Assembly (NCBI GenBank): GCA_964642565.1
Contig: CAZXPK010000002.1
Coordinates: 130-64,129 of the forward strand
Length of the DNA stretch: 64,000 nucleotides
Source of the DNA: an uncultured Anaerolineaceae bacterium
GTDB taxonomy: Bacteria; Chloroflexota; Anaerolineae; Anaerolineales; UBA4823
Direction of reading: 5' to 3'
Shown here piece after piece: positions 1 to 64,000 of this stretch. The notes below the pieces were generated by a model. That model searched no databases. It saw nothing but the letters and a program-made list of their open reading frames with translations, and was not told the origin of the DNA. The position numbers were made by a program, and so were the translations under genes. How positions within the stretch are numbered: the stretch's first letter is position 1; each line of letters begins with the position of its first letter.

Positions 1-228
1 AATTGCATTCAATTAATCTTCTGGAGATTGGTATTCCTACACAACCATGTAACTACTCACTGATCTCCCCTTGATCCATAATGAGGTCAAGATAATTTCT
101 CTTCAACTAGTTGCTGGGTAGAGACCAAGGTTGGGGGTGCGAGTAATTGCACCTCTATTATAGCACAAATGTTCTGTTCCACAAGGGGTTTATGGAAAAT
201 CACCGATATTTTAAGATTTCTCATTTTT

Positions 229-489
229 GGTGAGAAATCACAAAAATATCGAGAAAAAACGCTTTTATGAGTATAGTACCTGACTTGCTCACTTTTGCCA
301 TTTTTGAGAAATTTATCGAGTAAAAATCGAATTTTTGGGACACTAAGCGAGTTTTGTGTATATCAGAACTTGAAGTCCTCTGAAGAGGCAAAAAATATGC
401 AAAATAAGCTAATTTCGGGACACTAATTTGAGCAAGTCAGGTGAGAAATCACAAAAATATCGAGAAAAAACGCTTTTATGAGTATAGTA
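229..489. repeat. Composite intergenic repeat. An exact 50-bp direct repeat (229-278 and 440-489) flanks a 163-bp unit bounded by a perfect 13-bp inverted repeat (279-291 CCTGACTTGCTCA / 429-441 TGAGCAAGTCAGG).
   Basis: Read directly from the sequence. Both 50-mers (GGTGAGAAATCACAAAAATATCGAGAAAAAACGCTTTTATGAGTATAGTA) are identical. There is a degenerate third copy of the TGAGAAAT..ATCGAG core at 305-320. GGGACACTAA is repeated at 347-356 and 417-426. A small hairpin GATTTCTCA/TGAGAAATC lies at 215-239. No ORF of 60 aa or more occurs in 1-606. Confidence 0.85.
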
Positions 490-606
490 ATAAGCTAATA
501 GAAGTTAGATGTTTTTAATATATGGGGTAACGATCCGCCTATAATAGAAACGAATTTAGCGCTTTCTATTAATATCGCATAAAACCTATGCTGATTATCA
601 GGAAAT

Positions 607-1629
607 TTATTTTAATGAATTCGTTACTACATGGCAAGCGACCCAATGACCCGGGGTCAGCTCACACCATTCAGGGATTTCACAGCTGCATCGTTCTATT
701 GCGACCGGGCAGCGTGGATGGAACCGGCAGCCATTGGGAGGATTAATTGGGCTGGGGATTTCCCCCTTCAAAATGGTGCGTCGGCGTTCACGATCACGCT
801 TGGGATCTGGGATTGGCACTGCCGATAGCAAGGCTTGCGTGTAAGGATGCAGTGGATTTTCGTATAGCTCATTGCGGTCAGCTAATTCCACGATCACCCC
901 CAGATACATCACTGCTACCCGGTCACATATATGCCGGACCATGCTCAAATCATGAGCGATAAACAGATAGGTCAGGTTGAACTCATCCTGCAATTCCTCC
1001 AGCAAGTTAACCACCTGAGCCTGGATGGAGACATCCAGAGCAGAGATGGGTTCATCACAGACGATAAACTCGGGGCTGGAAGCCAGGGCGCGCGCCACGC
1101 CGATGCGCTGCCTTTGCCCACCGGAGAACTCGTGAGGAAAGCGGTTGATCAGGCGTGGGCTGAGACCAACCCTTAACATCAGCTCATGCACTCGATCATC
1201 ACGAGGTTTGCCAACTGGCAACAGGTTGTGTACGTGTAATGGTTCACCAATAATGGCGCTCACTGTCCAACGTGGATTGAGGGAAGCATAGGGATCCTGG
1301 AAGATCATCTGCGCTTTCCTACGGAGGGATTTTATCTGTTCTCTACTAGCACTTCCAACGGAGATACCGGAGATGGTCACATTACCGGCGGTGATCGGGT
1401 AAAGCCCCAGGATCGTGCGCCCAGCAGTGGTCTTACCGCAACCGCTCTCACCCACCAAGCCTAGGGTTTCACCGCGTTGGATCGAGAATGTGATACCATC
1501 GACAGCTTTGACCGAGCCGATTTCGCGCTCGATGATCAAACCTTGACGGATGGGAAAATGCTTTTTAAGCTGTTGCACTTCCACCAGCGATGGGGTAACT
1601 TGGGAGGGTACAGGTTGAGCGTCAGCCAA
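607..1629 (-). CDS. Oligopeptide/dipeptide ABC transporter ATP-binding protein (OppF/DppF type)
   Basis: 340-aa ORF with Walker [13 protein letters not shown] signature FSGGQRQR and Walker B FIVCDEP. It has the C-terminal Cys-rich oligopeptide-transporter extension (GCRFHPRCP). A TTG start is preceded by AGGAGA. It is the last gene of a 5-gene operon. Confidence 0.93.
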
Positions 1630-1645
1630 GGTTTCTCTCCTGTTG

Positions 1646-2638
1646 TCAACGTTCCTTGCCAGTGGTCACATCCAGCCAGCAAGCTGCCTGGTGGTTCAGC
1701 CCGACCTGGATCAGGGGCGGCATCTCATCCCGGCAACGGTCGAAGGCGAATTGACAGCGTTGCACAAAGGGGCAGCCAGTGGGAGCTACCAGCAGATTGG
1801 GTGGCGCGCCAGGGATTGACTGCAAGCGCCGGTCACGACGGCGATCGACGCGCGGTAGGGCAGCCAACAGCGCCTGGGTGTAGGGGTGGCGCGGGTCTTC
1901 ATAAAGATCATCCACAACAGCTTCTTCGACGATAAAACCGGCATACATGACCAGCACCCTCTCCGCAATTTCAGCCACCACCCCCAGGTCGTGGGTGATC
2001 CAGATCACAGCCATGTTCATCTGCTGGCGAATGTGTTGCACCAACTCGACAATCTGCGCCTGGATGGTCACATCCAGGGCGGTTGTAGGCTCATCGGCAA
2101 TCAGGATGGACGGCGAGCAAGCCAGTGACATGGCAATCATAGCCCGCTGGCGCATCCCGCCTGAGAATTGGTGTGGGTACTCATCCAGACAGTGGGAGGC
2201 GTCGGAAATACCCACCTGGTTGAGCAGCTCGATTGAGCGCTGGTTGAGCTCCTCTTTGTCCATCCCAAGATGGATACGCAGAGGCTCGCCAAGCTGGCGA
2301 CCAATGGTCAATACCGGGTTCAGGGCGGTCATGGGGTCCTGGAAGACCATGGCGATATCTTTACCGCGGATATGCTCCATCTCAGCTTCACTCAATTTCA
2401 GTAGATCGTGTTGATTATAGAGTACCTTCCCACTGACGATCTCGCCAGGTGGAATGGGGATCAGCCTCATGATAGACATCATGGTGACCGATTTTCCACA
2501 ACCACTCTCTCCTACCACACCGATAGCTTCGCCGTGGTTAAGATGTAATGAAACACCATTAACCGCATATACCGTGCCTTCGGCTATGTGGAAACGAGTG
2601 CATAGGTTGTTGACCTCTAAAATTCTTTCCGGTTTCAT
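1646..2638 (-). CDS. Oligopeptide/dipeptide ABC transporter ATP-binding protein (OppD/DppD type)
   Basis: Walker A GESGCGKS, signature FSGGMRQR and Walker [13 protein letters not shown]. The start is placed at the internal ATG (MKPERILEV) because the longer ORF (to 2701) would overlap the upstream permease gene. Confidence 0.92.
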
Positions 2639-2657
2639 ATGCGGCGATATCCTTTGA

Positions 2658-3620
2658 TTATGCGGCCCGGCTATGCGGATCAAGCGCATCGCGCAACCCA
2701 TCGCCCAGGAAATTAATACTCAGCACGATCAAAGCGATTAAAGACCCAGGGAAAAACCACAGCCACCAGGCTGATTCAATATAGTTGTAAGCCCCTTCCA
2801 GCATGTTGCCCCAGGTAGCGGTTGGCGGGCGCACACCAAGGCCAAGGAAGCTGATATAGGCTTCCAGGGTGATGGCAGCAGCGACACTCAGCGTAGCAGA
2901 AACAATAATCGGAGCAATGCTATTGGGGAGAATATGGCGAAAAATGATATCGCGAGTGGAAGTGCCTGTGGCGCGCGCTGCCAAGATAAAGTCATTTTCT
3001 TTCACCGATAGGAATTGTGCCCGCACAATACGAGCCAAGTAAGGCCAGCTGGTGATGCCGATGACAAAAATGATCACCAGGACGCTACCGCTGAAGGTGC
3101 GCCCCAAGAATTTTATATTGGGAATGGATTGGGCGAAATAGCGTGCCATTACCAATAACAGGAAAATTTGTGGAATCACCAGTATCGCCTCGGTGATGCG
3201 CATCAGCACGTTATCCAACCAGCCTCCAAAATAACCTGCCAAAGCCCCGATGGTGACCCCAAAAATAACTTCGACCAGCATGGCAGTTAAACCGATGAGG
3301 ATGGATATCTGTCCACCATAAATGGTTCTGGCCAGGATATCACGCCCGATTGTATCAGTACCAAAGGGATGATCCCGGGTGGGTACTTGCAAGGCGTTGC
3401 CGGTCTCGGTTCGATTGGCATCCGCTTCACTTAAAACAAGCATACCCCCAAAAGCATAGATCATGATAAGAAGTAAGACTACCGTACCAAATATCGCCAT
3501 CCTGTGGCGGCGAAAACGACGCCAGGTGAGCTGTCCCAGTGAGAGTGGTGGGGTTTCCAGCTCGTCTAGTGACAGGCTGGCAATCCCTGGCTTTGGTTGT
3601 TCAAGTGTAGATTCTGTCAT
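2658..3620 (-). CDS. Peptide ABC transporter permease (OppC/DppC type)
   Basis: 320-aa polytopic membrane protein with the binding-protein-dependent transport (EAA-loop) region AARATGTSTRDIIFRHILPN. Operon position lies between the OppB-type and OppD-type genes. Confidence 0.9.
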   Translation of the reverse strand: MTESTLEQPKPGIASLSLDELETPPLSLGQLTWRRFRRHRMAIFGTVVLLLIMIYAFGGMLVLSEADANRTETGNALQVPTRDHPFGTDTIGRDILARTIYGGQISILIGLTAMLVEVIFGVTIGALAGYFGGWLDNVLMRITEAILVIPQIFLLLVMARYFAQSIPNIKFLGRTFSGSVLVIIFVIGITSWPYLARIVRAQFLSVKENDFILAARATGTSTRDIIFRHILPNSIAPIIVSATLSVAAAITLEAYISFLGLGVRPPTATWGNMLEGAYNYIESAWWLWFFPGSLIALIVLSINFLGDGLRDALDPHSRAA

Positions 3621-3629
3621 GGTTTTCTG

Positions 3630-4661
3630 TTATTTATAGCGGATGCGGGGGTCAAGCCAAGCGTAGGTTACATCAGCAATGATCTGAAAGATAATCACCG
3701 CTACAGCGATCATCATTAAGATACCCATTACCACTGCAGTATCCGAGCGTGAAACATGATCCAGGAATAAGCGGCCCATGCCAGGCCAACCGAAGATGCG
3801 CTCGGTGACAATCGCTCCCCCCAACAAGAAGGGTAAATCTAATGCGACGAGAGTGACGATGGGCAAGGCGGCATTCTTGAGTGCATGAATATAGATAACT
3901 TCTGGGTGTGGTAGACCCTTGGCTTTGGCGGTGCGGACGTAATCCTGGTTCATCACTTCCAGCATTGTGCTGCGGATGTAGCGGCTATATCCAGCAACAA
4001 AACCAAAGGAAAGTGTGGCTACCGGTAGAACCATATGCCAGGCCACCTGCGGAGGGGTCTGACCAACTTCAGGATCAAACATGCCCACGGTTGGAAGGTA
4101 TGGTATCCCCCACTTTTTGAAACTCACTGCGAAAATATACATCGCCAGCAAAGCAAAGAAGAACACCGGCATCGAATAAAGTATAAAGGTCGTTGCTGTG
4201 ATGACATTATCTGCAGTAGTATATTGGTGTAAGGCTGAGTAGATACCGATTAGCAAGGCAGCAAAGATAATTATCACTTCAGCGGATACCATCAGCAGCA
4301 AGGTGTTAGATAAACGTTCGCCAATCACCTTGGTGACTGGCTGGCGGTTGACCAGCGAGATGCCCCAATCGCCGCGCAGTACTCCCTTGCGCGAGCCTGC
4401 AGTCTCCGCCACCCCGTCGCCATCCAGGTCAGTCTTCGTCCAGTCATTGCCGACCAGCCAATAAATATATTGGACAAGAACAGGTTTATCCAATCCAAGC
4501 TGGCGTGCCAATCGGATGCGGTCCTCCGGTTTAGTCACCTTGCGCCCACCCATGGTTGCCAGGGGGTCACCCATGTTCTGCATCAATATGAACAGAACCA
4601 AGCTGATAATAAATAGCAGTGGGATAGCTTGCAGCAGCCGGCGGATAATATAGCGAGTCAT
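3630..4661 (-). CDS. Peptide ABC transporter permease (OppB/DppB type)
   Basis: Typical N-terminus MTRYIIRRLLQAIP and EAA-loop region TAKAKGLPHPEVIYIHALKNAALP. The start is placed at the ATG at 4661 (AAAGG 6 nt upstream). The longer ORF start at 4706 lies inside an intercistronic hairpin. Confidence 0.9.
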   Translation of the reverse strand: MTRYIIRRLLQAIPLLFIISLVLFILMQNMGDPLATMGGRKVTKPEDRIRLARQLGLDKPVLVQYIYWLVGNDWTKTDLDGDGVAETAGSRKGVLRGDWGISLVNRQPVTKVIGERLSNTLLLMVSAEVIIIFAALLIGIYSALHQYTTADNVITATTFILYSMPVFFFALLAMYIFAVSFKKWGIPYLPTVGMFDPEVGQTPPQVAWHMVLPVATLSFGFVAGYSRYIRSTMLEVMNQDYVRTAKAKGLPHPEVIYIHALKNAALPIVTLVALDLPFLLGGAIVTERIFGWPGMGRLFLDHVSRSDTAVVMGILMMIAVAVIIFQIIADVTYAWLDPRIRYK

Positions 4662-4683
4662 GTATGCCTTTCGGAAATAGTAT

Positions 4684-4704
4684 GCAGGCGGGAAGCCCGC
4701 CTGC
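4684..4704 (-). promoter_or_regulatory. GC-rich intercistronic stem-loop between the binding-protein gene and the first permease gene
   Basis: GCAGGCGGG-aag-CCCGCCTGC forms a 9-bp perfect stem located between the stop at 4724 and the start at 4661. No strong U-tract follows, so it looks like a stabiliser or partial attenuator rather than a full terminator. Confidence 0.5.
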
Positions 4705-4723
4705 ACACAAACCTAAACGGTCC

Positions 4724-6472
4724 TTATTGGGTTATGTCCCATTCGTCAATGTTAAAGAAGGGAGTTGCCCCTGACATCTTTATATTGGTCATCCGTTCGT
4801 TGAACATGAATAGATCCGGGTCCTGCCACAAGCCAATCCAGAAAGCATTATCGTAGATATATCGGGTAATCTCATAGAAGGTTTGCTGACGTTCCGCGAA
4901 GTCAACCTCGGTCGCTTGCTTTTGGAAAAGCCCATCCAACTTTTCATCGCACAAACCGGTAGGGCTGGTACCTGCAGGGTTCGTATCCGAGGGGATATCA
5001 GAACAGAGCCAAATAGCTGTGTTCGGATCAGGAAAGTCGGGTGAGTCGGAATACTCGATGATATCCAACGAGAAGTTGGCAGATGGACCATCATCCTGGT
5101 AGCTGGAGAAAAAGAGATCCGAATCGTAACTCAGCAATTCAGTGCCAATGCCCACCGCGGCCAGGTCCTGCTGGGCGACTGCCTGGGTGTTCTGGCGCAC
5201 CTCGCGAGAGGTGGTGCCGTATTTCAGGATAAGCTCGACACCGTCCTTATCGACTGTACCATCCCCGTTAGTGTCTGTCCAGCCAGCCTCAGTTAGCAGC
5301 GCCTTGGCTTTTTCCGGGTCATATGGATAGGGTGTAATGGTCGGATCGATCCAAGGAGATACATCCCAATCGGTTGCTGCTACCCCGGTCAGGCCAAGGA
5401 GCAGGTCCTGCACCAGCTTATCGCGGTTGAAGGCATAGGCGATTGCCTGGCGTACCTTGACATCTTTCAAGGCGGGGTTGCCTTTTTCGGCATGCATGTT
5501 GATATACCAGCCTTCATTGTATCCTGAGAAGGAGTTCAAGATAGTGACCCCCGCTTCCTGTAATTGCGGGACATCACTGTAGGCTGGGAAGGTGCCGACA
5601 TCACCATCGCCGGCCACCATGGCTGCGATCATTGAAGCGTCATCCGGCACGAATTGGAAGAACAACTCATCAAGCTTGGGTCGACCCAGCCAGAAATTGT
5701 CGTTAGCCACGAAACGGGCAAAACTGCCTGACTGCCACTCATCGAAAACAAACGGGCCACAACCCACAGTAGGAGCTTTGTTCCAGGCAGCGGTGTCTAA
5801 CGTGCCTTCAGCTTCGAATACAGGTCGTAATATATGTTCGGGGATGATGGGAGTGCCACTCGTCGTCCCACTGAATAATAAAGCTAACCAAGGCGCGTAA
5901 GGATCAGGGAAGGTGATGACCACCGTCTGCGCGTCGGGGGTCTCAAACGATTCAATCTGGTCATAGGGGGAGCGAGTATTCACAGCATTTTTATCAGACA
6001 TAATCATGTCGTAGGTGAACTTAAAATCTGCAGAGGTGATTGGCTCACCATCCGACCAGACGATATCATCGCGCAGTTTCAGTGTAAAGGTACGCCCATC
6101 GGTGGTTAGACCTCCATTTTCAACCGATGGAATCTCGGTCACCAAATAGGGGAAGGCATTATTCTGATCATCAAATAACCACGCGCCGCACAAGTAGGCG
6201 GGATAGACGACTGAGACAAACCACATGTTGGTGTAGATTGGGCTGAGGGTATCGAACTCCTGGGTCCAGATGAATGTCGCTACCTTCTTTGCGGCAGGTG
6301 CAACAGTGGGTGCTTCAGTTGCTGGGACTTCAGTCGAAACTACTACAGGGGCTTCAGTCGCAGGAACAACGGGGGCTTCAGTGACGACCGTTGTTGGCGT
6401 TGCAGTAGCGCATGCAGATATTATTACAGAAGCTATTATCAAAAACGAAAATATTATATTTAAGCGTCGCAT
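4724..6472 (-). CDS. Peptide ABC transporter substrate-binding lipoprotein (family 5, OppA/DppA type)
   Basis: 582 aa with a signal peptide and lipobox (LIIASVIISAC). A Thr/Pro/Ala/Val-rich linker with TEAPVV-like repeats precedes a family-5 SBP body. A GAGGAG SD lies upstream of the ATG. Confidence 0.9.
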   Translation of the reverse strand: MRRLNIIFSFLIIASVIISACATATPTTVVTEAPVVPATEAPVVVSTEVPATEAPTVAPAAKKVATFIWTQEFDTLSPIYTNMWFVSVVYPAYLCGAWLFDDQNNAFPYLVTEIPSVENGGLTTDGRTFTLKLRDDIVWSDGEPITSADFKFTYDMIMSDKNAVNTRSPYDQIESFETPDAQTVVITFPDPYAPWLALLFSGTTSGTPIIPEHILRPVFEAEGTLDTAAWNKAPTVGCGPFVFDEWQSGSFARFVANDNFWLGRPKLDELFFQFVPDDASMIAAMVAGDGDVGTFPAYSDVPQLQEAGVTILNSFSGYNEGWYINMHAEKGNPALKDVKVRQAIAYAFNRDKLVQDLLLGLTGVAATDWDVSPWIDPTITPYPYDPEKAKALLTEAGWTDTNGDGTVDKDGVELILKYGTTSREVRQNTQAVAQQDLAAVGIGTELLSYDSDLFFSSYQDDGPSANFSLDIIEYSDSPDFPDPNTAIWLCSDIPSDTNPAGTSPTGLCDEKLDGLFQKQATEVDFAERQQTFYEITRYIYDNAFWIGLWQDPDLFMFNERMTNIKMSGATPFFNIDEWDITQ

Positions 6473-6683
6473 TTCATTCTCCTCATAATTTATCGATCGT
6501 TGTTTTGAGCTTTTATTATATACAAGCTAGTACATATTCAAGTTCAATTATCGGTATTTTATGCCTGCCACCTCCTATCAATGGAACAGGTATTTAATAT
6601 ACATTTGTATGCTTATGAGAAACTTTATTATTATAGTATCTATTACCAATTATTACATAATACTTTCAGAGGATTTTCTAGCG

Positions 6684-6689
6684 TATAAT
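6684..6689 (+). promoter_or_regulatory. Putative -10 box (TATAAT) positioned for a leaderless transcript of the M20 hydrolase gene
   Basis: A perfect TATAAT ends 6 nt upstream of the ATG at 6696. There is no Shine-Dalgarno sequence in between. Confidence 0.35.
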
Positions 6690-6695
6690 TAATCC

Positions 6696-7874
6696 ATGTT
6701 GACAGAACACAAGAAACAAATCATCGCAGAAATTGACCGACAATCTGAAAAATTATGGGAAATTAGCACTTCTATATTTAATGAGCCAGAAATTGCATTT
6801 AAAGAGTATAAAGCCTGCAATTTACTGTCCGAAACCCTTCAATCTGCTGGTTATTTCATTGAAACCGGTATTGGTGGTTTAGACACTTCTTTCCGGGCTA
6901 CTTTTGGGGATGATTCTGGCCCCAGGATAGCCATCCTGGCAGAATATGATGCACTGATTGGTTTGGGGCATGCATGCGGGCACAACCTGATCGCGGCGGC
7001 AGCAATTGGAGCTGGAATGGGACTGGCGACAGTATATCCCAAACCAGCAGGGCAAATCCAGGTGATTGGCACACCAGCCGAAGAAGGTGATGGCGGCAAA
7101 ATCCTGCTAGCGAAAGCTGGGGTTTTCAATGATGTAGATGCAGCGATGATGTTCCACCCCGCCAGCAAGAATATGGTTCTACGCCGGTCACTGGCTTGTT
7201 CCGAGCTTAAGCTGGAATTTTTCGGCAAAGCGTCTCACGCGGCTGCTGCTCCAGAAGAAGGAATTAACGCTTTGGATGCGTTGATCCTGACATATAACAA
7301 TATTAATGCAATGCGACCAACTTTCGGTCCGAAAGATCGAGTGGCCGGCATTATCACGAATGGTGGAGAGGCTTCTAATATAATTCCTGCATATACATCT
7401 GCAGATTTCAGCATTCGGGCACTAAGCGCTAAACGCAGGGATGTTTTGGTAGAAAAGGTCATCGAATGGGCTCAGGCAGGTGCTCAAGCGGTCGGATGCC
7501 AGTTAAAGTTTACTGTAACACCAGGTTACAAGGAAATCATTCCGAATCGAATATTAGCGGGTTTGTTTAAAACCAACGTGGAACTATTGGGTCGTGTTGT
7601 GATAGAACCAGACCTGAATGAACGGATGGGCTCAACCGATATGGGTGATGTAAGCCACATCGTACCTGCCATACATCCGTATCTGGCAATCGCACCGGCA
7701 AATTTAGCCGGTCATACGGTAGAATTCAAGGAATATTGCATCTCCGATGCTGGAAAAGCAGGGATGCTGGATGCTGCTAAAGCTCTGGCTATGACAGCGG
7801 TCGATCTTCTCTCAAATCCAAACTTGATAGTAAAAGCCAAGGAAGAATTAGCTTCTACCCTAAAATCAACGTAA
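6696..7874 (+). CDS. M20-family metallo-amidohydrolase/peptidase (M20D-like)
   Basis: 392 aa with the HACGHN metal-binding motif (GLGHACGHNLIAAAAIG) and GTPAEEGDGGK, typical of M20 amidohydrolases. Confidence 0.85.
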   Translation: MLTEHKKQIIAEIDRQSEKLWEISTSIFNEPEIAFKEYKACNLLSETLQSAGYFIETGIGGLDTSFRATFGDDSGPRIAILAEYDALIGLGHACGHNLIAAAAIGAGMGLATVYPKPAGQIQVIGTPAEEGDGGKILLAKAGVFNDVDAAMMFHPASKNMVLRRSLACSELKLEFFGKASHAAAAPEEGINALDALILTYNNINAMRPTFGPKDRVAGIITNGGEASNIIPAYTSADFSIRALSAKRRDVLVEKVIEWAQAGAQAVGCQLKFTVTPGYKEIIPNRILAGLFKTNVELLGRVVIEPDLNERMGSTDMGDVSHIVPAIHPYLAIAPANLAGHTVEFKEYCISDAGKAGMLDAAKALAMTAVDLLSNPNLIVKAKEELASTLKST

Positions 7875-7914
7875 AAAAGTCTATTAAGCCAATCATACCA
7901 AGGAGGTAATTAAC

Positions 7915-8571
7915 ATGTCGGGTCACTATCTTCAAAGTCTGTTAGGTGAGCGTGAGAATATCATCCTCGATATACGACACCATTGGTTCGTCCTGGCGAG
8001 TTCAATCCTATTAGAAGTCGTATTAATATTAATCATATTTGCTGCAACCTTAGCTTTAAGTATTTACTTAAATAACGCAAACTCGCCAGCTGTACTTATC
8101 GTTCCAGTGATTGGATTTATCCTATTATTGGTCCCAATCACAACAGGTACACGTGATGTCCTCAATTGGACCAATCACCAGTTCATCATCACCAATCATC
8201 GTGTGATGCAGATCTCAGGGATATTTAATAAGAGTGTGATTGACTCCTCCCTTGATAAGGTCAATGATATCAAGATGGACCAATCAGCGTTGGGACGCAT
8301 GTTTGGATACGGGGATATCGAGATTTTAACTGCCAGTGAACTGGGAGTAAACCTGTTCAAGAAAATCGATAATCCAGTGAAGTTCAAGAGTGCGCTGATC
8401 AATGCTAAAGAGTATCTGGAACATGCACCAGCACCTGAAGTGACACCTCAACCAGAAAGCAAAACCGACATCCCCATAATGATCAGCAAGCTGGCCGATT
8501 TACGCACGCAGGGTGTTTTGACTGAGGATGAATTTCAGCAGAAGAAAACTGAGTTGTTATCGAAGCTATAA
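7915..8571 (+). CDS. Membrane protein with bacterial PH domain (YdbT/bPH_2-like) and C-terminal SHOCT domain
   Basis: 218 aa. Two N-terminal TM helices are followed by a bPH-like segment (ITNHRVMQISG...DIKMDQSALGRMFGYGDIEI). The C-terminal SHOCT-like motif is LADLRTQGVLTEDEFQQKKTELL. A strong SD (AAGGAGG) is present. Confidence 0.7.
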   Translation: MSGHYLQSLLGERENIILDIRHHWFVLASSILLEVVLILIIFAATLALSIYLNNANSPAVLIVPVIGFILLLVPITTGTRDVLNWTNHQFIITNHRVMQISGIFNKSVIDSSLDKVNDIKMDQSALGRMFGYGDIEILTASELGVNLFKKIDNPVKFKSALINAKEYLEHAPAPEVTPQPESKTDIPIMISKLADLRTQGVLTEDEFQQKKTELLSKL

Positions 8572-8573
8572 GC

Positions 8574-9737
8574 ATGACCGAATTTCATCAGTATGACGAG
8601 CTGACCTGGCCAGAAGTCCAATCCCTGGCCAGGCATATACCCATGGTTTTACCATTGGGAATGGGATATTCAACCGACCAGGTAGCCGATGCATTAGGTA
8701 ATCCACCATATGCCTATTTTTTACCCTCATTCCCTTACGGATGGCAGGGTAGTGGATTAGCTGTATCAGATGTATATTTGGAGGGGTACCTGACCCACAT
8801 CATATCCGGTCTCAGGGATGATGGCTTTATAAACAGCATGGTTCTGTTGCCACCTGGTCTCAATCTTGAATTGTCCATACCTTGGATCGCGCTACTTCAG
8901 CATCCGAATAATATAACAAATTCTGCTCTACCACCTGACTCTGAACGCGGTAAAGTGGTATTGATCCCAATCGGTCATACCGAACAACATGGATATCACC
9001 TACCTCTCTCAACAGACACATTAATCATTGATGCAATCAGCCAGGGCACAGCGGCTGCTTCACCCGACCAAACAACCATCTTGCCGGTGATGCCCTTCGG
9101 GGTGAGCACACACCGCCAATCTTTTGCCGGCACCCTCAATGCTGATGGACGTGCTTTTGAGGATTTTTGGATTAACGTGATCGATGTATTAGCAACACGT
9201 GGTTTTGACCGCTTTTACCTGATCAATGGGCATGGCGGAAATAGCTCTTTTATCATCAACGCCATAAAATATGCTGGGGAGCGGCACCGCCGAATATTTT
9301 GCGCGACTGCCTGGCTCTATTTATCAGGTCCGGATGGTATCGCATCCCTTGAAAAATATCGCCAATCAAAAATTGGCGGGATGGGTCATGCATGCGAGCT
9401 CGAAACTTCTTTCATACTGCACCTGAGACCTTCTCTCGTTCATATGGACCGCGTGGTGGATGAGACCAATTTCGTCTCCACACCGTCTTATTACATGGAT
9501 TGGGTGGAAGGTGGAGCAATCATTGCCAACCCGCCCTGGGATGATGATACAAAAACTGGGGCTTATGGTGCAGGCAGCCTGGCGACCGCGGAAAAAGGCA
9601 AAATATGGTTAGAGGCTGCAATTGCTGAAAAAGTTTCACATATCCGCGAGATCCATCTGCAGCACAAATTGCGTGAAGAGAGACGGAAAAGTGGTTATGG
9701 GTTGTGGGGAAAACAGAAATCTAATCAGGATAGCTAA
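8574..9737 (+). CDS. Creatininase-family amidohydrolase with an approximately 130-aa N-terminal extension
   Basis: Core motifs IPIGHTEQHGYHLPLSTD and LINGHGGN are present. The N-terminal extension repeats the start of the fold (LTWPEV...IPMVLPLGMG) without the EQHG metal ligands. Confidence 0.8.
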   Translation: MTEFHQYDELTWPEVQSLARHIPMVLPLGMGYSTDQVADALGNPPYAYFLPSFPYGWQGSGLAVSDVYLEGYLTHIISGLRDDGFINSMVLLPPGLNLELSIPWIALLQHPNNITNSALPPDSERGKVVLIPIGHTEQHGYHLPLSTDTLIIDAISQGTAAASPDQTTILPVMPFGVSTHRQSFAGTLNADGRAFEDFWINVIDVLATRGFDRFYLINGHGGNSSFIINAIKYAGERHRRIFCATAWLYLSGPDGIASLEKYRQSKIGGMGHACELETSFILHLRPSLVHMDRVVDETNFVSTPSYYMDWVEGGAIIANPPWDDDTKTGAYGAGSLATAEKGKIWLEAAIAEKVSHIREIHLQHKLREERRKSGYGLWGKQKSNQDS

Positions 9738-10324
9738 TGCCAACTGAAGATGCGAATCGATGGAATTTACGGTATCATGCAGAACCGCGAAATTCCTTTG
9801 AGCTACCCCGGACGTTACTTTTGGAGCACGTCAATCTACTCCCATCCGATGGCTTAGCGCTAGATATTGCCATGGGGCTTGGAGGAAACACTAGCTTCCT
9901 TCTCCAACATGGTTTGCGAGTCATAGGCGTAGACATCTCTTACGTGGCAGTCAGGAAAGCTAAAACAGAATTTCCCGCCTTGATGGCAATAGTTGCAGAT
10001 TTATGCAAGTTCCATATCCCCCCGAACACCTTTGATGTGATCATCAATTTTTTATATCTTCAACGGGATTTATGGAAGCCCATAACCAAGGGATTGAAGA
10101 AGGGCGGAGTTGTGTTTATTGAGTGTTTGATGGAGGAGATGCTTTCGATTCACCCGGAAATCAATCCCAAATACCTTCTCAAGCCAGGTGAGCTTCAGCA
10201 AGCTTTCTTACAAACGAATTTAGGCAAGGATTTGGAAATCCTTTATTACACAGAAGGGTGGCACCCGACGGTTACTCCACATCCTCGATCTACTGCAAGC
10301 TTAGTTGCGCGTAGAATTACTTAA
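9737..10324 (+). CDS. Class I SAM-dependent methyltransferase (TehB-like small MTase)
   Basis: 195 aa with motif I LALDIAMGLGGNTSFL and motif II-like DVIINFLYL. The start overlaps the creatininase stop (TAATG). Confidence 0.7.
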   Translation: MPTEDANRWNLRYHAEPRNSFELPRTLLLEHVNLLPSDGLALDIAMGLGGNTSFLLQHGLRVIGVDISYVAVRKAKTEFPALMAIVADLCKFHIPPNTFDVIINFLYLQRDLWKPITKGLKKGGVVFIECLMEEMLSIHPEINPKYLLKPGELQQAFLQTNLGKDLEILYYTEGWHPTVTPHPRSTASLVARRIT

Positions 10325-11554
10325 CAATTCCTCGTATACGACCAATAACTTGGAAGCAATTTTATCCCAAGCATAATCCTGTGCTACTTGAACAGCCTGT
10401 TTCCCCATTCGATCGCGAAGGCTTGGATCTTGGATTAAGGATGTCAATCGATTAGCTAGCTCGATTGGTTCATCCACGGGGACAGTGAAACCAGTAACCC
10501 CATCTTGCACTAAATAGGCTAAACCTCCGACGTGAGAGGCAACAACCGGGGTTCCACATGCCATAGCTTCCAAGGCTACCATGCCAAACGACTCGTATTG
10601 TGATGGAACTACCACAGCCTCAGCTGCGGAGTAATAATAAGGCAACGAGTCTTGATTTTTCTTGCCCAGAAAGGTCACCAGATCACGTAATCCATACTTT
10701 TCGCTTAAAACTTTAATCCGCGAGATTTCGATATCCTCGTACTCCGCGCTTTCTTCATCTTCTCCACCAATGATGGCTAAGCAAAATGGATTTTCTTTCA
10801 AAACCTCGTTTTGGCGCATGATACTGATAGCTTCAATAAGGACATCCAAACCTTTCAATGGTTCAATCCGACCCACAAACAGGAGCATTCTTCCACACAG
10901 AGGCACACCAATATATTCCTTAGCTTCATCAGATGGTATCGGATAAAATTTACAAAGATCCACACCGGGTGGGATGACTATAATCTTATCAACATCCGCC
11001 TGATATAACCATAATAATTGGGCATATTCTGCCGGCGTCGCAGCAATGATCTTGTCAACGGCTTTTATTACTTCCCGTTCGCCATCAATGCGATATTCCC
11101 CTTCAATCTCTTCTGCAGACTGTGCTACACGATTTTTCATCACACCCAATGTATGAAACATGTTTACGATTGGAATGCCCCAGTCTTTCTTGAGCTCAAT
11201 GGCTGCCATTCCCGACATCCAATAATGGCTATGGAGCAAATCATACGAAATCCCTTTGCTATCCGCGAAATCACGGATACCTTCAACAAATTGGGGTAGA
11301 TAGGCTATTAATTCTTTTTTGGGTAGGGGAAATTCTGACCCAGCGCGGATATGCACAATTCGATTGCCGTATCCCAAATCATGTAAAACGTGGGGAACAT
11401 GCTCATTTTGGGATCGAGTGAAAACATCTACATGGATACCCATTGCACCTAACTGACGGGTAATTTCTCGTACATACACATTCATTCCTCCGGTGTCTTT
11501 TCCCCCTAATGTCGCCAATGGACATGTATGGTAAGATAACATTGCTATACGCAT
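10301..11554 (-). CDS. GT4-family glycosyltransferase (MshA-like N-terminus)
   Basis: 417 aa with N-terminus MRIAMLSYHTCPLATLGGKDTGGMNVYV and the C-terminal GT-B motif ESFGMVALEAMACGTPVV. Confidence 0.85.
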   Translation of the reverse strand: MRIAMLSYHTCPLATLGGKDTGGMNVYVREITRQLGAMGIHVDVFTRSQNEHVPHVLHDLGYGNRIVHIRAGSEFPLPKKELIAYLPQFVEGIRDFADSKGISYDLLHSHYWMSGMAAIELKKDWGIPIVNMFHTLGVMKNRVAQSAEEIEGEYRIDGEREVIKAVDKIIAATPAEYAQLLWLYQADVDKIIVIPPGVDLCKFYPIPSDEAKEYIGVPLCGRMLLFVGRIEPLKGLDVLIEAISIMRQNEVLKENPFCLAIIGGEDEESAEYEDIEISRIKVLSEKYGLRDLVTFLGKKNQDSLPYYYSAAEAVVVPSQYESFGMVALEAMACGTPVVASHVGGLAYLVQDGVTGFTVPVDEPIELANRLTSLIQDPSLRDRMGKQAVQVAQDYAWDKIASKLLVVYEELLSNSTRN

Positions 11555-11601
11555 TAATTCTCTCCGCGATTGATAAATTAAACGAATATGTTATGGCTGT
11601 T

Positions 11602-11629
11602 TTGCTTCATCACCTAGCTGTGGTATAAT
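11602..11629 (+). promoter_or_regulatory. Putative promoter of tRNA-Thr (TTGCTT, 16-nt spacer, TGgTATAAT)
   Basis: The -35-like TTGCTT lies at 11602-11607 and the extended -10 TGGTATAAT at 11621-11629. The tRNA starts 24 nt downstream. Confidence 0.5.
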
Positions 11630-11652
11630 CCCGTCGCCAAAATTACCCAATT

Positions 11653-11725
11653 GCCACCGTAGCTCAGCCGGTAGAGCAAGCGTTTCGTAAACGTTAGGTC
11701 AAGGGTTCGATTCCCTTCGGTGGCT
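11653..11725 (+). tRNA. tRNA-Thr (anticodon CGT)
   Basis: Manual cloverleaf of 73 nt: acceptor GCCACCG/CGGTGGC, D arm GCTC-AGCCGGTA-GAGC, anticodon arm AGCGT-TTCGTAA-ACGTT, T arm AAGGG-TTCGATT-CCCTT. The 3' CCA is not encoded. Confidence 0.93.
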
Positions 11726-11813
11726 CACCAACATTCAACCTTCTTGCGTTGAATGTGGCATAAATAATCACTCTCGTAATTCAGAATATACTCCATCCAT
11801 AGTCGTAATCCAG

Positions 11814-11819
11814 TATAAT
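11814..11819 (+). promoter_or_regulatory. Putative -10 box (TATAAT) positioned for a leaderless udk transcript
   Basis: A perfect TATAAT ends 6 nt upstream of the ATG at 11826, with no SD. Confidence 0.35.
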
Positions 11820-11825
11820 TCCAAC

Positions 11826-12467
11826 ATGCCAAATCGTACACCCCCTCTAGTAATTGGCATTGCCGGTGGAACTGGTTCAGGGAAATCCACGGTCGCTAAA
11901 GTAATCATAGATCGGGTGGGTGCTAATCACATTACTCTATTGCCCCATGATGCATATTATAAGGATTTAGCGAACTTAGAACCTGCCCAACGGGCGATCA
12001 TTAATTTTGACCATCCCGATTCACTTGAAACAAGCTTGTTGGTCGAGCATATAAAGAAGCTGAAGAATTATCAATTCATTGAGCTCCCGGTCTATGATTT
12101 CAAAACCCATACCCGTACAAGCACTACGATCCATATCGAGCCACAACCGGTGATACTGGTTGAGGGGATCTTAATCCTGGCTGAAAAGGGACTGCGTGAG
12201 CTGTTCGATGTGAAAATATACGTCGACACTGACCCGGATATTCGTTTTATTCGCCGCCTTGAGCGGGATATTGCTGAGCGTGGGCGTACGAGTAATTCTG
12301 TTATCCACCAGTATATGGAGACGGTTCGTCCAATGCATCTTGAATTCGTTGAGCCATCTAAACGCTATGCGGATGTAATTATCCCGGAAGGTGGATTAAA
12401 TACCGTCGCCATGGATATGGTAGTTGCCCGGATTGAATCTTTATTACGCAGTCACCATCATAAATAA
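11826..12467 (+). CDS. udk: Uridine kinase
   Basis: 213 aa with P-loop GIAGGTGSGKSTVA, plus HPDSLE and VEGIL motifs typical of Udk. Confidence 0.92.
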   Translation: MPNRTPPLVIGIAGGTGSGKSTVAKVIIDRVGANHITLLPHDAYYKDLANLEPAQRAIINFDHPDSLETSLLVEHIKKLKNYQFIELPVYDFKTHTRTSTTIHIEPQPVILVEGILILAEKGLRELFDVKIYVDTDPDIRFIRRLERDIAERGRTSNSVIHQYMETVRPMHLEFVEPSKRYADVIIPEGGLNTVAMDMVVARIESLLRSHHHK

Positions 12468-12480
12468 GAAAGGATAAATT

Positions 12481-12993
12481 ATGGCATATCAGCAATGGTC
12501 AAAACCTCCCAAAATGGAGATTGACCCCAAGAAAGCGTATTCAGCAATTATTACTACGGATAAGGGTGAAATAACCTTAATTTTATTTGCCGATAAAACT
12601 CCGATCACCGTTAATAATTTCGTATTCTTATCACGCCTAGGATTCTATGATGGCACAATTTTCCATCGGGTGATTGTAGACTTTATGGCACAGGGAAGTG
12701 ATCCAACTGGTACGGGAATGGGTGGACCTGGCTATCGCTTTGCTGACGAATTCAATCCCAGCTTGCGACATGATAAACCAGGAATTTTCTCGATGGCAAA
12801 CTCAGGACCCGGTACCAATGGTTCTCAATTTTTCATCACACATATCAAAACGCCCTGGCTGGACAACAAACACAGTATGTTTGGTCAGGTGACTAAAGGA
12901 ATGCAGGTTTTGCTTTCCATTCCACCTCGCGATCCAGCCAAATGTGATTCTCCAGCAGTAAAGCTTCTATCTGTTACGATCCTTGAGCAGTAA
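12481..12993 (+). CDS. Peptidyl-prolyl cis-trans isomerase, cyclophilin type
   Basis: 170 aa with FHRVIVDFMAQGSDPTG, SMANSGPGTNGSQFFI and HSMFGQV motifs. Confidence 0.92.
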   Translation: MAYQQWSKPPKMEIDPKKAYSAIITTDKGEITLILFADKTPITVNNFVFLSRLGFYDGTIFHRVIVDFMAQGSDPTGTGMGGPGYRFADEFNPSLRHDKPGIFSMANSGPGTNGSQFFITHIKTPWLDNKHSMFGQVTKGMQVLLSIPPRDPAKCDSPAVKLLSVTILEQ

Positions 12994-13540
12994 ATCTATC
13001 TTGAAATCAAATTGGTTTCTACTAGTAGTGCGAATATTATCTTTGATATTCGTGGTGGCGATTACCATTTACATTTTTAGCATTCGTGATAAGGCTCAGG
13101 AACTGGAGATATATGGCTATCCGGGGATTTTCTTGCTTTCATTTTTAGCCTACGCCACTGTATTTTTACCAGCCCCAGGAGTAGCGGTAGTCTTTACTAT
13201 GGGAGCGGTGTTTAATCCATTGTCGGTTGCTTTAGTGGCTGGGGCTGGTGCTGCATTGGGAGAGCTTACCGGCTATCTCGCAGGTTTCAGTAGCCAGCCA
13301 GTGGTCGAGCGGGTAAAACTCTATGCACGAATGGTCGAATGGTTGAAAAAATATGGCCCTTTAGCGATATTAGCCTTGTCGATAATACCCAACCCATTTT
13401 TTGATGTGACAGGTGCGGCTGCGGGTGCGCTAAAGATGCCGGTTAAGAAATTTCTGTTCTGGACCTGGATCGGTGAAACGATCAAGATGCTTATGTTTGC
13501 GTATGCAGGAGCATCATCCCTTAAATCTATATTTGGTTGA
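12983..13540 (+). CDS. YqaA/DedA-related (VTT domain) small membrane protein
   Basis: 185 aa with four to five TM segments and the motifs PAPGVAVVFTMG and IPNPFFDVTGAAAG. A TTG start overlaps the end of the cyclophilin gene, so the start is uncertain. Confidence 0.6.
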   Translation: MSSKSILKSNWFLLVVRILSLIFVVAITIYIFSIRDKAQELEIYGYPGIFLLSFLAYATVFLPAPGVAVVFTMGAVFNPLSVALVAGAGAALGELTGYLAGFSSQPVVERVKLYARMVEWLKKYGPLAILALSIIPNPFFDVTGAAAGALKMPVKKFLFWTWIGETIKMLMFAYAGASSLKSIFG

Positions 13541-13555
13541 TCTGAGGAGCTTTTT

Positions 13556-14914
13556 ATGGATAACATGATACTTTATGATGCATATTTACAGGATAATCTG
13601 GACAAGAGTATTGCCGAACTCTCCCGTTTTTGTAAACAGCCCAGCGTGGCTGCACAGAATTGGGGCTTAACCGAATGTGCCACAATGGCTGCGGAAATGC
13701 TTAAATCAAGGGGGTTTACCATCGAAATATTGTCCACAGGCGGGGCTCCGGTTGTGTATGGGGAAAGGCAGGGTCGCTCGAATAAAACCTTACTTTTTTA
13801 TAACCATTATGATGTTCAACCTCCCGAACCCCTGGAATTATGGGATAGTCCACCATTTGAGCCAACATTGAGGGATGGTAAATTGTATGCCAGAGGTGTG
13901 AGTGACGACAAAGGGCATCTGGTCAGCCGTCTTTTTGCCATCGACTCCTTATTGGAAAATGATGATGAGCTACCTTGCAATATAAAGTTTGTGATTGAAG
14001 GTGAAGAGGAGATCAGCAGCGTTCATCTGAAAGATTTTGTAACAAACCATGTGGATAAACTCAAAGCAGATGCATGTATTTGGGAGTTTGGTGGCGTGGA
14101 TCATCGCGAAGTGCCCATCCAATACCTGGGTTTGCGAGGGATTTGCTATGTCGAGTTATCGGTCGAAACCGCAAAGATCGATGTCCATTCCGGATTAGGT
14201 GGTTCGATCTTCCCTAACCCTGCGTGGAGATTAGTTTGGGCTCTAGCCTCATTGAAGGGGGAGGATGAGCGAATCAGGCTACCCGGACATTACGATAAGG
14301 TCAAACCTCCCAGTGAACGCGATCGAAAACTTATGGAAGCCCTTCCAGAGACAGCTGAAGAGTACAAAACGCGTTATGGTGTCGATCATTTCTTGAGAAA
14401 CTTGACAGGTGGCGTGGAGCTGCGAATCGCGGAAGTCTTTGAACCCACGTGTACAATATGTGGTCTTACATCCGGTTATCAAGGCGAGGGTTCGAAAACC
14501 GTGCTGCCAGCGCGTGCATCTGCGAAGGTGGATTTTCGCCTTGTTCCAGATCAAACCCCCGAGCAGGTCTTGAAAGCATTACGGACCCACCTGGATAATG
14601 AAGGCTTTCAAGACGTCCATATACAATTTCTGGGTGGAGAAAAACCTGCCCGGACCGATCCGGATGATCCATTCGTGGCACTGGTGGTAGAAACAGCCCG
14701 ACCGGTATACGGGCAACCCATGCAGATTGTGCCCATGAGTGGCGGCTCGGGACCCAACCACGCTTTTGTACATGATCTTCACCTCCCGGTTGTTTCAGCA
14801 GGCATTGGCTATCCGGGGTCTCAAGGCCATGCTCCAAACGAAAACATACGCCTGGACCTCTATCTTAAAGGTGCCAGGCATATCGCGAGAATATTAAAAG
14901 AATTCGGTAAATAA
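13556..14914 (+). CDS. M20-family dipeptidase (ArgE/DapE/CPG2 superfamily)
   Basis: 452 aa with NHYDVQPPEP, GVSDDKG and IEGEEEI metal and catalytic motifs. A GAGGAG SD is present. Confidence 0.88.
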   Translation: MDNMILYDAYLQDNLDKSIAELSRFCKQPSVAAQNWGLTECATMAAEMLKSRGFTIEILSTGGAPVVYGERQGRSNKTLLFYNHYDVQPPEPLELWDSPPFEPTLRDGKLYARGVSDDKGHLVSRLFAIDSLLENDDELPCNIKFVIEGEEEISSVHLKDFVTNHVDKLKADACIWEFGGVDHREVPIQYLGLRGICYVELSVETAKIDVHSGLGGSIFPNPAWRLVWALASLKGEDERIRLPGHYDKVKPPSERDRKLMEALPETAEEYKTRYGVDHFLRNLTGGVELRIAEVFEPTCTICGLTSGYQGEGSKTVLPARASAKVDFRLVPDQTPEQVLKALRTHLDNEGFQDVHIQFLGGEKPARTDPDDPFVALVVETARPVYGQPMQIVPMSGGSGPNHAFVHDLHLPVVSAGIGYPGSQGHAPNENIRLDLYLKGARHIARILKEFGK

Positions 14915-14940
14915 GCTAATCAGTAGAACTTGAATTGGGT

Positions 14941-14978
14941 AATAAGGCTTATGGGTATGAATACCCATAAGCCTTATT
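14941..14978. terminator. Bidirectional stem-loop terminator between convergent genes
   Basis: AATAAGGCTTATGGGTAT / ATACCCATAAGCCTTATT is a near-perfect 18-nt inverted repeat followed by TCTTTTTATT. Its 3' arm overlaps the stop codon of the minus-strand gene. Confidence 0.75.
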
Positions 14979-16473
14979 TCTTTTTATTATGCTTTAGTAT
15001 GGTTAGGAGCTCGTGACCAGAAGAATTCACTTTCTTCCAGGCAGATTCAACATCTTCGACTTCTTGTTGGGTTTCAGGCAGCTGCCCGTACCTAACACTA
15101 TTATAGGCTTCAGTTATTACCCTAACTTCAGGGTGCAATTCCGGAAACAACCCGTTTAATTCAAGTATGAATTCCAACGGGGTTTCAGCATCTGCGCGAG
15201 GATGTCCCAAGAATATGCATAATTCCATTAATTCTGCATATACCTGTCTGATTCGGGCAGCTGCTCTGATTCGCTGCCTGCGTTTGAAATCCGTCATCTG
15301 ACCAAGAGAGTTTATAGCTCCAGCCCAACCCTGGCGAAGAATCGCGAGCAGCGTTTGAAAAATATTCCCAGCATATAAATCTGTTTTTTGATCCTCACCC
15401 AATCGACGACGTTCTCTATCCCTCCATAGCTTAATTGCCATCCATGCAACCACCCCCAGAATGATTAATGCGATGATAGCGATCGAAATAATTGTCTTGA
15501 TAGCTGGACCAAACCGTGCGATAAAAATACCAATACCACTATTCCCAAATATGTCTGCTATTTTTTGTCCAAACCCTCGTATGATATTATTCAAATTCTT
15601 CAGGCTATCCTCAAGACCTGCAAAACCTTGAGAATTACGAAATATATTACTCAAGATTGTGATCAGGAACGAGATGATTGGATCAATCAGGATCCATACA
15701 AAAACCAGAACCGACCCAAATACCCCTAAAAATAGCCCTCCTATCCAGCCGAATTGGTCACCCATCACACTACCTAATAAAGATGATAGGCCAACAACGA
15801 ATAAAGCCGCCAGGATTATCCCGAAAAGCCAGAAACGATTAAATTTGTTTTCCGTGCCTCCACGTAACATACCAACTACGGTCATCCGTGCAGCACACAT
15901 AGCCACCAATGAAGAAAATAAAAACAAGTAAAAGAAATCGCCCGGTGTTTCACCCGTCACAAGGGTATTAACAAATATAAAAGCTACATACATTACTATC
16001 CCAATCCAGAAATGATCCATCACCGACGATGGACCAAGATGTTCCTGTGCTATCGATAAACCTCGCCAAAAACCGATAAACACAGTGATGATAACAATAA
16101 ATTCCACCGGGATTATTATTTTCAAATCCGCGAAACTACGCAGGGGACGATTAAAGAGCTCGGATAGCGACATAGGCTCATGCACATACAACAATGTCTT
16201 AATCCCGACTAGAATACCTATTAGCATGAATATTATCATCGCACCTTGCCGGATGGATTTCTTAAGATGTAAAAAATCCATTACCCGTACCAGCAAGTGA
16301 GCGAACAAGACTATACCAACAAGGATGATAAAAACACGAAGCGAGCTGACAGCATAAGTCTCTGGGGTCATTGCCCTGAACCAAGGGGTCACCCAGCTAA
16401 CCTCCATCAATACAATCATCAGGATCGCTATCTCACGCCAGGGATTCAATCGGATTGATGAGAATGGGTTCAT
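14974..16473 (-). CDS. Polytopic membrane protein with C-terminal DUF4129-like domain (third gene of the MoxR operon)
   Basis: 499 aa with about 10 predicted TM helices. The cytoplasmic tail ETPLEFILELNGLFPELHPEVRVITEAYNSVRYGQ resembles DUF4129. No Cys-His-Asp transglutaminase core is evident. It overlaps the DUF58 gene by 4 nt. Confidence 0.6.
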   Translation of the reverse strand: MNPFSSIRLNPWREIAILMIVLMEVSWVTPWFRAMTPETYAVSSLRVFIILVGIVLFAHLLVRVMDFLHLKKSIRQGAMIIFMLIGILVGIKTLLYVHEPMSLSELFNRPLRSFADLKIIIPVEFIVIITVFIGFWRGLSIAQEHLGPSSVMDHFWIGIVMYVAFIFVNTLVTGETPGDFFYLFLFSSLVAMCAARMTVVGMLRGGTENKFNRFWLFGIILAALFVVGLSSLLGSVMGDQFGWIGGLFLGVFGSVLVFVWILIDPIISFLITILSNIFRNSQGFAGLEDSLKNLNNIIRGFGQKIADIFGNSGIGIFIARFGPAIKTIISIAIIALIILGVVAWMAIKLWRDRERRRLGEDQKTDLYAGNIFQTLLAILRQGWAGAINSLGQMTDFKRRQRIRAAARIRQVYAELMELCIFLGHPRADAETPLEFILELNGLFPELHPEVRVITEAYNSVRYGQLPETQQEVEDVESAWKKVNSSGHELLTILKHNKKK

Positions 16474-17666
16474 CCAGATTCTATTTCCTTGAAAGGTTGG
16501 TGGATGGTTTGAATGCCAGGAATCATCGTGGGAGGTTCCTGAGCCAAAGAAAATAACGTGATACGACGTTCATGCTGTTTAAGTTGGATCAGGGTCGTAG
16601 CAAGCTCTGGAGATGTGACTGCGGTCAGGATAATCAGAGTCGCCCCGTAAGGAACCCGTGGAATTTCTCTTAGCAAGAAGCGCTCAAAATTACCAGTTAC
16701 TACAGAAGTCACACCCGCCAAAGCTTGTAGCAAAACAGCCAACTGTTGAGGAGAACGCCCGGGAGGTATTCTAAAAGGCTGGTCTGCATGAGCTAGGCAG
16801 CCATTGGCGACCAATCCGACTTTATATCCTTCACGGATGCCTTCATCAATCAATGTAGCAGCTACCTTTATCAGATATTCAAGCAATTCTGGGTATACAC
16901 CCTCCCAATGGCGGGTAAAGGTGGATACATTCAAGCAAACCATCATCACCTGACCCGTGGTAGGTTGGTACACTTTTACCTGTAATTGTCCAGTACGTGC
17001 AGTCGCTGGCCAATGCACCCTACGAAAACTATCTTCTGGTCTGTATTCACGCACTCCCATGGGATGATTGGGGTCCTCGAACAATCGCCGACGAGATCGC
17101 CTATCACCAAATAGGTCTTCAGCAGGGAATTCAAAATTTGAAAATGGCAGCAAAGTTGGGAATACTGTAAGGTATTGGTTGGGTCCAACCTCTTTGTTCT
17201 TTTCAAAGATTCCGAACAAGTCACCCGTGTCCAGTCGTGCAGGACCGATAGAATAGATACCACGTTCCCTAAGAAGCAAAGTATATGGACGTCGTGCTTT
17301 TTCATACCAACGTAAACTGAATATATTCGTCAAGAAACCGCGATCCTTGATATGACTTGGAGCAAGCACCTCCTCGTCCACCGGTCCAATAGCTCGATCC
17401 CAATCATCCTGGACACGCAACCACGAGATCGGTAGTAACTTCCGATTTTCAACCTCTACCTGGAGGTCTATCTGTTCATCAGGAAAACCACGTATAAAAT
17501 GGAACAACCTCCTATATGAAACACCCACTAAAGATCGCCTTTGCCACCACCATGCTACCCCAATAATTACGAATAGCGCTGAGGCTAATGTGATCAGGAA
17601 TGGTTCCTTAATCACAATCCCCATTATCAATAATGCTATCAGGATAGACAACCCACGCTTACTCAT
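16470..17666 (-). CDS. DUF58 domain protein (vWA-like, MoxR partner)
   Basis: 398 aa with two N-terminal TM helices. It carries the conserved DUF58 segment FEDPNHPMGVREYRPEDSFRRVHWPATARTGQLQVKVY. It lies immediately downstream of MoxR. Confidence 0.8.
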   Translation of the reverse strand: MSKRGLSILIALLIMGIVIKEPFLITLASALFVIIGVAWWWQRRSLVGVSYRRLFHFIRGFPDEQIDLQVEVENRKLLPISWLRVQDDWDRAIGPVDEEVLAPSHIKDRGFLTNIFSLRWYEKARRPYTLLLRERGIYSIGPARLDTGDLFGIFEKNKEVGPNQYLTVFPTLLPFSNFEFPAEDLFGDRRSRRRLFEDPNHPMGVREYRPEDSFRRVHWPATARTGQLQVKVYQPTTGQVMMVCLNVSTFTRHWEGVYPELLEYLIKVAATLIDEGIREGYKVGLVANGCLAHADQPFRIPPGRSPQQLAVLLQALAGVTSVVTGNFERFLLREIPRVPYGATLIILTAVTSPELATTLIQLKQHERRITLFSLAQEPPTMIPGIQTIHQPFKEIESG

Positions 17667-17672
17667 TTAGAT

Positions 17673-18614
17673 TTATTTTTCCACCGGAACTGATACAGAA
17701 TCCACGATATCTGTGACCAACTGGCTTGGCTGCCTACCCCGCAGCTGGGCTTGAGGTGAGACCATCAATCGATGAGTGAGTACATGGGGTGCCATAAGCT
17801 TGACATCGTCGGGTAACACAAAATCACGCCCCTGGATGGCTGCCCATGCCTGAGCTGAGTGATAAAGTGCCATGGTTGCGCGAGGGCTGGCACCGAGTTG
17901 AATCTCATTGTGTTCGCGGGTCGCCCTGGCAACCCGGACAATGTAATCACGGAGAGTCTCCTCCACTCGGACTTTACTCCGTTCATCCTGCATTTGAATA
18001 ATTTCAGGGGGCGTGGTCACAGGCTGCAACTCAGGGATTTGGGAGCTTGAACGATATCGATCAAGGATGGTATTCTCCTCACTCTCAGAGGGATAGCCTA
18101 TCACAATCCGTAATAAAAATCGATCGATTTGTGCTTCAGGCAACGGAAATGTCCCTTCAAGCTCGATCGGGTTTTGGGTTGCCATCACTAAAAATGGCCT
18201 TGGCAGTGGATGGGTGACCCCATCGATCGTCACTTGTTGCTCTTGCATAGCTTCCAACAGCGACGATTGGGTCCGTGGGGTTGCACGGTTTATCTCATCT
18301 GCCAGAACGATCTGGGTGATTACTGGACCGGGCCTGAACTCAAATTCCTGTGATTTCTGGTTAAACCAATTAATCCCCGTCACATCAGATGGTAACAGAT
18401 CAGGTGTAAACTGGATACGTTTGAACGTACAGCCTAACGAAGCAGCTAACGCTCGTGCCAGGGTGGTCTTGCCGATGCCTGGTACATCTTCCAACAAAAT
18501 GTGACCTTCACATAACACCCCCACCAATGCCAGATTGATTACCTCATCCTTTCCTACAATCACCCTTTGCACATTCTCCTTGATTTTTCGACTGAGACTC
18601 TCGATCATGCTCAC
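17673..18614 (-). CDS. MoxR-family AAA+ ATPase
   Basis: 313 aa with Walker A EDVPGIGKTT and Walker B VLADEINRATP, plus the MoxR-typical FLVMATQNPIELEGTFPLPEAQIDRF. Confidence 0.92.
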   Translation of the reverse strand: MSMIESLSRKIKENVQRVIVGKDEVINLALVGVLCEGHILLEDVPGIGKTTLARALAASLGCTFKRIQFTPDLLPSDVTGINWFNQKSQEFEFRPGPVITQIVLADEINRATPRTQSSLLEAMQEQQVTIDGVTHPLPRPFLVMATQNPIELEGTFPLPEAQIDRFLLRIVIGYPSESEENTILDRYRSSSQIPELQPVTTPPEIIQMQDERSKVRVEETLRDYIVRVARATREHNEIQLGASPRATMALYHSAQAWAAIQGRDFVLPDDVKLMAPHVLTHRLMVSPQAQLRGRQPSQLVTDIVDSVSVPVEK

Positions 18615-18724
18615 CTCCTGTGCAAGATATTATATTGCATCGGGCACCATAATTTCTGTGATCCCTTGGATAAATAACCACATTAATTACCCCTAAGCAG
18701 AGATGATGTTCAATAAATCCTTCC

Positions 18725-18733
18725 TGGTATAAT
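18725..18733 (+). promoter_or_regulatory. Extended -10 promoter element (TGgTATAAT) positioned for a leaderless dinG transcript
   Basis: TGGTATAAT ends 7 nt upstream of the ATG at 18741. The intervening CTTTCAC has no SD. Confidence 0.45.
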
Positions 18734-18740
18734 CTTTCAC

Positions 18741-21536
18741 ATGGATTCCATTGTCGCTCTCGATATTGAAACAACCGGATTGGACCCCCAAAAAGATGCC
18801 ATCATTGAGATTGGAGCAGTACGGTTCACCAGCAAGCGGACTGAAGATGAATGGTCGACATTGATCAATCCTGGCAGGAAGATACCCCCATTTATTACTC
18901 AGCTTACCGGGATCAACGACCATATGGTATTGGAAGCACCCTCCATCCAAAATATCCTGCCTGAATTACGCCATTTCGTTGGGGAATTACCCATCCTCGG
19001 GCATAATGTGGGGTTCGATCTCTCGTTCCTTCGCAAGCATGGACTATTTAGGGAAAATGACATACTTGATACTTATGAGATTGCCTCGGTTTTACTCCCT
19101 TCAGCCGGACGTTATAACTTGGGAGCGCTCGGACAGACCCTTAGCATCCCACTTCCAGCAAGTCATCGAGCTTTAGATGATGCGCGTGTAACCGGTGCAA
19201 TGTATCGATTACTATACGAAATCGGCATGGAATTACCAATTCAGCTACTTGCGGAAATCGTTCGCCTTGGGGAGGGGATCGATTGGGAAGCTTTTGGGTT
19301 CTTCTATGATATCCTTCGTTCCAGGTCGAAAGAGACTATCTCCGCCAGGCAGGTAAGACAGGGATATGGAGGACCCATATTCGAGGGGTACAATGCCAGG
19401 GATCTTAGTGTCTTATCCCCAAACCCACAACAGGTGTCACTCGATCCCGATGAAGTAGCCTCTGCGTTGGAATTAGGCGGTATATTTTCCCGTTATTTTC
19501 CAAATTATGAGTACCGCCCACAGCAAATCGAAATGCTCCGGGCAGTCACCAAGGCACTCTCTGAAAATCAACATCTGCTCGTAGAGGCAGGTACCGGTAC
19601 CGGCAAAAGCATGGCATACCTGTTACCATCCGCACTCTGGGCACTAAAAAATGGCCACCGGGTGGTCATATCCACGAATACGATCAATTTGCAGGATCAA
19701 CTTATAAATAAAGATATACCTGATTTACGTTCAGCGATGGGGATTAATCTTTCTGCGGCAGTCATGAAGGGGCGTTCTAACTATCTCTGCCCACGCCGTC
19801 TGGAAAATATGCGCCGTCGAAACCCTGATAATGCTGATGAAATGCGGGTATTAGCAAAAGTGTTGGTCTGGTTACAATCTACAACCAGCGGCGATCGCAA
19901 CGAGATCAATTTAAACGGACCCATTGAGCGTGATATATGGATGCGATTATCTGCTGAAGATGAGGGTTGTACCAACGAGAATTGCCTAAAGCGTGGGGGC
20001 ATCTGTCCATTTTACCGAGCCCGACAAGCAGCGCTTTCAGCCCATATTTTGGTCGTCAATCATGCTTTGCTGCTTGCTGATGTTGCCACCGGCAACCGCG
20101 TTTTACCAGAATACAATTATTTGATCATCGATGAAGCGCATCATCTAGAAGAGGCTACCACCAATGCTCTAAGCTTTAAAATTACACAATCTATGATTGA
20201 TCGTGTAGTGAGGGAATTGGGTAGTCCGAATTCTGGCGCGTTAGGCAAGTTAATCACAATTTTGGAAGGGAATGTAGCACCATCTGATTTTGCAGCAATC
20301 AATCAGCTTATCCAACAAGCGACTGACCTGGCATTTCGCTTCCAAACCACTACGCAAGGTTTCTTCCATACCATCGATCAATTCCTGCTTGAACAACGTG
20401 AGGGAAATGAAATTGGTATGTACGCTCATCAAGAACGTATCTTACCTGCCACCCGCACCCAACCTGCCTGGGTTGACGTTGAGGTGGCATGGGAGGAGTG
20501 TGAAAACTCTCTCAAGCCGTTAATTGATAATCTGGCGAATATGATTCAAGCTTTGGGTGATATAAAAGAAGGCTTGCCCGAGGAGGAAGATGCTGTTATC
20601 TCGAATCTCAGCAGCTTGTATCGCAGACTGATTGAAATCCAAAATAATCTTGATGGAATGGTATTTGAGCCCAGGCCTGATTCCATATATTGGGTTGAAA
20701 TCCAACCGAATAACAAACTAATGTCACTCAATGCTGCTCCTTTGCACATTGGACCATTGATGCAGAAATATCTTTGGAATGAAAAATCATCCGTGATTCT
20801 CACGTCTGCCACATTGACCGCAGCAGGTGAATTTAATTATCTACGGGGAAGATTAAACGCCGATGGTGCTTATGAGTTATCTGTGGGCTCGCCGTTTGAT
20901 TATGAATCCTCAGTATTGTTGTACATTGCCAATGATATCCCAGAACCTTCAGACCGTGCTGGTCACCAGCGTGCTATTGAGCAGGGTATTCTGAAGTTGT
21001 GCCTTGCCACCGGGGGTAGAGCGCTGGTGCTTTTTACATCGTATGACCAATTAAAACGCACTTCTCGTTCCATCAGCCCTCTTCTGGCGCGTAATGACAT
21101 CCGGGTTTATGAACAAGGAGAGGGCGCTTCAGCCAACACCCTCCTGGAAAGCTTCCGCTCTGATGATCATGCTGTGTTATTGGGAACCAAAGCGTTTTGG
21201 GAAGGTGTGGATGTACCGGGTGAAGCTTTATCGGTCTTGATCATTGTTAAGCTGCCGTTTGATGTGCCTTCAGACCCAATCGTCGCCGCCCGGTCAGAAA
21301 CGTTCGATGACCCGTTCAGCGAATATTCATTACCTGAGGCGATATTACGCTTCCGTCAGGGCTTTGGCCGATTAATCCGCACCCAGTCCGACCGAGGGGT
21401 GGCAGCAATTTTAGACCGGCGAATTATGAGCAAACAATATGGACGCCTGTTCACCGAATCCCTCCCGACCTGCACCACTAAAATTGGCCCAATCAGTGAA
21501 TTACCCCAATTGGCGGTTAAATGGCTTAATTTATAA
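18741..21536 (+). CDS. dinG: Bifunctional DnaQ-like 3'-5' exonuclease / DinG-family (XPD-like) ATP-dependent DNA helicase
   Basis: 931 aa. The N-terminal DEDDh motifs are LDIETTGLD, HNVGFDLSFL and HRALDDA. The helicase motifs are AGTGTGKS and DEAHHLEE. Four Cys residues (CPRRL...GCTNENC...ICPFY) sit in the Fe-S insertion position. Confidence 0.9.
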   Translation: MDSIVALDIETTGLDPQKDAIIEIGAVRFTSKRTEDEWSTLINPGRKIPPFITQLTGINDHMVLEAPSIQNILPELRHFVGELPILGHNVGFDLSFLRKHGLFRENDILDTYEIASVLLPSAGRYNLGALGQTLSIPLPASHRALDDARVTGAMYRLLYEIGMELPIQLLAEIVRLGEGIDWEAFGFFYDILRSRSKETISARQVRQGYGGPIFEGYNARDLSVLSPNPQQVSLDPDEVASALELGGIFSRYFPNYEYRPQQIEMLRAVTKALSENQHLLVEAGTGTGKSMAYLLPSALWALKNGHRVVISTNTINLQDQLINKDIPDLRSAMGINLSAAVMKGRSNYLCPRRLENMRRRNPDNADEMRVLAKVLVWLQSTTSGDRNEINLNGPIERDIWMRLSAEDEGCTNENCLKRGGICPFYRARQAALSAHILVVNHALLLADVATGNRVLPEYNYLIIDEAHHLEEATTNALSFKITQSMIDRVVRELGSPNSGALGKLITILEGNVAPSDFAAINQLIQQATDLAFRFQTTTQGFFHTIDQFLLEQREGNEIGMYAHQERILPATRTQPAWVDVEVAWEECENSLKPLIDNLANMIQALGDIKEGLPEEEDAVISNLSSLYRRLIEIQNNLDGMVFEPRPDSIYWVEIQPNNKLMSLNAAPLHIGPLMQKYLWNEKSSVILTSATLTAAGEFNYLRGRLNADGAYELSVGSPFDYESSVLLYIANDIPEPSDRAGHQRAIEQGILKLCLATGGRALVLFTSYDQLKRTSRSISPLLARNDIRVYEQGEGASANTLLESFRSDDHAVLLGTKAFWEGVDVPGEALSVLIIVKLPFDVPSDPIVAARSETFDDPFSEYSLPEAILRFRQGFGRLIRTQSDRGVAAILDRRIMSKQYGRLFTESLPTCTTKIGPISELPQLAVKWLNL

Positions 21537-21588
21537 GCATTCAGTTAGCTGGTAAATGGGTATATCGATGACCCCCAATTGCTTCGAT

Positions 21589-22173
21589 TTATTCCGCCCT
21601 ATTCATTGACCGGCGATAAAAAATCAATAAAGTGCTACCATAATGTCTTTGGTCGAATTCGACGAGATTGTGAATGGGCATGTCTTCACCAATGGGTTGA
21701 TATTCAATTGGGTGGATTTGAACAATCACCCACGCATCCTCTGATAGCCACCCAATATGAGTATCCAGAGTCTGTAGTGCCCGGCTCCACATTTGCTTGT
21801 ATTGAGGTGGGGCGATATATAGATAATCGAATATATGATTGATAGGACGTTCCAGGAAAGCAAACGCATCCGCTTGTGTCACATGCGCACCTTCTTCAAG
21901 CCCGGTGCTTTTAAGATTTTCGCGGATGATCACGATTGGCTGGCGACTTCGTTCTACAAAACAGACATATTCAGCGCCCCTGCTCAATGCCTCTATGCCT
22001 ACACTACCCGTTCCTGCGAATAAATCCAATAATGCTGCACCCTGAACATCTGGTCCGATAATGTTAAATAAAGCTTCTTTTACTTTATCAGTAATTGGCC
22101 GGGTCGTATCTCCAGGAATGGAACGAATTCTTCTTCCACGTGCTTTTCCCCTAATAATTCGAAGTTCACTCAC
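21589..22173 (-). CDS. rsmD: 16S rRNA (guanine966-N2)-methyltransferase RsmD
   Basis: Carries LRIIRGKARGRRI, LDLFAGTGSVGIEALSRGA and the DPPY-like APPQY motif. The start is placed at GTG 22173, overlapping the upstream stop (GTGAGTGA). The longer ORF to 22302 would run 137 nt into the upstream gene. Confidence 0.85.
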   Translation of the reverse strand: MSELRIIRGKARGRRIRSIPGDTTRPITDKVKEALFNIIGPDVQGAALLDLFAGTGSVGIEALSRGAEYVCFVERSRQPIVIIRENLKSTGLEEGAHVTQADAFAFLERPINHIFDYLYIAPPQYKQMWSRALQTLDTHIGWLSEDAWVIVQIHPIEYQPIGEDMPIHNLVEFDQRHYGSTLLIFYRRSMNRAE

Positions 22174-23182
22174 GCTTGGCAGCCTGTATAGCAGCCACGA
22201 TATTAGCCCTTGGGGTGGTGGTCTGAAGGACGCAACCTGTTCCCAGGATAAAACGCTTACCCTCGGTGGCTTGAATTGCGTCACAAGCTTCGGAATGTAC
22301 ATGTTCCGGGGTGCCTAATTCCATTGTTTGCTCTCGCTGAAGACCCCCACATACTACCCCAGAAAATAATTTCTTCCCATCAGCTAGCATTGGGAATGTC
22401 TCACGGTCATGCCAATTAATCACCTGCACAGGATAATCTATAAAAAGCTTAAACATAACATTTGCTCCGTGCAGGTGAAGCATATTTAGCCATTTTCCAC
22501 TTACCAAATCAAGAACTTCGAGATCAAATTTTCTTCCAAATTGAATATATTCACTTTCGGATAGTAATTGATAATTCCCATGTTGTACCGCATAAAAAAT
22601 ACCTGATATTCCGGTCTTGTTCGCAGCTTCAATAAATCGGCATGTTGTCTCTACGATTGTCTTCAACCCTGCAGTAACTGCCTCGGGATACTGACGTAGA
22701 TGGACCAACAACATCTCACCCCCGATAAGATTTTTTGCCTGCGCTAAAGGACTAAATATTGTCTGTATGACCGGTACATCTGGTCCTAACTCATTATTTA
22801 TTATGTTCAAACAGGTTAATTGATCGCCCAGAGTACCTTTATATGGGTCTAGGACATTCAAGTGAAGCCAATCCTCTGGTGAATTAATAACTCTGTTTAT
22901 ATATTGTCTGGTGCCCTCAGGATTTCCTCGCCACTCATCTTGCGCTCCCCAATCTTTTATACAATATGACGAGGATGGAGTTACTTTAACGAGATCAAAA
23001 TCGAATAATTTCTGGAATTCAAGTATTGCTTGTGCAAGTCCCCCTGGAGTTTGATCATCGACAGGAAAATGCCTCCACAATGCGATGGGTGTTCTGTCTG
23101 GTAATTCCCCATGGAGACAATTCTCGAGCCGTTGTCGATGGGTTATCCGGTATGTTTCCAAATCTCTTTCTCCAGATTCCAA
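22166..23182 (-). CDS. Uroporphyrinogen-decarboxylase-family protein (URO-D/MtaA-CmuA-like, not HemE)
   Basis: 338 aa with the N-terminus LPDRTPIALW typical of URO-D-fold methyltransferase-like proteins. It lacks the HemE PVWxMRQAGR signature. It overlaps the TPR gene by 40 nt. Confidence 0.65.
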   Translation of the reverse strand: MESGERDLETYRITHRQRLENCLHGELPDRTPIALWRHFPVDDQTPGGLAQAILEFQKLFDFDLVKVTPSSSYCIKDWGAQDEWRGNPEGTRQYINRVINSPEDWLHLNVLDPYKGTLGDQLTCLNIINNELGPDVPVIQTIFSPLAQAKNLIGGEMLLVHLRQYPEAVTAGLKTIVETTCRFIEAANKTGISGIFYAVQHGNYQLLSESEYIQFGRKFDLEVLDLVSGKWLNMLHLHGANVMFKLFIDYPVQVINWHDRETFPMLADGKKLFSGVVCGGLQREQTMELGTPEHVHSEACDAIQATEGKRFILGTGCVLQTTTPRANIVAAIQAAKRE

Positions 23183-23547
23183 TCACCTTGAGTCATCTCA
23201 TTGACGTGACCAAGAGCCAAACGTCGAAGCATATCGGATTTGGTCGTTTTTTCATCAGGTATAGCACGAATAAGATTTAATGCCTGTTTAAATGCCGCCA
23301 CAGCATCATCTTTTCTATTCATGGCTTTTAACACCATACCGAGGCTATAAAATGAATCGATATTATTCCCATCCATTGAAATGGCTTTTTTAAAGTCTGC
23401 CTCGGCTTCTGTAAATTGCTTACGCGCATAATAAGCCATTCCTCGTTTTTGAAAATCCTCCACCGTTGATGGCTCTCCCATACTGCTCGGATCGACAGGA
23501 AGAGATTTAACTTTGAAGATTTCCTTCTTCTTAAACAACTTTCTCAT
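23143..23547 (-). CDS. Small TPR-repeat protein
   Basis: 134 aa with two clear TPR units (FQKRGMAYYARKQFTEAEADFKKAISMD / SFYSLGMVLKAMNRKDDAVAAFKQALNL). Confidence 0.7.
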   Translation of the reverse strand: MRKLFKKKEIFKVKSLPVDPSSMGEPSTVEDFQKRGMAYYARKQFTEAEADFKKAISMDGNNIDSFYSLGMVLKAMNRKDDAVAAFKQALNLIRAIPDEKTTKSDMLRRLALGHVNEMTQGDWNLEKEIWKHTG

Positions 23548-23565
23548 TTTGCATCTCTCCTCATA

Positions 23566-24762
23566 TTACGGTGTCATCAAAGTATCATTGACTGCACTCT
23601 TGATTTCTTTTTCTTCATCAGTTTGATCTGTTAAATATTTTTCAATAAATGACGACCTACGCATTCGCAAAGCCATCGGAGCGATTGTTTGAAGATCATC
23701 AGAGCCAACCAGCTTCCTATTATCCAATGCGGCTAATGCTCTACTTCCTTCAAATAGCGTAATCTCTGCTCTTAATGAATCAATTTTCAAGTGCCGAATT
23801 AAATCCAATCCCAGCCTGGATACATTCTCAGGGATTTTCACTTCTGAGAGAATATCTCTAGCTATTTGAACCTCATATTGGGCGGCGCTCGTCTCATCAC
23901 TATATTCTAGCATTACTTGACGAGGATTAGAAATGTATGCCTGGACTCTTTTATATGCTTCCATACGCATATTGATGTCTTCCAGGCCTTTGACGACAAT
24001 ACGTAATCCAAAACGATCCATAATTTGTGGACGAAGCCGTCCTTCTTCTGGATTCATGGTACCTATCAAAACAAACCGTGATCGGTACGTAGCAGCAATA
24101 GATCCACGCTTAACGGTGTAAGATCCATAGGCAGCTGCATCTAATATGGCGTCCAATACTTCGTCTGATAATAAATTTACTTCGTCCACAAGTAATAAAT
24201 TGCGATCAGCATGGGCTAAAATTCCGCGATGTAATCTTAGACGTTCATGGTCAGTTGGATTTTCATCTGTAATGCCGACCACGTCTTCAATCCGGGCGTT
24301 CAACGGCAGCTCGACTAATCGAATCTTATCCATTGCAGCCAAAGGCTCACCCCTGGCAAACTTTTTAGCACAATTCGGGCATACCGCGTCGATGCCGCCG
24401 GTTTCAATATCTTCCGGAAGACATCCGTAATAGCATAAACTTCTCTGTACTTCAGGAACTAAATCGACCAAGCCTCGGATCGCAGTGGTTTTTCCTGTAC
24501 CTCGGGGACCAATAAGCAAGACACCACCGATTGCTGGATTAATCAAGGCAAGTAGAAGAGCATATTTCATCTCCACCTGCCCAACCATGGCAAGAAATGG
24601 AAAAGGCAGCACTTCGGCCAGACCACTATCTTGCTGTACCTGAGATTCACCCAATCTTTTCCCAGAGACGTGATCAAGAAGATCCTTCAAAGAGCGAAAT
24701 GTGCCTTCGTCCTTAGGAAGATTATTGGATCCTTTTAATTGTTCCGTGCTATCGTCTGACAT
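23566..24762 (-). CDS. BchI/ChlI-type AAA+ ATPase (chelatase I-subunit homologue) with a Cys4 insertion
   Basis: 398 aa, collinear with BchI. Shared motifs are PFPFLAMVGQVEMKYALLLALINPAIGGVLLIGPRGTGKTT, Walker B LLLVDEVNLL, NPEEGRLRPQIMDRFGL and RAEITLFEGSRALAAL. The insertion is CYYGC...CPNC. No D (vWA) or H/CobN subunit is present in the window. Confidence 0.85.
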   Translation of the reverse strand: MSDDSTEQLKGSNNLPKDEGTFRSLKDLLDHVSGKRLGESQVQQDSGLAEVLPFPFLAMVGQVEMKYALLLALINPAIGGVLLIGPRGTGKTTAIRGLVDLVPEVQRSLCYYGCLPEDIETGGIDAVCPNCAKKFARGEPLAAMDKIRLVELPLNARIEDVVGITDENPTDHERLRLHRGILAHADRNLLLVDEVNLLSDEVLDAILDAAAYGSYTVKRGSIAATYRSRFVLIGTMNPEEGRLRPQIMDRFGLRIVVKGLEDINMRMEAYKRVQAYISNPRQVMLEYSDETSAAQYEVQIARDILSEVKIPENVSRLGLDLIRHLKIDSLRAEITLFEGSRALAALDNRKLVGSDDLQTIAPMALRMRRSSFIEKYLTDQTDEEKEIKSAVNDTLMTP

Positions 24763-24780
24763 AAGGCTGCTCTATCAGAA

Positions 24781-25161
24781 TCAATCCATATCCTCGCGTA
24801 ATTCACCAAAGTCGACCGGCGGAAGTAAATCAGGTCTATCCAACAATACATCCACTTCACCAAATGTCAACTCTGACATCATGGGCGGTAGGGGCGAGCG
24901 TGCAGGCGGGTTAATTTTTAGTGTAAAAGGAGGAATTATATCAATCCTGGGTCTGGTATAACCGTCTGCTAATTTTCGTAAAATCCTGGGGCCATCTGCC
25001 AACCAGCCAACATAATGTCCGTGAGTAGAATATATAAATCGGTCAGAGGAGATCCAGCCGATCCATTCGCCGTCACAGCTGAAAATATATGGGTAGGCTA
25101 AAAAAGCTGCAATATCACCTGAGGTTGTATATATGGGAACAAGGGCGTTATTCGTAGGCAT
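24781..25161 (-). CDS. Small hypothetical protein with repeated beta-hairpin motif (4-fold beta-flower-like) and a Pro-rich/acidic tail
   Basis: 126 aa with three repeats of the pattern [IF]-[YF]-x3-G-x2-[IVA]-[AG]-[FW]-[LI]: PIYTTSGDIAAFL, YIFSCDGEWIGWI and FIYSTHGHYVGWL. The family assignment is from memory of this repeat pattern only. Confidence 0.45.
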   Translation of the reverse strand: MPTNNALVPIYTTSGDIAAFLAYPYIFSCDGEWIGWISSDRFIYSTHGHYVGWLADGPRILRKLADGYTRPRIDIIPPFTLKINPPARSPLPPMMSELTFGEVDVLLDRPDLLPPVDFGELREDMD

Positions 25162-25226
25162 AAATCACTCTCCCAAGATTATACACATAACATTACATTA
25201 TATATATATTTTTTTATTGAATTTCA

Positions 25227-25688
25227 TCATTGTACATCGCTATAGGTCCAATAGCGATTTACGAAAAAATTCCAAAATAGAACAATAGTTACTGCAATAG
25301 CCAAAGTGACATTTTCGCCCAAAGCATCTGGAGGGAGAAAGAAATAACGATTTGGTACCAAGTAAAACATTTTCGTCATTTCTGGCTCCAAAAATCTCAA
25401 GATTGGTATTCGGATTGCCAATCCAATTACGTTTACCAGAGCAAATTGAAATAGCTGCCTTACAATTGGTTTGGAACGTGAATCTGGGTAGGTCCAGATA
25501 CGGTTCCAAAAAAAGTTACTTAATATTGCACAGATGAAGGAAATAGCCCCTGACCATACATAAGGAAGGCCAAATACGCGATGTAATAGATTTTCTATCC
25601 CAAAATCGACGACTGCGCCAACCACACCTACGGCAAGAAATCGAAAAAAACGTGTCCGCTCACGTGGATTTAGTAATATGCTCGTCAT
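25227..25688 (-). CDS. GtrA-family membrane protein
   Basis: Carries [22 protein letters not shown] and the C-terminal FFVNRYWTY, with four TM helices. The start at ATG 25688 overlaps the upstream stop (ATGA). Confidence 0.8.
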
Positions 25689-26647
25689 CCTAATCCAAGC
25701 TTTTGACGAAAATAAGGGATAGTTTTGAGCAATCCATCTTCCAAGCTGAATTTTGGCTCCCATCCGAGGATTGTACGGGCACGTGTGATATCAGGTCGTC
25801 GGCGTTGTGGGTCACTCTCCAGCCGGTCTCCAGCTATAAATGCGATCCCGGCCTGATTGCCAACAAGCTTGTTTATCTTTTCTGCAAATTCGAGGATGGT
25901 GAGTTCGACAGGATTTCCGATATTCACAGGTAAATGCTCATCCGATAGCAACAACCTGACAATACCCTCGACAAGGTCATCCACATAACAAAAACTGCGG
26001 GTCTGTTTACCATCACCATAGACAGTTAACGGTTCGCCCCGCAAAGCCTGTTGAATAAAATTCGGGACCACTCTGCCATCGTCAAGGTGCATCCTTGGTC
26101 CATAGGTGTTAAATATACGAACTATACGGGTATCAATTGCATGAAATCGATGGTATGCCATAGTTAATGCTTCTGCAAAGCGTTTGGCTTCATCATACAC
26201 AGAACGAGTACCAATCGGGTCGACATGACCCCAATAGCTCTCGGTTTGTGGATGTTCCAAAGGATCTCCATAGATCTCACTGGTACTGGCTAATAAAAAC
26301 CTGGCATTATTCGTCCTGGCCAGACCGAGGGTATTATGAGTTCCTAAAGCACCAGCTTTCATAGTCTGAATGGGTAAATTCACATATCCATAAGGAGATT
26401 TGGGGTTCGGGCTCGCGGGAGAGGCGAAGTGTAAAACTGCGTCCACTTTACCGGGAACAAAAATAAAATCGGAAACATCATGCCTGATGAACGAAAATCT
26501 CGGATTACCCGAAAAGTGAGCTATATTCTCAGGGCTTCCGGTAATGAAGTTATCCATCCCGACTACTTCGTTGCCATCTGCTAAAAGGCGCTCGCATAAA
26601 TGTGATCCCAAAAAGCCCGCTGCTCCCGTGATCAATATCATCATCAC
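25685..26647 (-). CDS. UDP-glucuronate decarboxylase (UDP-xylose synthase), SDR family
   Basis: 320 aa with Rossmann motif [14 protein letters not shown] and catalytic STSEIYG and YDEAK. It is collinear with UXS enzymes. Confidence 0.88.
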
Positions 26648-26650
26648 AAC

Positions 26651-28288
26651 CTATCTCCAATCGACCCGGCTGGTCAATCCGTCACCAGTTATTTGTTGAG
26701 CTGCACCTGATCCAGCATCGATTATCCATATATTTCCATTATAAATGAGTGCAATCGCATAATTGTTATCAGATCCCATGCTGACAGGTGACCAGACAAC
26801 GTGTTGTGGATCTAAACCCATTGCACCTTCTTCAGGGAATAAACTTTTTTGATTTGATCCATCTCGATCAATCATAAATAACCTATACTGGCTGGTCTCA
26901 CTTTGATCAGGGAAAATTGCTTGCAAGTAAGCCACGTAAAATGCTTTCTGAGCAGGTAAATCTCCCGAGACGCTATTGATCAAGTTACTTTTCTGATTAA
27001 TTGGAGAGGATACCGGGTAAGCAAACATACCGACATTTTTAACCAGATTAACCAATGAGCCACCCAATAAGGGAATTGCGACTAAATCGAACTCCTGCGA
27101 TTCATCTGAGCCATTATTCTCTGATGGTATATGATTGACCGCGTATACCACATTTCCATCCGGTGACCAGTCAGCTCCAGGTATCCATGCCCAATTTCCA
27201 CCCGTCTGATATGGTGCGATATTGAGAATTGAAGTCTGCGTTCCATCATGACTGTTGATTATTCCAATACCATCTGGACGTGTATATAAAAATCGGAGTT
27301 GGTCAGGTGCCCATGAAAATTCCGTACCCCACCATCCATATACACCTCCTGAGTTTGATTCTAGATCCATTCGCGGAGCGCCGATAAATCCACTTGCACT
27401 CACACCCATCTCGTATAAATCATTATTGGCTTGCCAACCAGGAGCCGTCTCGCGCCATTCTACTGTGGTGTAAGCTACAATATTAGAACCAGAATTAAAC
27501 TCGGCAAAATGAACTATATTTTTCACCCCCAGGTCGATGATTCTAGCTGGATCATATTTCAATGAGGCTAACCAGAGTGAATTGATGGTGTTTTCATCAC
27601 TCGAAAATCGGGAAAATAGAAGGTAATTTCCATCATTTGATAACGAGAATATGCGTCCATCAAGATCACCTATGGACACCACCAATCGGCGATTGCCTGT
27701 ATTATTTTCAATGATCCAGGCATTCCCTGCGGATAGATAAGCGATTTTGCCCGGTATTGCTACTGAAGCAAACGTTGATCTACTTCCAATCATCACCACT
27801 TCAGGAACGGCTTCGTTTAAAACAATCGATTTAACTACATTATTGGAAATCTCAACATTGTCTTCGAAAACACGGTGATAAGTGATTTCCTCCAAACCAT
27901 TTACCCCAGGCTGACTTAACCTTCTTTCACCCTCCGGTAAAGCTTCATTTCTCAATTCCTGGTGTTCAAACGGAATGATGACCTGTTCAATATAATATTC
28001 CTCCCTAACTCTAACTATTTTTACTTTAGTGCCATCGGATAGCACACTATATAAAGGAGGCTCAACCTTATCCAATTCGCCTAATCGGATATCAGCTGAA
28101 GTAAGTGCTTCCTGAACAGTGCTCCCGGAAGTTATGTTTATTTGAATGTCTCTATCGTCAGCGTTTAGACTAACTGTGATTAGCCCCTGTGTTACTCGAG
28201 GTGCTGAACATCCCCAAATTACAATGGATATATATAGAATAATAAAGGACCGTAGGAATCTAAAATTAGTCCGATGGTATAATCGCAA
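26651..28288 (-). CDS. Secreted/lipoprotein DUF348-G5 domain protein with C-terminal TolB-like beta-propeller
   Basis: 545 aa with a signal peptide carrying a Cys (IVIWGCS). A DUF348-like ubiquitin-fold segment is followed by a G5 domain (EHQELRNEALPEGERRLSQPGVNGLEEITYHRVFEDNVEISNNVVKSIVLNEAVPEVVMIGS). The remainder is repetitive Trp/Gly/Asp-rich propeller-like sequence. A TTG start is preceded by AGGTG. Confidence 0.7.
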   Translation of the reverse strand: MRLYHRTNFRFLRSFIILYISIVIWGCSAPRVTQGLITVSLNADDRDIQINITSGSTVQEALTSADIRLGELDKVEPPLYSVLSDGTKVKIVRVREEYYIEQVIIPFEHQELRNEALPEGERRLSQPGVNGLEEITYHRVFEDNVEISNNVVKSIVLNEAVPEVVMIGSRSTFASVAIPGKIAYLSAGNAWIIENNTGNRRLVVSIGDLDGRIFSLSNDGNYLLFSRFSSDENTINSLWLASLKYDPARIIDLGVKNIVHFAEFNSGSNIVAYTTVEWRETAPGWQANNDLYEMGVSASGFIGAPRMDLESNSGGVYGWWGTEFSWAPDQLRFLYTRPDGIGIINSHDGTQTSILNIAPYQTGGNWAWIPGADWSPDGNVVYAVNHIPSENNGSDESQEFDLVAIPLLGGSLVNLVKNVGMFAYPVSSPINQKSNLINSVSGDLPAQKAFYVAYLQAIFPDQSETSQYRLFMIDRDGSNQKSLFPEEGAMGLDPQHVVWSPVSMGSDNNYAIALIYNGNIWIIDAGSGAAQQITGDGLTSRVDWR

Positions 28289-28344
28289 AGTTCACCTATT
28301 TACTAATATTTATCTGACAATAGCCGGTATGATAACATTATAGC

Positions 28345-28929
28345 ATGTCCGACGAAGCCCTCCCAGAAACCAATTCTGAACAGATCATCGCCCGTTTAGA
28401 GGCGCTTCTCTTTGTCGCAGCAGGCGCAGTCCCTCTTTCCCAATTGGCAGCTGCGCTTGATTTGCCATTAAGGGTGGTCGAAAATCATATTGATATTCTT
28501 GAAACCAGACTGACCTCAGATTCGTATCTGCATGGTTTACGCCTTCAGCGGAATCACGGTCGGGTACAACTTACCACCTCACCGGAAAGCGCAGCTGATG
28601 TTGAGCGATTCCTGGGTTTGGAAGCTACGAGTAAGTTGAGTAGGCCAGCACTGGAGACCCTAGCTATCATTGCTTACCAACAACCTGTCACCCGACCTGA
28701 AATTGATGCTGTCAGAGGCGTCAGCTCAGATGGTGTGTTGAAAAGCCTACTCAGTAAAGGTTTGGTTCAGGAGGTCGGTCGGGCGGAACGACCGGGGCGA
28801 CCTATCATCTACACAACCACTTCCGACTTTTTGCAGTACTTCGGCCTGAATTCACTCGAAGAGCTGCCTCCGTTATCGATTGAGCTCAGTACGCCTCCAT
28901 CATCTCCGGACTATTCATCGGACTTATAG
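28345..28929 (+). CDS. scpB: Segregation and condensation protein B
   Basis: 194 aa with LEALLFVA, LSRPALETLAIIAYQQPVTRPEIDAVRGV and GRPIIYTTTSDFLQYFGL. Confidence 0.9.
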   Translation: MSDEALPETNSEQIIARLEALLFVAAGAVPLSQLAAALDLPLRVVENHIDILETRLTSDSYLHGLRLQRNHGRVQLTTSPESAADVERFLGLEATSKLSRPALETLAIIAYQQPVTRPEIDAVRGVSSDGVLKSLLSKGLVQEVGRAERPGRPIIYTTTSDFLQYFGLNSLEELPPLSIELSTPPSSPDYSSDL

Positions 28930-29057
28930 TCCCGATAATTTTGATTAATCCTCACACTGAGTGCTAATACTAAGAAATTTGTCAGAAAGATTTCCCCAAC
29001 AGTTAGTTTGAGAAATCTCTTAAAACACAACTAAATTACCAAGACCCTGATTCCCCT

Positions 29058-30272
29058 TTAGATATTACCCTTCCATTGCTGATATAAAGTCATAAATTTT
29101 TCCAACGTATTTTCATAATATTCTGAGCTTTTATAAGGCAAGGTAATCACCTTCTTCGCTGGCAGAACAACCGGATGGGTCGCAGCAAAATCGCTGATAA
29201 CCTTTGCATGCGGCTTAAAGGTTCCATCGGGTCGAACCAATCCAAAAAAACGCTCATGCCAGGATTCTGAACAAGGCGGTCTATCCCAGAGGCTTGGGTG
29301 ATAATCCGCAAAGCACCATGGTAATGCACCGATAACGCCTACGTCAACAAGCCTGGGCAAGACCGCAGCGAAATATTCAGCCAGGGCTTCCTCGGACGCC
29401 ATAAATTGCTTGGTCTCTCTTCCGTAACTAGTCCATTCCCATTCGAATGATTCCTTGCCTGGGGGTGCAGTACAACCACCAAATTCCTCCATCAATACGG
29501 GCTTCTCCGATATCGCAGCAGTTAATGCACACGTGAAGGGGACAAAGTCCGGATCCAACGGGTTTCCGGTTAATTCCGACATATACATCGGATAGGAATG
29601 CATGACAGCAAAATCGGTTTTGGAAAATATCTGGTCCAGGCGTAAGCCATTGTTGTATAGCAAGCTGGCTATATGTAAGCCACAAGTCACCGGGTGAGAT
29701 GGATCGACGTCTTTAATCGTCTTGACCAAATCGGACGCCCATTTTTCACCAATGACGTCACTGTGTGGTATGGCAAATAAATCCGGCTCATTGCCTAAAT
29801 TCCAGCACCAGATTGCTGGGTGGTCCTTCAGCAATTGGACGACTGTCCTTAATTGTAGTTTTTCTGCTTCGATCACCGATTCGTCTGAAAATGGATTTAG
29901 GTAACCACTGTTGACAATTTTACCGGCGCTTACCACTTGCCTGATATATTGTGGCTTTTCGCCGTGGAGCATCCAGCGGGGTACCCAACTTGGTCCGCTC
30001 ATATGACCGGCAAAGAAGGTCACATCCAACTTAAGATTGTGACTTGCTGCAATATCACATACGGTAATTAAATTATTAAGATTGCTAGCTGAAATCTCAT
30101 CAGGTGCAGGTTGAAAATCGTCCCATAATAAAAATATACGCACCACAGTAAGCCCAAGCTCGTGGATGATGGAAAACTCCTCCTGGACTTCACCGGCATC
30201 AAAATCAGACCACCAATACAGGCCTTTTTTCCTTGGCAAATAATTCAAACCTAATATAAAGGGCTGATTCAT
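29058..30272 (-). CDS. Clan GH-A glycoside hydrolase, GH5-like (no signal peptide)
   Basis: Carries VVRIFLLWDDFQP, the acid/base motif WNLGNEPD and the nucleophile region VLMEEFGG. The start is placed at ATG 30272, preceded by GGAGG. Confidence 0.75.
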   Translation of the reverse strand: MNQPFILGLNYLPRKKGLYWWSDFDAGEVQEEFSIIHELGLTVVRIFLLWDDFQPAPDEISASNLNNLITVCDIAASHNLKLDVTFFAGHMSGPSWVPRWMLHGEKPQYIRQVVSAGKIVNSGYLNPFSDESVIEAEKLQLRTVVQLLKDHPAIWCWNLGNEPDLFAIPHSDVIGEKWASDLVKTIKDVDPSHPVTCGLHIASLLYNNGLRLDQIFSKTDFAVMHSYPMYMSELTGNPLDPDFVPFTCALTAAISEKPVLMEEFGGCTAPPGKESFEWEWTSYGRETKQFMASEEALAEYFAAVLPRLVDVGVIGALPWCFADYHPSLWDRPPCSESWHERFFGLVRPDGTFKPHAKVISDFAATHPVVLPAKKVITLPYKSSEYYENTLEKFMTLYQQWKGNI

Positions 30273-30361
30273 AGAACCTCCAGGAATTTTGTACAATCTA
30301 TCACGTATAATTAGTAAATTATATAGGATTTTCCTTAAGTCTATTCTGGTATCTGTAGATC

Positions 30362-30736
30362 ATGCGAGGATCAGGCTTGGCAAGCATGCAGAATATTCCC
30401 GCCCTTCTACCCAACCCACGTAACCTGAAAATCACCGGCGAAATCTTTACGTTACGCGATGACCAGGTTAGTAATGAACAATCCAGTATCAACTCACTAC
30501 GACGCGATAAAGAACTCTTACTATGCGAATTTAATCTCACTGGTGACTTATTACGGCATGCGTGTATGCGAGGCGTTTATGGATTTGGCTCACCTGAATA
30601 TTCACCCAAATACCTGATAGATGATTTGGAAAAGATCATCGCTGAATATCAATTGGTCTGGTTGACCCGCAATCGGCCAGGCGGATTGAAGGACAATCTG
30701 GCATACTTCACTCCTACAAAAAAAGATTATCACTAA
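30362..30736 (+). CDS. Small hypothetical protein, possibly an internally deleted glycoside-hydrolase (GH20-like) remnant
   Basis: 124 aa. The N-terminus IPALLPNPRNLKITGEIFTL resembles the start of GH20 hexosaminidases (IIPxPxxxxxxxGxF). The rest is too short to hold any catalytic domain. It is the first ORF of the GH operon. Confidence 0.3.
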   Translation: MRGSGLASMQNIPALLPNPRNLKITGEIFTLRDDQVSNEQSSINSLRRDKELLLCEFNLTGDLLRHACMRGVYGFGSPEYSPKYLIDDLEKIIAEYQLVWLTRNRPGGLKDNLAYFTPTKKDYH

Positions 30737-30750
30737 AACCCGGAGAACTC

Positions 30751-32382
30751 ATGGAAGAACAAATACACAAATCCATCCCTGCCTGGCTTGAAGACGCAAT
30801 TTTTTACCAAATCTATCCTCAGACTTATTATGATTCGAATGGTGATGGCATTGGAGATATCCCTGGCATCATCGCCAAATTGGATTACATCCAATCCCTT
30901 GGTATTACAGCCTGTTGGTTGAACCCGTGCTTTGAATCACCTTTTCAGGATGCAGGCTATGACGTGGCCGATTATTACAAGGTTGCTCCACGTTATGGGA
31001 CGAACACTGATCTCAAACGACTATTTGATGAAGCCAATAAGAGAGGAATCCGGATACTGCTTGATCTTGTGCCAGGTCATACCTCAATTCAGCACCCTTG
31101 GTTCAAAGAGTCGTGCAAGCCGGAAAGAAACCAATATACTGATTATTACATCTGGACAGATTCTGCTTGGAAGTGGGAAGTACCTGGGTATAAGGTGGTG
31201 AGTGGATTTGCACAACGCAATGGTTGTTACATCACTAACTTTTTTTATTCCCAGCCAGCCTTGAATTATGGTTTTGCCTGTCCTGATCCATCTCAACCTT
31301 GGCAACAACCGGTGGATTCACCAGGTCCACAGCAAGTGCGCCAGGAGCTGAAAAATATCATGCGCTATTGGTTGGCGATGGGTGCCAGTGGATTCAGGGT
31401 GGATATGGCAGGATGGCTGGTGAAAGCTGATCCAGGGAGCCGTGAAACGATCAAACTATGGCAGGAAATCCGTGCCTGGCTGGACATAGAGTTTCCAGAT
31501 GCGTGTTTGGTTTCTGAGTGGGGACAGCCTTCCCTGGCTATCCCCGCAGGTTTTCATATGGATTTTTGCCTCCCCTTTGGTATGCCCGGTTATACCGCCC
31601 TCTTGAGAAAGCCATTTGATTCTGGTCCCGGATCCGACCCCTATGGCTTCAGCTTCTTTGATTCACATGGACATGGCAATATTATGGAATTCCTGAATGA
31701 TTATTTAAAGCATTATCAGAAGATTCATGAGAAGGGTCACATAGCCCTTCCCACAGGGAACCATGATATCAACCCTCGTTTGAGTAAAGGTCGCACGACC
31801 GATGATCTTGAGCTGGTGTTCATGTTTCTCTTGACCATGCCTGGAGTACCCTTCATATGGTATGGAGATGAGATTGGCATGCGCTCTTTCGATGATCTAG
31901 ACTCTAAAGAAGGAGGTTACAACCGCACCGGATCACGTACTCCAATGCAATGGTCCAATGCGGAAAATGCGGGTTTTTCAAGCGCTGAACCAAAAAAGTT
32001 ATATCTGCCAATAGACCCATCTCCGGATAGACCTACGGTGCTTCAACAGGAAAATGATCCTCATTCACTGCTTCACCGTGTACGAAAATTTGTGACTATA
32101 CGAAAAACCCATCCTGCTCTCCAGGCTTCAGCAACTTTCGAAATTCTTTTCGCTCAACCTGGCAAATACCCACTTGTCTATCAGAGATCAAATGGTGAGG
32201 GTGCCTTTATTATCGCGGTGAATCCATCTTCCTATACTGTTGTAGCTGAGATCCCTTCCCTTTCATCGGAATTTCCACAAACTGTTTATGGTACAGATGG
32301 AATATTCACCAATCAACGTGGCAATTGGATGATTACCCTTCCGGGTGTTTCCGGGGGGATTTATCAAATGGTTAAATCATGA
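30751..32382 (+). CDS. GH13 alpha-glucosidase / oligo-1,6-glucosidase-like enzyme
   Basis: 543 aa with FYQIYPQTYYDSNGDGIGDIPGI, DLVPGHTS, GFRVDMAG (nucleophile), VSEWG (acid/base) and TGNHD. Confidence 0.88.
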   Translation: MEEQIHKSIPAWLEDAIFYQIYPQTYYDSNGDGIGDIPGIIAKLDYIQSLGITACWLNPCFESPFQDAGYDVADYYKVAPRYGTNTDLKRLFDEANKRGIRILLDLVPGHTSIQHPWFKESCKPERNQYTDYYIWTDSAWKWEVPGYKVVSGFAQRNGCYITNFFYSQPALNYGFACPDPSQPWQQPVDSPGPQQVRQELKNIMRYWLAMGASGFRVDMAGWLVKADPGSRETIKLWQEIRAWLDIEFPDACLVSEWGQPSLAIPAGFHMDFCLPFGMPGYTALLRKPFDSGPGSDPYGFSFFDSHGHGNIMEFLNDYLKHYQKIHEKGHIALPTGNHDINPRLSKGRTTDDLELVFMFLLTMPGVPFIWYGDEIGMRSFDDLDSKEGGYNRTGSRTPMQWSNAENAGFSSAEPKKLYLPIDPSPDRPTVLQQENDPHSLLHRVRKFVTIRKTHPALQASATFEILFAQPGKYPLVYQRSNGEGAFIIAVNPSSYTVVAEIPSLSSEFPQTVYGTDGIFTNQRGNWMITLPGVSGGIYQMVKS

Positions 32383-32389
32383 CACACCT

Positions 32390-34147
32390 ATGATCACGTA
32401 TGCGTTAGATCAAATCCCGTTTTCCCAGCGAGGCTCATTTTTAACCATCACCTCACGGAACTCAAGTGGTTCTCCACGGCTGCTTTATAAAACATGTAGT
32501 GAGCGCATCCACAACCTTCACGACCTACCTTTCCCTGCGGATGAATTCTTTGAGCTCTCCCTGGTCAAAGATGGCCACGATGTCCCATATACCTGGCAGT
32601 CATATCCACACAGATTGGATCTAAATGGAGAAGCAGGAGAACAAGTTGTCCTGACTTTTGCAGATCATGATACTCTAATTTTCCAAGCAAAAAATGTTGG
32701 CTTGAGGTTACTGCCATCTAAGGTATTCCCTATTCAATATTCTCCAATTGTGGGTGAAATTTACCTCATTGACTGGTTTGCGCGTGGCATTCACATGTTT
32801 CGAGCAGATGAAAATTCATCTGCACAAGCAACGATTACCCCTATTGTCACTGGAATAGAAAAACACTGGGGGGAGTTTCCATGTACGATCACATACGAAC
32901 CAAAAGATGATATCTCCACCTTCCATGGTGCAATTCGTTTCTCACGTTATGAGACCTTCTGGAATCAGCCCATGCATGATTTTGACGAAGTCCTCTCATC
33001 CAACGAAATAGACTATGCTAAATGGTTGAGTAAATTACCGAGTGTCCCGGAGACTTATCAAATCCCTGCGGAAATCGCCTGGTTAATATTATGGAACTGT
33101 CAGGTACCCAAGGAAGGTGCCTTGACCCGTCCAAGTGTATATATAATCAAGTTTTGGATGAACGGTATTTGGGCATGGGATAACCTCTTTAATGCCATCG
33201 CGTTAATCAATGCTGATCATCAGCTTGCCTGGGATCAGCTATTGCTCTTTTTTAATTATCAGGATCCAAATGGCATGTTACCGGATGTGATTTCAGATTT
33301 GGAGCCTATTTATGGATTTACAAATCCTCCTCTGCATGGCTGGGCTATCCAGAAATTAGTGAGTAAGCTTGGTGTAAAAAAATCGCTTCCTTATCTTAAT
33401 TCGATCTATAAACCATTGAGCAAGCTAACCAACTGGTGGTATACCTATAGGGATTTTGACCAGGATGGTCTGCCTCAATATTTCCATGGCAACGACTCGG
33501 GGTGGGATAATTCTACAGTTTTTGACCAGGGCTACCCCGTTGAAGGCGCTGACCTGGCTGCCTACCTCGTCCTGCAATGTGAATGTCTGGCATTCATCGC
33601 AGAAACGATTGGTAGAAAGAAAGCGGCCGACCGATGGAGATCAAGGTCAGAAAAGCAGCTTGCAGATTTGCTCTCTCATTCAGTGAAAGATGACCATTTT
33701 TATTCGCCGCTAAGTGGAAATGAAGAAACTGAAGCCAGTCAAAGCCTAATCAATTACCTTCCTCTGATATTAGGTAAGCGCTTACCAAAACGGCTCCGGA
33801 ATACACTGATCACCGACCTTCGCCCTGGAGGTCCATTCCTGACCCAGTACGGATTGGCGTCAGAACCTCCCTCCAGCATAAAATATATGGCAGATGGATA
33901 TTGGAGGGGTCCAATTTGGGCTGCTTCGACGTATCTTATATTTGATGGATTAGTGGTATCAGGTGAATTAGGGCTAGCCCACCTGATCGCAGAGCGATTC
34001 TGTAATATGTGCCTTCAGGAGCCAGGTTTTTGGGAAAACTATGACGCTCTCTCAGGAAAAGGATTGCGATGCCCGGGATATTCATGGACTGCCTCGATAT
34101 TCTTACTGCTGGCTGAATGGCTCGAAAAATATAGCAAGGTGAAATAG
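32390..34147 (+). CDS. (alpha/alpha)6-barrel glycoside hydrolase, GH63-like (mannosylglycerate/glucosylglycerate-hydrolase-like)
   Basis: Carries HGWAIQKL, QDGLPQYFHGNDSGWDNS, YWRGPIWA and ENYDALSGKGLRCPGYSWTASIFLLL. The start is ambiguous: ATG 32390 was chosen, with an alternative GTG at 32345. Confidence 0.7.
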   Translation: MITYALDQIPFSQRGSFLTITSRNSSGSPRLLYKTCSERIHNLHDLPFPADEFFELSLVKDGHDVPYTWQSYPHRLDLNGEAGEQVVLTFADHDTLIFQAKNVGLRLLPSKVFPIQYSPIVGEIYLIDWFARGIHMFRADENSSAQATITPIVTGIEKHWGEFPCTITYEPKDDISTFHGAIRFSRYETFWNQPMHDFDEVLSSNEIDYAKWLSKLPSVPETYQIPAEIAWLILWNCQVPKEGALTRPSVYIIKFWMNGIWAWDNLFNAIALINADHQLAWDQLLLFFNYQDPNGMLPDVISDLEPIYGFTNPPLHGWAIQKLVSKLGVKKSLPYLNSIYKPLSKLTNWWYTYRDFDQDGLPQYFHGNDSGWDNSTVFDQGYPVEGADLAAYLVLQCECLAFIAETIGRKKAADRWRSRSEKQLADLLSHSVKDDHFYSPLSGNEETEASQSLINYLPLILGKRLPKRLRNTLITDLRPGGPFLTQYGLASEPPSSIKYMADGYWRGPIWAASTYLIFDGLVVSGELGLAHLIAERFCNMCLQEPGFWENYDALSGKGLRCPGYSWTASIFLLLAEWLEKYSKVK

Positions 34148-37300
<3,153 letters not shown>

Positions 37301-37325
37301 TCAATAACTTGCGGATGAACTCGAT

Positions 37326-37964
37326 ATGGAACCTATCACAGCTCAAATTTATTCAGATGTATTACGTGGTCAGCATAAAGATGTGACGATTCATGTCAAA
37401 TCTGCCCTCCAACAAGGCATTCCACCAACATCAATCATGAATGATGGCATGATCTCAGCCATGCAGGAAGTTGGAAGGCTGTTTGAAGCTGGCGAATACT
37501 ACGTGCCAGAAATGCTGGTAGCTGCAAGAGCGATGCAATCAGGTATGAGCATCCTTAAACCATACCTGGCAGGTAATGACGTCCACCCTGCGGGGAAAGT
37601 GGCTATTGGCACTGTCCAGGGTGATTATCATGATATTGGCAAAAACCTGGTCAAGATGATGCTTGAAGGGTCGGGGTTTGAGGTCATCGACCTGGGAGTG
37701 GATGTCGATCCAGCTACTTATATATCTGCAGTAAAAAAAGACCAGGTCGATATCCTTGCTATGTCAGCTTTAATAACTACTACCATGCAAAATATGAAAC
37801 CAGTCATTAATGCGTTGGAAGAATCTGGTTATCGCCAGCAGGTAAAGGTTTTGGTTGGTGGTGCCCCACTGACTGAAGAGTATGCACAACATATAGGTGC
37901 AGATGGATACGCACCAGACGCCAGTCGCGCAGTAACCATGGCAAAATTATTGCTTTCGAAGTAA
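37326..37964 (+). CDS. Methyltransferase-cognate corrinoid (B12-binding) protein, MtaC/MtbC family
   Basis: 212 aa with an N-terminal helical cap and a Rossmann B12 domain. It has the DxHxxG motif (GDYHDIGKN), SALITTTM and VGGAP, and is collinear with MtbC/MtaC. Confidence 0.85.
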   Translation: MEPITAQIYSDVLRGQHKDVTIHVKSALQQGIPPTSIMNDGMISAMQEVGRLFEAGEYYVPEMLVAARAMQSGMSILKPYLAGNDVHPAGKVAIGTVQGDYHDIGKNLVKMMLEGSGFEVIDLGVDVDPATYISAVKKDQVDILAMSALITTTMQNMKPVINALEESGYRQQVKVLVGGAPLTEEYAQHIGADGYAPDASRAVTMAKLLLSK

Positions 37965-38037
37965 CATTCAACTTCTATCGACGAGACAATCAAGCTAGAC
38001 CTGGGGAACATAACGCAATGGTAAGTGGAGAATTTAT

Positions 38038-41000
38038 ATGTCATTGACCAAAGAATGGCTAAATCGCGTTACCCATTGGGATAATGCTCTCTGGCAAATC
38101 TGTTATGAGCCGTTAGGGACGCTTGAGCTGAGTGGCTTTGTCACTCGAAAGCAGTTATCTTATGAACAGGCATTAAAACATAATTTTCACCCAATGCCTG
38201 TTGGCACCCCTTGGGGAGCAAAGTGGGAATATGGCTGGTTTAAATGCGATTTAACTCTACCTGAAAAAGCTGCTGGAAGGCGCATCGTGTTGTGCATGAA
38301 TCCTGCCTCCAAGCCTACCGAAAATGGTGAGTGCCTTGTTTGGTCAAATGGCAAGGTAGTGGGATCTTACGGTTGGGCCAGGCGAGAAATTACATTAACT
38401 CGAAATGGCATTCCCGGAGAAAAATTTTCGATATTAGTTGAAGCTTACGCAGGTCATGGGCCTCTCGTTATGGGTGGCGGTCCGATCCGATATGGTTACG
38501 AATCGGTCCCCGAGCCTGGGAAGACTCAAGTGGCGGTTGGAGAAAGTAATTATGGCATTTGGCGGGAACAAGCTTACCAGTTAGCGTTGGATTTCACTAC
38601 CCTCTTTGAGCTTCGAAATCGTTTAGATCCATCTTCCCTGCGAGTATCAGAGATCGATCAAGGTTTGAAAGACGTTACACTTTTGATCGATCTCGAGCTA
38701 CCTGAGCCAGAAATGTTGGAGACAATCAATCTTGGGCGGGATAGATTGCGCCCATTATTAGCATGTGTAAATGGCACGACTGCACCGATCTTCTATGCCT
38801 TTGGTCACGCTCATCTTGATATAGCCTGGCTCTGGCCATGGGCAGAATCCGACCGTAAGATCGCTCGAACGATAATTAACCAACTTTCTCTCATGGAAGA
38901 GTACCCGGAATACCGATTTTTGCAGTCGCAACCTCAACTTTATCTCATGCTCAAAAATCATTACCCCGAGTTATATGAGCGCTTTACGCAAGCCGTTCTT
39001 TCAGGTAAAGTAATTGCAGATGGAGCCATGTGGGTCGAAGCAGACACGAATATCACCGGTGGAGAAAGCCTGATCCGACAAATTATGTATGCTAGGCAAT
39101 TCTTTAAACAGGAATTCTCCAAGGATATGGAGGTTATGTGGCTTCCGGACGTGTTTGGATATTCGGGGGCTCTCCCGCAAATAATGCTCAGCTGTGGCTG
39201 CACGAGCTTTGCCACGCAAAAGATCGCCTGGATGTATCATGGGGGTGATCCATTTCCATATAATACTTTCTTATGGGAAGGGATCGATGGGTCAACCATC
39301 CCAACACACATTTTTACGGATTACAACAGTCAAACCCGACCAGGCAATATATTGGACAGGTGGGAATCCCGCTTTCAAAAAGATGGTATTCGTTCCATGT
39401 TACTCGCGTTTGGGTGGGGTGATGGCGGTGGAGGTCCAACTCGTGACCATCTGGAGTTTCTATCGCGCGCCAGAGACCTTGAAGGTCTGCCCAGAGTGGA
39501 GCTTGCTTCACCAGGTGAATTCTTCGCCGATTTAAAGCGTCAGGGGTTACCAAAAGACCGTTATGTAGGTGAGTTATATTTTCAAGCTCACCGAGGCACA
39601 TACACCTCGCAAGCAAAAATAAAACAGGGAAATCGACGCAGTGAATATACCCTGCGCGATGCCGAGATGTGGGGGACCATTGCTCACATCTTGAATGGCC
39701 ATCCCTTTTCGCCCGATGACCTAAAACCTACCTGGCATAAATTACTGCTTAACCAATTCCATGACATCTTGCCTGGCTCATCCATAAACAGGGTTAATGA
39801 AGAAGCTCTCGGTGCATTCTCCCAGGTGATCGCCAATGCAACGGATACCACGCAATCCGCAATAAAGACATTTATAAATTTAAAAGCCACAAATTCGGTC
39901 ACCGTTTTCAATTCTCTCTCCTGGGAACGAAATGTGCTCATCGAGTTACCCCAAGGGTTCGTCCAAGTGAATGTTCCAGCCTGTGGGTGGATGACATTAA
40001 ATAAAAATAATGTTGAAGGAAAATCTATCTCAAAACCTGGATACAGCGTCAAGGTAAGCGAGACCAGCCTTGAGAATGAGTTGTTACATGCCAGCCTTAA
40101 TCACAGAGGTGAGCTGATCAGCCTGGTGGATAAACAAACTGGAATTGACATGATGGCAGGAGCAGGAAATCGATTCTGTCTTTATAAAGATATCCCTGCC
40201 CGCTTTGACGCCTGGGATATTGACAGCATGACCGAAGCATTGCTTATTTCAACCGAGGAACCAGCACAGCTTGAGATCGTTCAATCGACCGATGTGATTG
40301 GGAAAATTAAACTTACCCGCAGGATTCACCAATCTACTTTAACCCAATTAATCAGTCTACGTAAAAATAGCCGCAGGATAGACTTTGAGACAACCATCGA
40401 TTGGCAGGAGAGCCATAAGTTGCTAAAAGTCGCGTTTCCGGTGAATATTCATACGAATGAAGCGATCCACGAAATCCAATTTGGTCATATTCGCCGCCCT
40501 AATCACCGCTCGCGACCATTTGATGCTGACCGGTTTGAGGTATGTCATCACAAGTGGACCGCTTTGGCAGAAGAAAACCGCGGCGTGGCTATTCTCAATG
40601 ATTGTAAATATGGGATCAATGTGCTCGGCAACAGTATGAACCTTACCCTGCTTAAATCCGCCATGGCACCCGATCCAGTCGCAGATAAAGGCATACAAAC
40701 CTTTACCTATGCAATTTATTATTGGAATGGCAGTTTCGGTGACTGCGATGTCGTAAAGGAAGGTTACGAAATGAACTGCCCAGTTCAGGTGCACCCTGGA
40801 GCTGCTGGAAAAGCCTCTATATTCGAGATAGATGCTACGAATATCATCCTCGAAACCATCAAACTTGCTGAGGATGGCTCAAACGATGTCATAGTACGCT
40901 TGTATGAAGGTAAACGTAATTTGACCCATTGTATATTGTCCACAGTTTTGCCAGTAATCAAAGCCTCGCAGACAGATATGCTTGAGAGATTTCAAAATGA

Positions 41001-41082
41001 ATTATCTATAAGTAAAGGAAAAATCGAACTAGATTTTCGACCGTTTGAGGTCAAAACCTTACGGTTATCAATAGACCATTAA
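38038..41082 (+). CDS. GH38 alpha-mannosidase
   Basis: 1014 aa with FGHAHLDIAWLWP, WLPDVFGYS and NQFHDILPGSSI motifs plus the characteristic C-terminal beta-sandwich domains. Confidence 0.9.
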   Translation: MSLTKEWLNRVTHWDNALWQICYEPLGTLELSGFVTRKQLSYEQALKHNFHPMPVGTPWGAKWEYGWFKCDLTLPEKAAGRRIVLCMNPASKPTENGECLVWSNGKVVGSYGWARREITLTRNGIPGEKFSILVEAYAGHGPLVMGGGPIRYGYESVPEPGKTQVAVGESNYGIWREQAYQLALDFTTLFELRNRLDPSSLRVSEIDQGLKDVTLLIDLELPEPEMLETINLGRDRLRPLLACVNGTTAPIFYAFGHAHLDIAWLWPWAESDRKIARTIINQLSLMEEYPEYRFLQSQPQLYLMLKNHYPELYERFTQAVLSGKVIADGAMWVEADTNITGGESLIRQIMYARQFFKQEFSKDMEVMWLPDVFGYSGALPQIMLSCGCTSFATQKIAWMYHGGDPFPYNTFLWEGIDGSTIPTHIFTDYNSQTRPGNILDRWESRFQKDGIRSMLLAFGWGDGGGGPTRDHLEFLSRARDLEGLPRVELASPGEFFADLKRQGLPKDRYVGELYFQAHRGTYTSQAKIKQGNRRSEYTLRDAEMWGTIAHILNGHPFSPDDLKPTWHKLLLNQFHDILPGSSINRVNEEALGAFSQVIANATDTTQSAIKTFINLKATNSVTVFNSLSWERNVLIELPQGFVQVNVPACGWMTLNKNNVEGKSISKPGYSVKVSETSLENELLHASLNHRGELISLVDKQTGIDMMAGAGNRFCLYKDIPARFDAWDIDSMTEALLISTEEPAQLEIVQSTDVIGKIKLTRRIHQSTLTQLISLRKNSRRIDFETTIDWQESHKLLKVAFPVNIHTNEAIHEIQFGHIRRPNHRSRPFDADRFEVCHHKWTALAEENRGVAILNDCKYGINVLGNSMNLTLLKSAMAPDPVADKGIQTFTYAIYYWNGSFGDCDVVKEGYEMNCPVQVHPGAAGKASIFEIDATNIILETIKLAEDGSNDVIVRLYEGKRNLTHCILSTVLPVIKASQTDMLERFQNELSISKGKIELDFRPFEVKTLRLSIDH

Positions 41083-41128
41083 ATCATCTCGACATAAGAT
41101 TTAATCGACAAGTAGGATAACAATCTAT

Positions 41129-41917
41129 ATGGAAGAAAGACTACAAAAGATTTTGGCCTATGCTGGTTATGGATCGCGCCGGTCTTGCGAAGAGCTGATT
41201 GCTGCAGGTCGTGTGACCGTGAATGGTCAAGTGGCTCACCTTGGATCGAAAGCTGATATCCAAAGAGATCAGGTCAAGCTGGACGGTAAATTAGTTAAAC
41301 CTCCGGAAGCTTTCCAATATATCGCTTTGTACAAGCCCAGGGGGGTCTTATCCACTGTCAGCGCCCCAGACCCCCGTCCCACGGTACGTGAGCTGGTGCA
41401 AATCGAAGGCAGTCTTTATCCAGTCGGGCGTCTTGATGTGGACAGTGAAGGTTTAATTCTCCTGACAAATGATGGCGAATTAGCCAACCAGCTAACCCAT
41501 CCGCGCTACGGGCATGAGAAAGAATATCGGGTTTTGGTAGCCCGTCACCCGGATGATAAACAGCTGACTGCCTGGCGGCATGGAGTGGTATTAGAGGATG
41601 AGTATCATAGCTCTCCCGCCCAAGTGGAGATTGAATCTCACTCAGGCAAGGGTACCTGGGTGCGTGTGATTATGAAGGAAGGTCGTAAAAGACAAATACG
41701 CGATACGTGCCGGCAGATTGGGCTGCCTGTGGTCAGTATTGTGCGCGTCAGGATAGGAAACTTATTTCTGGGGAACCTTAAGCCAAATCAGTGGCGCCAT
41801 CTCACCCCTGCAGAAATTAAGTCATTAAAAACTCAGGCTAAATCTTTACCAATGCCAAAATCCGCCCTGGTTAACAAGGCTAGAGCACCTAAGAGGGGTA
41901 AAAAGCCATCCGACTAA
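41129..41917 (+). CDS. Pseudouridine synthase, RsuA/RluB family (S4 domain plus catalytic domain)
   Basis: 262 aa with RLQKILAYAGYGSRR (S4), catalytic GRLDVDSEGLILLTNDG and a basic C-terminal tail. Confidence 0.88.
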   Translation: MEERLQKILAYAGYGSRRSCEELIAAGRVTVNGQVAHLGSKADIQRDQVKLDGKLVKPPEAFQYIALYKPRGVLSTVSAPDPRPTVRELVQIEGSLYPVGRLDVDSEGLILLTNDGELANQLTHPRYGHEKEYRVLVARHPDDKQLTAWRHGVVLEDEYHSSPAQVEIESHSGKGTWVRVIMKEGRKRQIRDTCRQIGLPVVSIVRVRIGNLFLGNLKPNQWRHLTPAEIKSLKTQAKSLPMPKSALVNKARAPKRGKKPSD

Positions 41918-41962
41918 GAGCGTCTGTCAGATTTAGATACTCATTGCGTTTATCCCATTAAA

Positions 41963-42514
41963 TTGATCATGCGAGCCTCCCAACCACCGCTGCAGGATCC
42001 TGAAGCCTTCAGTAATCTTTACACGAACACACAGATTATCATCTTTCGCTTTATTTATGGCATGCATGGTGGTCCGATTGAAGAGGTGGAGGATTTAACC
42101 TGTGACACTTATATGCGAGCCTGGAAGGGGCGAGGTCGTTTTTTTGGTGACGATCATGAGGCATTATGTTGGCTTTTCACGATCGGACACCACCTGGTCA
42201 TAGATGCACATCGTCGAAGGAAAACGCATCCAGACAATACTAACGTTATATTGGATGACACCAACATTAATCATATATACATATCTTCCCAAGTCACACC
42301 AGAAGAACAAGCTACCCGTCATGAGCAATTCAAACACCTGTGGCAAGTTTTACAAAATCTTCCGGATGATAAGCGCGAGATGTTAGTCTTGCGTTATATG
42401 CTTGGATGGAAAGTGAAGCAGATAGCAGAATATTTGCAAAAAGAAGAAAATACAGTCTCAGTAACTATCCGCCGATGCTTGAAGCAAATTCGCCAAGATT
42501 GGTCAAAAGGTTGA
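41963..42514 (+). CDS. ECF-type RNA polymerase sigma-70 family factor
   Basis: 183 aa with region 2 (DLTCDTYMRAW...WLFTIGHHLVIDAHRR) and region 4 (LPDDKREMLVLRYMLGWKVKQIAEYLQKEENTVSVTIRRCLKQI). Confidence 0.85.
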   Translation: MIMRASQPPLQDPEAFSNLYTNTQIIIFRFIYGMHGGPIEEVEDLTCDTYMRAWKGRGRFFGDDHEALCWLFTIGHHLVIDAHRRRKTHPDNTNVILDDTNINHIYISSQVTPEEQATRHEQFKHLWQVLQNLPDDKREMLVLRYMLGWKVKQIAEYLQKEENTVSVTIRRCLKQIRQDWSKG

Positions 42515-42522
42515 GTCATCCT

Positions 42523-43353
42523 ATGGACAAGTCACCATATCAAAATGCACCAACTGAATTTGAAATTGAAGAAATGTTGAGCTCTATCAGACCTCAACCT
42601 ACTACACGATTTTATAATAGGATACGCATCGCCCCATGGCTACGACCAAGCTCTTCTACCGTCTTAAACTCTTTGGCTTACTGGAAACCAGCTCGCAGGT
42701 TAGTACTAGGGCTTATTGTTTTATTCTTGATAATTGCAATGCTTGGAATCGCATTTATTCCCTCAGTTCGAGCAATCGCCAGGCAAATCTTTTATTCCTT
42801 CATCCCCGCACCGTCGAATCAGATCGAAGTTCAGGTCACTCCTGCCAGTCCAGGGGATTTATTTAACTTTTCAGATCCAGCTAACTTTACACTCAGTATG
42901 AGTGAAGTTCAACAACAGGCTGGTTTTGGGGTGAAATCAATCTCATCGTTACCTGAAGGTCTTACATTCACCGGGTCACGGTATGATGCAAGCTACAATG
43001 CTGTGACACTTCTCTATCTGGGTAATAATTACAAACTTTTCCTCACACAGCGACCCCGAGGGAATAGTCAAGACGTGTTCAGTATTGGAGCGAGTGCCAT
43101 GGTTAAACTAGTTAAGATTGGGGATATGCAAGGTGAATTCGTGGTTGGTGGATGGAAAGCCATCTCTACGGAACCAGCTTCCGAAAAGCAAACTCCCACC
43201 AGTTTGATAAATATAAACGCCATTTGGGATAACGATTTACCTCAATCAACACTTCGCTGGCTGGCGGGTGACATTGTTTATGAATTACGAACTATTGGTG
43301 AAGGCAGTCCCACACAATCGGAGCTTATTAATTTGGCGAATGAGTTAAAATAA
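42523..43353 (+). CDS. Putative anti-sigma factor: single-pass membrane protein with extracytoplasmic DUF4367-like domain
   Basis: It starts at an ATG 9 nt after the sigma-factor stop. It has one TM helix (LVLGLIVLFLIIAMLGIAFI). The C-terminal domain (FGVKSISSLPEGLTFTG...LFLTQR) resembles the DUF4367/outer-membrane-lipoprotein-sorting fold. Confidence 0.6.
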   Translation: MDKSPYQNAPTEFEIEEMLSSIRPQPTTRFYNRIRIAPWLRPSSSTVLNSLAYWKPARRLVLGLIVLFLIIAMLGIAFIPSVRAIARQIFYSFIPAPSNQIEVQVTPASPGDLFNFSDPANFTLSMSEVQQQAGFGVKSISSLPEGLTFTGSRYDASYNAVTLLYLGNNYKLFLTQRPRGNSQDVFSIGASAMVKLVKIGDMQGEFVVGGWKAISTEPASEKQTPTSLININAIWDNDLPQSTLRWLAGDIVYELRTIGEGSPTQSELINLANELK

Positions 43354-43387
43354 GCGCGTTTGATTAGATATATCTTGAGGAGAAATT

Positions 43388-46300
43388 ATGGAAATTCCCC
43401 TGACTCCATCTACTGAATTAAAGAAATCATGGCTAGATCGCCCTATCTTTAATTCTCCTGTGATCAGTTTAGAAAAGCTAATATTCGCATTAATCTTGAT
43501 TATTGCTATTTTCACTCGATTATATATGCTTGAGCCACGGGTGATGAGCCATGACGAAACATCCCATACTTACTTCTCCTGGTTGTACTACGAAGGAAAT
43601 GGCTATGCGCATGATCCAGTAACTCATGGTCCGCTCCAATTCCACCTGGTTGCCCTCACATTTTTTTTATTTGGCGATAGTGACACAACTGCACGAATTC
43701 CCGCAGCTTTATTCAGTATTGCTACGGTAGCATTCATGTGGGTGTATCGCCGTTATTTAGGTCGTTTAGGAGCCCTTGTAGCAGCTCTGTTGCTTACTAT
43801 CTCACCTTATATGCTCTATTACGGACGCTACGTGCGTAACGAAGCATTTGTAGCATTTTTTGGTGTGGTGATGCTTTGGTCAATGCTTCGTTATATCGAT
43901 ACAGGCAAGATTAAATTCTTGTATATTTTTACTACTGTCACAGTACTACATTTTTGTACCAAAGAAACATCATTTATATATTCTGCCCAAGCCTTATTAT
44001 TTTTGGCATTATATTTAATTTATCGTTTGATGAAGCGCAAATGGAATCATGAAAAACACCGATCATCTTTCATATATGCACTAGTTTTTTCATTGGTAAT
44101 TCTTATCGTAGGTATGGGGATCAAATTCCCCAGCAGCCAAACAACGGTCACCGAGCAACCTACTTATCCGACCTTCGCATCCATCCCGACTTTCATACCC
44201 ATTTTAGTAATAATCCTGGGGCTGCTTGGCGCAATAGCTGCTATCTATTTTGCTATATCCGGTTTTGGTCTCCATCGCATACGGGAGGAACGCTCTTTTG
44301 ATTTACTCATGTTGCTGGGTACGCTCGTATTGCCCCAACTATCAGCCTTTGGAATAAATTTCTTCGGCTGGAAAGTCCCAGTAAACGCGACTGAAGTGCG
44401 TGCCCTCACCTTCATAGATCTTGCGCATATGGCCACTATCGTGATCCCAGTGATCATTGTCTCTATCATCCTGGGTTTATGGTGGAACAAGCGCCAATGG
44501 TTGATTAATGCGGGAATCTGGTATGTAATATATATCGTGCTGTATACCAGCATATTCACGAACGTTGAGGCTGGGTTTTTCACAGGTTTGGTAGGCTCGC
44601 TTGGATATTGGTTAGCACAGCAAGCCGTAAACCGGGGTGATCAGCCAATGTATTACTATGCACTGATTCAAATCCCAATGTACGAGTTCTTACCTGCAAT
44701 AGGCAGTATTCTGGGTATCTTTCTCGCAATCATGGGACGTAAGACCATCCACGATGATACTTTTACAGCTGAAAACCGGATGATCGAAGAGCCAGATCTA
44801 CCAATACCTACATCAACCGATGAAGAAACAGACGATGACGATTCGCAAGTAGAGACTTCAATAACGCCGGCTGAAGAACCATCGTCCTTGCCTGTAAAAA
44901 CTCCAGTAATTGGACTGCTTGTCTTTTGGGCTGTTACCAGCTTATTGGCATTTTCCATTGCCGGAGAAAAAATGCCTTGGCTTACCGTGCATATAACACT
45001 GCCAATGATCTTGCTTTCAGGCTGGTCAATCGGTTACCTGTTTGATACCACGGATTGGATTGCATTCCGTAGTAAAAAAGGGTGGCTGGCAATTGCCCTT
45101 CTCGTTGTATTTGTTCCAGCACTGCTGAGTGCATTACGTTTATTGCTTGGAAGCACCCCACCCTTCGCAGGTAAGTCTTTAGACCAATTAGCTGCTACAG
45201 GTGGCTTCGTCATCGCATTACTGATGACGATTGCCAGTGCAGTCGGTATTATTTATTTAACTAAAGATTGGTCACCCCGCTTGGTCCGCCGGGGTATCAG
45301 CTTCGTTTTCCTGGGTTTGTTAGCTGTCCTCACCGTCCGGGCAGCATTCACAGCCTCCTATATTAATTATGATACAGCCAAAGAATACCTGGTATACGCA
45401 CACTGTGCACCGGGCGATAAGATCGCCCTGCAACAAATCACCGATATTTCCAGGCGTCTTACTGGTGGGCTCGATATGACGGTTGCTTATGACGATAAAA
45501 CTACGTATCCATTTTGGTGGTATTTGCGTAATTTCCCCAACCAGCGCTATTATGGAAGCACCCCCACGCGTGACTTGCGCGATGTTCCCGTCATACTGGT
45601 TGGGCAAGATAATTTCGGAAAAATCGAAGCCGTGGTTGGCCAGGCATATAATGAATTTGATTACATCCGTATATGGTGGCCAAATATGGATTATTTTAAT
45701 TTGAACTCACAACGATTGCTTTACGTCATCACTAATCCCCAGATGCGTGAAGCTATCTTCCAAGTTTGGTTGAATAGGGATTACAAATTGTATAGCCAGC
45801 TCGTGGGGCAAGATATGAGCCTTCAAAATTGGAACCCCTCCGAAAAGATGCGCTTGTATATCAGGAAAGATGTCGTAGCCCAGTTATGGGATTACGGCTC
45901 TACAGCCAGCACCACCCCAGTCCAGGCTGACCCGTATGAAGGGAAACAGCTTATGGTGAATGCAGATCAGGTAATCGGCTCGACCGGTACTGAACCCGGC
46001 CAATTCCAAAGCCCTCGCGACCTGGCTCTCGCACCAGATGGTACACTTTACGTGGCTGATACATCTAATAATCGCATCCAACACCTAGCTACGGATGGAA
46101 GTGTGTTACAGGTTTGGGGTTCATTTGCAGACATCTCTAAAGGTGAGGCACCCGGTGGCACGTTCTATGAACCTTGGGCGATTGCTGTTGGTACTGATGG
46201 CTCGGTATACGTAGCTGACACATGGAATTATCGTATACAAAAGTTCACTGCAGAAGGTCAGTTTGTGAATATGTGGGGTTATTTTGGTCAGGCAGATACT

Positions 46301-46846
46301 CCCTTTGCCATATGGGGACCGCGTGATATTGCCATGGATAGTAAGGGAAACCTGTTAGTCACAGATACTGGCAATAAGCGAGTAGTTGTATATGACGCGG
46401 ATGGGAATTACATCAACCAATTCGGCTCTGTCGGACTGGAACCTGGTCAGTTCGATGAACCTGTGGGTATCGCAGTGGATAAGGATGGTTTGGTATACAT
46501 CGCTGATACATGGAATCAGCGAATTCAGGTAATGGTAGCAGATGCAAGTGGCAGTTATCTCCCCCTTAATAATTGGGAAGTCGCCGCCTGGTATGGTCAG
46601 TCATTGGATAATAAGCCTTACCTTGCAGTGGATAACAATGGTAATGTGTATGCCACCGATCCTGAGGGCTACCGTGTTTTGCATTTCACTTCAACAGGGA
46701 CTTTCGTCAATTACTTTGGGGATTATGGCATTGGCACCAATGGTTTCAATTTTCCCACTGGCATTATTGTCGATGAGAAAGGCGGTGTCTGGATTGCAGA
46801 TACGGGAAATGGCCGCATTATGCATTTCAGCTTGCCAGCTCAATAA
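43388..46846 (+). CDS. GT-C-fold glycosyltransferase-like membrane protein (TIGR03663/PMT-like) fused to a six-bladed NHL beta-propeller
   Basis: 1152 aa. The N-terminal polytopic region carries the DE (MSHDETSH) and HGP (VTHGPLQF) signatures, followed by an acidic linker (TDEETDDDDSQ). The C-terminus has six NHL repeats of the form GxFxxPxGIAVDxxGxxYVADTxNxRIQ. A GAGGAG SD is present. Confidence 0.75.
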   Translation: MEIPLTPSTELKKSWLDRPIFNSPVISLEKLIFALILIIAIFTRLYMLEPRVMSHDETSHTYFSWLYYEGNGYAHDPVTHGPLQFHLVALTFFLFGDSDTTARIPAALFSIATVAFMWVYRRYLGRLGALVAALLLTISPYMLYYGRYVRNEAFVAFFGVVMLWSMLRYIDTGKIKFLYIFTTVTVLHFCTKETSFIYSAQALLFLALYLIYRLMKRKWNHEKHRSSFIYALVFSLVILIVGMGIKFPSSQTTVTEQPTYPTFASIPTFIPILVIILGLLGAIAAIYFAISGFGLHRIREERSFDLLMLLGTLVLPQLSAFGINFFGWKVPVNATEVRALTFIDLAHMATIVIPVIIVSIILGLWWNKRQWLINAGIWYVIYIVLYTSIFTNVEAGFFTGLVGSLGYWLAQQAVNRGDQPMYYYALIQIPMYEFLPAIGSILGIFLAIMGRKTIHDDTFTAENRMIEEPDLPIPTSTDEETDDDDSQVETSITPAEEPSSLPVKTPVIGLLVFWAVTSLLAFSIAGEKMPWLTVHITLPMILLSGWSIGYLFDTTDWIAFRSKKGWLAIALLVVFVPALLSALRLLLGSTPPFAGKSLDQLAATGGFVIALLMTIASAVGIIYLTKDWSPRLVRRGISFVFLGLLAVLTVRAAFTASYINYDTAKEYLVYAHCAPGDKIALQQITDISRRLTGGLDMTVAYDDKTTYPFWWYLRNFPNQRYYGSTPTRDLRDVPVILVGQDNFGKIEAVVGQAYNEFDYIRIWWPNMDYFNLNSQRLLYVITNPQMREAIFQVWLNRDYKLYSQLVGQDMSLQNWNPSEKMRLYIRKDVVAQLWDYGSTASTTPVQADPYEGKQLMVNADQVIGSTGTEPGQFQSPRDLALAPDGTLYVADTSNNRIQHLATDGSVLQVWGSFADISKGEAPGGTFYEPWAIAVGTDGSVYVADTWNYRIQKFTAEGQFVNMWGYFGQADTPFAIWGPRDIAMDSKGNLLVTDTGNKRVVVYDADGNYINQFGSVGLEPGQFDEPVGIAVDKDGLVYIADTWNQRIQVMVADASGSYLPLNNWEVAAWYGQSLDNKPYLAVDNNGNVYATDPEGYRVLHFTSTGTFVNYFGDYGIGTNGFNFPTGIIVDEKGGVWIADTGNGRIMHFSLPAQ

Positions 46847-46860
46847 GCCCATTTATCGAG

Positions 46861-46898
46861 CAATGCCCTTTGAGTATTTGATGTCTCAAAGGGCATTG
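46861..46898 (+). terminator. Rho-independent terminator after the GT-C-NHL gene
   Basis: CAATGCCCTTTGAG-(10 nt)-CTCAAAGGGCATTG forms a 14-bp perfect stem followed by TTT. Confidence 0.7.
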
Positions 46899-46983
46899 TT
46901 TAACTATGGGTGATTGGGCTCAAAACATTATTTATGTGACCCCTGACAAGTTATGTTCGTCAAACGACGCCTACAAGTCAGGG

Positions 46984-46992
46984 TGGTATAAT
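46984..46992 (+). promoter_or_regulatory. Extended -10 element (TGgTATAAT) upstream of sucC
   Basis: TGGTATAAT lies 50 nt upstream of the sucC ATG. The GAGGAG SD lies between them. No convincing -35 element was found. Confidence 0.4.
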
Positions 46993-47042
46993 CTCCCCGC
47001 TAATATTAAACATAATTTCCCTCAAGTGAGGAGTTACATGGG

Positions 47043-48191
47043 ATGAAATTACACGAATACCAATCAAAACAAATATTTTCACGATATAGCATACCCATAC
47101 CTAAAGGGAGTGTTGCTACCACAGCGGATGAAGCACGTCACATCGCGAACGAGCTGGGGGGTCGAGTGGTGATAAAGTCGCAGGTGCTGGTCGGCGGTCG
47201 TGGCAAGGCAGGAGGCATTCGCCTGGCAAAAGATCCACACGAAGCTGAAGATGTAGCTGCCCAGATCCTGGCAATGGAAATCAAAGGTCTCCCAGTTCGA
47301 AAAGTCCTGGTGGATGAAGCTGCTAATATTTCCAAAGAGATTTACCTGGGTATAACCAATGACAGGGCAGCTCGAATGCCTGTAATGATGGCTTCTTCAG
47401 CTGGTGGGGTGGAGATCGAAGAGGTCGCGCGTACCACACCAGAAAAAATTATCAAATCTCACATTGATCCTCTCCTCGGACTAAAAGATTACCAGGCGCG
47501 CAATATTGCCATCGGAATTGATCTACCCAAGCAACATTGGAAAGTTTTCAACCAGATAGCCAATGGCCTTTGGCGTGCTTACCAGGATTGTGATGCCACT
47601 TTGGCTGAGATCAATCCGCTGGTCATCACTGAGGATAAACAGCTGATTGCTCTGGATGGAAAAATGCTCATTGATGATAATGCTCTCTTCCGCCATCCAG
47701 ACCTGGCTGAATTACGAGACCTGGATGTTGAAGCTCCTGCAGAGGTAGAAGCACGAAAGTATGGCCTGACGTACATCAAGTTGGATGGAAACATTGGCTG
47801 CATGGTCAATGGTGCAGGGTTGGCCATGACCACCATGGATATTATTAAGTTATTTGGTGGTGAGCCTGCCAATTTCCTGGACATTGGTGGCGGTGCTGGT
47901 AGTGATAAAGTTGCGGCTGCCATTCGTATCATATTGACTGATCCGAATGTTAAAGCTGTTTTATTCAACATATTTGGGGGCATCACGCGCGGTGATGAAG
48001 TAGCACGAGGCATCTTAACAGCACTGAATGAAGTCAGACCGCATATCCCGATGGTAGTTCGTTTAGTTGGTACGAATGCAGTAGAAGGTCGCAAGCTGCT
48101 CTCGGATGCAAATATGATCACAGCAGAAACCCTGGTAGACGCAGCTAAAAAATCGGTTGCTGCTGCCAAATCTGAGAAAGCAGGGAGGTAG
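47043..48191 (+). CDS. sucC: Succinyl-CoA synthetase beta subunit
   Basis: 382 aa with [12 protein letters not shown] and the ATP-grasp region; INPLV and [18 protein letters not shown] are also present. Confidence 0.95.
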
Positions 48192-48196
48192 TACCG

Positions 48197-49060
48197 ATGA
48201 GTATCCTGATTAATAAAAATACACGCCTACTCGTTCATGGCATTACAGGTAACGAGGGTCTGTTTCATAGTACCCAAATGCTGGCATATGGTACAAATGT
48301 GGTCGCTGGCATGACCCCCGGAAAAGGTGGCGAGTGGGTTATCGAGGGAAAGGTACCAGTATTCGATTCAGCTAAAGTCGCTGTGGAAGCAACCGGTGCA
48401 AACACTAGCTGTATATTTGTTCCGTCAAAGTTCGCTGCTGATTCAATCTATGAAGCAGCTGATGCTGGCATTTCGTTGATCGTTTGTATAACAGAAGGCA
48501 TCCCCGTACAAGATATGATGCGTGTTCGGAATTACCTCGATCAGAAAATGGTTCGTCTAGTTGGACCAAACTGCCCGGGTTTGCTTACACCAAGTGAATC
48601 TAAGGTAGGCATAATCCCAGGTAACATTGCCATCCCCGGTAATGTCGGCGTCGTATCACGCTCAGGGACATTAACTTATGAAGTCCTGTATGCGCTAAAG
48701 TTGCTAAATCATGGCATTAGCACCTGCGTTGGGATTGGCGGAGATCCAATTAATGGCACCAACTTTATCGATGCTCTCACTATGTTTGAAGCAGACCCAC
48801 AGACCGAGAAAGTGGTGATGATTGGTGAGATTGGTGGAACCGATGAAGAAAAAGCAGCAGAATATATTGCTAGTAATATGACTAAACCAGTGGTTAGCTT
48901 TATCGCTGGTCAGACAGCCCCTCCGGGTAAACGTATGGGGCATGCTGGGGCGATCGTTGAAGGTGGTTCAGGTTTGGCTGCTGACAAGATCAAGGCTCTC
49001 AAGGCAGCTGGCGTCCGTGTGGCTACACATCCCGAAGAAATACCCAGCTTACTCTTTTAA
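48197..49060 (+). CDS. sucD: Succinyl-CoA synthetase alpha subunit
   Basis: 287 aa with [16 protein letters not shown] and the phosphohistidine loop [11 protein letters not shown]. Confidence 0.95.
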
Positions 49061-49072
49061 TATTAAATAATC

Positions 49073-49117
49073 ATGGGGAACAAGTCTGTTGATATCGTTC
49101 ACAGGCTTATTCCCCAT
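49073..49117. terminator. Stem-loop between convergent sucD and the lipoprotein gene
   Basis: ATGGGGAACAAGTCTGT / ACAGGCTTATTCCCCAT forms a 17-bp stem with one mismatch and an 11-nt loop. Confidence 0.55.
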
Positions 49118-49138
49118 TCTAAATTAATCGATAAATCC

Positions 49139-49609
49139 TTACGGAGTCCGGGTTATATAAATTTGAACAATGGTAAACTCACCAACAGGATTGTATTGGA
49201 TTGAAAATGTTATGCGGTCTCCATTCGCTTTTGAACGAGCCATCTGTGCCATGGAGCCGACTACACTATCAGGATTAGCTGGCTGATCCCACCCATCTGT
49301 AGGGAGTTCCTGTTGGTAAAAAGCTACAACATCCTTTATTTGAAGATCTACTTTATAAGTTAAATTCAACTGATTTGGGATTTGTAGATCATATGCATCA
49401 GGCATGATCGGAACATCTTCTGGAACGCCAGACGGTGCACTTGTGGCTACCACAGGTTGCGATGTGGATCCACCTGGCTCCTGGGTAGTAATGGGATATT
49501 GTGAGGGTGTAGTCGCCTGACCTTTGCTACATGCTACGGATAATATTGAAATTATGATGATGACAGCTATTACAAACAAAACTCTCTTCGGTTTCATCTT
49601 CTCCTCCAA
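49139..49609 (-). CDS. Hypothetical lipoprotein
   Basis: 156 aa with a signal peptide and lipobox (ILSVACS), followed by a Thr/Ser/Pro-rich linker. No recognisable catalytic motif is present. Confidence 0.6.
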   Translation of the reverse strand: MEEKMKPKRVLFVIAVIIIISILSVACSKGQATTPSQYPITTQEPGGSTSQPVVATSAPSGVPEDVPIMPDAYDLQIPNQLNLTYKVDLQIKDVVAFYQQELPTDGWDQPANPDSVVGSMAQMARSKANGDRITFSIQYNPVGEFTIVQIYITRTP

Positions 49610-49695
49610 GGATCACAAAATTGGCAAATTATTCCATTATTATTACCATATGCTTTCACGAGCAGTTCATCTAAAACGAATTAAATACGTATAAA

Positions 49696-49719
49696 GAGGC
49701 GCAGTTTACACTGCGCCTC
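49696..49719 (-). terminator. Rho-independent terminator downstream of acpP
   Basis: GAGGCGCAGT-ttac-ACTGCGCCTC forms a 10-bp stem. On the minus strand it is followed by a T-rich stretch (TTTATACGTATTT). Confidence 0.7.
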
Positions 49720-49739
49720 ATATTGTTACAAAATATGAT

Positions 49740-49985
49740 TTATTTAGAATGAGTTTGAAGATATTCAACGGCCTGACCAACCGTTTTGATTTCCTGAGCT
49801 TCCTTGTCAGAAATTTCACCACCAAATTCATCTTCGAATTTCATAATCAATTCTACCAGGTCCAATGAGTCAGCCTCGAGGTCTTCACGGAAACGAGCCT
49901 CAGGAGTAATTTTAGCTTCATCCACACCTAGTAAGTCTACAATGATTGCTTTCACCTTATTGTAAACTTCAATTTGTTCCATCAT
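49740..49985 (-). CDS. acpP: Acyl carrier protein
   Basis: Carries the phosphopantetheine site [11 protein letters not shown]. The start at ATG 49985 lies 7 nt after GGAGG. The longer ORF start (50027) falls inside the predicted -10 box. Confidence 0.92.
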
Positions 49986-50026
49986 ACTTAATCCTCCTTC
50001 GGGGAATATGTGCCTGATACTGCGCA

Positions 50027-50054
50027 ATTGTATCCTCAGATGTCAATATGTCAA
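50027..50054 (-). promoter_or_regulatory. Putative acpP promoter (TTGACA, 16-nt spacer, TACAAT)
   Basis: The minus strand reads cTTGACAtattgacatctgaggaTACAATtgc, about 40 nt upstream of the acpP start. Confidence 0.55.
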
Positions 50055-50071
50055 GTCTCAGGATTAAGTTG

Positions 50072-50100
50072 TTGACATGCAATGTTCAGGCTGGTAAGAT
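50072..50100 (+). promoter_or_regulatory. Putative promoter of the idi-2/GGPP synthase operon (TTGACA, 17-nt spacer, TGgTAAGAT)
   Basis: A perfect -35 TTGACA lies at 50072-50077 and the extended -10 TGGTAAGAT at 50092-50100. It is divergent from the acpP promoter. Confidence 0.55.
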
Positions 50101-50126
50101 TATTCAAACATCAGGAACACTCTACT

Positions 50127-51155
50127 ATGGAAGAAGTTACGCCGATTGGATTACGGAAATCTGAACACATTCGAATAAATCTAGAAGAAGATGTGCAGTC
50201 TGGATTGACGACCGGATTGGAGCAATTTCATTTTATTCACCGTGCACTACCTGAAATCAATTTGAAGGATGTTGATCCCCGGATAACATTATTTGGCAAG
50301 CAGCTTAGCGCACCACTGCTTATTTCGTCAATGACTGGTGGAACAAGTGAAGCTTTCAAGATCAACCAGAACTTAGCAACTACGGCTCAAGAAACTCATG
50401 TTGCCTTGGGGGTTGGCTCCCAAAGGATTGCCCTGGAACACCCGGAGCTCGCTGGCACCTTTCAGGTTCGACATATAGCACCAGATATCCTCCTTCTTGC
50501 GAATTTAGGTGCGATTCAGCTCAATTATGGTTACGATGCTGATGCATGTCAACGTGCCATAGATATGATCGAAGCTAATGCACTTGTCCTTCACTTTAAT
50601 CCTATCCAAGAAGCTGTCCAAAATGAAGGCGATACCCAATTTGCAGGGTTGATTAATAAAGTTGAGGCTGTGTGCAAGGCTGTGTCTGTGCCTGTAATCG
50701 CCAAAGAAGTGGGTTGGGGATTTTCCAAACAAGATGTAATTCTTCTTGCTCAAGCAGGAGTGGCAGCCATCGATGTGGCTGGTGCAGGTGGAACATCATG
50801 GTCCCAGGTTGAGATGTATCGAGCTGAGAGTGATACACGACGTAGACTGGCTGCCTCATTCTCTGATTGGGGCATTCCTACAGCTGAGTCTATTCAAAAT
50901 GTCGTTGAGGTAGCTCCGGGCATGAAAATAATCGCATCTGGTGGGTTGCGTAGCGGAGTAGATATAGCTAAGTGTATTGCATTGGGGGCATCTTTGGGAG
51001 GTATGGCTGGTCCGTTTCTTAAAACTGCAATCCACTCTATTGATGAAACTATAAAACTTATCAATTTAATCAAAGAAGAATTATCTATTTGCATGTTTGC
51101 GACAGGGTCGGAATCATTAGAACAACTTCGTCTCGATAAACTAGTAAAAAAATAA
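50127..51155 (+). CDS. fni: Type 2 isopentenyl-diphosphate delta-isomerase (FMN-dependent)
   Basis: Carries [23 protein letters not shown] and [10 protein letters not shown]. The start is placed at ATG 50127 because the longer ORF start (50082) lies within the predicted promoter. Confidence 0.9.
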
Positions 51156-51159
51156 ACGA

Positions 51160-52182
51160 ATGTTCCCAAACTCCATTGAAGGCATTACCCAAACTTATCT
51201 TGATGCAATAGAAGATGAGCTTCAGCAAGCTGTGAAGCGAGCGAATAATTTTGGTAACACTAAACTACATGATATGCTCACCTATCATATGGGATGGCAG
51301 GGCAATCGTAAAAATGTTGAGAGCCGTGGAAAACGAATCCGACCCTTATTAGTCTTATTATCATGTTCAGCAGCTGGTGGCGATTGGACTCGCGCCCTAC
51401 CAGGTGCAACCGCAGTAGAGTTGGTACACAATTTTTCACTGATTCATGATGATATCGAAGACCACAGCCCACTCCGTCGTGGTCGGCCAACCATTTGGAA
51501 GAAGTGGGGCATTCCACAAGCGATTAACACCGGTGATGCCATGTTCGCCCTGGCGCACTTGGAAGCCGTTCGCTTATCCGAGACAGTTTCTCCCACCATC
51601 GCGCTTAAAGCAGCAGAAATCCTTCAATCTACTTGCTTGCATCTCACCCAAGGTCAATACTTAGACTTGTCTTATGAGGCAAGGGATGATTTGTCAATCG
51701 ATGATTATTGGCAAATGGTGGAAGGAAAAACTGCCGCATTGATCGCTACAAGCACTGAATTGGGTGCTTTGGCTGCTGAGTGTGGCGACAAAGAGGTTAG
51801 TTTGTATCACAAATTTGGATGGATGCTTGGTTTAGCTTACCAAGTCCAAGATGATTTACTTGGGATTTGGGGAAATTCAAGCCTGACTGGCAAATCGAGT
51901 AAGAGTGACCTGGTAACAGGAAAAGTAACTCTACCCGTGTTGTATGGGTTATCCAAAGCTGGTAAGTTTGCTGCGCGTTGGGAGCAAGGACCGATACGCC
52001 TTGGTGAAGTCAATGAACTCAGGAATTTACTAGAGCTGGAGGGAGGAAAAGAATTCTCACGATCTCAAGCAAGCCGGTTTGTTAATGAAGCGCTATCTTC
52101 ACTTAAGGAAGCCCGTCCGAGTGGAACCGCTGCTGAGACCTTAATAAACCTGGCAATGAGCCTGATCAATCGGCAGTCATAA
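51160..52182 (+). CDS. Polyprenyl (geranylgeranyl) diphosphate synthase
   Basis: 340 aa with the first Asp-rich motif LIHDDIED and the second QVQDDLLG. Confidence 0.9.
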   Translation: MFPNSIEGITQTYLDAIEDELQQAVKRANNFGNTKLHDMLTYHMGWQGNRKNVESRGKRIRPLLVLLSCSAAGGDWTRALPGATAVELVHNFSLIHDDIEDHSPLRRGRPTIWKKWGIPQAINTGDAMFALAHLEAVRLSETVSPTIALKAAEILQSTCLHLTQGQYLDLSYEARDDLSIDDYWQMVEGKTAALIATSTELGALAAECGDKEVSLYHKFGWMLGLAYQVQDDLLGIWGNSSLTGKSSKSDLVTGKVTLPVLYGLSKAGKFAARWEQGPIRLGEVNELRNLLELEGGKEFSRSQASRFVNEALSSLKEARPSGTAAETLINLAMSLINRQS

Positions 52183-52196
52183 TGAAAAGTAAACTT

Positions 52197-53396
52197 TTAT
52201 ATGAACTCTTTAAATACCTGATTACCCAATAAGTGTCCTTTATTGGTTAATCGTAATCTTTTCCCTTGCTCAACAGTCCATTCCAATAAACCTAGGGAAA
52301 TCAAACGGTCGATTTGGATACCAAATCGCTCTTGTAGATTTACTCCAAAGCGGTGATGAAATTCCTGGTTTGAAACACCTTCCGATACAAGACGTAAACC
52401 CATCATCATTGTCTCACCGATCTCGGTATCAGTATCGATGGAACTCATATGTATCGTCGCTGGAGTACGTGGAAACATATAACCCCCTTCAGATACTGAA
52501 GATTTATTCCTCATCCTTCGAATATAAGCACCGGGGGTTGCGACATTCACAGTTCGATAATGATTTATAAAACCGTGCGCGCCAGCTCCTACGCCGATAT
52601 ACGCTAAATTTCGCCAGTATTGCAGATTGTGCTGACATGAATATTGTTCACCAGAATCATTCGTTAACGCCCAATTTGAAATTTCATATTGGGTATATCT
52701 AGCATTTGCCAGTCTTTCACTGGCAGCTTCATACATATCTGCAGCTATATCAGGATCAGGCTCAGGTAGAATGCCAGTTGCCACTTTATGCTGCAGAGGC
52801 GTGCCATGCTCAAGGGTGAGGGCATATAGAGATAGATGCTCCGGTTGTAAGGATAACGCAGCTTCCAAAGTTATCTGCCATGATTTCAATACCTGAAAGG
52901 GTAATCCGAAGATTAAATCAAGATTTAAGTTATCAATTCCTGCATTTCTTAACCATTTCACTGCTCTTACTACATCCTTAAATGTGTGTTGCCTTTCCAG
53001 CAGTGTTAGCTCTTTCTGGTCGGCCGATTGCATTCCAAGGCTTATCCGGTTTACACCCAGACTGTGTACTTGCGTCAGATACTCCTCAGTCACCGTACCT
53101 GGATTGGCTTCCAATGTTATCTCTGGAGATGGTAATAGATCGAAATGATTATCAACAGTATCGAGGATGTCACTTAACCCATCAGCTGGTACCAGTGACG
53201 GAGTGCCACCACCAAAATAAATGGTGTGTACAAGTAATCGTTCTTTGACTGATTGGGATAGATATGCCAATTCAATACAAACTGCTTTTGAGTATGCAGG
53301 TATTAATCTTTGTAGACCTGCATAGGTATTAAAATCACAATATCCACATCGATGAATGCAAAATGGTATGTGAATATAGAGGCTGTTAATAATCAT
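52197..53396 (-). CDS. hemW: Radical SAM heme chaperone HemW (HemN-like, oxygen-independent coproporphyrinogen oxidase family)
   Basis: 399 aa with LYIHIPFCIHRCGYCDF (the CxxxCxxC cluster motif), YFGGGTPS and a HemN_C-like C-terminus. Confidence 0.88.
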   Translation of the reverse strand: MIINSLYIHIPFCIHRCGYCDFNTYAGLQRLIPAYSKAVCIELAYLSQSVKERLLVHTIYFGGGTPSLVPADGLSDILDTVDNHFDLLPSPEITLEANPGTVTEEYLTQVHSLGVNRISLGMQSADQKELTLLERQHTFKDVVRAVKWLRNAGIDNLNLDLIFGLPFQVLKSWQITLEAALSLQPEHLSLYALTLEHGTPLQHKVATGILPEPDPDIAADMYEAASERLANARYTQYEISNWALTNDSGEQYSCQHNLQYWRNLAYIGVGAGAHGFINHYRTVNVATPGAYIRRMRNKSSVSEGGYMFPRTPATIHMSSIDTDTEIGETMMMGLRLVSEGVSNQEFHHRFGVNLQERFGIQIDRLISLGLLEWTVEQGKRLRLTNKGHLLGNQVFKEFI

Positions 53397-53478
53397 TTTT
53401 TGAGTATATCACGCACATCCAGGCCTATAAGTACGACTGGAGTACGCTGACCGAACCGCCCGTTTAATAAAAAAAAGC

Positions 53479-53487
53479 TGGTATAAT
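53479..53487 (+). promoter_or_regulatory. Extended -10 element (TGgTATAAT) upstream of the LysM protein gene
   Basis: TGGTATAAT lies 38 nt upstream of the ATG at 53526. Confidence 0.4.
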
Positions 53488-53525
53488 GCGCCAAGTCGTG
53501 GCAATCTGCTGGACCCTTAAAAAAT

Positions 53526-54683
53526 ATGACTCCTGAAATAAGCACATCACCCACAAAACTATGTCCCACCTGCGGGACACGTGTCAAGGAGGATGCGACT
53601 CGATGTTTGGTATGTGGGGCCGATCTTGCGAATATTGAAAAAGTCGCACAATCTTCCAAGGTTGTTCAAGGCAGTCGAATGCCATCGATTACCTTAAGTC
53701 TGCCTGCTGCAATTGGATTATTAGCTATATTCCTGGGGATTGGGGCAATCATGGTGTATTTTGCACTTCGCCAAACCCCTGAAGCTATAATTCCTCCAAC
53801 GGCGACATCGACAATCACCGTTACACCAACCGGTACCCAGACAGCAACACCATCACCCCTGCCTACATTAACTAACACACCCGAACCGAGCGCGACTCCC
53901 GTCACTTATCTGGTGAAAGCAAATGATACCTGCATTGGGATAGCACTATTCTTTAATATATCAGTACAAAGCATTGTCACTTTAAATAATCTCCCAGCAG
54001 CATGCGATACTTTAGTCATTAATCAGCCTTTACTTATCCCACAACCAACACCCACTGTGACAGCATTACCCTCTGCCACTTACAGCCTGGCTGAACAAAC
54101 TGAAGCAGCCTGTGAAAAAGTGGAAATTATCGTCCAATCGACTGACACGCTGGGTAGCATATCTGCGAACTATAATGTCCCAATGGAAATTATTAAGGAA
54201 GAGAATGGTCTCTCGGGTGATACAGTTTATTTGGGTCAGCCACTTACCATCCCTTTGTGCAGGCAATTTGCCACCCCAGGTCCATCACCAACAGCCACTC
54301 CTCCACCTCCTTATACCGCACCCAACCTTCTCCTTCCAGTGAATGGCGCACCGCTTACGATAGCGGATGATTCCATCACCCTTCAATGGGCTTCTGTCGG
54401 CTCCTTACAAGAAAATGAAGCCTATAGGGTTACAATTGAGGATCTCACCGCTGCGTTAGGTCCGTCTTTGGTGGACCAGGTCACGGATACAAAATACATC
54501 GTCCCGTCAACCATTCGTCCAACGGACAGGGATGCCCACGTTTTTAGCTGGTTCATTGATGTTGTACGTATTAGCGGTTCTGATGATAGTGGTAATCCCA
54601 TCTGGTCAACTGCTGGTGCTGAAAGCTCTCCAAGATATTTTAGCTGGACAGGTGCACCAGCAGCTGTCACACCAACACCCTAA
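53526..54683 (+). CDS. Zinc-ribbon / single-TM / double-LysM domain protein
   Basis: 385 aa with an N-terminal CPTCG...CLVCG zinc ribbon and one TM helix. Pro/Thr-rich linkers separate two LysM-like units (YLVKANDTCIGIALFFNISVQSIVTLNNL...LLIP and VQSTDTLGSISANYNVPMEIIKEENGLSGDTVYLGQPLTIP). Confidence 0.75.
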   Translation: MTPEISTSPTKLCPTCGTRVKEDATRCLVCGADLANIEKVAQSSKVVQGSRMPSITLSLPAAIGLLAIFLGIGAIMVYFALRQTPEAIIPPTATSTITVTPTGTQTATPSPLPTLTNTPEPSATPVTYLVKANDTCIGIALFFNISVQSIVTLNNLPAACDTLVINQPLLIPQPTPTVTALPSATYSLAEQTEAACEKVEIIVQSTDTLGSISANYNVPMEIIKEENGLSGDTVYLGQPLTIPLCRQFATPGPSPTATPPPPYTAPNLLLPVNGAPLTIADDSITLQWASVGSLQENEAYRVTIEDLTAALGPSLVDQVTDTKYIVPSTIRPTDRDAHVFSWFIDVVRISGSDDSGNPIWSTAGAESSPRYFSWTGAPAAVTPTP

Positions 54684-54693
54684 AAGTAAAAAC

Positions 54694-54715
54694 AGCGGTG
54701 GAAAATTCCACCGCT
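54694..54715. terminator. Stem-loop terminator between the convergent LysM and citrate synthase genes
   Basis: AGCGGTGGA-aaat-TCCACCGCT forms a 9-bp stem followed by ATAATTTTTAT on the plus strand. Confidence 0.7.
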
Positions 54716-54741
54716 ATAATTTTTATCGTATCAATTATCTA

Positions 54742-56046
54742 TTATACTTTACTGGCTATTTCTTCGAGCATGGCAGTTGTAAGGGATTTCGGTCTTTCGA
54801 TCGGCTGACCCAGTGCTCTTGCCCAAACAACATTTGCCGATACCCCCAGGATACGACTAACACCAAAAATCACAGTATAAAAGTCGAATTCTTTGATCCC
54901 AAAATGATACTGTAATGAACCACTGATTGCATCCACATTGGGCCATGGATCCCTGGCCTTTCCCTGCTCCCTTAAAACCTCAGGAACTACATCATACACC
55001 AGAGCAGCAAGCCGAAATATTTCATCTTCCGGGAAGTATTTCTTACCAAATTCCAACTGGGCGGTATAACGTGGATCCGTCTTCCGCAATACTGCATGAC
55101 CATATCCTGGAATTACCTGCCCACTATTCAGAGTATCCCAGGCAAATTGGCGCAATGCAGACTTATCATAGGAGCATTCACCACACTTCTCTTTTACGCT
55201 TAACAACCAGATCAAGCATTCCTGATTAGCTAAACCATGCAATGGTCCTGCCAGGCCGCTTAATCCAGCTGATGCAGCGTAATAAATATCCGAAAGAGAG
55301 GAAGCAACGAGGTGAGTCGTGTGGGCGCTTACATTGCCACTTTCATGGTCGGAATGAAGTAAAAAATATAAGCGTGATAATTCTTCATAAAGAGGATCTT
55401 TAACTCTCATCATATGAGCAAAATTACCAGCCCAATCCATATTTGGATCGGATGGAATAAAGTCACTTTTCTTGTATTTCAATGAATATATGAAAGCTGC
55501 GATTTCAGGGAGCTTGGCAATCAGATTCATACTGTCTTCGAGCATAGGTTCCCAGTACGAATCTTTCTTGAGTCCCTCATGATATTGCTTCGAAAATAGT
55601 GATTCCCGCTGTAAGGTTAATACTGCCAGGTTGAATAATGTCATCGGATGGGCATCAGATGGTAAGGCGCGAATGACATCAAATACATATTGGGGTACTT
55701 TTCCGCGTTTCTTCCACTCTGCTTCAACTTCCAAGGCTTGCTCGGTTGATGGAATACTACCAACCAGGAATAAGTAATATAGTCCTCCAATATAAGGCAT
55801 CTCCGCTCCTTTTGGTTTTGGTAGTTTTGCCAATACCTCTGGGATTGTATAACCTCTAAAGCGAATTCCTTCTGCGGGGTCTACGTACGAAATATCTGTA
55901 ACGAGACTTTTAACATCGCGCATGCCACCATAAACCTGGGATATAGTTACATCGCCGACTTTCACATCCCCTTTTTCTTTAAGTAGCTTCCTTATTCTTT
56001 CACGCCATTCAGGCAATTGCTCTTCGATCTTATCTTTCAATAGCAT
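54742..56046 (-). CDS. Citrate synthase (mitochondrial-like type)
   Basis: 434 aa with VYGGMRDVKSLVTDISYVDPAEGIRFRG, the catalytic region PGYGHAVLRKTDPR and HSDHESGNVSAHT. Confidence 0.92.
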   Translation of the reverse strand: MLLKDKIEEQLPEWRERIRKLLKEKGDVKVGDVTISQVYGGMRDVKSLVTDISYVDPAEGIRFRGYTIPEVLAKLPKPKGAEMPYIGGLYYLFLVGSIPSTEQALEVEAEWKKRGKVPQYVFDVIRALPSDAHPMTLFNLAVLTLQRESLFSKQYHEGLKKDSYWEPMLEDSMNLIAKLPEIAAFIYSLKYKKSDFIPSDPNMDWAGNFAHMMRVKDPLYEELSRLYFLLHSDHESGNVSAHTTHLVASSLSDIYYAASAGLSGLAGPLHGLANQECLIWLLSVKEKCGECSYDKSALRQFAWDTLNSGQVIPGYGHAVLRKTDPRYTAQLEFGKKYFPEDEIFRLAALVYDVVPEVLREQGKARDPWPNVDAISGSLQYHFGIKEFDFYTVIFGVSRILGVSANVVWARALGQPIERPKSLTTAMLEEIASKV

Positions 56047-56062
56047 TTTGGTATCTCCCGCA

Positions 56063-57001
56063 TTAAATTTTTACCAATTTTCGTAATGCTTCCGTTGTTT
56101 GTTGAACTGCTTCTGCGGATCGAGTTAAGGCTTCTCTCTCTCCATCATATAAATCATATACAATGACTTTCTCAATCCCCTTCCGTCCAAGCTGTACGGG
56201 AACTCCAAAGAAAATATCCTTTAAACCATACTCGCCTTTCATATACGCCGAGGCAGGAATAATTAAGTGTTTATCCTTTAGAATAGCCTCAGCCATCTGT
56301 GCTACTGCAGCAGCTGGAGCATAATAAGCACTTCCTATTTTCAATAAGCTGACAATTTCACCGCCTCCCTTTCGGGTACGATTCACAATTGCTTCGAGAC
56401 GTTCCGGGGATATAGCATCGCGTAATGATGTGCCGGCAACATTTGAATGGCGGGTTAATGGCACCATTTCATCTCCATGACCACCAAGCACATAGCATTG
56501 CACATTTTCAACCGACACGCCCAATTCTACAGCAACAAAAGTGCGCATTCTGGCAGAATCAAGGATTCCCGCTTGTCCGACAACCCTTTCACGTGGAAGG
56601 TTACTTAATTTCATAGCCAGATACGCCATGGCATCCAATGGGTTTGTCAATATGATATAAATTGCGTTGGGAGAGCGCTTAATCGTTTCCAGGGTGGCTT
56701 TGCTGACAATTTCCGCATTTGCGCTCAGTAAATCGTCCCGGCTCATTCCAGGTTTACGCGGAAGACCAGCCGTAATAACGATAATATCCGATCCTACGGT
56801 TGCATCGTAATCATTGGTTCCGATAATACTTACATCTTTCCCTATGATAGGCATCGCTTGCTGTAAATCAAGCGCTTTTCCCTGAGGCATACCTTCGACA
56901 ATATCGACTAATACGATATCAGCAATTTCACGTTCCGCTAACCAATGAGCACTCGTGGAACCGGTCATACCTCCACCAATAATTGATACTTTGTTCTTCA
57001 T
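56063..57001 (-). CDS. mdh: Malate dehydrogenase (LDH-like family)
   Basis: 312 aa with KVSIIGGGMTGS, ITAGLPRKPGMSRDDL and VLGGHGDEMVP. Confidence 0.92.
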   Translation of the reverse strand: MKNKVSIIGGGMTGSTSAHWLAEREIADIVLVDIVEGMPQGKALDLQQAMPIIGKDVSIIGTNDYDATVGSDIIVITAGLPRKPGMSRDDLLSANAEIVSKATLETIKRSPNAIYIILTNPLDAMAYLAMKLSNLPRERVVGQAGILDSARMRTFVAVELGVSVENVQCYVLGGHGDEMVPLTRHSNVAGTSLRDAISPERLEAIVNRTRKGGGEIVSLLKIGSAYYAPAAAVAQMAEAILKDKHLIIPASAYMKGEYGLKDIFFGVPVQLGRKGIEKVIVYDLYDGEREALTRSAEAVQQTTEALRKLVKI

Positions 57002-57023
57002 ATTTCCCTCCGTATTGTCTATA

Positions 57024-58019
57024 TTATGACTTTACTGGTACTGGTTGGGTTTCTTCATGCGCTTGAAGGAACCGGATAGCCTGCATCGCTGCTGCAGCAC
57101 CCATTCCCGCAGAGGTAATTACTTGCCGGTAATCTGGATCACCCGCCTCACCAGCTACAAATACACCTGGGACATTTGTGGATAACAGGTTATCGGTTTT
57201 AATGTATCCATGCTCATCCAGATCAAGCGAGTCTGCAAAAATCTGGGTGCTCGGGATATGGCCAATAAAAATGAAAACGCCATCCGTGGATAGCTCACTC
57301 GATTCATTGGTCTTTATATTTTCTATTACTACTTTCTTGACTGACTCTTCACCCACAATCTCGGTAATGACACTGTCCCAGATGAACTTGATCTTGGGAT
57401 GGCTAATTGCACGCTGTTGCAAGATGACACCAGCACGTAGGCTATCTCGACGGTGAATAATTGTTATAGATTTGGCATAGCGGGTGAGAAATAAGCTTTC
57501 CTCGAGGGCACTATCGCCCCCACCAACTACTATCACGTCTTTATCCTTGAAAAACCACCCATCACAGGTCGCACAATATGATACACCTCTACCCGTTAAT
57601 TCCTTTTCGCCAGGCACATTTAATTGTGTCGCCTGAGCGCCTGTGGCTATGATTAATGTATCGGAAAGATATTCACTATTGTAGGTTTTTATCCTAAAAG
57701 GGCGTTCCTTGAGGTCTACATCTGTAGCAGTATCATACTCGACCTGCGCACCAAATCTCTCAGCTTGCTTTTGAAATAAATCAACGAGTTCCTGTCCACC
57801 CACTCCTTCTGGGAAACCAGGATAGTTTTCTATGGTATTTGTTAATGATACCTGTCCACCTAATTCCATTCCGGTTAATACAATTGGCTCTAAATTAGCT
57901 CTGGCTGCATATAAAGCAGCAGATAATCCTGCAGGTCCTGAGCCAAGGATTACCACTTTCACGTTGTTTATTTGTGCTGAGTGATTTGTGGAAATGTTAT
58001 TCAGACTCAAATCCATCAT
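57024..58019 (-). CDS. trxB: Thioredoxin-disulfide reductase
   Basis: 331 aa with ILGSGPAGLSAA, redox-active CATCDG and GGGDSALEE. Confidence 0.93.
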   Translation of the reverse strand: MMDLSLNNISTNHSAQINNVKVVILGSGPAGLSAALYAARANLEPIVLTGMELGGQVSLTNTIENYPGFPEGVGGQELVDLFQKQAERFGAQVEYDTATDVDLKERPFRIKTYNSEYLSDTLIIATGAQATQLNVPGEKELTGRGVSYCATCDGWFFKDKDVIVVGGGDSALEESLFLTRYAKSITIIHRRDSLRAGVILQQRAISHPKIKFIWDSVITEIVGEESVKKVVIENIKTNESSELSTDGVFIFIGHIPSTQIFADSLDLDEHGYIKTDNLLSTNVPGVFVAGEAGDPDYRQVITSAGMGAAAAMQAIRFLQAHEETQPVPVKS

Positions 58020-58124
58020 TGTGCCCTTTCAATCTAGGGATTTTAGCGATTTATATGTTAAGCTAATATATTAATTCTTCACAAATATGATGCAAATCCC
58101 CTATAAAAGTTGCATTTCAAGTTG

Positions 58125-59828
58125 TCATTTAATAATAATCCATAAAAATGTTATAAATGATGCAATTCGAAACAACCAGCTAAGTGTTTCCTGGTTCGCC
58201 ACAGATAATTGGATCGATGCCACCAGGAACGCGGCGAAAATAATCCCGCCAACTGCCTTAGATACCGTTTTTTCAAGTTTTTTGACGTTATCAGCCAATT
58301 GAGGATCCCGAACGTTCAATTCGCCTCTCTCCAGCCTGGTAATTAATGCATCAGCTCGGATAGGTAAGGTTAATACTTTTCGGGCAACACCTCCCGCTTC
58401 CTTAACCCAATAGCTCCAATCATGTTGTCCTTCTTCTGCGATTATTTTTTGTGTGAATGGTCCGAGGTGTTCAAATATATTGATCTGCGGGTCTAAACCG
58501 ATGCACATTCCCGACAAGATTCCTACAGCTCTCCCTAGGAAAATCAGATCCTGAGGAAGCTGAAATGGCATATTGTATAAAATATCACGAAACTCATAGG
58601 CAAAATCGTGGATCTCCTCCATATTTATATGCGTGAGCTCATCCATACCTTTACCCCAAAATCGCTTAAACATCGCAGATTCAGCTTTTTCCAATAATGA
58701 AATATCCGCCCCGGGTAAAAGTATGCCTAAGATTTGATACGACTTAACCACTCTTGAAGCATCCTGAAGACCTATACCGATAAGCAACTCTCGGAGACCA
58801 TCACGAATCTCAGGCCTCATCCGCCCTACCATCCCAAAATCGATGAAGGTTAACAACCATTCCTTATGAGTGGATGATGATTCGACGTTGACTAAAGGCT
58901 TTACAAATAAATTCCCAGGATGTGGATCAGCATGAAAGAAGCCATCTTCAAAGAATTGTTTTAAATATGTGTTCAATAACCTTGAGGCGACCTCAGATTT
59001 GTTGATACCCGCGGTTGTTATCTCATCATAATCTGTGATTTTGATGCCCCTGACATCTTGAAGTGTCAGCACACGTTTGGTTGTATGGGTCCATATCACC
59101 TTTGGGACTAGTACACCTGGATCGTTAGTGAAATTTACAGCAAAGGTTTCAGCATTTCTACCCTCAGCAAGGTAATCAATTTCTTCATAAAGAGTGCGGG
59201 TAAACTCAGCGATTAAACCTGGAATATTGGCTCGCTTACGAATGGGAGGATATCGTTTTATCCAATTGCCTACCGTCCGGATGGCAGCCAGGTCGGTTGC
59301 AATGATGCTCTCAATATTTGGCCTTTGAATTTTAACTACAACCGGGTATGTAATTCCGCTGTTGATATCTTCGCCGTTCTCTGAAGTATTCAGTTTTTCT
59401 GCTTGCTCTTTGGTTATGCGAAGTGTGGCTAAATGAGCTTGTCCTAAGGAAGCTGCTGCGAGAGGTGTTGGTTCGAATTCATTGAATTTATCCAGTAGAG
59501 GCATGCCAAATTCGGTTTCTATAACCGATCGAATATCATCAAAAGGCTCTGATGGGACTTCGTCCTGTAAACCTGCTAATTCGTCGGTAACCTCTCCGGG
59601 CATGATGTCCACTCTGGCGGATAGGAATTGCCCTACTTTAATCAACACTCCCCCCATCTGGATTGCCAAAGACCGATATTTTACTGCTATTTTACGAAGG
59701 CGTTCGGATCGTGTACGATGAGACCATTTAGAAAAACCGATTCGAGGCAACAAAAGGTCCCAGAAAATTATACTAATGAGGATTCGTGCAAAAAATAATA
59801 TAATCCTGCGATAGCGAGCTCGGAGCAT
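58125..59828 (-). CDS. ABC1/UbiB-family atypical protein kinase
   Basis: 567 aa with AAASLGQAH, EIDYLAEGRN, FFHADPHPGNLFV and IDFGMVG. Two C-terminal TM helices are present. Confidence 0.9.
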   Translation of the reverse strand: MLRARYRRIILFFARILISIIFWDLLLPRIGFSKWSHRTRSERLRKIAVKYRSLAIQMGGVLIKVGQFLSARVDIMPGEVTDELAGLQDEVPSEPFDDIRSVIETEFGMPLLDKFNEFEPTPLAAASLGQAHLATLRITKEQAEKLNTSENGEDINSGITYPVVVKIQRPNIESIIATDLAAIRTVGNWIKRYPPIRKRANIPGLIAEFTRTLYEEIDYLAEGRNAETFAVNFTNDPGVLVPKVIWTHTTKRVLTLQDVRGIKITDYDEITTAGINKSEVASRLLNTYLKQFFEDGFFHADPHPGNLFVKPLVNVESSSTHKEWLLTFIDFGMVGRMRPEIRDGLRELLIGIGLQDASRVVKSYQILGILLPGADISLLEKAESAMFKRFWGKGMDELTHINMEEIHDFAYEFRDILYNMPFQLPQDLIFLGRAVGILSGMCIGLDPQINIFEHLGPFTQKIIAEEGQHDWSYWVKEAGGVARKVLTLPIRADALITRLERGELNVRDPQLADNVKKLEKTVSKAVGGIIFAAFLVASIQLSVANQETLSWLFRIASFITFLWIIIK

Positions 59829-59841
59829 ATGCGATCGATCC

Positions 59842-60669
59842 TTATATGATGAGCACTGAGCAGGTGGAACGGTTCAATAATTGATCTGTGACATCATCCA
59901 GCAGTGTTCCTTGCCAACGATCCTGCCCGGGTTGATAATGAGCTCCGACGACTAAAAGGTCATAGCCACCTACGGATATTTCATTCAAAACCTCTTCAAC
60001 CACCAAACCTCGCCGAATTCGTGAAATGATATCGTTTCTCACTCCAGCATCCCGTAATTGTTGACTAGCTCGTTCCAAAAGCAATTCATGTGGTCGTTTG
60101 GCTTCTACTGATGGTTTCTTACTACTTGCCTCCGGTTTACTTAAAACTACCGAACCTGATTTGGCGATAGGAATCACATGTAATAATCCAATTTGGGCCG
60201 ATAATTTCGATATCCATTCGCCTCCCAACCTCATAGTCTCGCTCGCAGGAGCATCTGTGCCTGCACAAACCAAGACTTTTCTCATCTGTTTCGGAATGTT
60301 ACGAGCAACGAGAAAATGTGTATGTAGCTTGCGAGCCAGTTTACTGGTAGTTGACCCTAATTGCGGACGCAATAATCCTAGCTGTTCTCCTCCCCCACCG
60401 ACAACTACCAAATCACATGAAGACTCCAATGCCTCTGCTAATATTTCTTCGATGGGATTCCCATATCGTATTTTTTTAGTAAATACATATGTCGCACCTA
60501 AGGACTTTTCAATTTGGTTCATCGATATGGTTAATTTTCCTATATCAATTTTATTTTCACTCACCCCGAGAACAATCATCCGAGTAGTCGCTGGAAATCC
60601 AAATTTTGACAGTAATTCCGTTGACTGTATGGATGAATTTGACCCATCTGTACAAATCAATATTTCCAC
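59842..60669 (-). CDS. Tandem universal stress protein (two Usp domains)
   Basis: 275 aa with MEILICTDGS...DLVVVGGGG...STTSKLARKLHTHFLV in the first domain. The second domain has VLVCAGTD...DLLVVGAH...DVTDQLLNRSTCSVLI. Confidence 0.85.
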   Translation of the reverse strand: MEILICTDGSNSSIQSTELLSKFGFPATTRMIVLGVSENKIDIGKLTISMNQIEKSLGATYVFTKKIRYGNPIEEILAEALESSCDLVVVGGGGEQLGLLRPQLGSTTSKLARKLHTHFLVARNIPKQMRKVLVCAGTDAPASETMRLGGEWISKLSAQIGLLHVIPIAKSGSVVLSKPEASSKKPSVEAKRPHELLLERASQQLRDAGVRNDIISRIRRGLVVEEVLNEISVGGYDLLVVGAHYQPGQDRWQGTLLDDVTDQLLNRSTCSVLII

Positions 60670-60968
60670 GAAAGACTCCTTCTATAGAGATATACATCAA
60701 GATTGCTGGATATCACAGGTAGTATATTTTACCTTTAATATTCATAGCCATTCACTAACTGTATAGATAAGTAGTCTAAATTTTGTTTATGGTAGCTTCT
60801 CGAAGAATACACCAGAACTGCCACTTTGGGGTAGATAATTTTACAGAAGATAGTTTACGCTAATAGTAAAGAGTGATTACGTGTAATGAGCCATAATATC
60901 GATGATATTAAGTAGATACTATATAATTATATATTCTTACATACATTGGTCTATCGGATTACTTTATT

Positions 60969-62177
60969 ATGCCTGAATTTCAATTCATTCCTGAAAAACT
61001 CCCAGAATTTCCCAATTTTATTGATTTACCATGGAAGCTTGAGCTCGATGAATGGACTAAAGATGAAATTCGTTTGGAAGAGGTCCAACATGGAATCTCG
61101 CGCCATCCGGTTGTTTTTGTTAATTATGATGGTTCGCTTTATGTGATCAAAGAACTCCCCCAGAATATTGCACGAAAGGAATATGAAATCCTTTCTTATA
61201 TGCAAGAGCACAGCCTTCCTTGTGTAAAACCGGTAGGTTATGCTAAGGTTATGAGAAAAACAGGTGTGTCTAGCATTTTATTTACCCGGTATCTTGAAGC
61301 ATCAATACCGTATCGCTATTTATTTATTAACAATGCGGTGGACCGCTTCCAAACTCATTTATTAGACGCCATCTCAGGGTTATTAGTCCAGCTGCATTCA
61401 AACGGTTTTTATTGGGGAGATTGCTCGCTCTCCAATATATTATTTCAGCGCGATGCAGGTGCTCTACAAGCGTATCTGGTTGATGCTGAGACAGCAGAAT
61501 TTCATCTTCCCCGCCTCTCACCCATGCTACGTTATCATGACCTCGAAATCATGCAGGAAAATATACTCGGAGAGCTAACTGAGATCCAGACAGATGAGCA
61601 TCTATCTCTAAGTTACCCAATACAGGAAACAGGTCCATATATTCAACAACGCTATCGAGGATTATGGGAGGAAATTACCCGTGAAGATGTGTTTACCCAA
61701 AATGAACTCTACCGTGTCCAGGAACGAATCCGGGCATTGAACTCACTAGGCTTTTCGGTAAAAGACATTGAGCTTAAAAACGAAGACCATGGCAATATCC
61801 TTAAATTACGAGTTTTTGTTTCAGATCGTAATTTTCATCGCAATCAATTAATGGAAATTACTGGTTTATTCGCAGAGGACAGGCAAGCTCAACAGATTAT
61901 TAACGAAATTTATGAGCTCAAAGCTAATTTTTCCCAGGCAGGAAATCCGAACATATCCATTCAGGCGGTTGCCTACCATTGGCTGGAACATGTTTACAAA
62001 CCGGTGACTGAACAATTAAATTCTATTATCAAAAATACTTCGCACCCTAAATACAATGCGGACCCGATTGAAATGTATTGTCAAATCCTCGAACACAAGT
62101 GGTATCTATCGGAACGCGCTCGACACGATGTTGGCCACCTGGCAGCTGTTGAGGATTATATAAAGCTATTCAGCTAG
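60969..62177 (+). CDS. Protein-kinase-like fold protein with C-terminal DUF4032-like domain
   Basis: 402 aa. The N-terminal half resembles the Kdo/RIO kinase-like fold (YVIKELP, LHSNGFYWGDCSLSNILF, YLVDAETAEF). The C-terminus has the ILEHKWYLSERA motif that I associate with DUF4032. Confidence 0.6.
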   Translation: MPEFQFIPEKLPEFPNFIDLPWKLELDEWTKDEIRLEEVQHGISRHPVVFVNYDGSLYVIKELPQNIARKEYEILSYMQEHSLPCVKPVGYAKVMRKTGVSSILFTRYLEASIPYRYLFINNAVDRFQTHLLDAISGLLVQLHSNGFYWGDCSLSNILFQRDAGALQAYLVDAETAEFHLPRLSPMLRYHDLEIMQENILGELTEIQTDEHLSLSYPIQETGPYIQQRYRGLWEEITREDVFTQNELYRVQERIRALNSLGFSVKDIELKNEDHGNILKLRVFVSDRNFHRNQLMEITGLFAEDRQAQQIINEIYELKANFSQAGNPNISIQAVAYHWLEHVYKPVTEQLNSIIKNTSHPKYNADPIEMYCQILEHKWYLSERARHDVGHLAAVEDYIKLFS

Positions 62178-62193
62178 ATAATCTTATAAGACG

Positions 62194-62220
62194 CACAGCC
62201 AGGTATCATACCTGGCTGTG
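62194..62220. terminator. Bidirectional stem-loop terminator between the convergent DUF4032 and trpB2 genes
   Basis: CACAGCCAGGT-atcat-ACCTGGCTGTG forms an 11-bp perfect stem. Confidence 0.7.
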
Positions 62221-62237
62221 TAATCGTTTACTCACCT

Positions 62238-63611
62238 TTATGCCGGGGTCATTACTTTCGGTAGATGCTCTAAAGAAGTTTTTATTGCCTCCTCCGGGTA
62301 TTCGTAATCCTCCAATTTTCCACTGTGATACGCCTGGTAGGCACTCATATCGTAGTCACCATGACCAGACAAATTGAATAGGATGATGCGTGGCTCACCC
62401 TTATTTTTCGCCTCGAGAGCTTCGTCTATGGCTGCACGAATCGCATGAGCAGACTCTGGCGCAGGAATGATTCCCTCTGTTCGAGCAAACTGAATCGCAG
62501 CTTCGAAGGTTGCCAGCTGAGGAACAACGATGGCTTGTATGTAGCCAGCATTATATAACGCACAGATCGAGGGAGCCATTCCATGGTAACGTAATCCTCC
62601 CGCATGGATGGGTGGGGGTATAAAATCGTGACCAAGTGTATACATTTTTACAATGGGTGCCATTCGTGCTGTATCGCCATAATCAAATGCATAAACACCC
62701 TTAGTTAATGAAGGAGTCGCCTTTGGTTCTACTGCCAGCAAGCGGGTGTGCTTCCCATTCGTCAGATTTTGTTGTAAGAAGGGATATGCGATACCAGCGA
62801 AATTTGATCCGCCACCCACACACCCGATGACAACGTCTGGATATTCGCCTGCTAAATCCATCTGCTTCAACGCTTCCTGGCCAATCACAGTTTGATGCAG
62901 TAACACATGATTTAACACTGAACCAAGGCTGTACTTCTTCGCCCCACCTGATTTTACTGCCACCTCTACAGCCTCAGAGATAGCTATCCCAAGCGATCCT
63001 GGGCTGTTCGGATCAGTTTTGAGGATGGATTTTCCATAACCGGTATGTTCAGTTGGGCTAGGATATACCTTAGCTCCATAGGTTTCCATGAGATAACGCC
63101 GATATGGTTTTTGGTTATACGAAACTTTGACCATATAAACTTCCAGATTCAAGTCAAAGAATCTACATGCCATGGCCAATGCAGATCCCCATTGACCTGC
63201 ACCGGTTTCAGTTGCCAGGGATTTTGTCCCAGAAATTTTGTTATAAAACGCTTGAGCCACGGCGGTATTGGGTTTATGACTACCTACGGGAGAAGTTCCT
63301 TCATGCTTAAAATAAATATGTGCAGGTGTATCCAATAGTTTTTCCAAGCGTCTTGCCCGGATCAATGGTGTCGGACGCCATAATTTATAGATTTCCCGTA
63401 CTTCTGATGGAATCTCAATATAACGTTCTGTGCTAACTTCCTGTAGGATCAGTTCCATTGGAAAGAGCACTGATAAGAAATCCGGCGTGACTGGTTCAAA
63501 CGTCTGTGGATTAAGCACAGGTGCCGGGGTTACCGGATTATCCGCATTGATGTTGTACCAAAATTTAGGAAGATCCGATTCATTGAGTAAAAATCTTGTT
63601 TGGTCAAACAT
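62238..63611 (-). CDS. trpB2: TrpB-like PLP enzyme (tryptophan synthase beta chain, type 2)
   Basis: 457 aa with the long TrpB2-type N-terminus, the PLP-lysine motif [15 protein letters not shown], and GGGSNFAG. An AAGGAGG SD lies 6 nt upstream of the ATG. No trpA is adjacent. Confidence 0.9.
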
Positions 63612-63637
63612 TTCAACCTCCTTATGGTTTTTGTCTT

Positions 63638-63981
63638 AAAACAAATACGCGCTCATCCTTTGGGGACGAACGCGCTAGGCCCGTGGTGCCACCCCGGTTA
63701 AGCAGACTTATTGATTAACAAAAAATCCCGTTATGATGCAACGGGAGATAATAGCCAGCTTCACTCTATTCAGATACGGTCTTGATTAGACGATATCTTT
63801 TGCCATGCTAACGGTGGCATCTCCGGCGTAGGCTACTCCTGGAAATTCCCAACTAGTTTCGCCTTGCGACTCTAAGGTCCATTCAGCTATACCGTACGGG
63901 CAAGATTCTCATCTATCCTTGCTCTCTGTGCCGTCGTGTTAAGGCTTACTCGTCCTCTTCAACGTCATTAATTATTTAGTT
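63638..63981 (-). promoter_or_regulatory. T-box leader (tRNA-Trp specific) with intrinsic terminator, controlling trpB2
   Basis: Read on the minus strand. The Stem I distal region has the AG-bulge CACAGAGA and distal loop AUAGAUGAGAA. The specifier loop 3' side is GAA-UGG-A (UGG at 63881-63879). The T-box sequence GGGGUGGCACCACGG lies at 63681-63700. The terminator CGCGUUCGUCC-ccaaa-GGAUGAGCGCG plus UAUUUGUUUU lies at 63674-63638, and its 5' arm overlaps the antiterminator 3' arm. A TATAAT -10 box lies at 63993-63988. Confidence 0.85.
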
Positions 63982-64000
63982 TGTCGAATTATATGTGTTA

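Follow-up and report, generated by a model that had tools for sequence, protein, structure and literature searches.

A stand-alone trpB2 gene in an Anaerolineae bacterium preceded by a probable tRNA-Trp T-box leader with a terminator-like hairpin in Stem III

Near one end of the window, as the whole 64,000-nucleotide (64-kb) stretch of DNA analysed here is called, lies trpB2, a minus-strand gene (62238..63611) encoding a TrpB-like PLP-dependent enzyme of 457 amino acids. Its product scores 718 bits against the profile NF009057 ('TrpB-like PLP-dependent enzyme', cut-off 366) and 641 bits against TIGR01415 (cut-off 519), whereas the canonical trpB profile, TIGR00263, gives 154 bits, under its cut-off of 392. 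The best relatives in the PDB are structures of TrpB2 from S. solfataricus (6hul_B, 4qys_B and 6hte_B, 413-468 bits), as against about 135 bits for TrpB1, and the PLP-lysine motif GSHKPN is found in the translation. By profile and solved relatives, the ORF downstream of the leader described below is a TrpB2-family enzyme, the type proposed in an earlier note on this DNA.

That note had also described trpB2 as monocistronic, with neither trpA nor other trp genes nearby, and the surroundings of the gene bear this out. Beyond the stop codon, a 12-bp GC-rich hairpin without a clear U-tract (62194..62220), in a region that folds to -24 kcal/mol, lies between trpB2 and a convergent gene for a DUF4032/Kdo-type kinase, which is followed by genes for Usp, ABC1 kinase, a thioredoxin-reductase-like protein, malate/lactate dehydrogenase and citrate synthase. 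No trp-related genes were found in the 10 kb downstream of trpB2, and tblastn with TrpE, TrpG, TrpD, TrpC, TrpS and TrpA queries detected no other trp genes in the 64-kb window. On the upstream side, a -10 hexamer TATAAT (63988..63993, minus strand), invariant in a six-sequence alignment, is the only promoter element visible, because the window stops 29 nt upstream of the leader and the -35 element falls past its edge. At the homologous place, all five close relatives have a consensus promoter, TTGACA-17 nt-TATAAT, and the 5 kb upstream in these relatives contain nrnA-like, truB, ribF, thyA and folA genes. The leader would have a sigma-70-type promoter of its own, with a transcription start some 10 nt before the leader begins. 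Taken together, the promoter, the 3' hairpin with its convergent gene and the identity of the neighbours define trpB2 as a stand-alone monocistronic unit with a promoter of its own.

The leader itself was recovered by an Rfam scan of the window with the curated thresholds, as an untruncated match to the T-box model RF00230 (63971..63659, minus strand; 95.7 bits, E 9.6e-20, model positions 1-219); the only other match in the whole window was a tRNA at 11653-11725. The score lies just 2.7 bits over the gathering score of 93, because long insertions are penalised. All the hallmarks that had been read from the sequence beforehand, namely the AG bulge, the distal loop, the GAA-UGG-A string, the T-box sequence, the competing helices and the U-tract, are present, and the leader has every sequence-level feature by which membership of the T-box family is judged. 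According to the covariance-model alignment, Stem I (63869..63965, minus strand) contains a K-turn region and the specifier loop, together with an AG bulge, AGAGA (63927-63923), and a distal loop that reads GAUGAGAA. The 3' side of the specifier loop reads GAA-UGG-A and passes at once into the closing helix CCUU; the alignment sets UGG (Trp, 63879..63881), and no other triplet, at the specifier position, with GAA (63884-63882) on its 5' side and A (63878) on its 3' side, so that the specifier assigned in the earlier note stands. Stem II and Stem IIA/B are also present, the latter region with an F-box CCGUUA (63809..63814), and downstream of Stem III (63700..63761), which is treated separately below, comes the T-box sequence GGGGUGGCACCACGG (63681..63695), whose UGGC bulge (63691-63688) is complementary to the tRNA 3' end G73-C-C-A. 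An extra covarying linker hairpin was additionally observed between Stem IIA/B and Stem III.

The arrangement is widespread in the order. The proteins closest to the TrpB2 of the window, with at most 94% identity, come from Anaerolineae/Anaerolineales MAGs, as do all 80 trpB2 loci of the genome sample. A T-box core motif stands upstream of trpB2 in 74 of these 80 loci, and a covariance model of the region from Stem III to the T-box places a Trp T-box there in at least 75; in most of the loci without one, the contig breaks off at the gene. In 8 of 17 loci scanned the gathering score of RF00230 was exceeded, others lying slightly under it (85 bits in the case of locus L015) because of their long insertions. 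A hairpin followed by a U-run stands after the T-box in 138 related leaders (nearly all of the genome leaders), with a median of -20.8 kcal/mol. Each leader has a single T-box, and no tandem T-boxes were found in any locus examined; in L015 a further 'T-box motif', 1.3 kb upstream, was rejected, Rfam giving one match only.

From the perspective of the genes that it precedes, this T-box lineage extends beyond trpB2. A metagenome scan with a pattern that combined the flanks of Stem III with the T-box core retrieved at least 120 contigs, with a UGG specifier in almost all of those listed. The first sizeable downstream gene encodes TrpB2 in at least 67 contigs, TrpS in at least 28 (often as trpS, an optional AAA ATPase gene and then trpB2) and TrpE in at least 11, the trpE, trpG, trpD, trpC, trpF and trpS identities being confirmed by NCBIfam. 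In one contig (L155) the T-box is followed by a complete trpE-G-D-C-F series with a TrpB1-type gene and trpA, which answers in the affirmative, for relatives of this bacterium, the question raised earlier of a second Trp T-box on the canonical trp operon. The leaders linked to trpS and to trp operons in the metagenomes are T-boxes by Rfam as well (86-107 bits). Since the same lineage of T-boxes precedes trpS and trpEGDCFBA operons, TrpB2 can be assigned to the tRNA-Trp regulon; judging by the genes behind the leaders, a single family of Trp T-boxes in these bacteria has tRNA charging, the canonical pathway and TrpB2 under its control.

The specificity of the leader can be read from a further position. 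The variable base of the UGGN bulge had been given as C, in keeping with a G73 discriminator and with the UGG specifier, and this assignment agrees with the wider set: the base is C in the window and, across 184 related leaders (for the metagenome part, the matches listed), C in 173, U in 11 and A or G in none. Divided by source, there are 68 C and 6 U among the genome leaders and 105 C and 5 U among the metagenome leaders listed, with no purine in either group. Both C and U are able to pair with G73, which in bacterial tRNA-Trp is the discriminator base and the major identity element (PMC12135181). A direct count of the string GAAUGG shows it to be retained by practically every full-length related leader. 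ARAGORN detected no tRNA-Trp gene in the window or in any of the 200 fetched loci.

Downstream of the T-box sequence, two alternative structures were folded. The antiterminator (63662..63695, minus strand), which follows the structure line of RF00230, consists of helix A1 (GGGG/CCCC), a 7-nt bulge and helix A2 (ACGGG/UUCGU), with an energy of -6.6 kcal/mol. The intrinsic terminator (63638..63675, minus strand), found by terminator scan and folding, is a 12-bp hairpin (63675-63647) followed by the U-tract AUUUGUUUU (63646-63638); its helix is the minimum-free-energy fold, and the 60-nt 3' segment with the terminator formed reaches -27.4 kcal/mol, far more stable than the antiterminator. Nucleotides 63670-63664 are common to both structures, as the 3' strand in the antiterminator, and because of this shared strand terminator and antiterminator are mutually exclusive, with 'off' as the default state. 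The Shine-Dalgarno sequence AAGGAGG (63617..63623, minus strand), 5 nt before the ATG at 63611, lies 24 nt past the terminator helix and is not paired with it; since it falls outside the terminator, control is expected to be transcriptional.

From these elements we infer the following response. When tRNA-Trp is uncharged, the UGG specifier of Stem I would read its CCA anticodon and the G73-C-C-A 3' end would pair with the UGGC bulge, stabilising the weak antiterminator and allowing RNA polymerase to read through into trpB2. With charged tRNA-Trp, the terminator (63675-63647), which is far more stable, would form with its U-tract and transcription would stop. On the proposed switch, TrpB2 would therefore be made under tryptophan limitation. 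The leader is thus very probably a class-I transcription-attenuating T-box, specific for tRNA-Trp, that controls a monocistronic trpB2 in an Anaerolineae bacterium.

Stem III departs from this familiar plan in a way that the earlier note had not remarked. Its outer helix, formed by AAGCUGGC (63761-63754) and GUCUGCUU (63707-63700), has an insert of 46 nt between its strands; the RF00230 alignment requires a 43-nt insertion in the Stem III loop, and this insertion holds a terminator-like hairpin, UCCCGUUG-CAUCA-UAACGGGA (63746-63726), followed by U6 (63725-63720). The hairpin (63720..63746 with its U-run, minus strand), detected by the terminator scan, has 8 bp, an energy of -10.2 kcal/mol and a z of -3.4, and in sequence it has what defines an intrinsic terminator, a GC-rich stem with a U-tract at once after it. 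With minimum values of 5 bp and 3 G-C pairs for the stem and of 4 U for the run after it, such a hairpin occurs in 142 of 186 related leaders, as against 1.3 in shuffled inserts; the median values are 8 bp, -11.4 kcal/mol and U6 (range U4-8), so that its stability is roughly half that of the true terminator (median -20.8 kcal/mol). Its loop, (G)CAUCA(C), is conserved, and the tail (UUUUUUGUUAA) is similar to the tail of the true T-box terminator. A plain MAFFT alignment of Stem III contained register shifts in the hairpin arms, and a covariance model was built with which the leaders were realigned; in this model-guided alignment of 77 leaders, both partners vary in 7 of the 8 pairs, and 88% of cells are paired, counts that lean towards the model structure because the alignment was fitted to it. 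The covariation score was reached in none of 500 shuffles, and the pairing breaks down when the partner columns are shifted. The hairpin is found in trpB2-, trpS- and trpE-linked leaders alike, which assigns it to the T-box lineage and not to one gene. No structure competing with it, and able to relieve or regulate it, was found by eye. As for the outer helix, it is 88.5% paired over the 77 leaders; its 5' strand GCUGGC (63759-63754) is invariant, while the strand opposite changes, without compensation, towards G-U pairs or mismatches. The UGGC of the T-box bulge recurs within this invariant strand.

Stem III of T-boxes has been proposed mainly as a pause site, and in the glyQS leader of B. 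subtilis pauses occur at positions 138, 178 and 207. By analogy, the embedded hairpin with its U6 is most likely a programmed pause site, at which RNA polymerase would halt shortly before transcribing the T-box sequence: hairpin and U-tract would hold the polymerase ahead of the decision point, giving time for tRNA binding. The shared UGGC and the uncompensated drift of the partner strand suggest that GCUGGC could dock the tRNA 3' end. A fuller proposal, in which the hairpin serves as a lineage-specific kinetic checkpoint of Chloroflexota Trp T-boxes (a pause or a leaky first terminator) and the tRNA 3' end docks transiently on GCUGGC while the polymerase pauses, is offered tentatively, with the odds against it. 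In this respect the lineage may represent a structural variant of the T-box, and the insert a possible natural model for programmed pausing in T-box decisions.

The role of the enzyme is best considered together with the regulon. The earlier note had argued that this copy of trpB2 supplies tryptophan, for example through indole salvage; of this, the supply part is supported by the occurrence of the same T-box before trpS and trpEGDCFBA, whereas indole salvage is carried over from the biochemistry of other TrpB2 enzymes. A role of TrpB2 in tryptophan supply fits the genes that share its leader, and the condensation of indole with serine or O-phosphoserine is most plausibly its reaction, by analogy with characterised members of the family. 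As cited in other papers, these have a high indole affinity (Hettwer and Sterner 2002), depend on O-phospho-L-serine (Busch et al. 2014) and, in T. kodakarensis, act in both biosynthesis and indole salvage (Hiyama et al. 2014). Additionally, the position of the gene outside any trp operon corresponds to the 'trpB2_o' pattern, in which trpB2 stands outside the trp operon of species that also own an operon-encoded trpB1 (Merkl 2007).

Several other explanations of the leader have to be weighed against the transcriptional Trp T-box. The GAAUGGA string also holds AUG, and a specifier read in that other frame would call for Met; for this, or for a response to any other tRNA, there is hardly any probability left, given that UGG directly precedes the loop-closing purine and helix in the model alignment, that a bulge base of C or U demands the G73 discriminator of bacterial tRNA-Trp, and that the gene classes downstream of the lineage (trpB2, trpS and trpE-A) are all tryptophan-specific. 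Translational T-boxes occur outside Firmicutes, and the leader might in principle act on translation, hiding the Shine-Dalgarno sequence as in the actinobacterial ileS T-boxes. However, the helix that competes with the antiterminator ends in a U-tract, here and in the 138 related leaders mentioned above, and the Shine-Dalgarno sequence (63623-63617) sits beyond that helix and unpaired to it, which makes translational control highly improbable.

The embedded hairpin and the enzyme allow alternatives of greater weight. With its stem GC-rich at the base, the U4-8 run directly after it, its conservation with covariation and its terminator-like tail, the hairpin might be a working intrinsic terminator, at which most transcripts end near 63720; an RNA of about 260 nt with Stems I-II would be released, maybe as a decoy for tRNA-Trp, and a leaky fraction would reach the decision point. 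Yet it has only about half the stability of the true terminator, inspection revealed no alternative pairing by which it could be regulated, an efficient constitutive terminator upstream would leave the sensor pointless, and pausing at Stem III has precedent; termination at this hairpin is thus considered unlikely, and the programmed pause is preferred. With respect to TrpB2, the enzyme could be the principal beta-subunit, or the maker of another beta-substituted amino acid, instead of an indole-salvage enzyme, the T-box merely tying it to tryptophan status. The absence of trpB1 and trpA from the window, the debate on TrpB2 roles in the literature and the co-transcription of trpB2 with trpS in many relatives point that way, but a T-box-controlled trpEGDCF-B1-A operon is present in full on a related contig, as befits a 'trpB2_o' species with an operon-encoded trpB1, and on balance such a role appears rather improbable beside tryptophan supply from indole.

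Two kinds of small ORF accompany the T-box in related leaders and are absent from the window and its five closest relatives. One, an acidic peptide of 47-80 amino acids encoded between the T-box terminator and trpB2 in 38 of 176 leaders, ends at its C-terminus in F-[IV]-P or RGLA-[FL]-[IV] and matches no Pfam or NCBIfam family. The other, a mini-ORF of the form M-x(3-6)-F-H-P-P-UGA with a GGAG of its own, occurs in 31 of the 176 leaders, before trpB2 only and 52-206 nt ahead of its start. Third positions vary freely in this mini-ORF (TTT and TTC for Phe, CAT and CAC for His, all four codons for Pro), and the stop is UGA in 31 of 31; this pattern of codon variation with a fixed UGA indicates translation, which is why it is taken as a translated leader peptide. 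Its Pro-Pro-UGA end recalls the Pro-UGA junction of TnaC, at which free tryptophan blocks RF2 (PMC8450073). In those related leaders the mini-ORF may constitute a second sensing layer specific to trpB2.

Trp operons and trpS genes of Firmicutes are preceded by tandem or single Trp T-boxes, with a UGG specifier, that control tryptophan biosynthesis and charging. The leaders described here share with them the specifier and the types of gene, and differ in having a single T-box per leader and a stand-alone trpB2 as the commonest target. In architecture they agree with the tyrS and glyQS T-boxes of B. subtilis in Stem I (K-turn, specifier loop, AG bulge and distal loop), Stem II, Stem IIA/B with the F-box and Stem III, as well as in the T-box with its UGGN bulge, the competing antiterminator and terminator and the U-tract. 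The differences lie in the 25-55-nt Stem III insert with its terminator-like hairpin and U-run, in the covarying linker hairpin between IIA/B and Stem III, and in the host, which belongs to Chloroflexota and not to Firmicutes. A lineage-specific insertion is also known from the discriminator domain of staphylococcal glyS T-boxes, stem Sa (PMC9177973). Both are conserved, lineage-restricted extra hairpins, although stem Sa belongs to the antiterminator/terminator and has no U-tract, whereas the present hairpin lies in Stem III. The closest parallel for its proposed function is the Stem III-associated pause of B. subtilis glyQS (position 138), which likewise precedes the antiterminator and is thought to allow tRNA binding; the pause proposed here is deduced from the conserved hairpin and U-run.

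As regards the enzyme, TrpB2 of T. maritima, TrpB2a and TrpB2i of S. solfataricus and TrpB2 of T. kodakarensis belong to the same family by profile and solved relatives. The nearest system as a whole is that of Dehalococcoides (Chloroflexi), where Trp T-boxes stand before trpE and a 'trpB-like' gene (Wels et al. 2008, PMC2494555): phylum, amino acid and kinds of regulated gene are the same, the class here being Anaerolineae. While structure, specificity and gene agree with the earlier note's proposal of Trp T-box control over a lone trpB2, the association of a T-box with a trpB-like gene in Chloroflexi is not new, having been reported in that 2008 study; in the papers searched that mention both trpB2 and the T-box, the two are not connected, the wording of Wels et al. 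being 'trpB-like'. Since the leader and its gene have the features of a T-box and of TrpB2, and T-boxes of Chloroflexi are known, the finding is ordinary in kind, and by itself it leaves the thinking on TrpB2 unchanged. Its value lies in the breadth of conservation and in the picture of the regulon: with more than 150 leaders across Anaerolineales, TrpB2 is predicted to respond to uncharged tRNA-Trp along with trpS and the trp operon, which adds regulatory evidence that a bacterial stand-alone TrpB2 serves tryptophan supply and suggests that the T-boxes of Chloroflexota form a coherent Trp regulon.

Stem III of the tRNA-Trp T-box leader contains a terminator-like hairpin of 8 bp followed by U6 (63720-63746, minus strand). 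Covariation is seen in this element, and 142 of the 186 related leaders carry one, as opposed to about one in shuffled sequences. The hairpin and its U6 tract are likely to act as a programmed pause, and may possibly constitute a leaky terminator. The 5' strand of the same stem is formed by GCUGGC (63754-63759, minus strand), which presents no variation across 77 leaders in alignments A2 and A3 of the related leaders; the 3' strand that pairs with it, by contrast, has moved towards G-U pairs or mismatches in these 77 leaders, and no compensatory changes accompany this drift. The invariant strand includes UGGC, identical to the T-box bulge that pairs with the 3' end of tRNA-Trp. Stem IIA/B is separated from Stem III by an extra linker stem (about 63775-63800, minus strand), which falls outside the Rfam consensus and encloses a variable hairpin. 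The pairing of this linker stem is AGAUAU/GUAUCU in the window and GGGUAU/GUACCC in relatives, an apparent compensatory change.

Within the 64-kb window there is no tRNA-Trp. The sole tRNA gene (11653-11725, plus strand; Rfam 68.8 bits) has the anticodon loop UUCGUAA and is thus tRNA-Thr(CGU). The convergent neighbour of trpB2, the stand-alone gene regulated by the T-box, encodes a protein with DUF4032 and a Kdo/WaaP-type kinase domain (60969-62177, plus strand), and its synteny with trpB2, Usp and the ABC1 kinase is kept in the close relatives L001 and L002.

Two types of small ORF, both absent from the window, are found in relatives. A mini-ORF of the form M-x(3-6)-F-H-P-P-UGA that has an SD of its own is present in 31 of 176 related leaders, 52-206 nt upstream of trpB2 (for example at loci L052, L058 and L071, and as MFPLSFHPP at L048, where the ATG lies 384 nt downstream of the T-box motif at 4494). 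Its codons vary synonymously, which indicates that it is translated, and UGA is the stop codon in 31/31 cases; it is a candidate for a trpB2-specific leader peptide that would work through termination stalling or UGA readthrough. The other is a conserved acidic ORF of 47-80 aa, which separates the T-box from trpB2 (or trpS) in 38/176 leaders (L015, 4740-4982; also L006, L027 and L057). It carries the motif ..SLPAxQV..EQ.. and a C-terminus of F-[IV]-P or RGLA-[FL]-[IV], and has no family match in Pfam or NCBIfam.

Other T-box-controlled operons occur in metagenome loci. The order trpS, an AAA/ABC-type ATPase of about 250-270 aa and trpB2 is found in five of them (L093, L103, L156, L165 and L194). 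T-boxes of the same lineage as that of the window precede a gene for a 1076-aa TrpE-TrpG-TrpD fusion in L157 and a complete trpE-G-D-C-F-B1-A operon in L155 (about 7320-260, minus strand).
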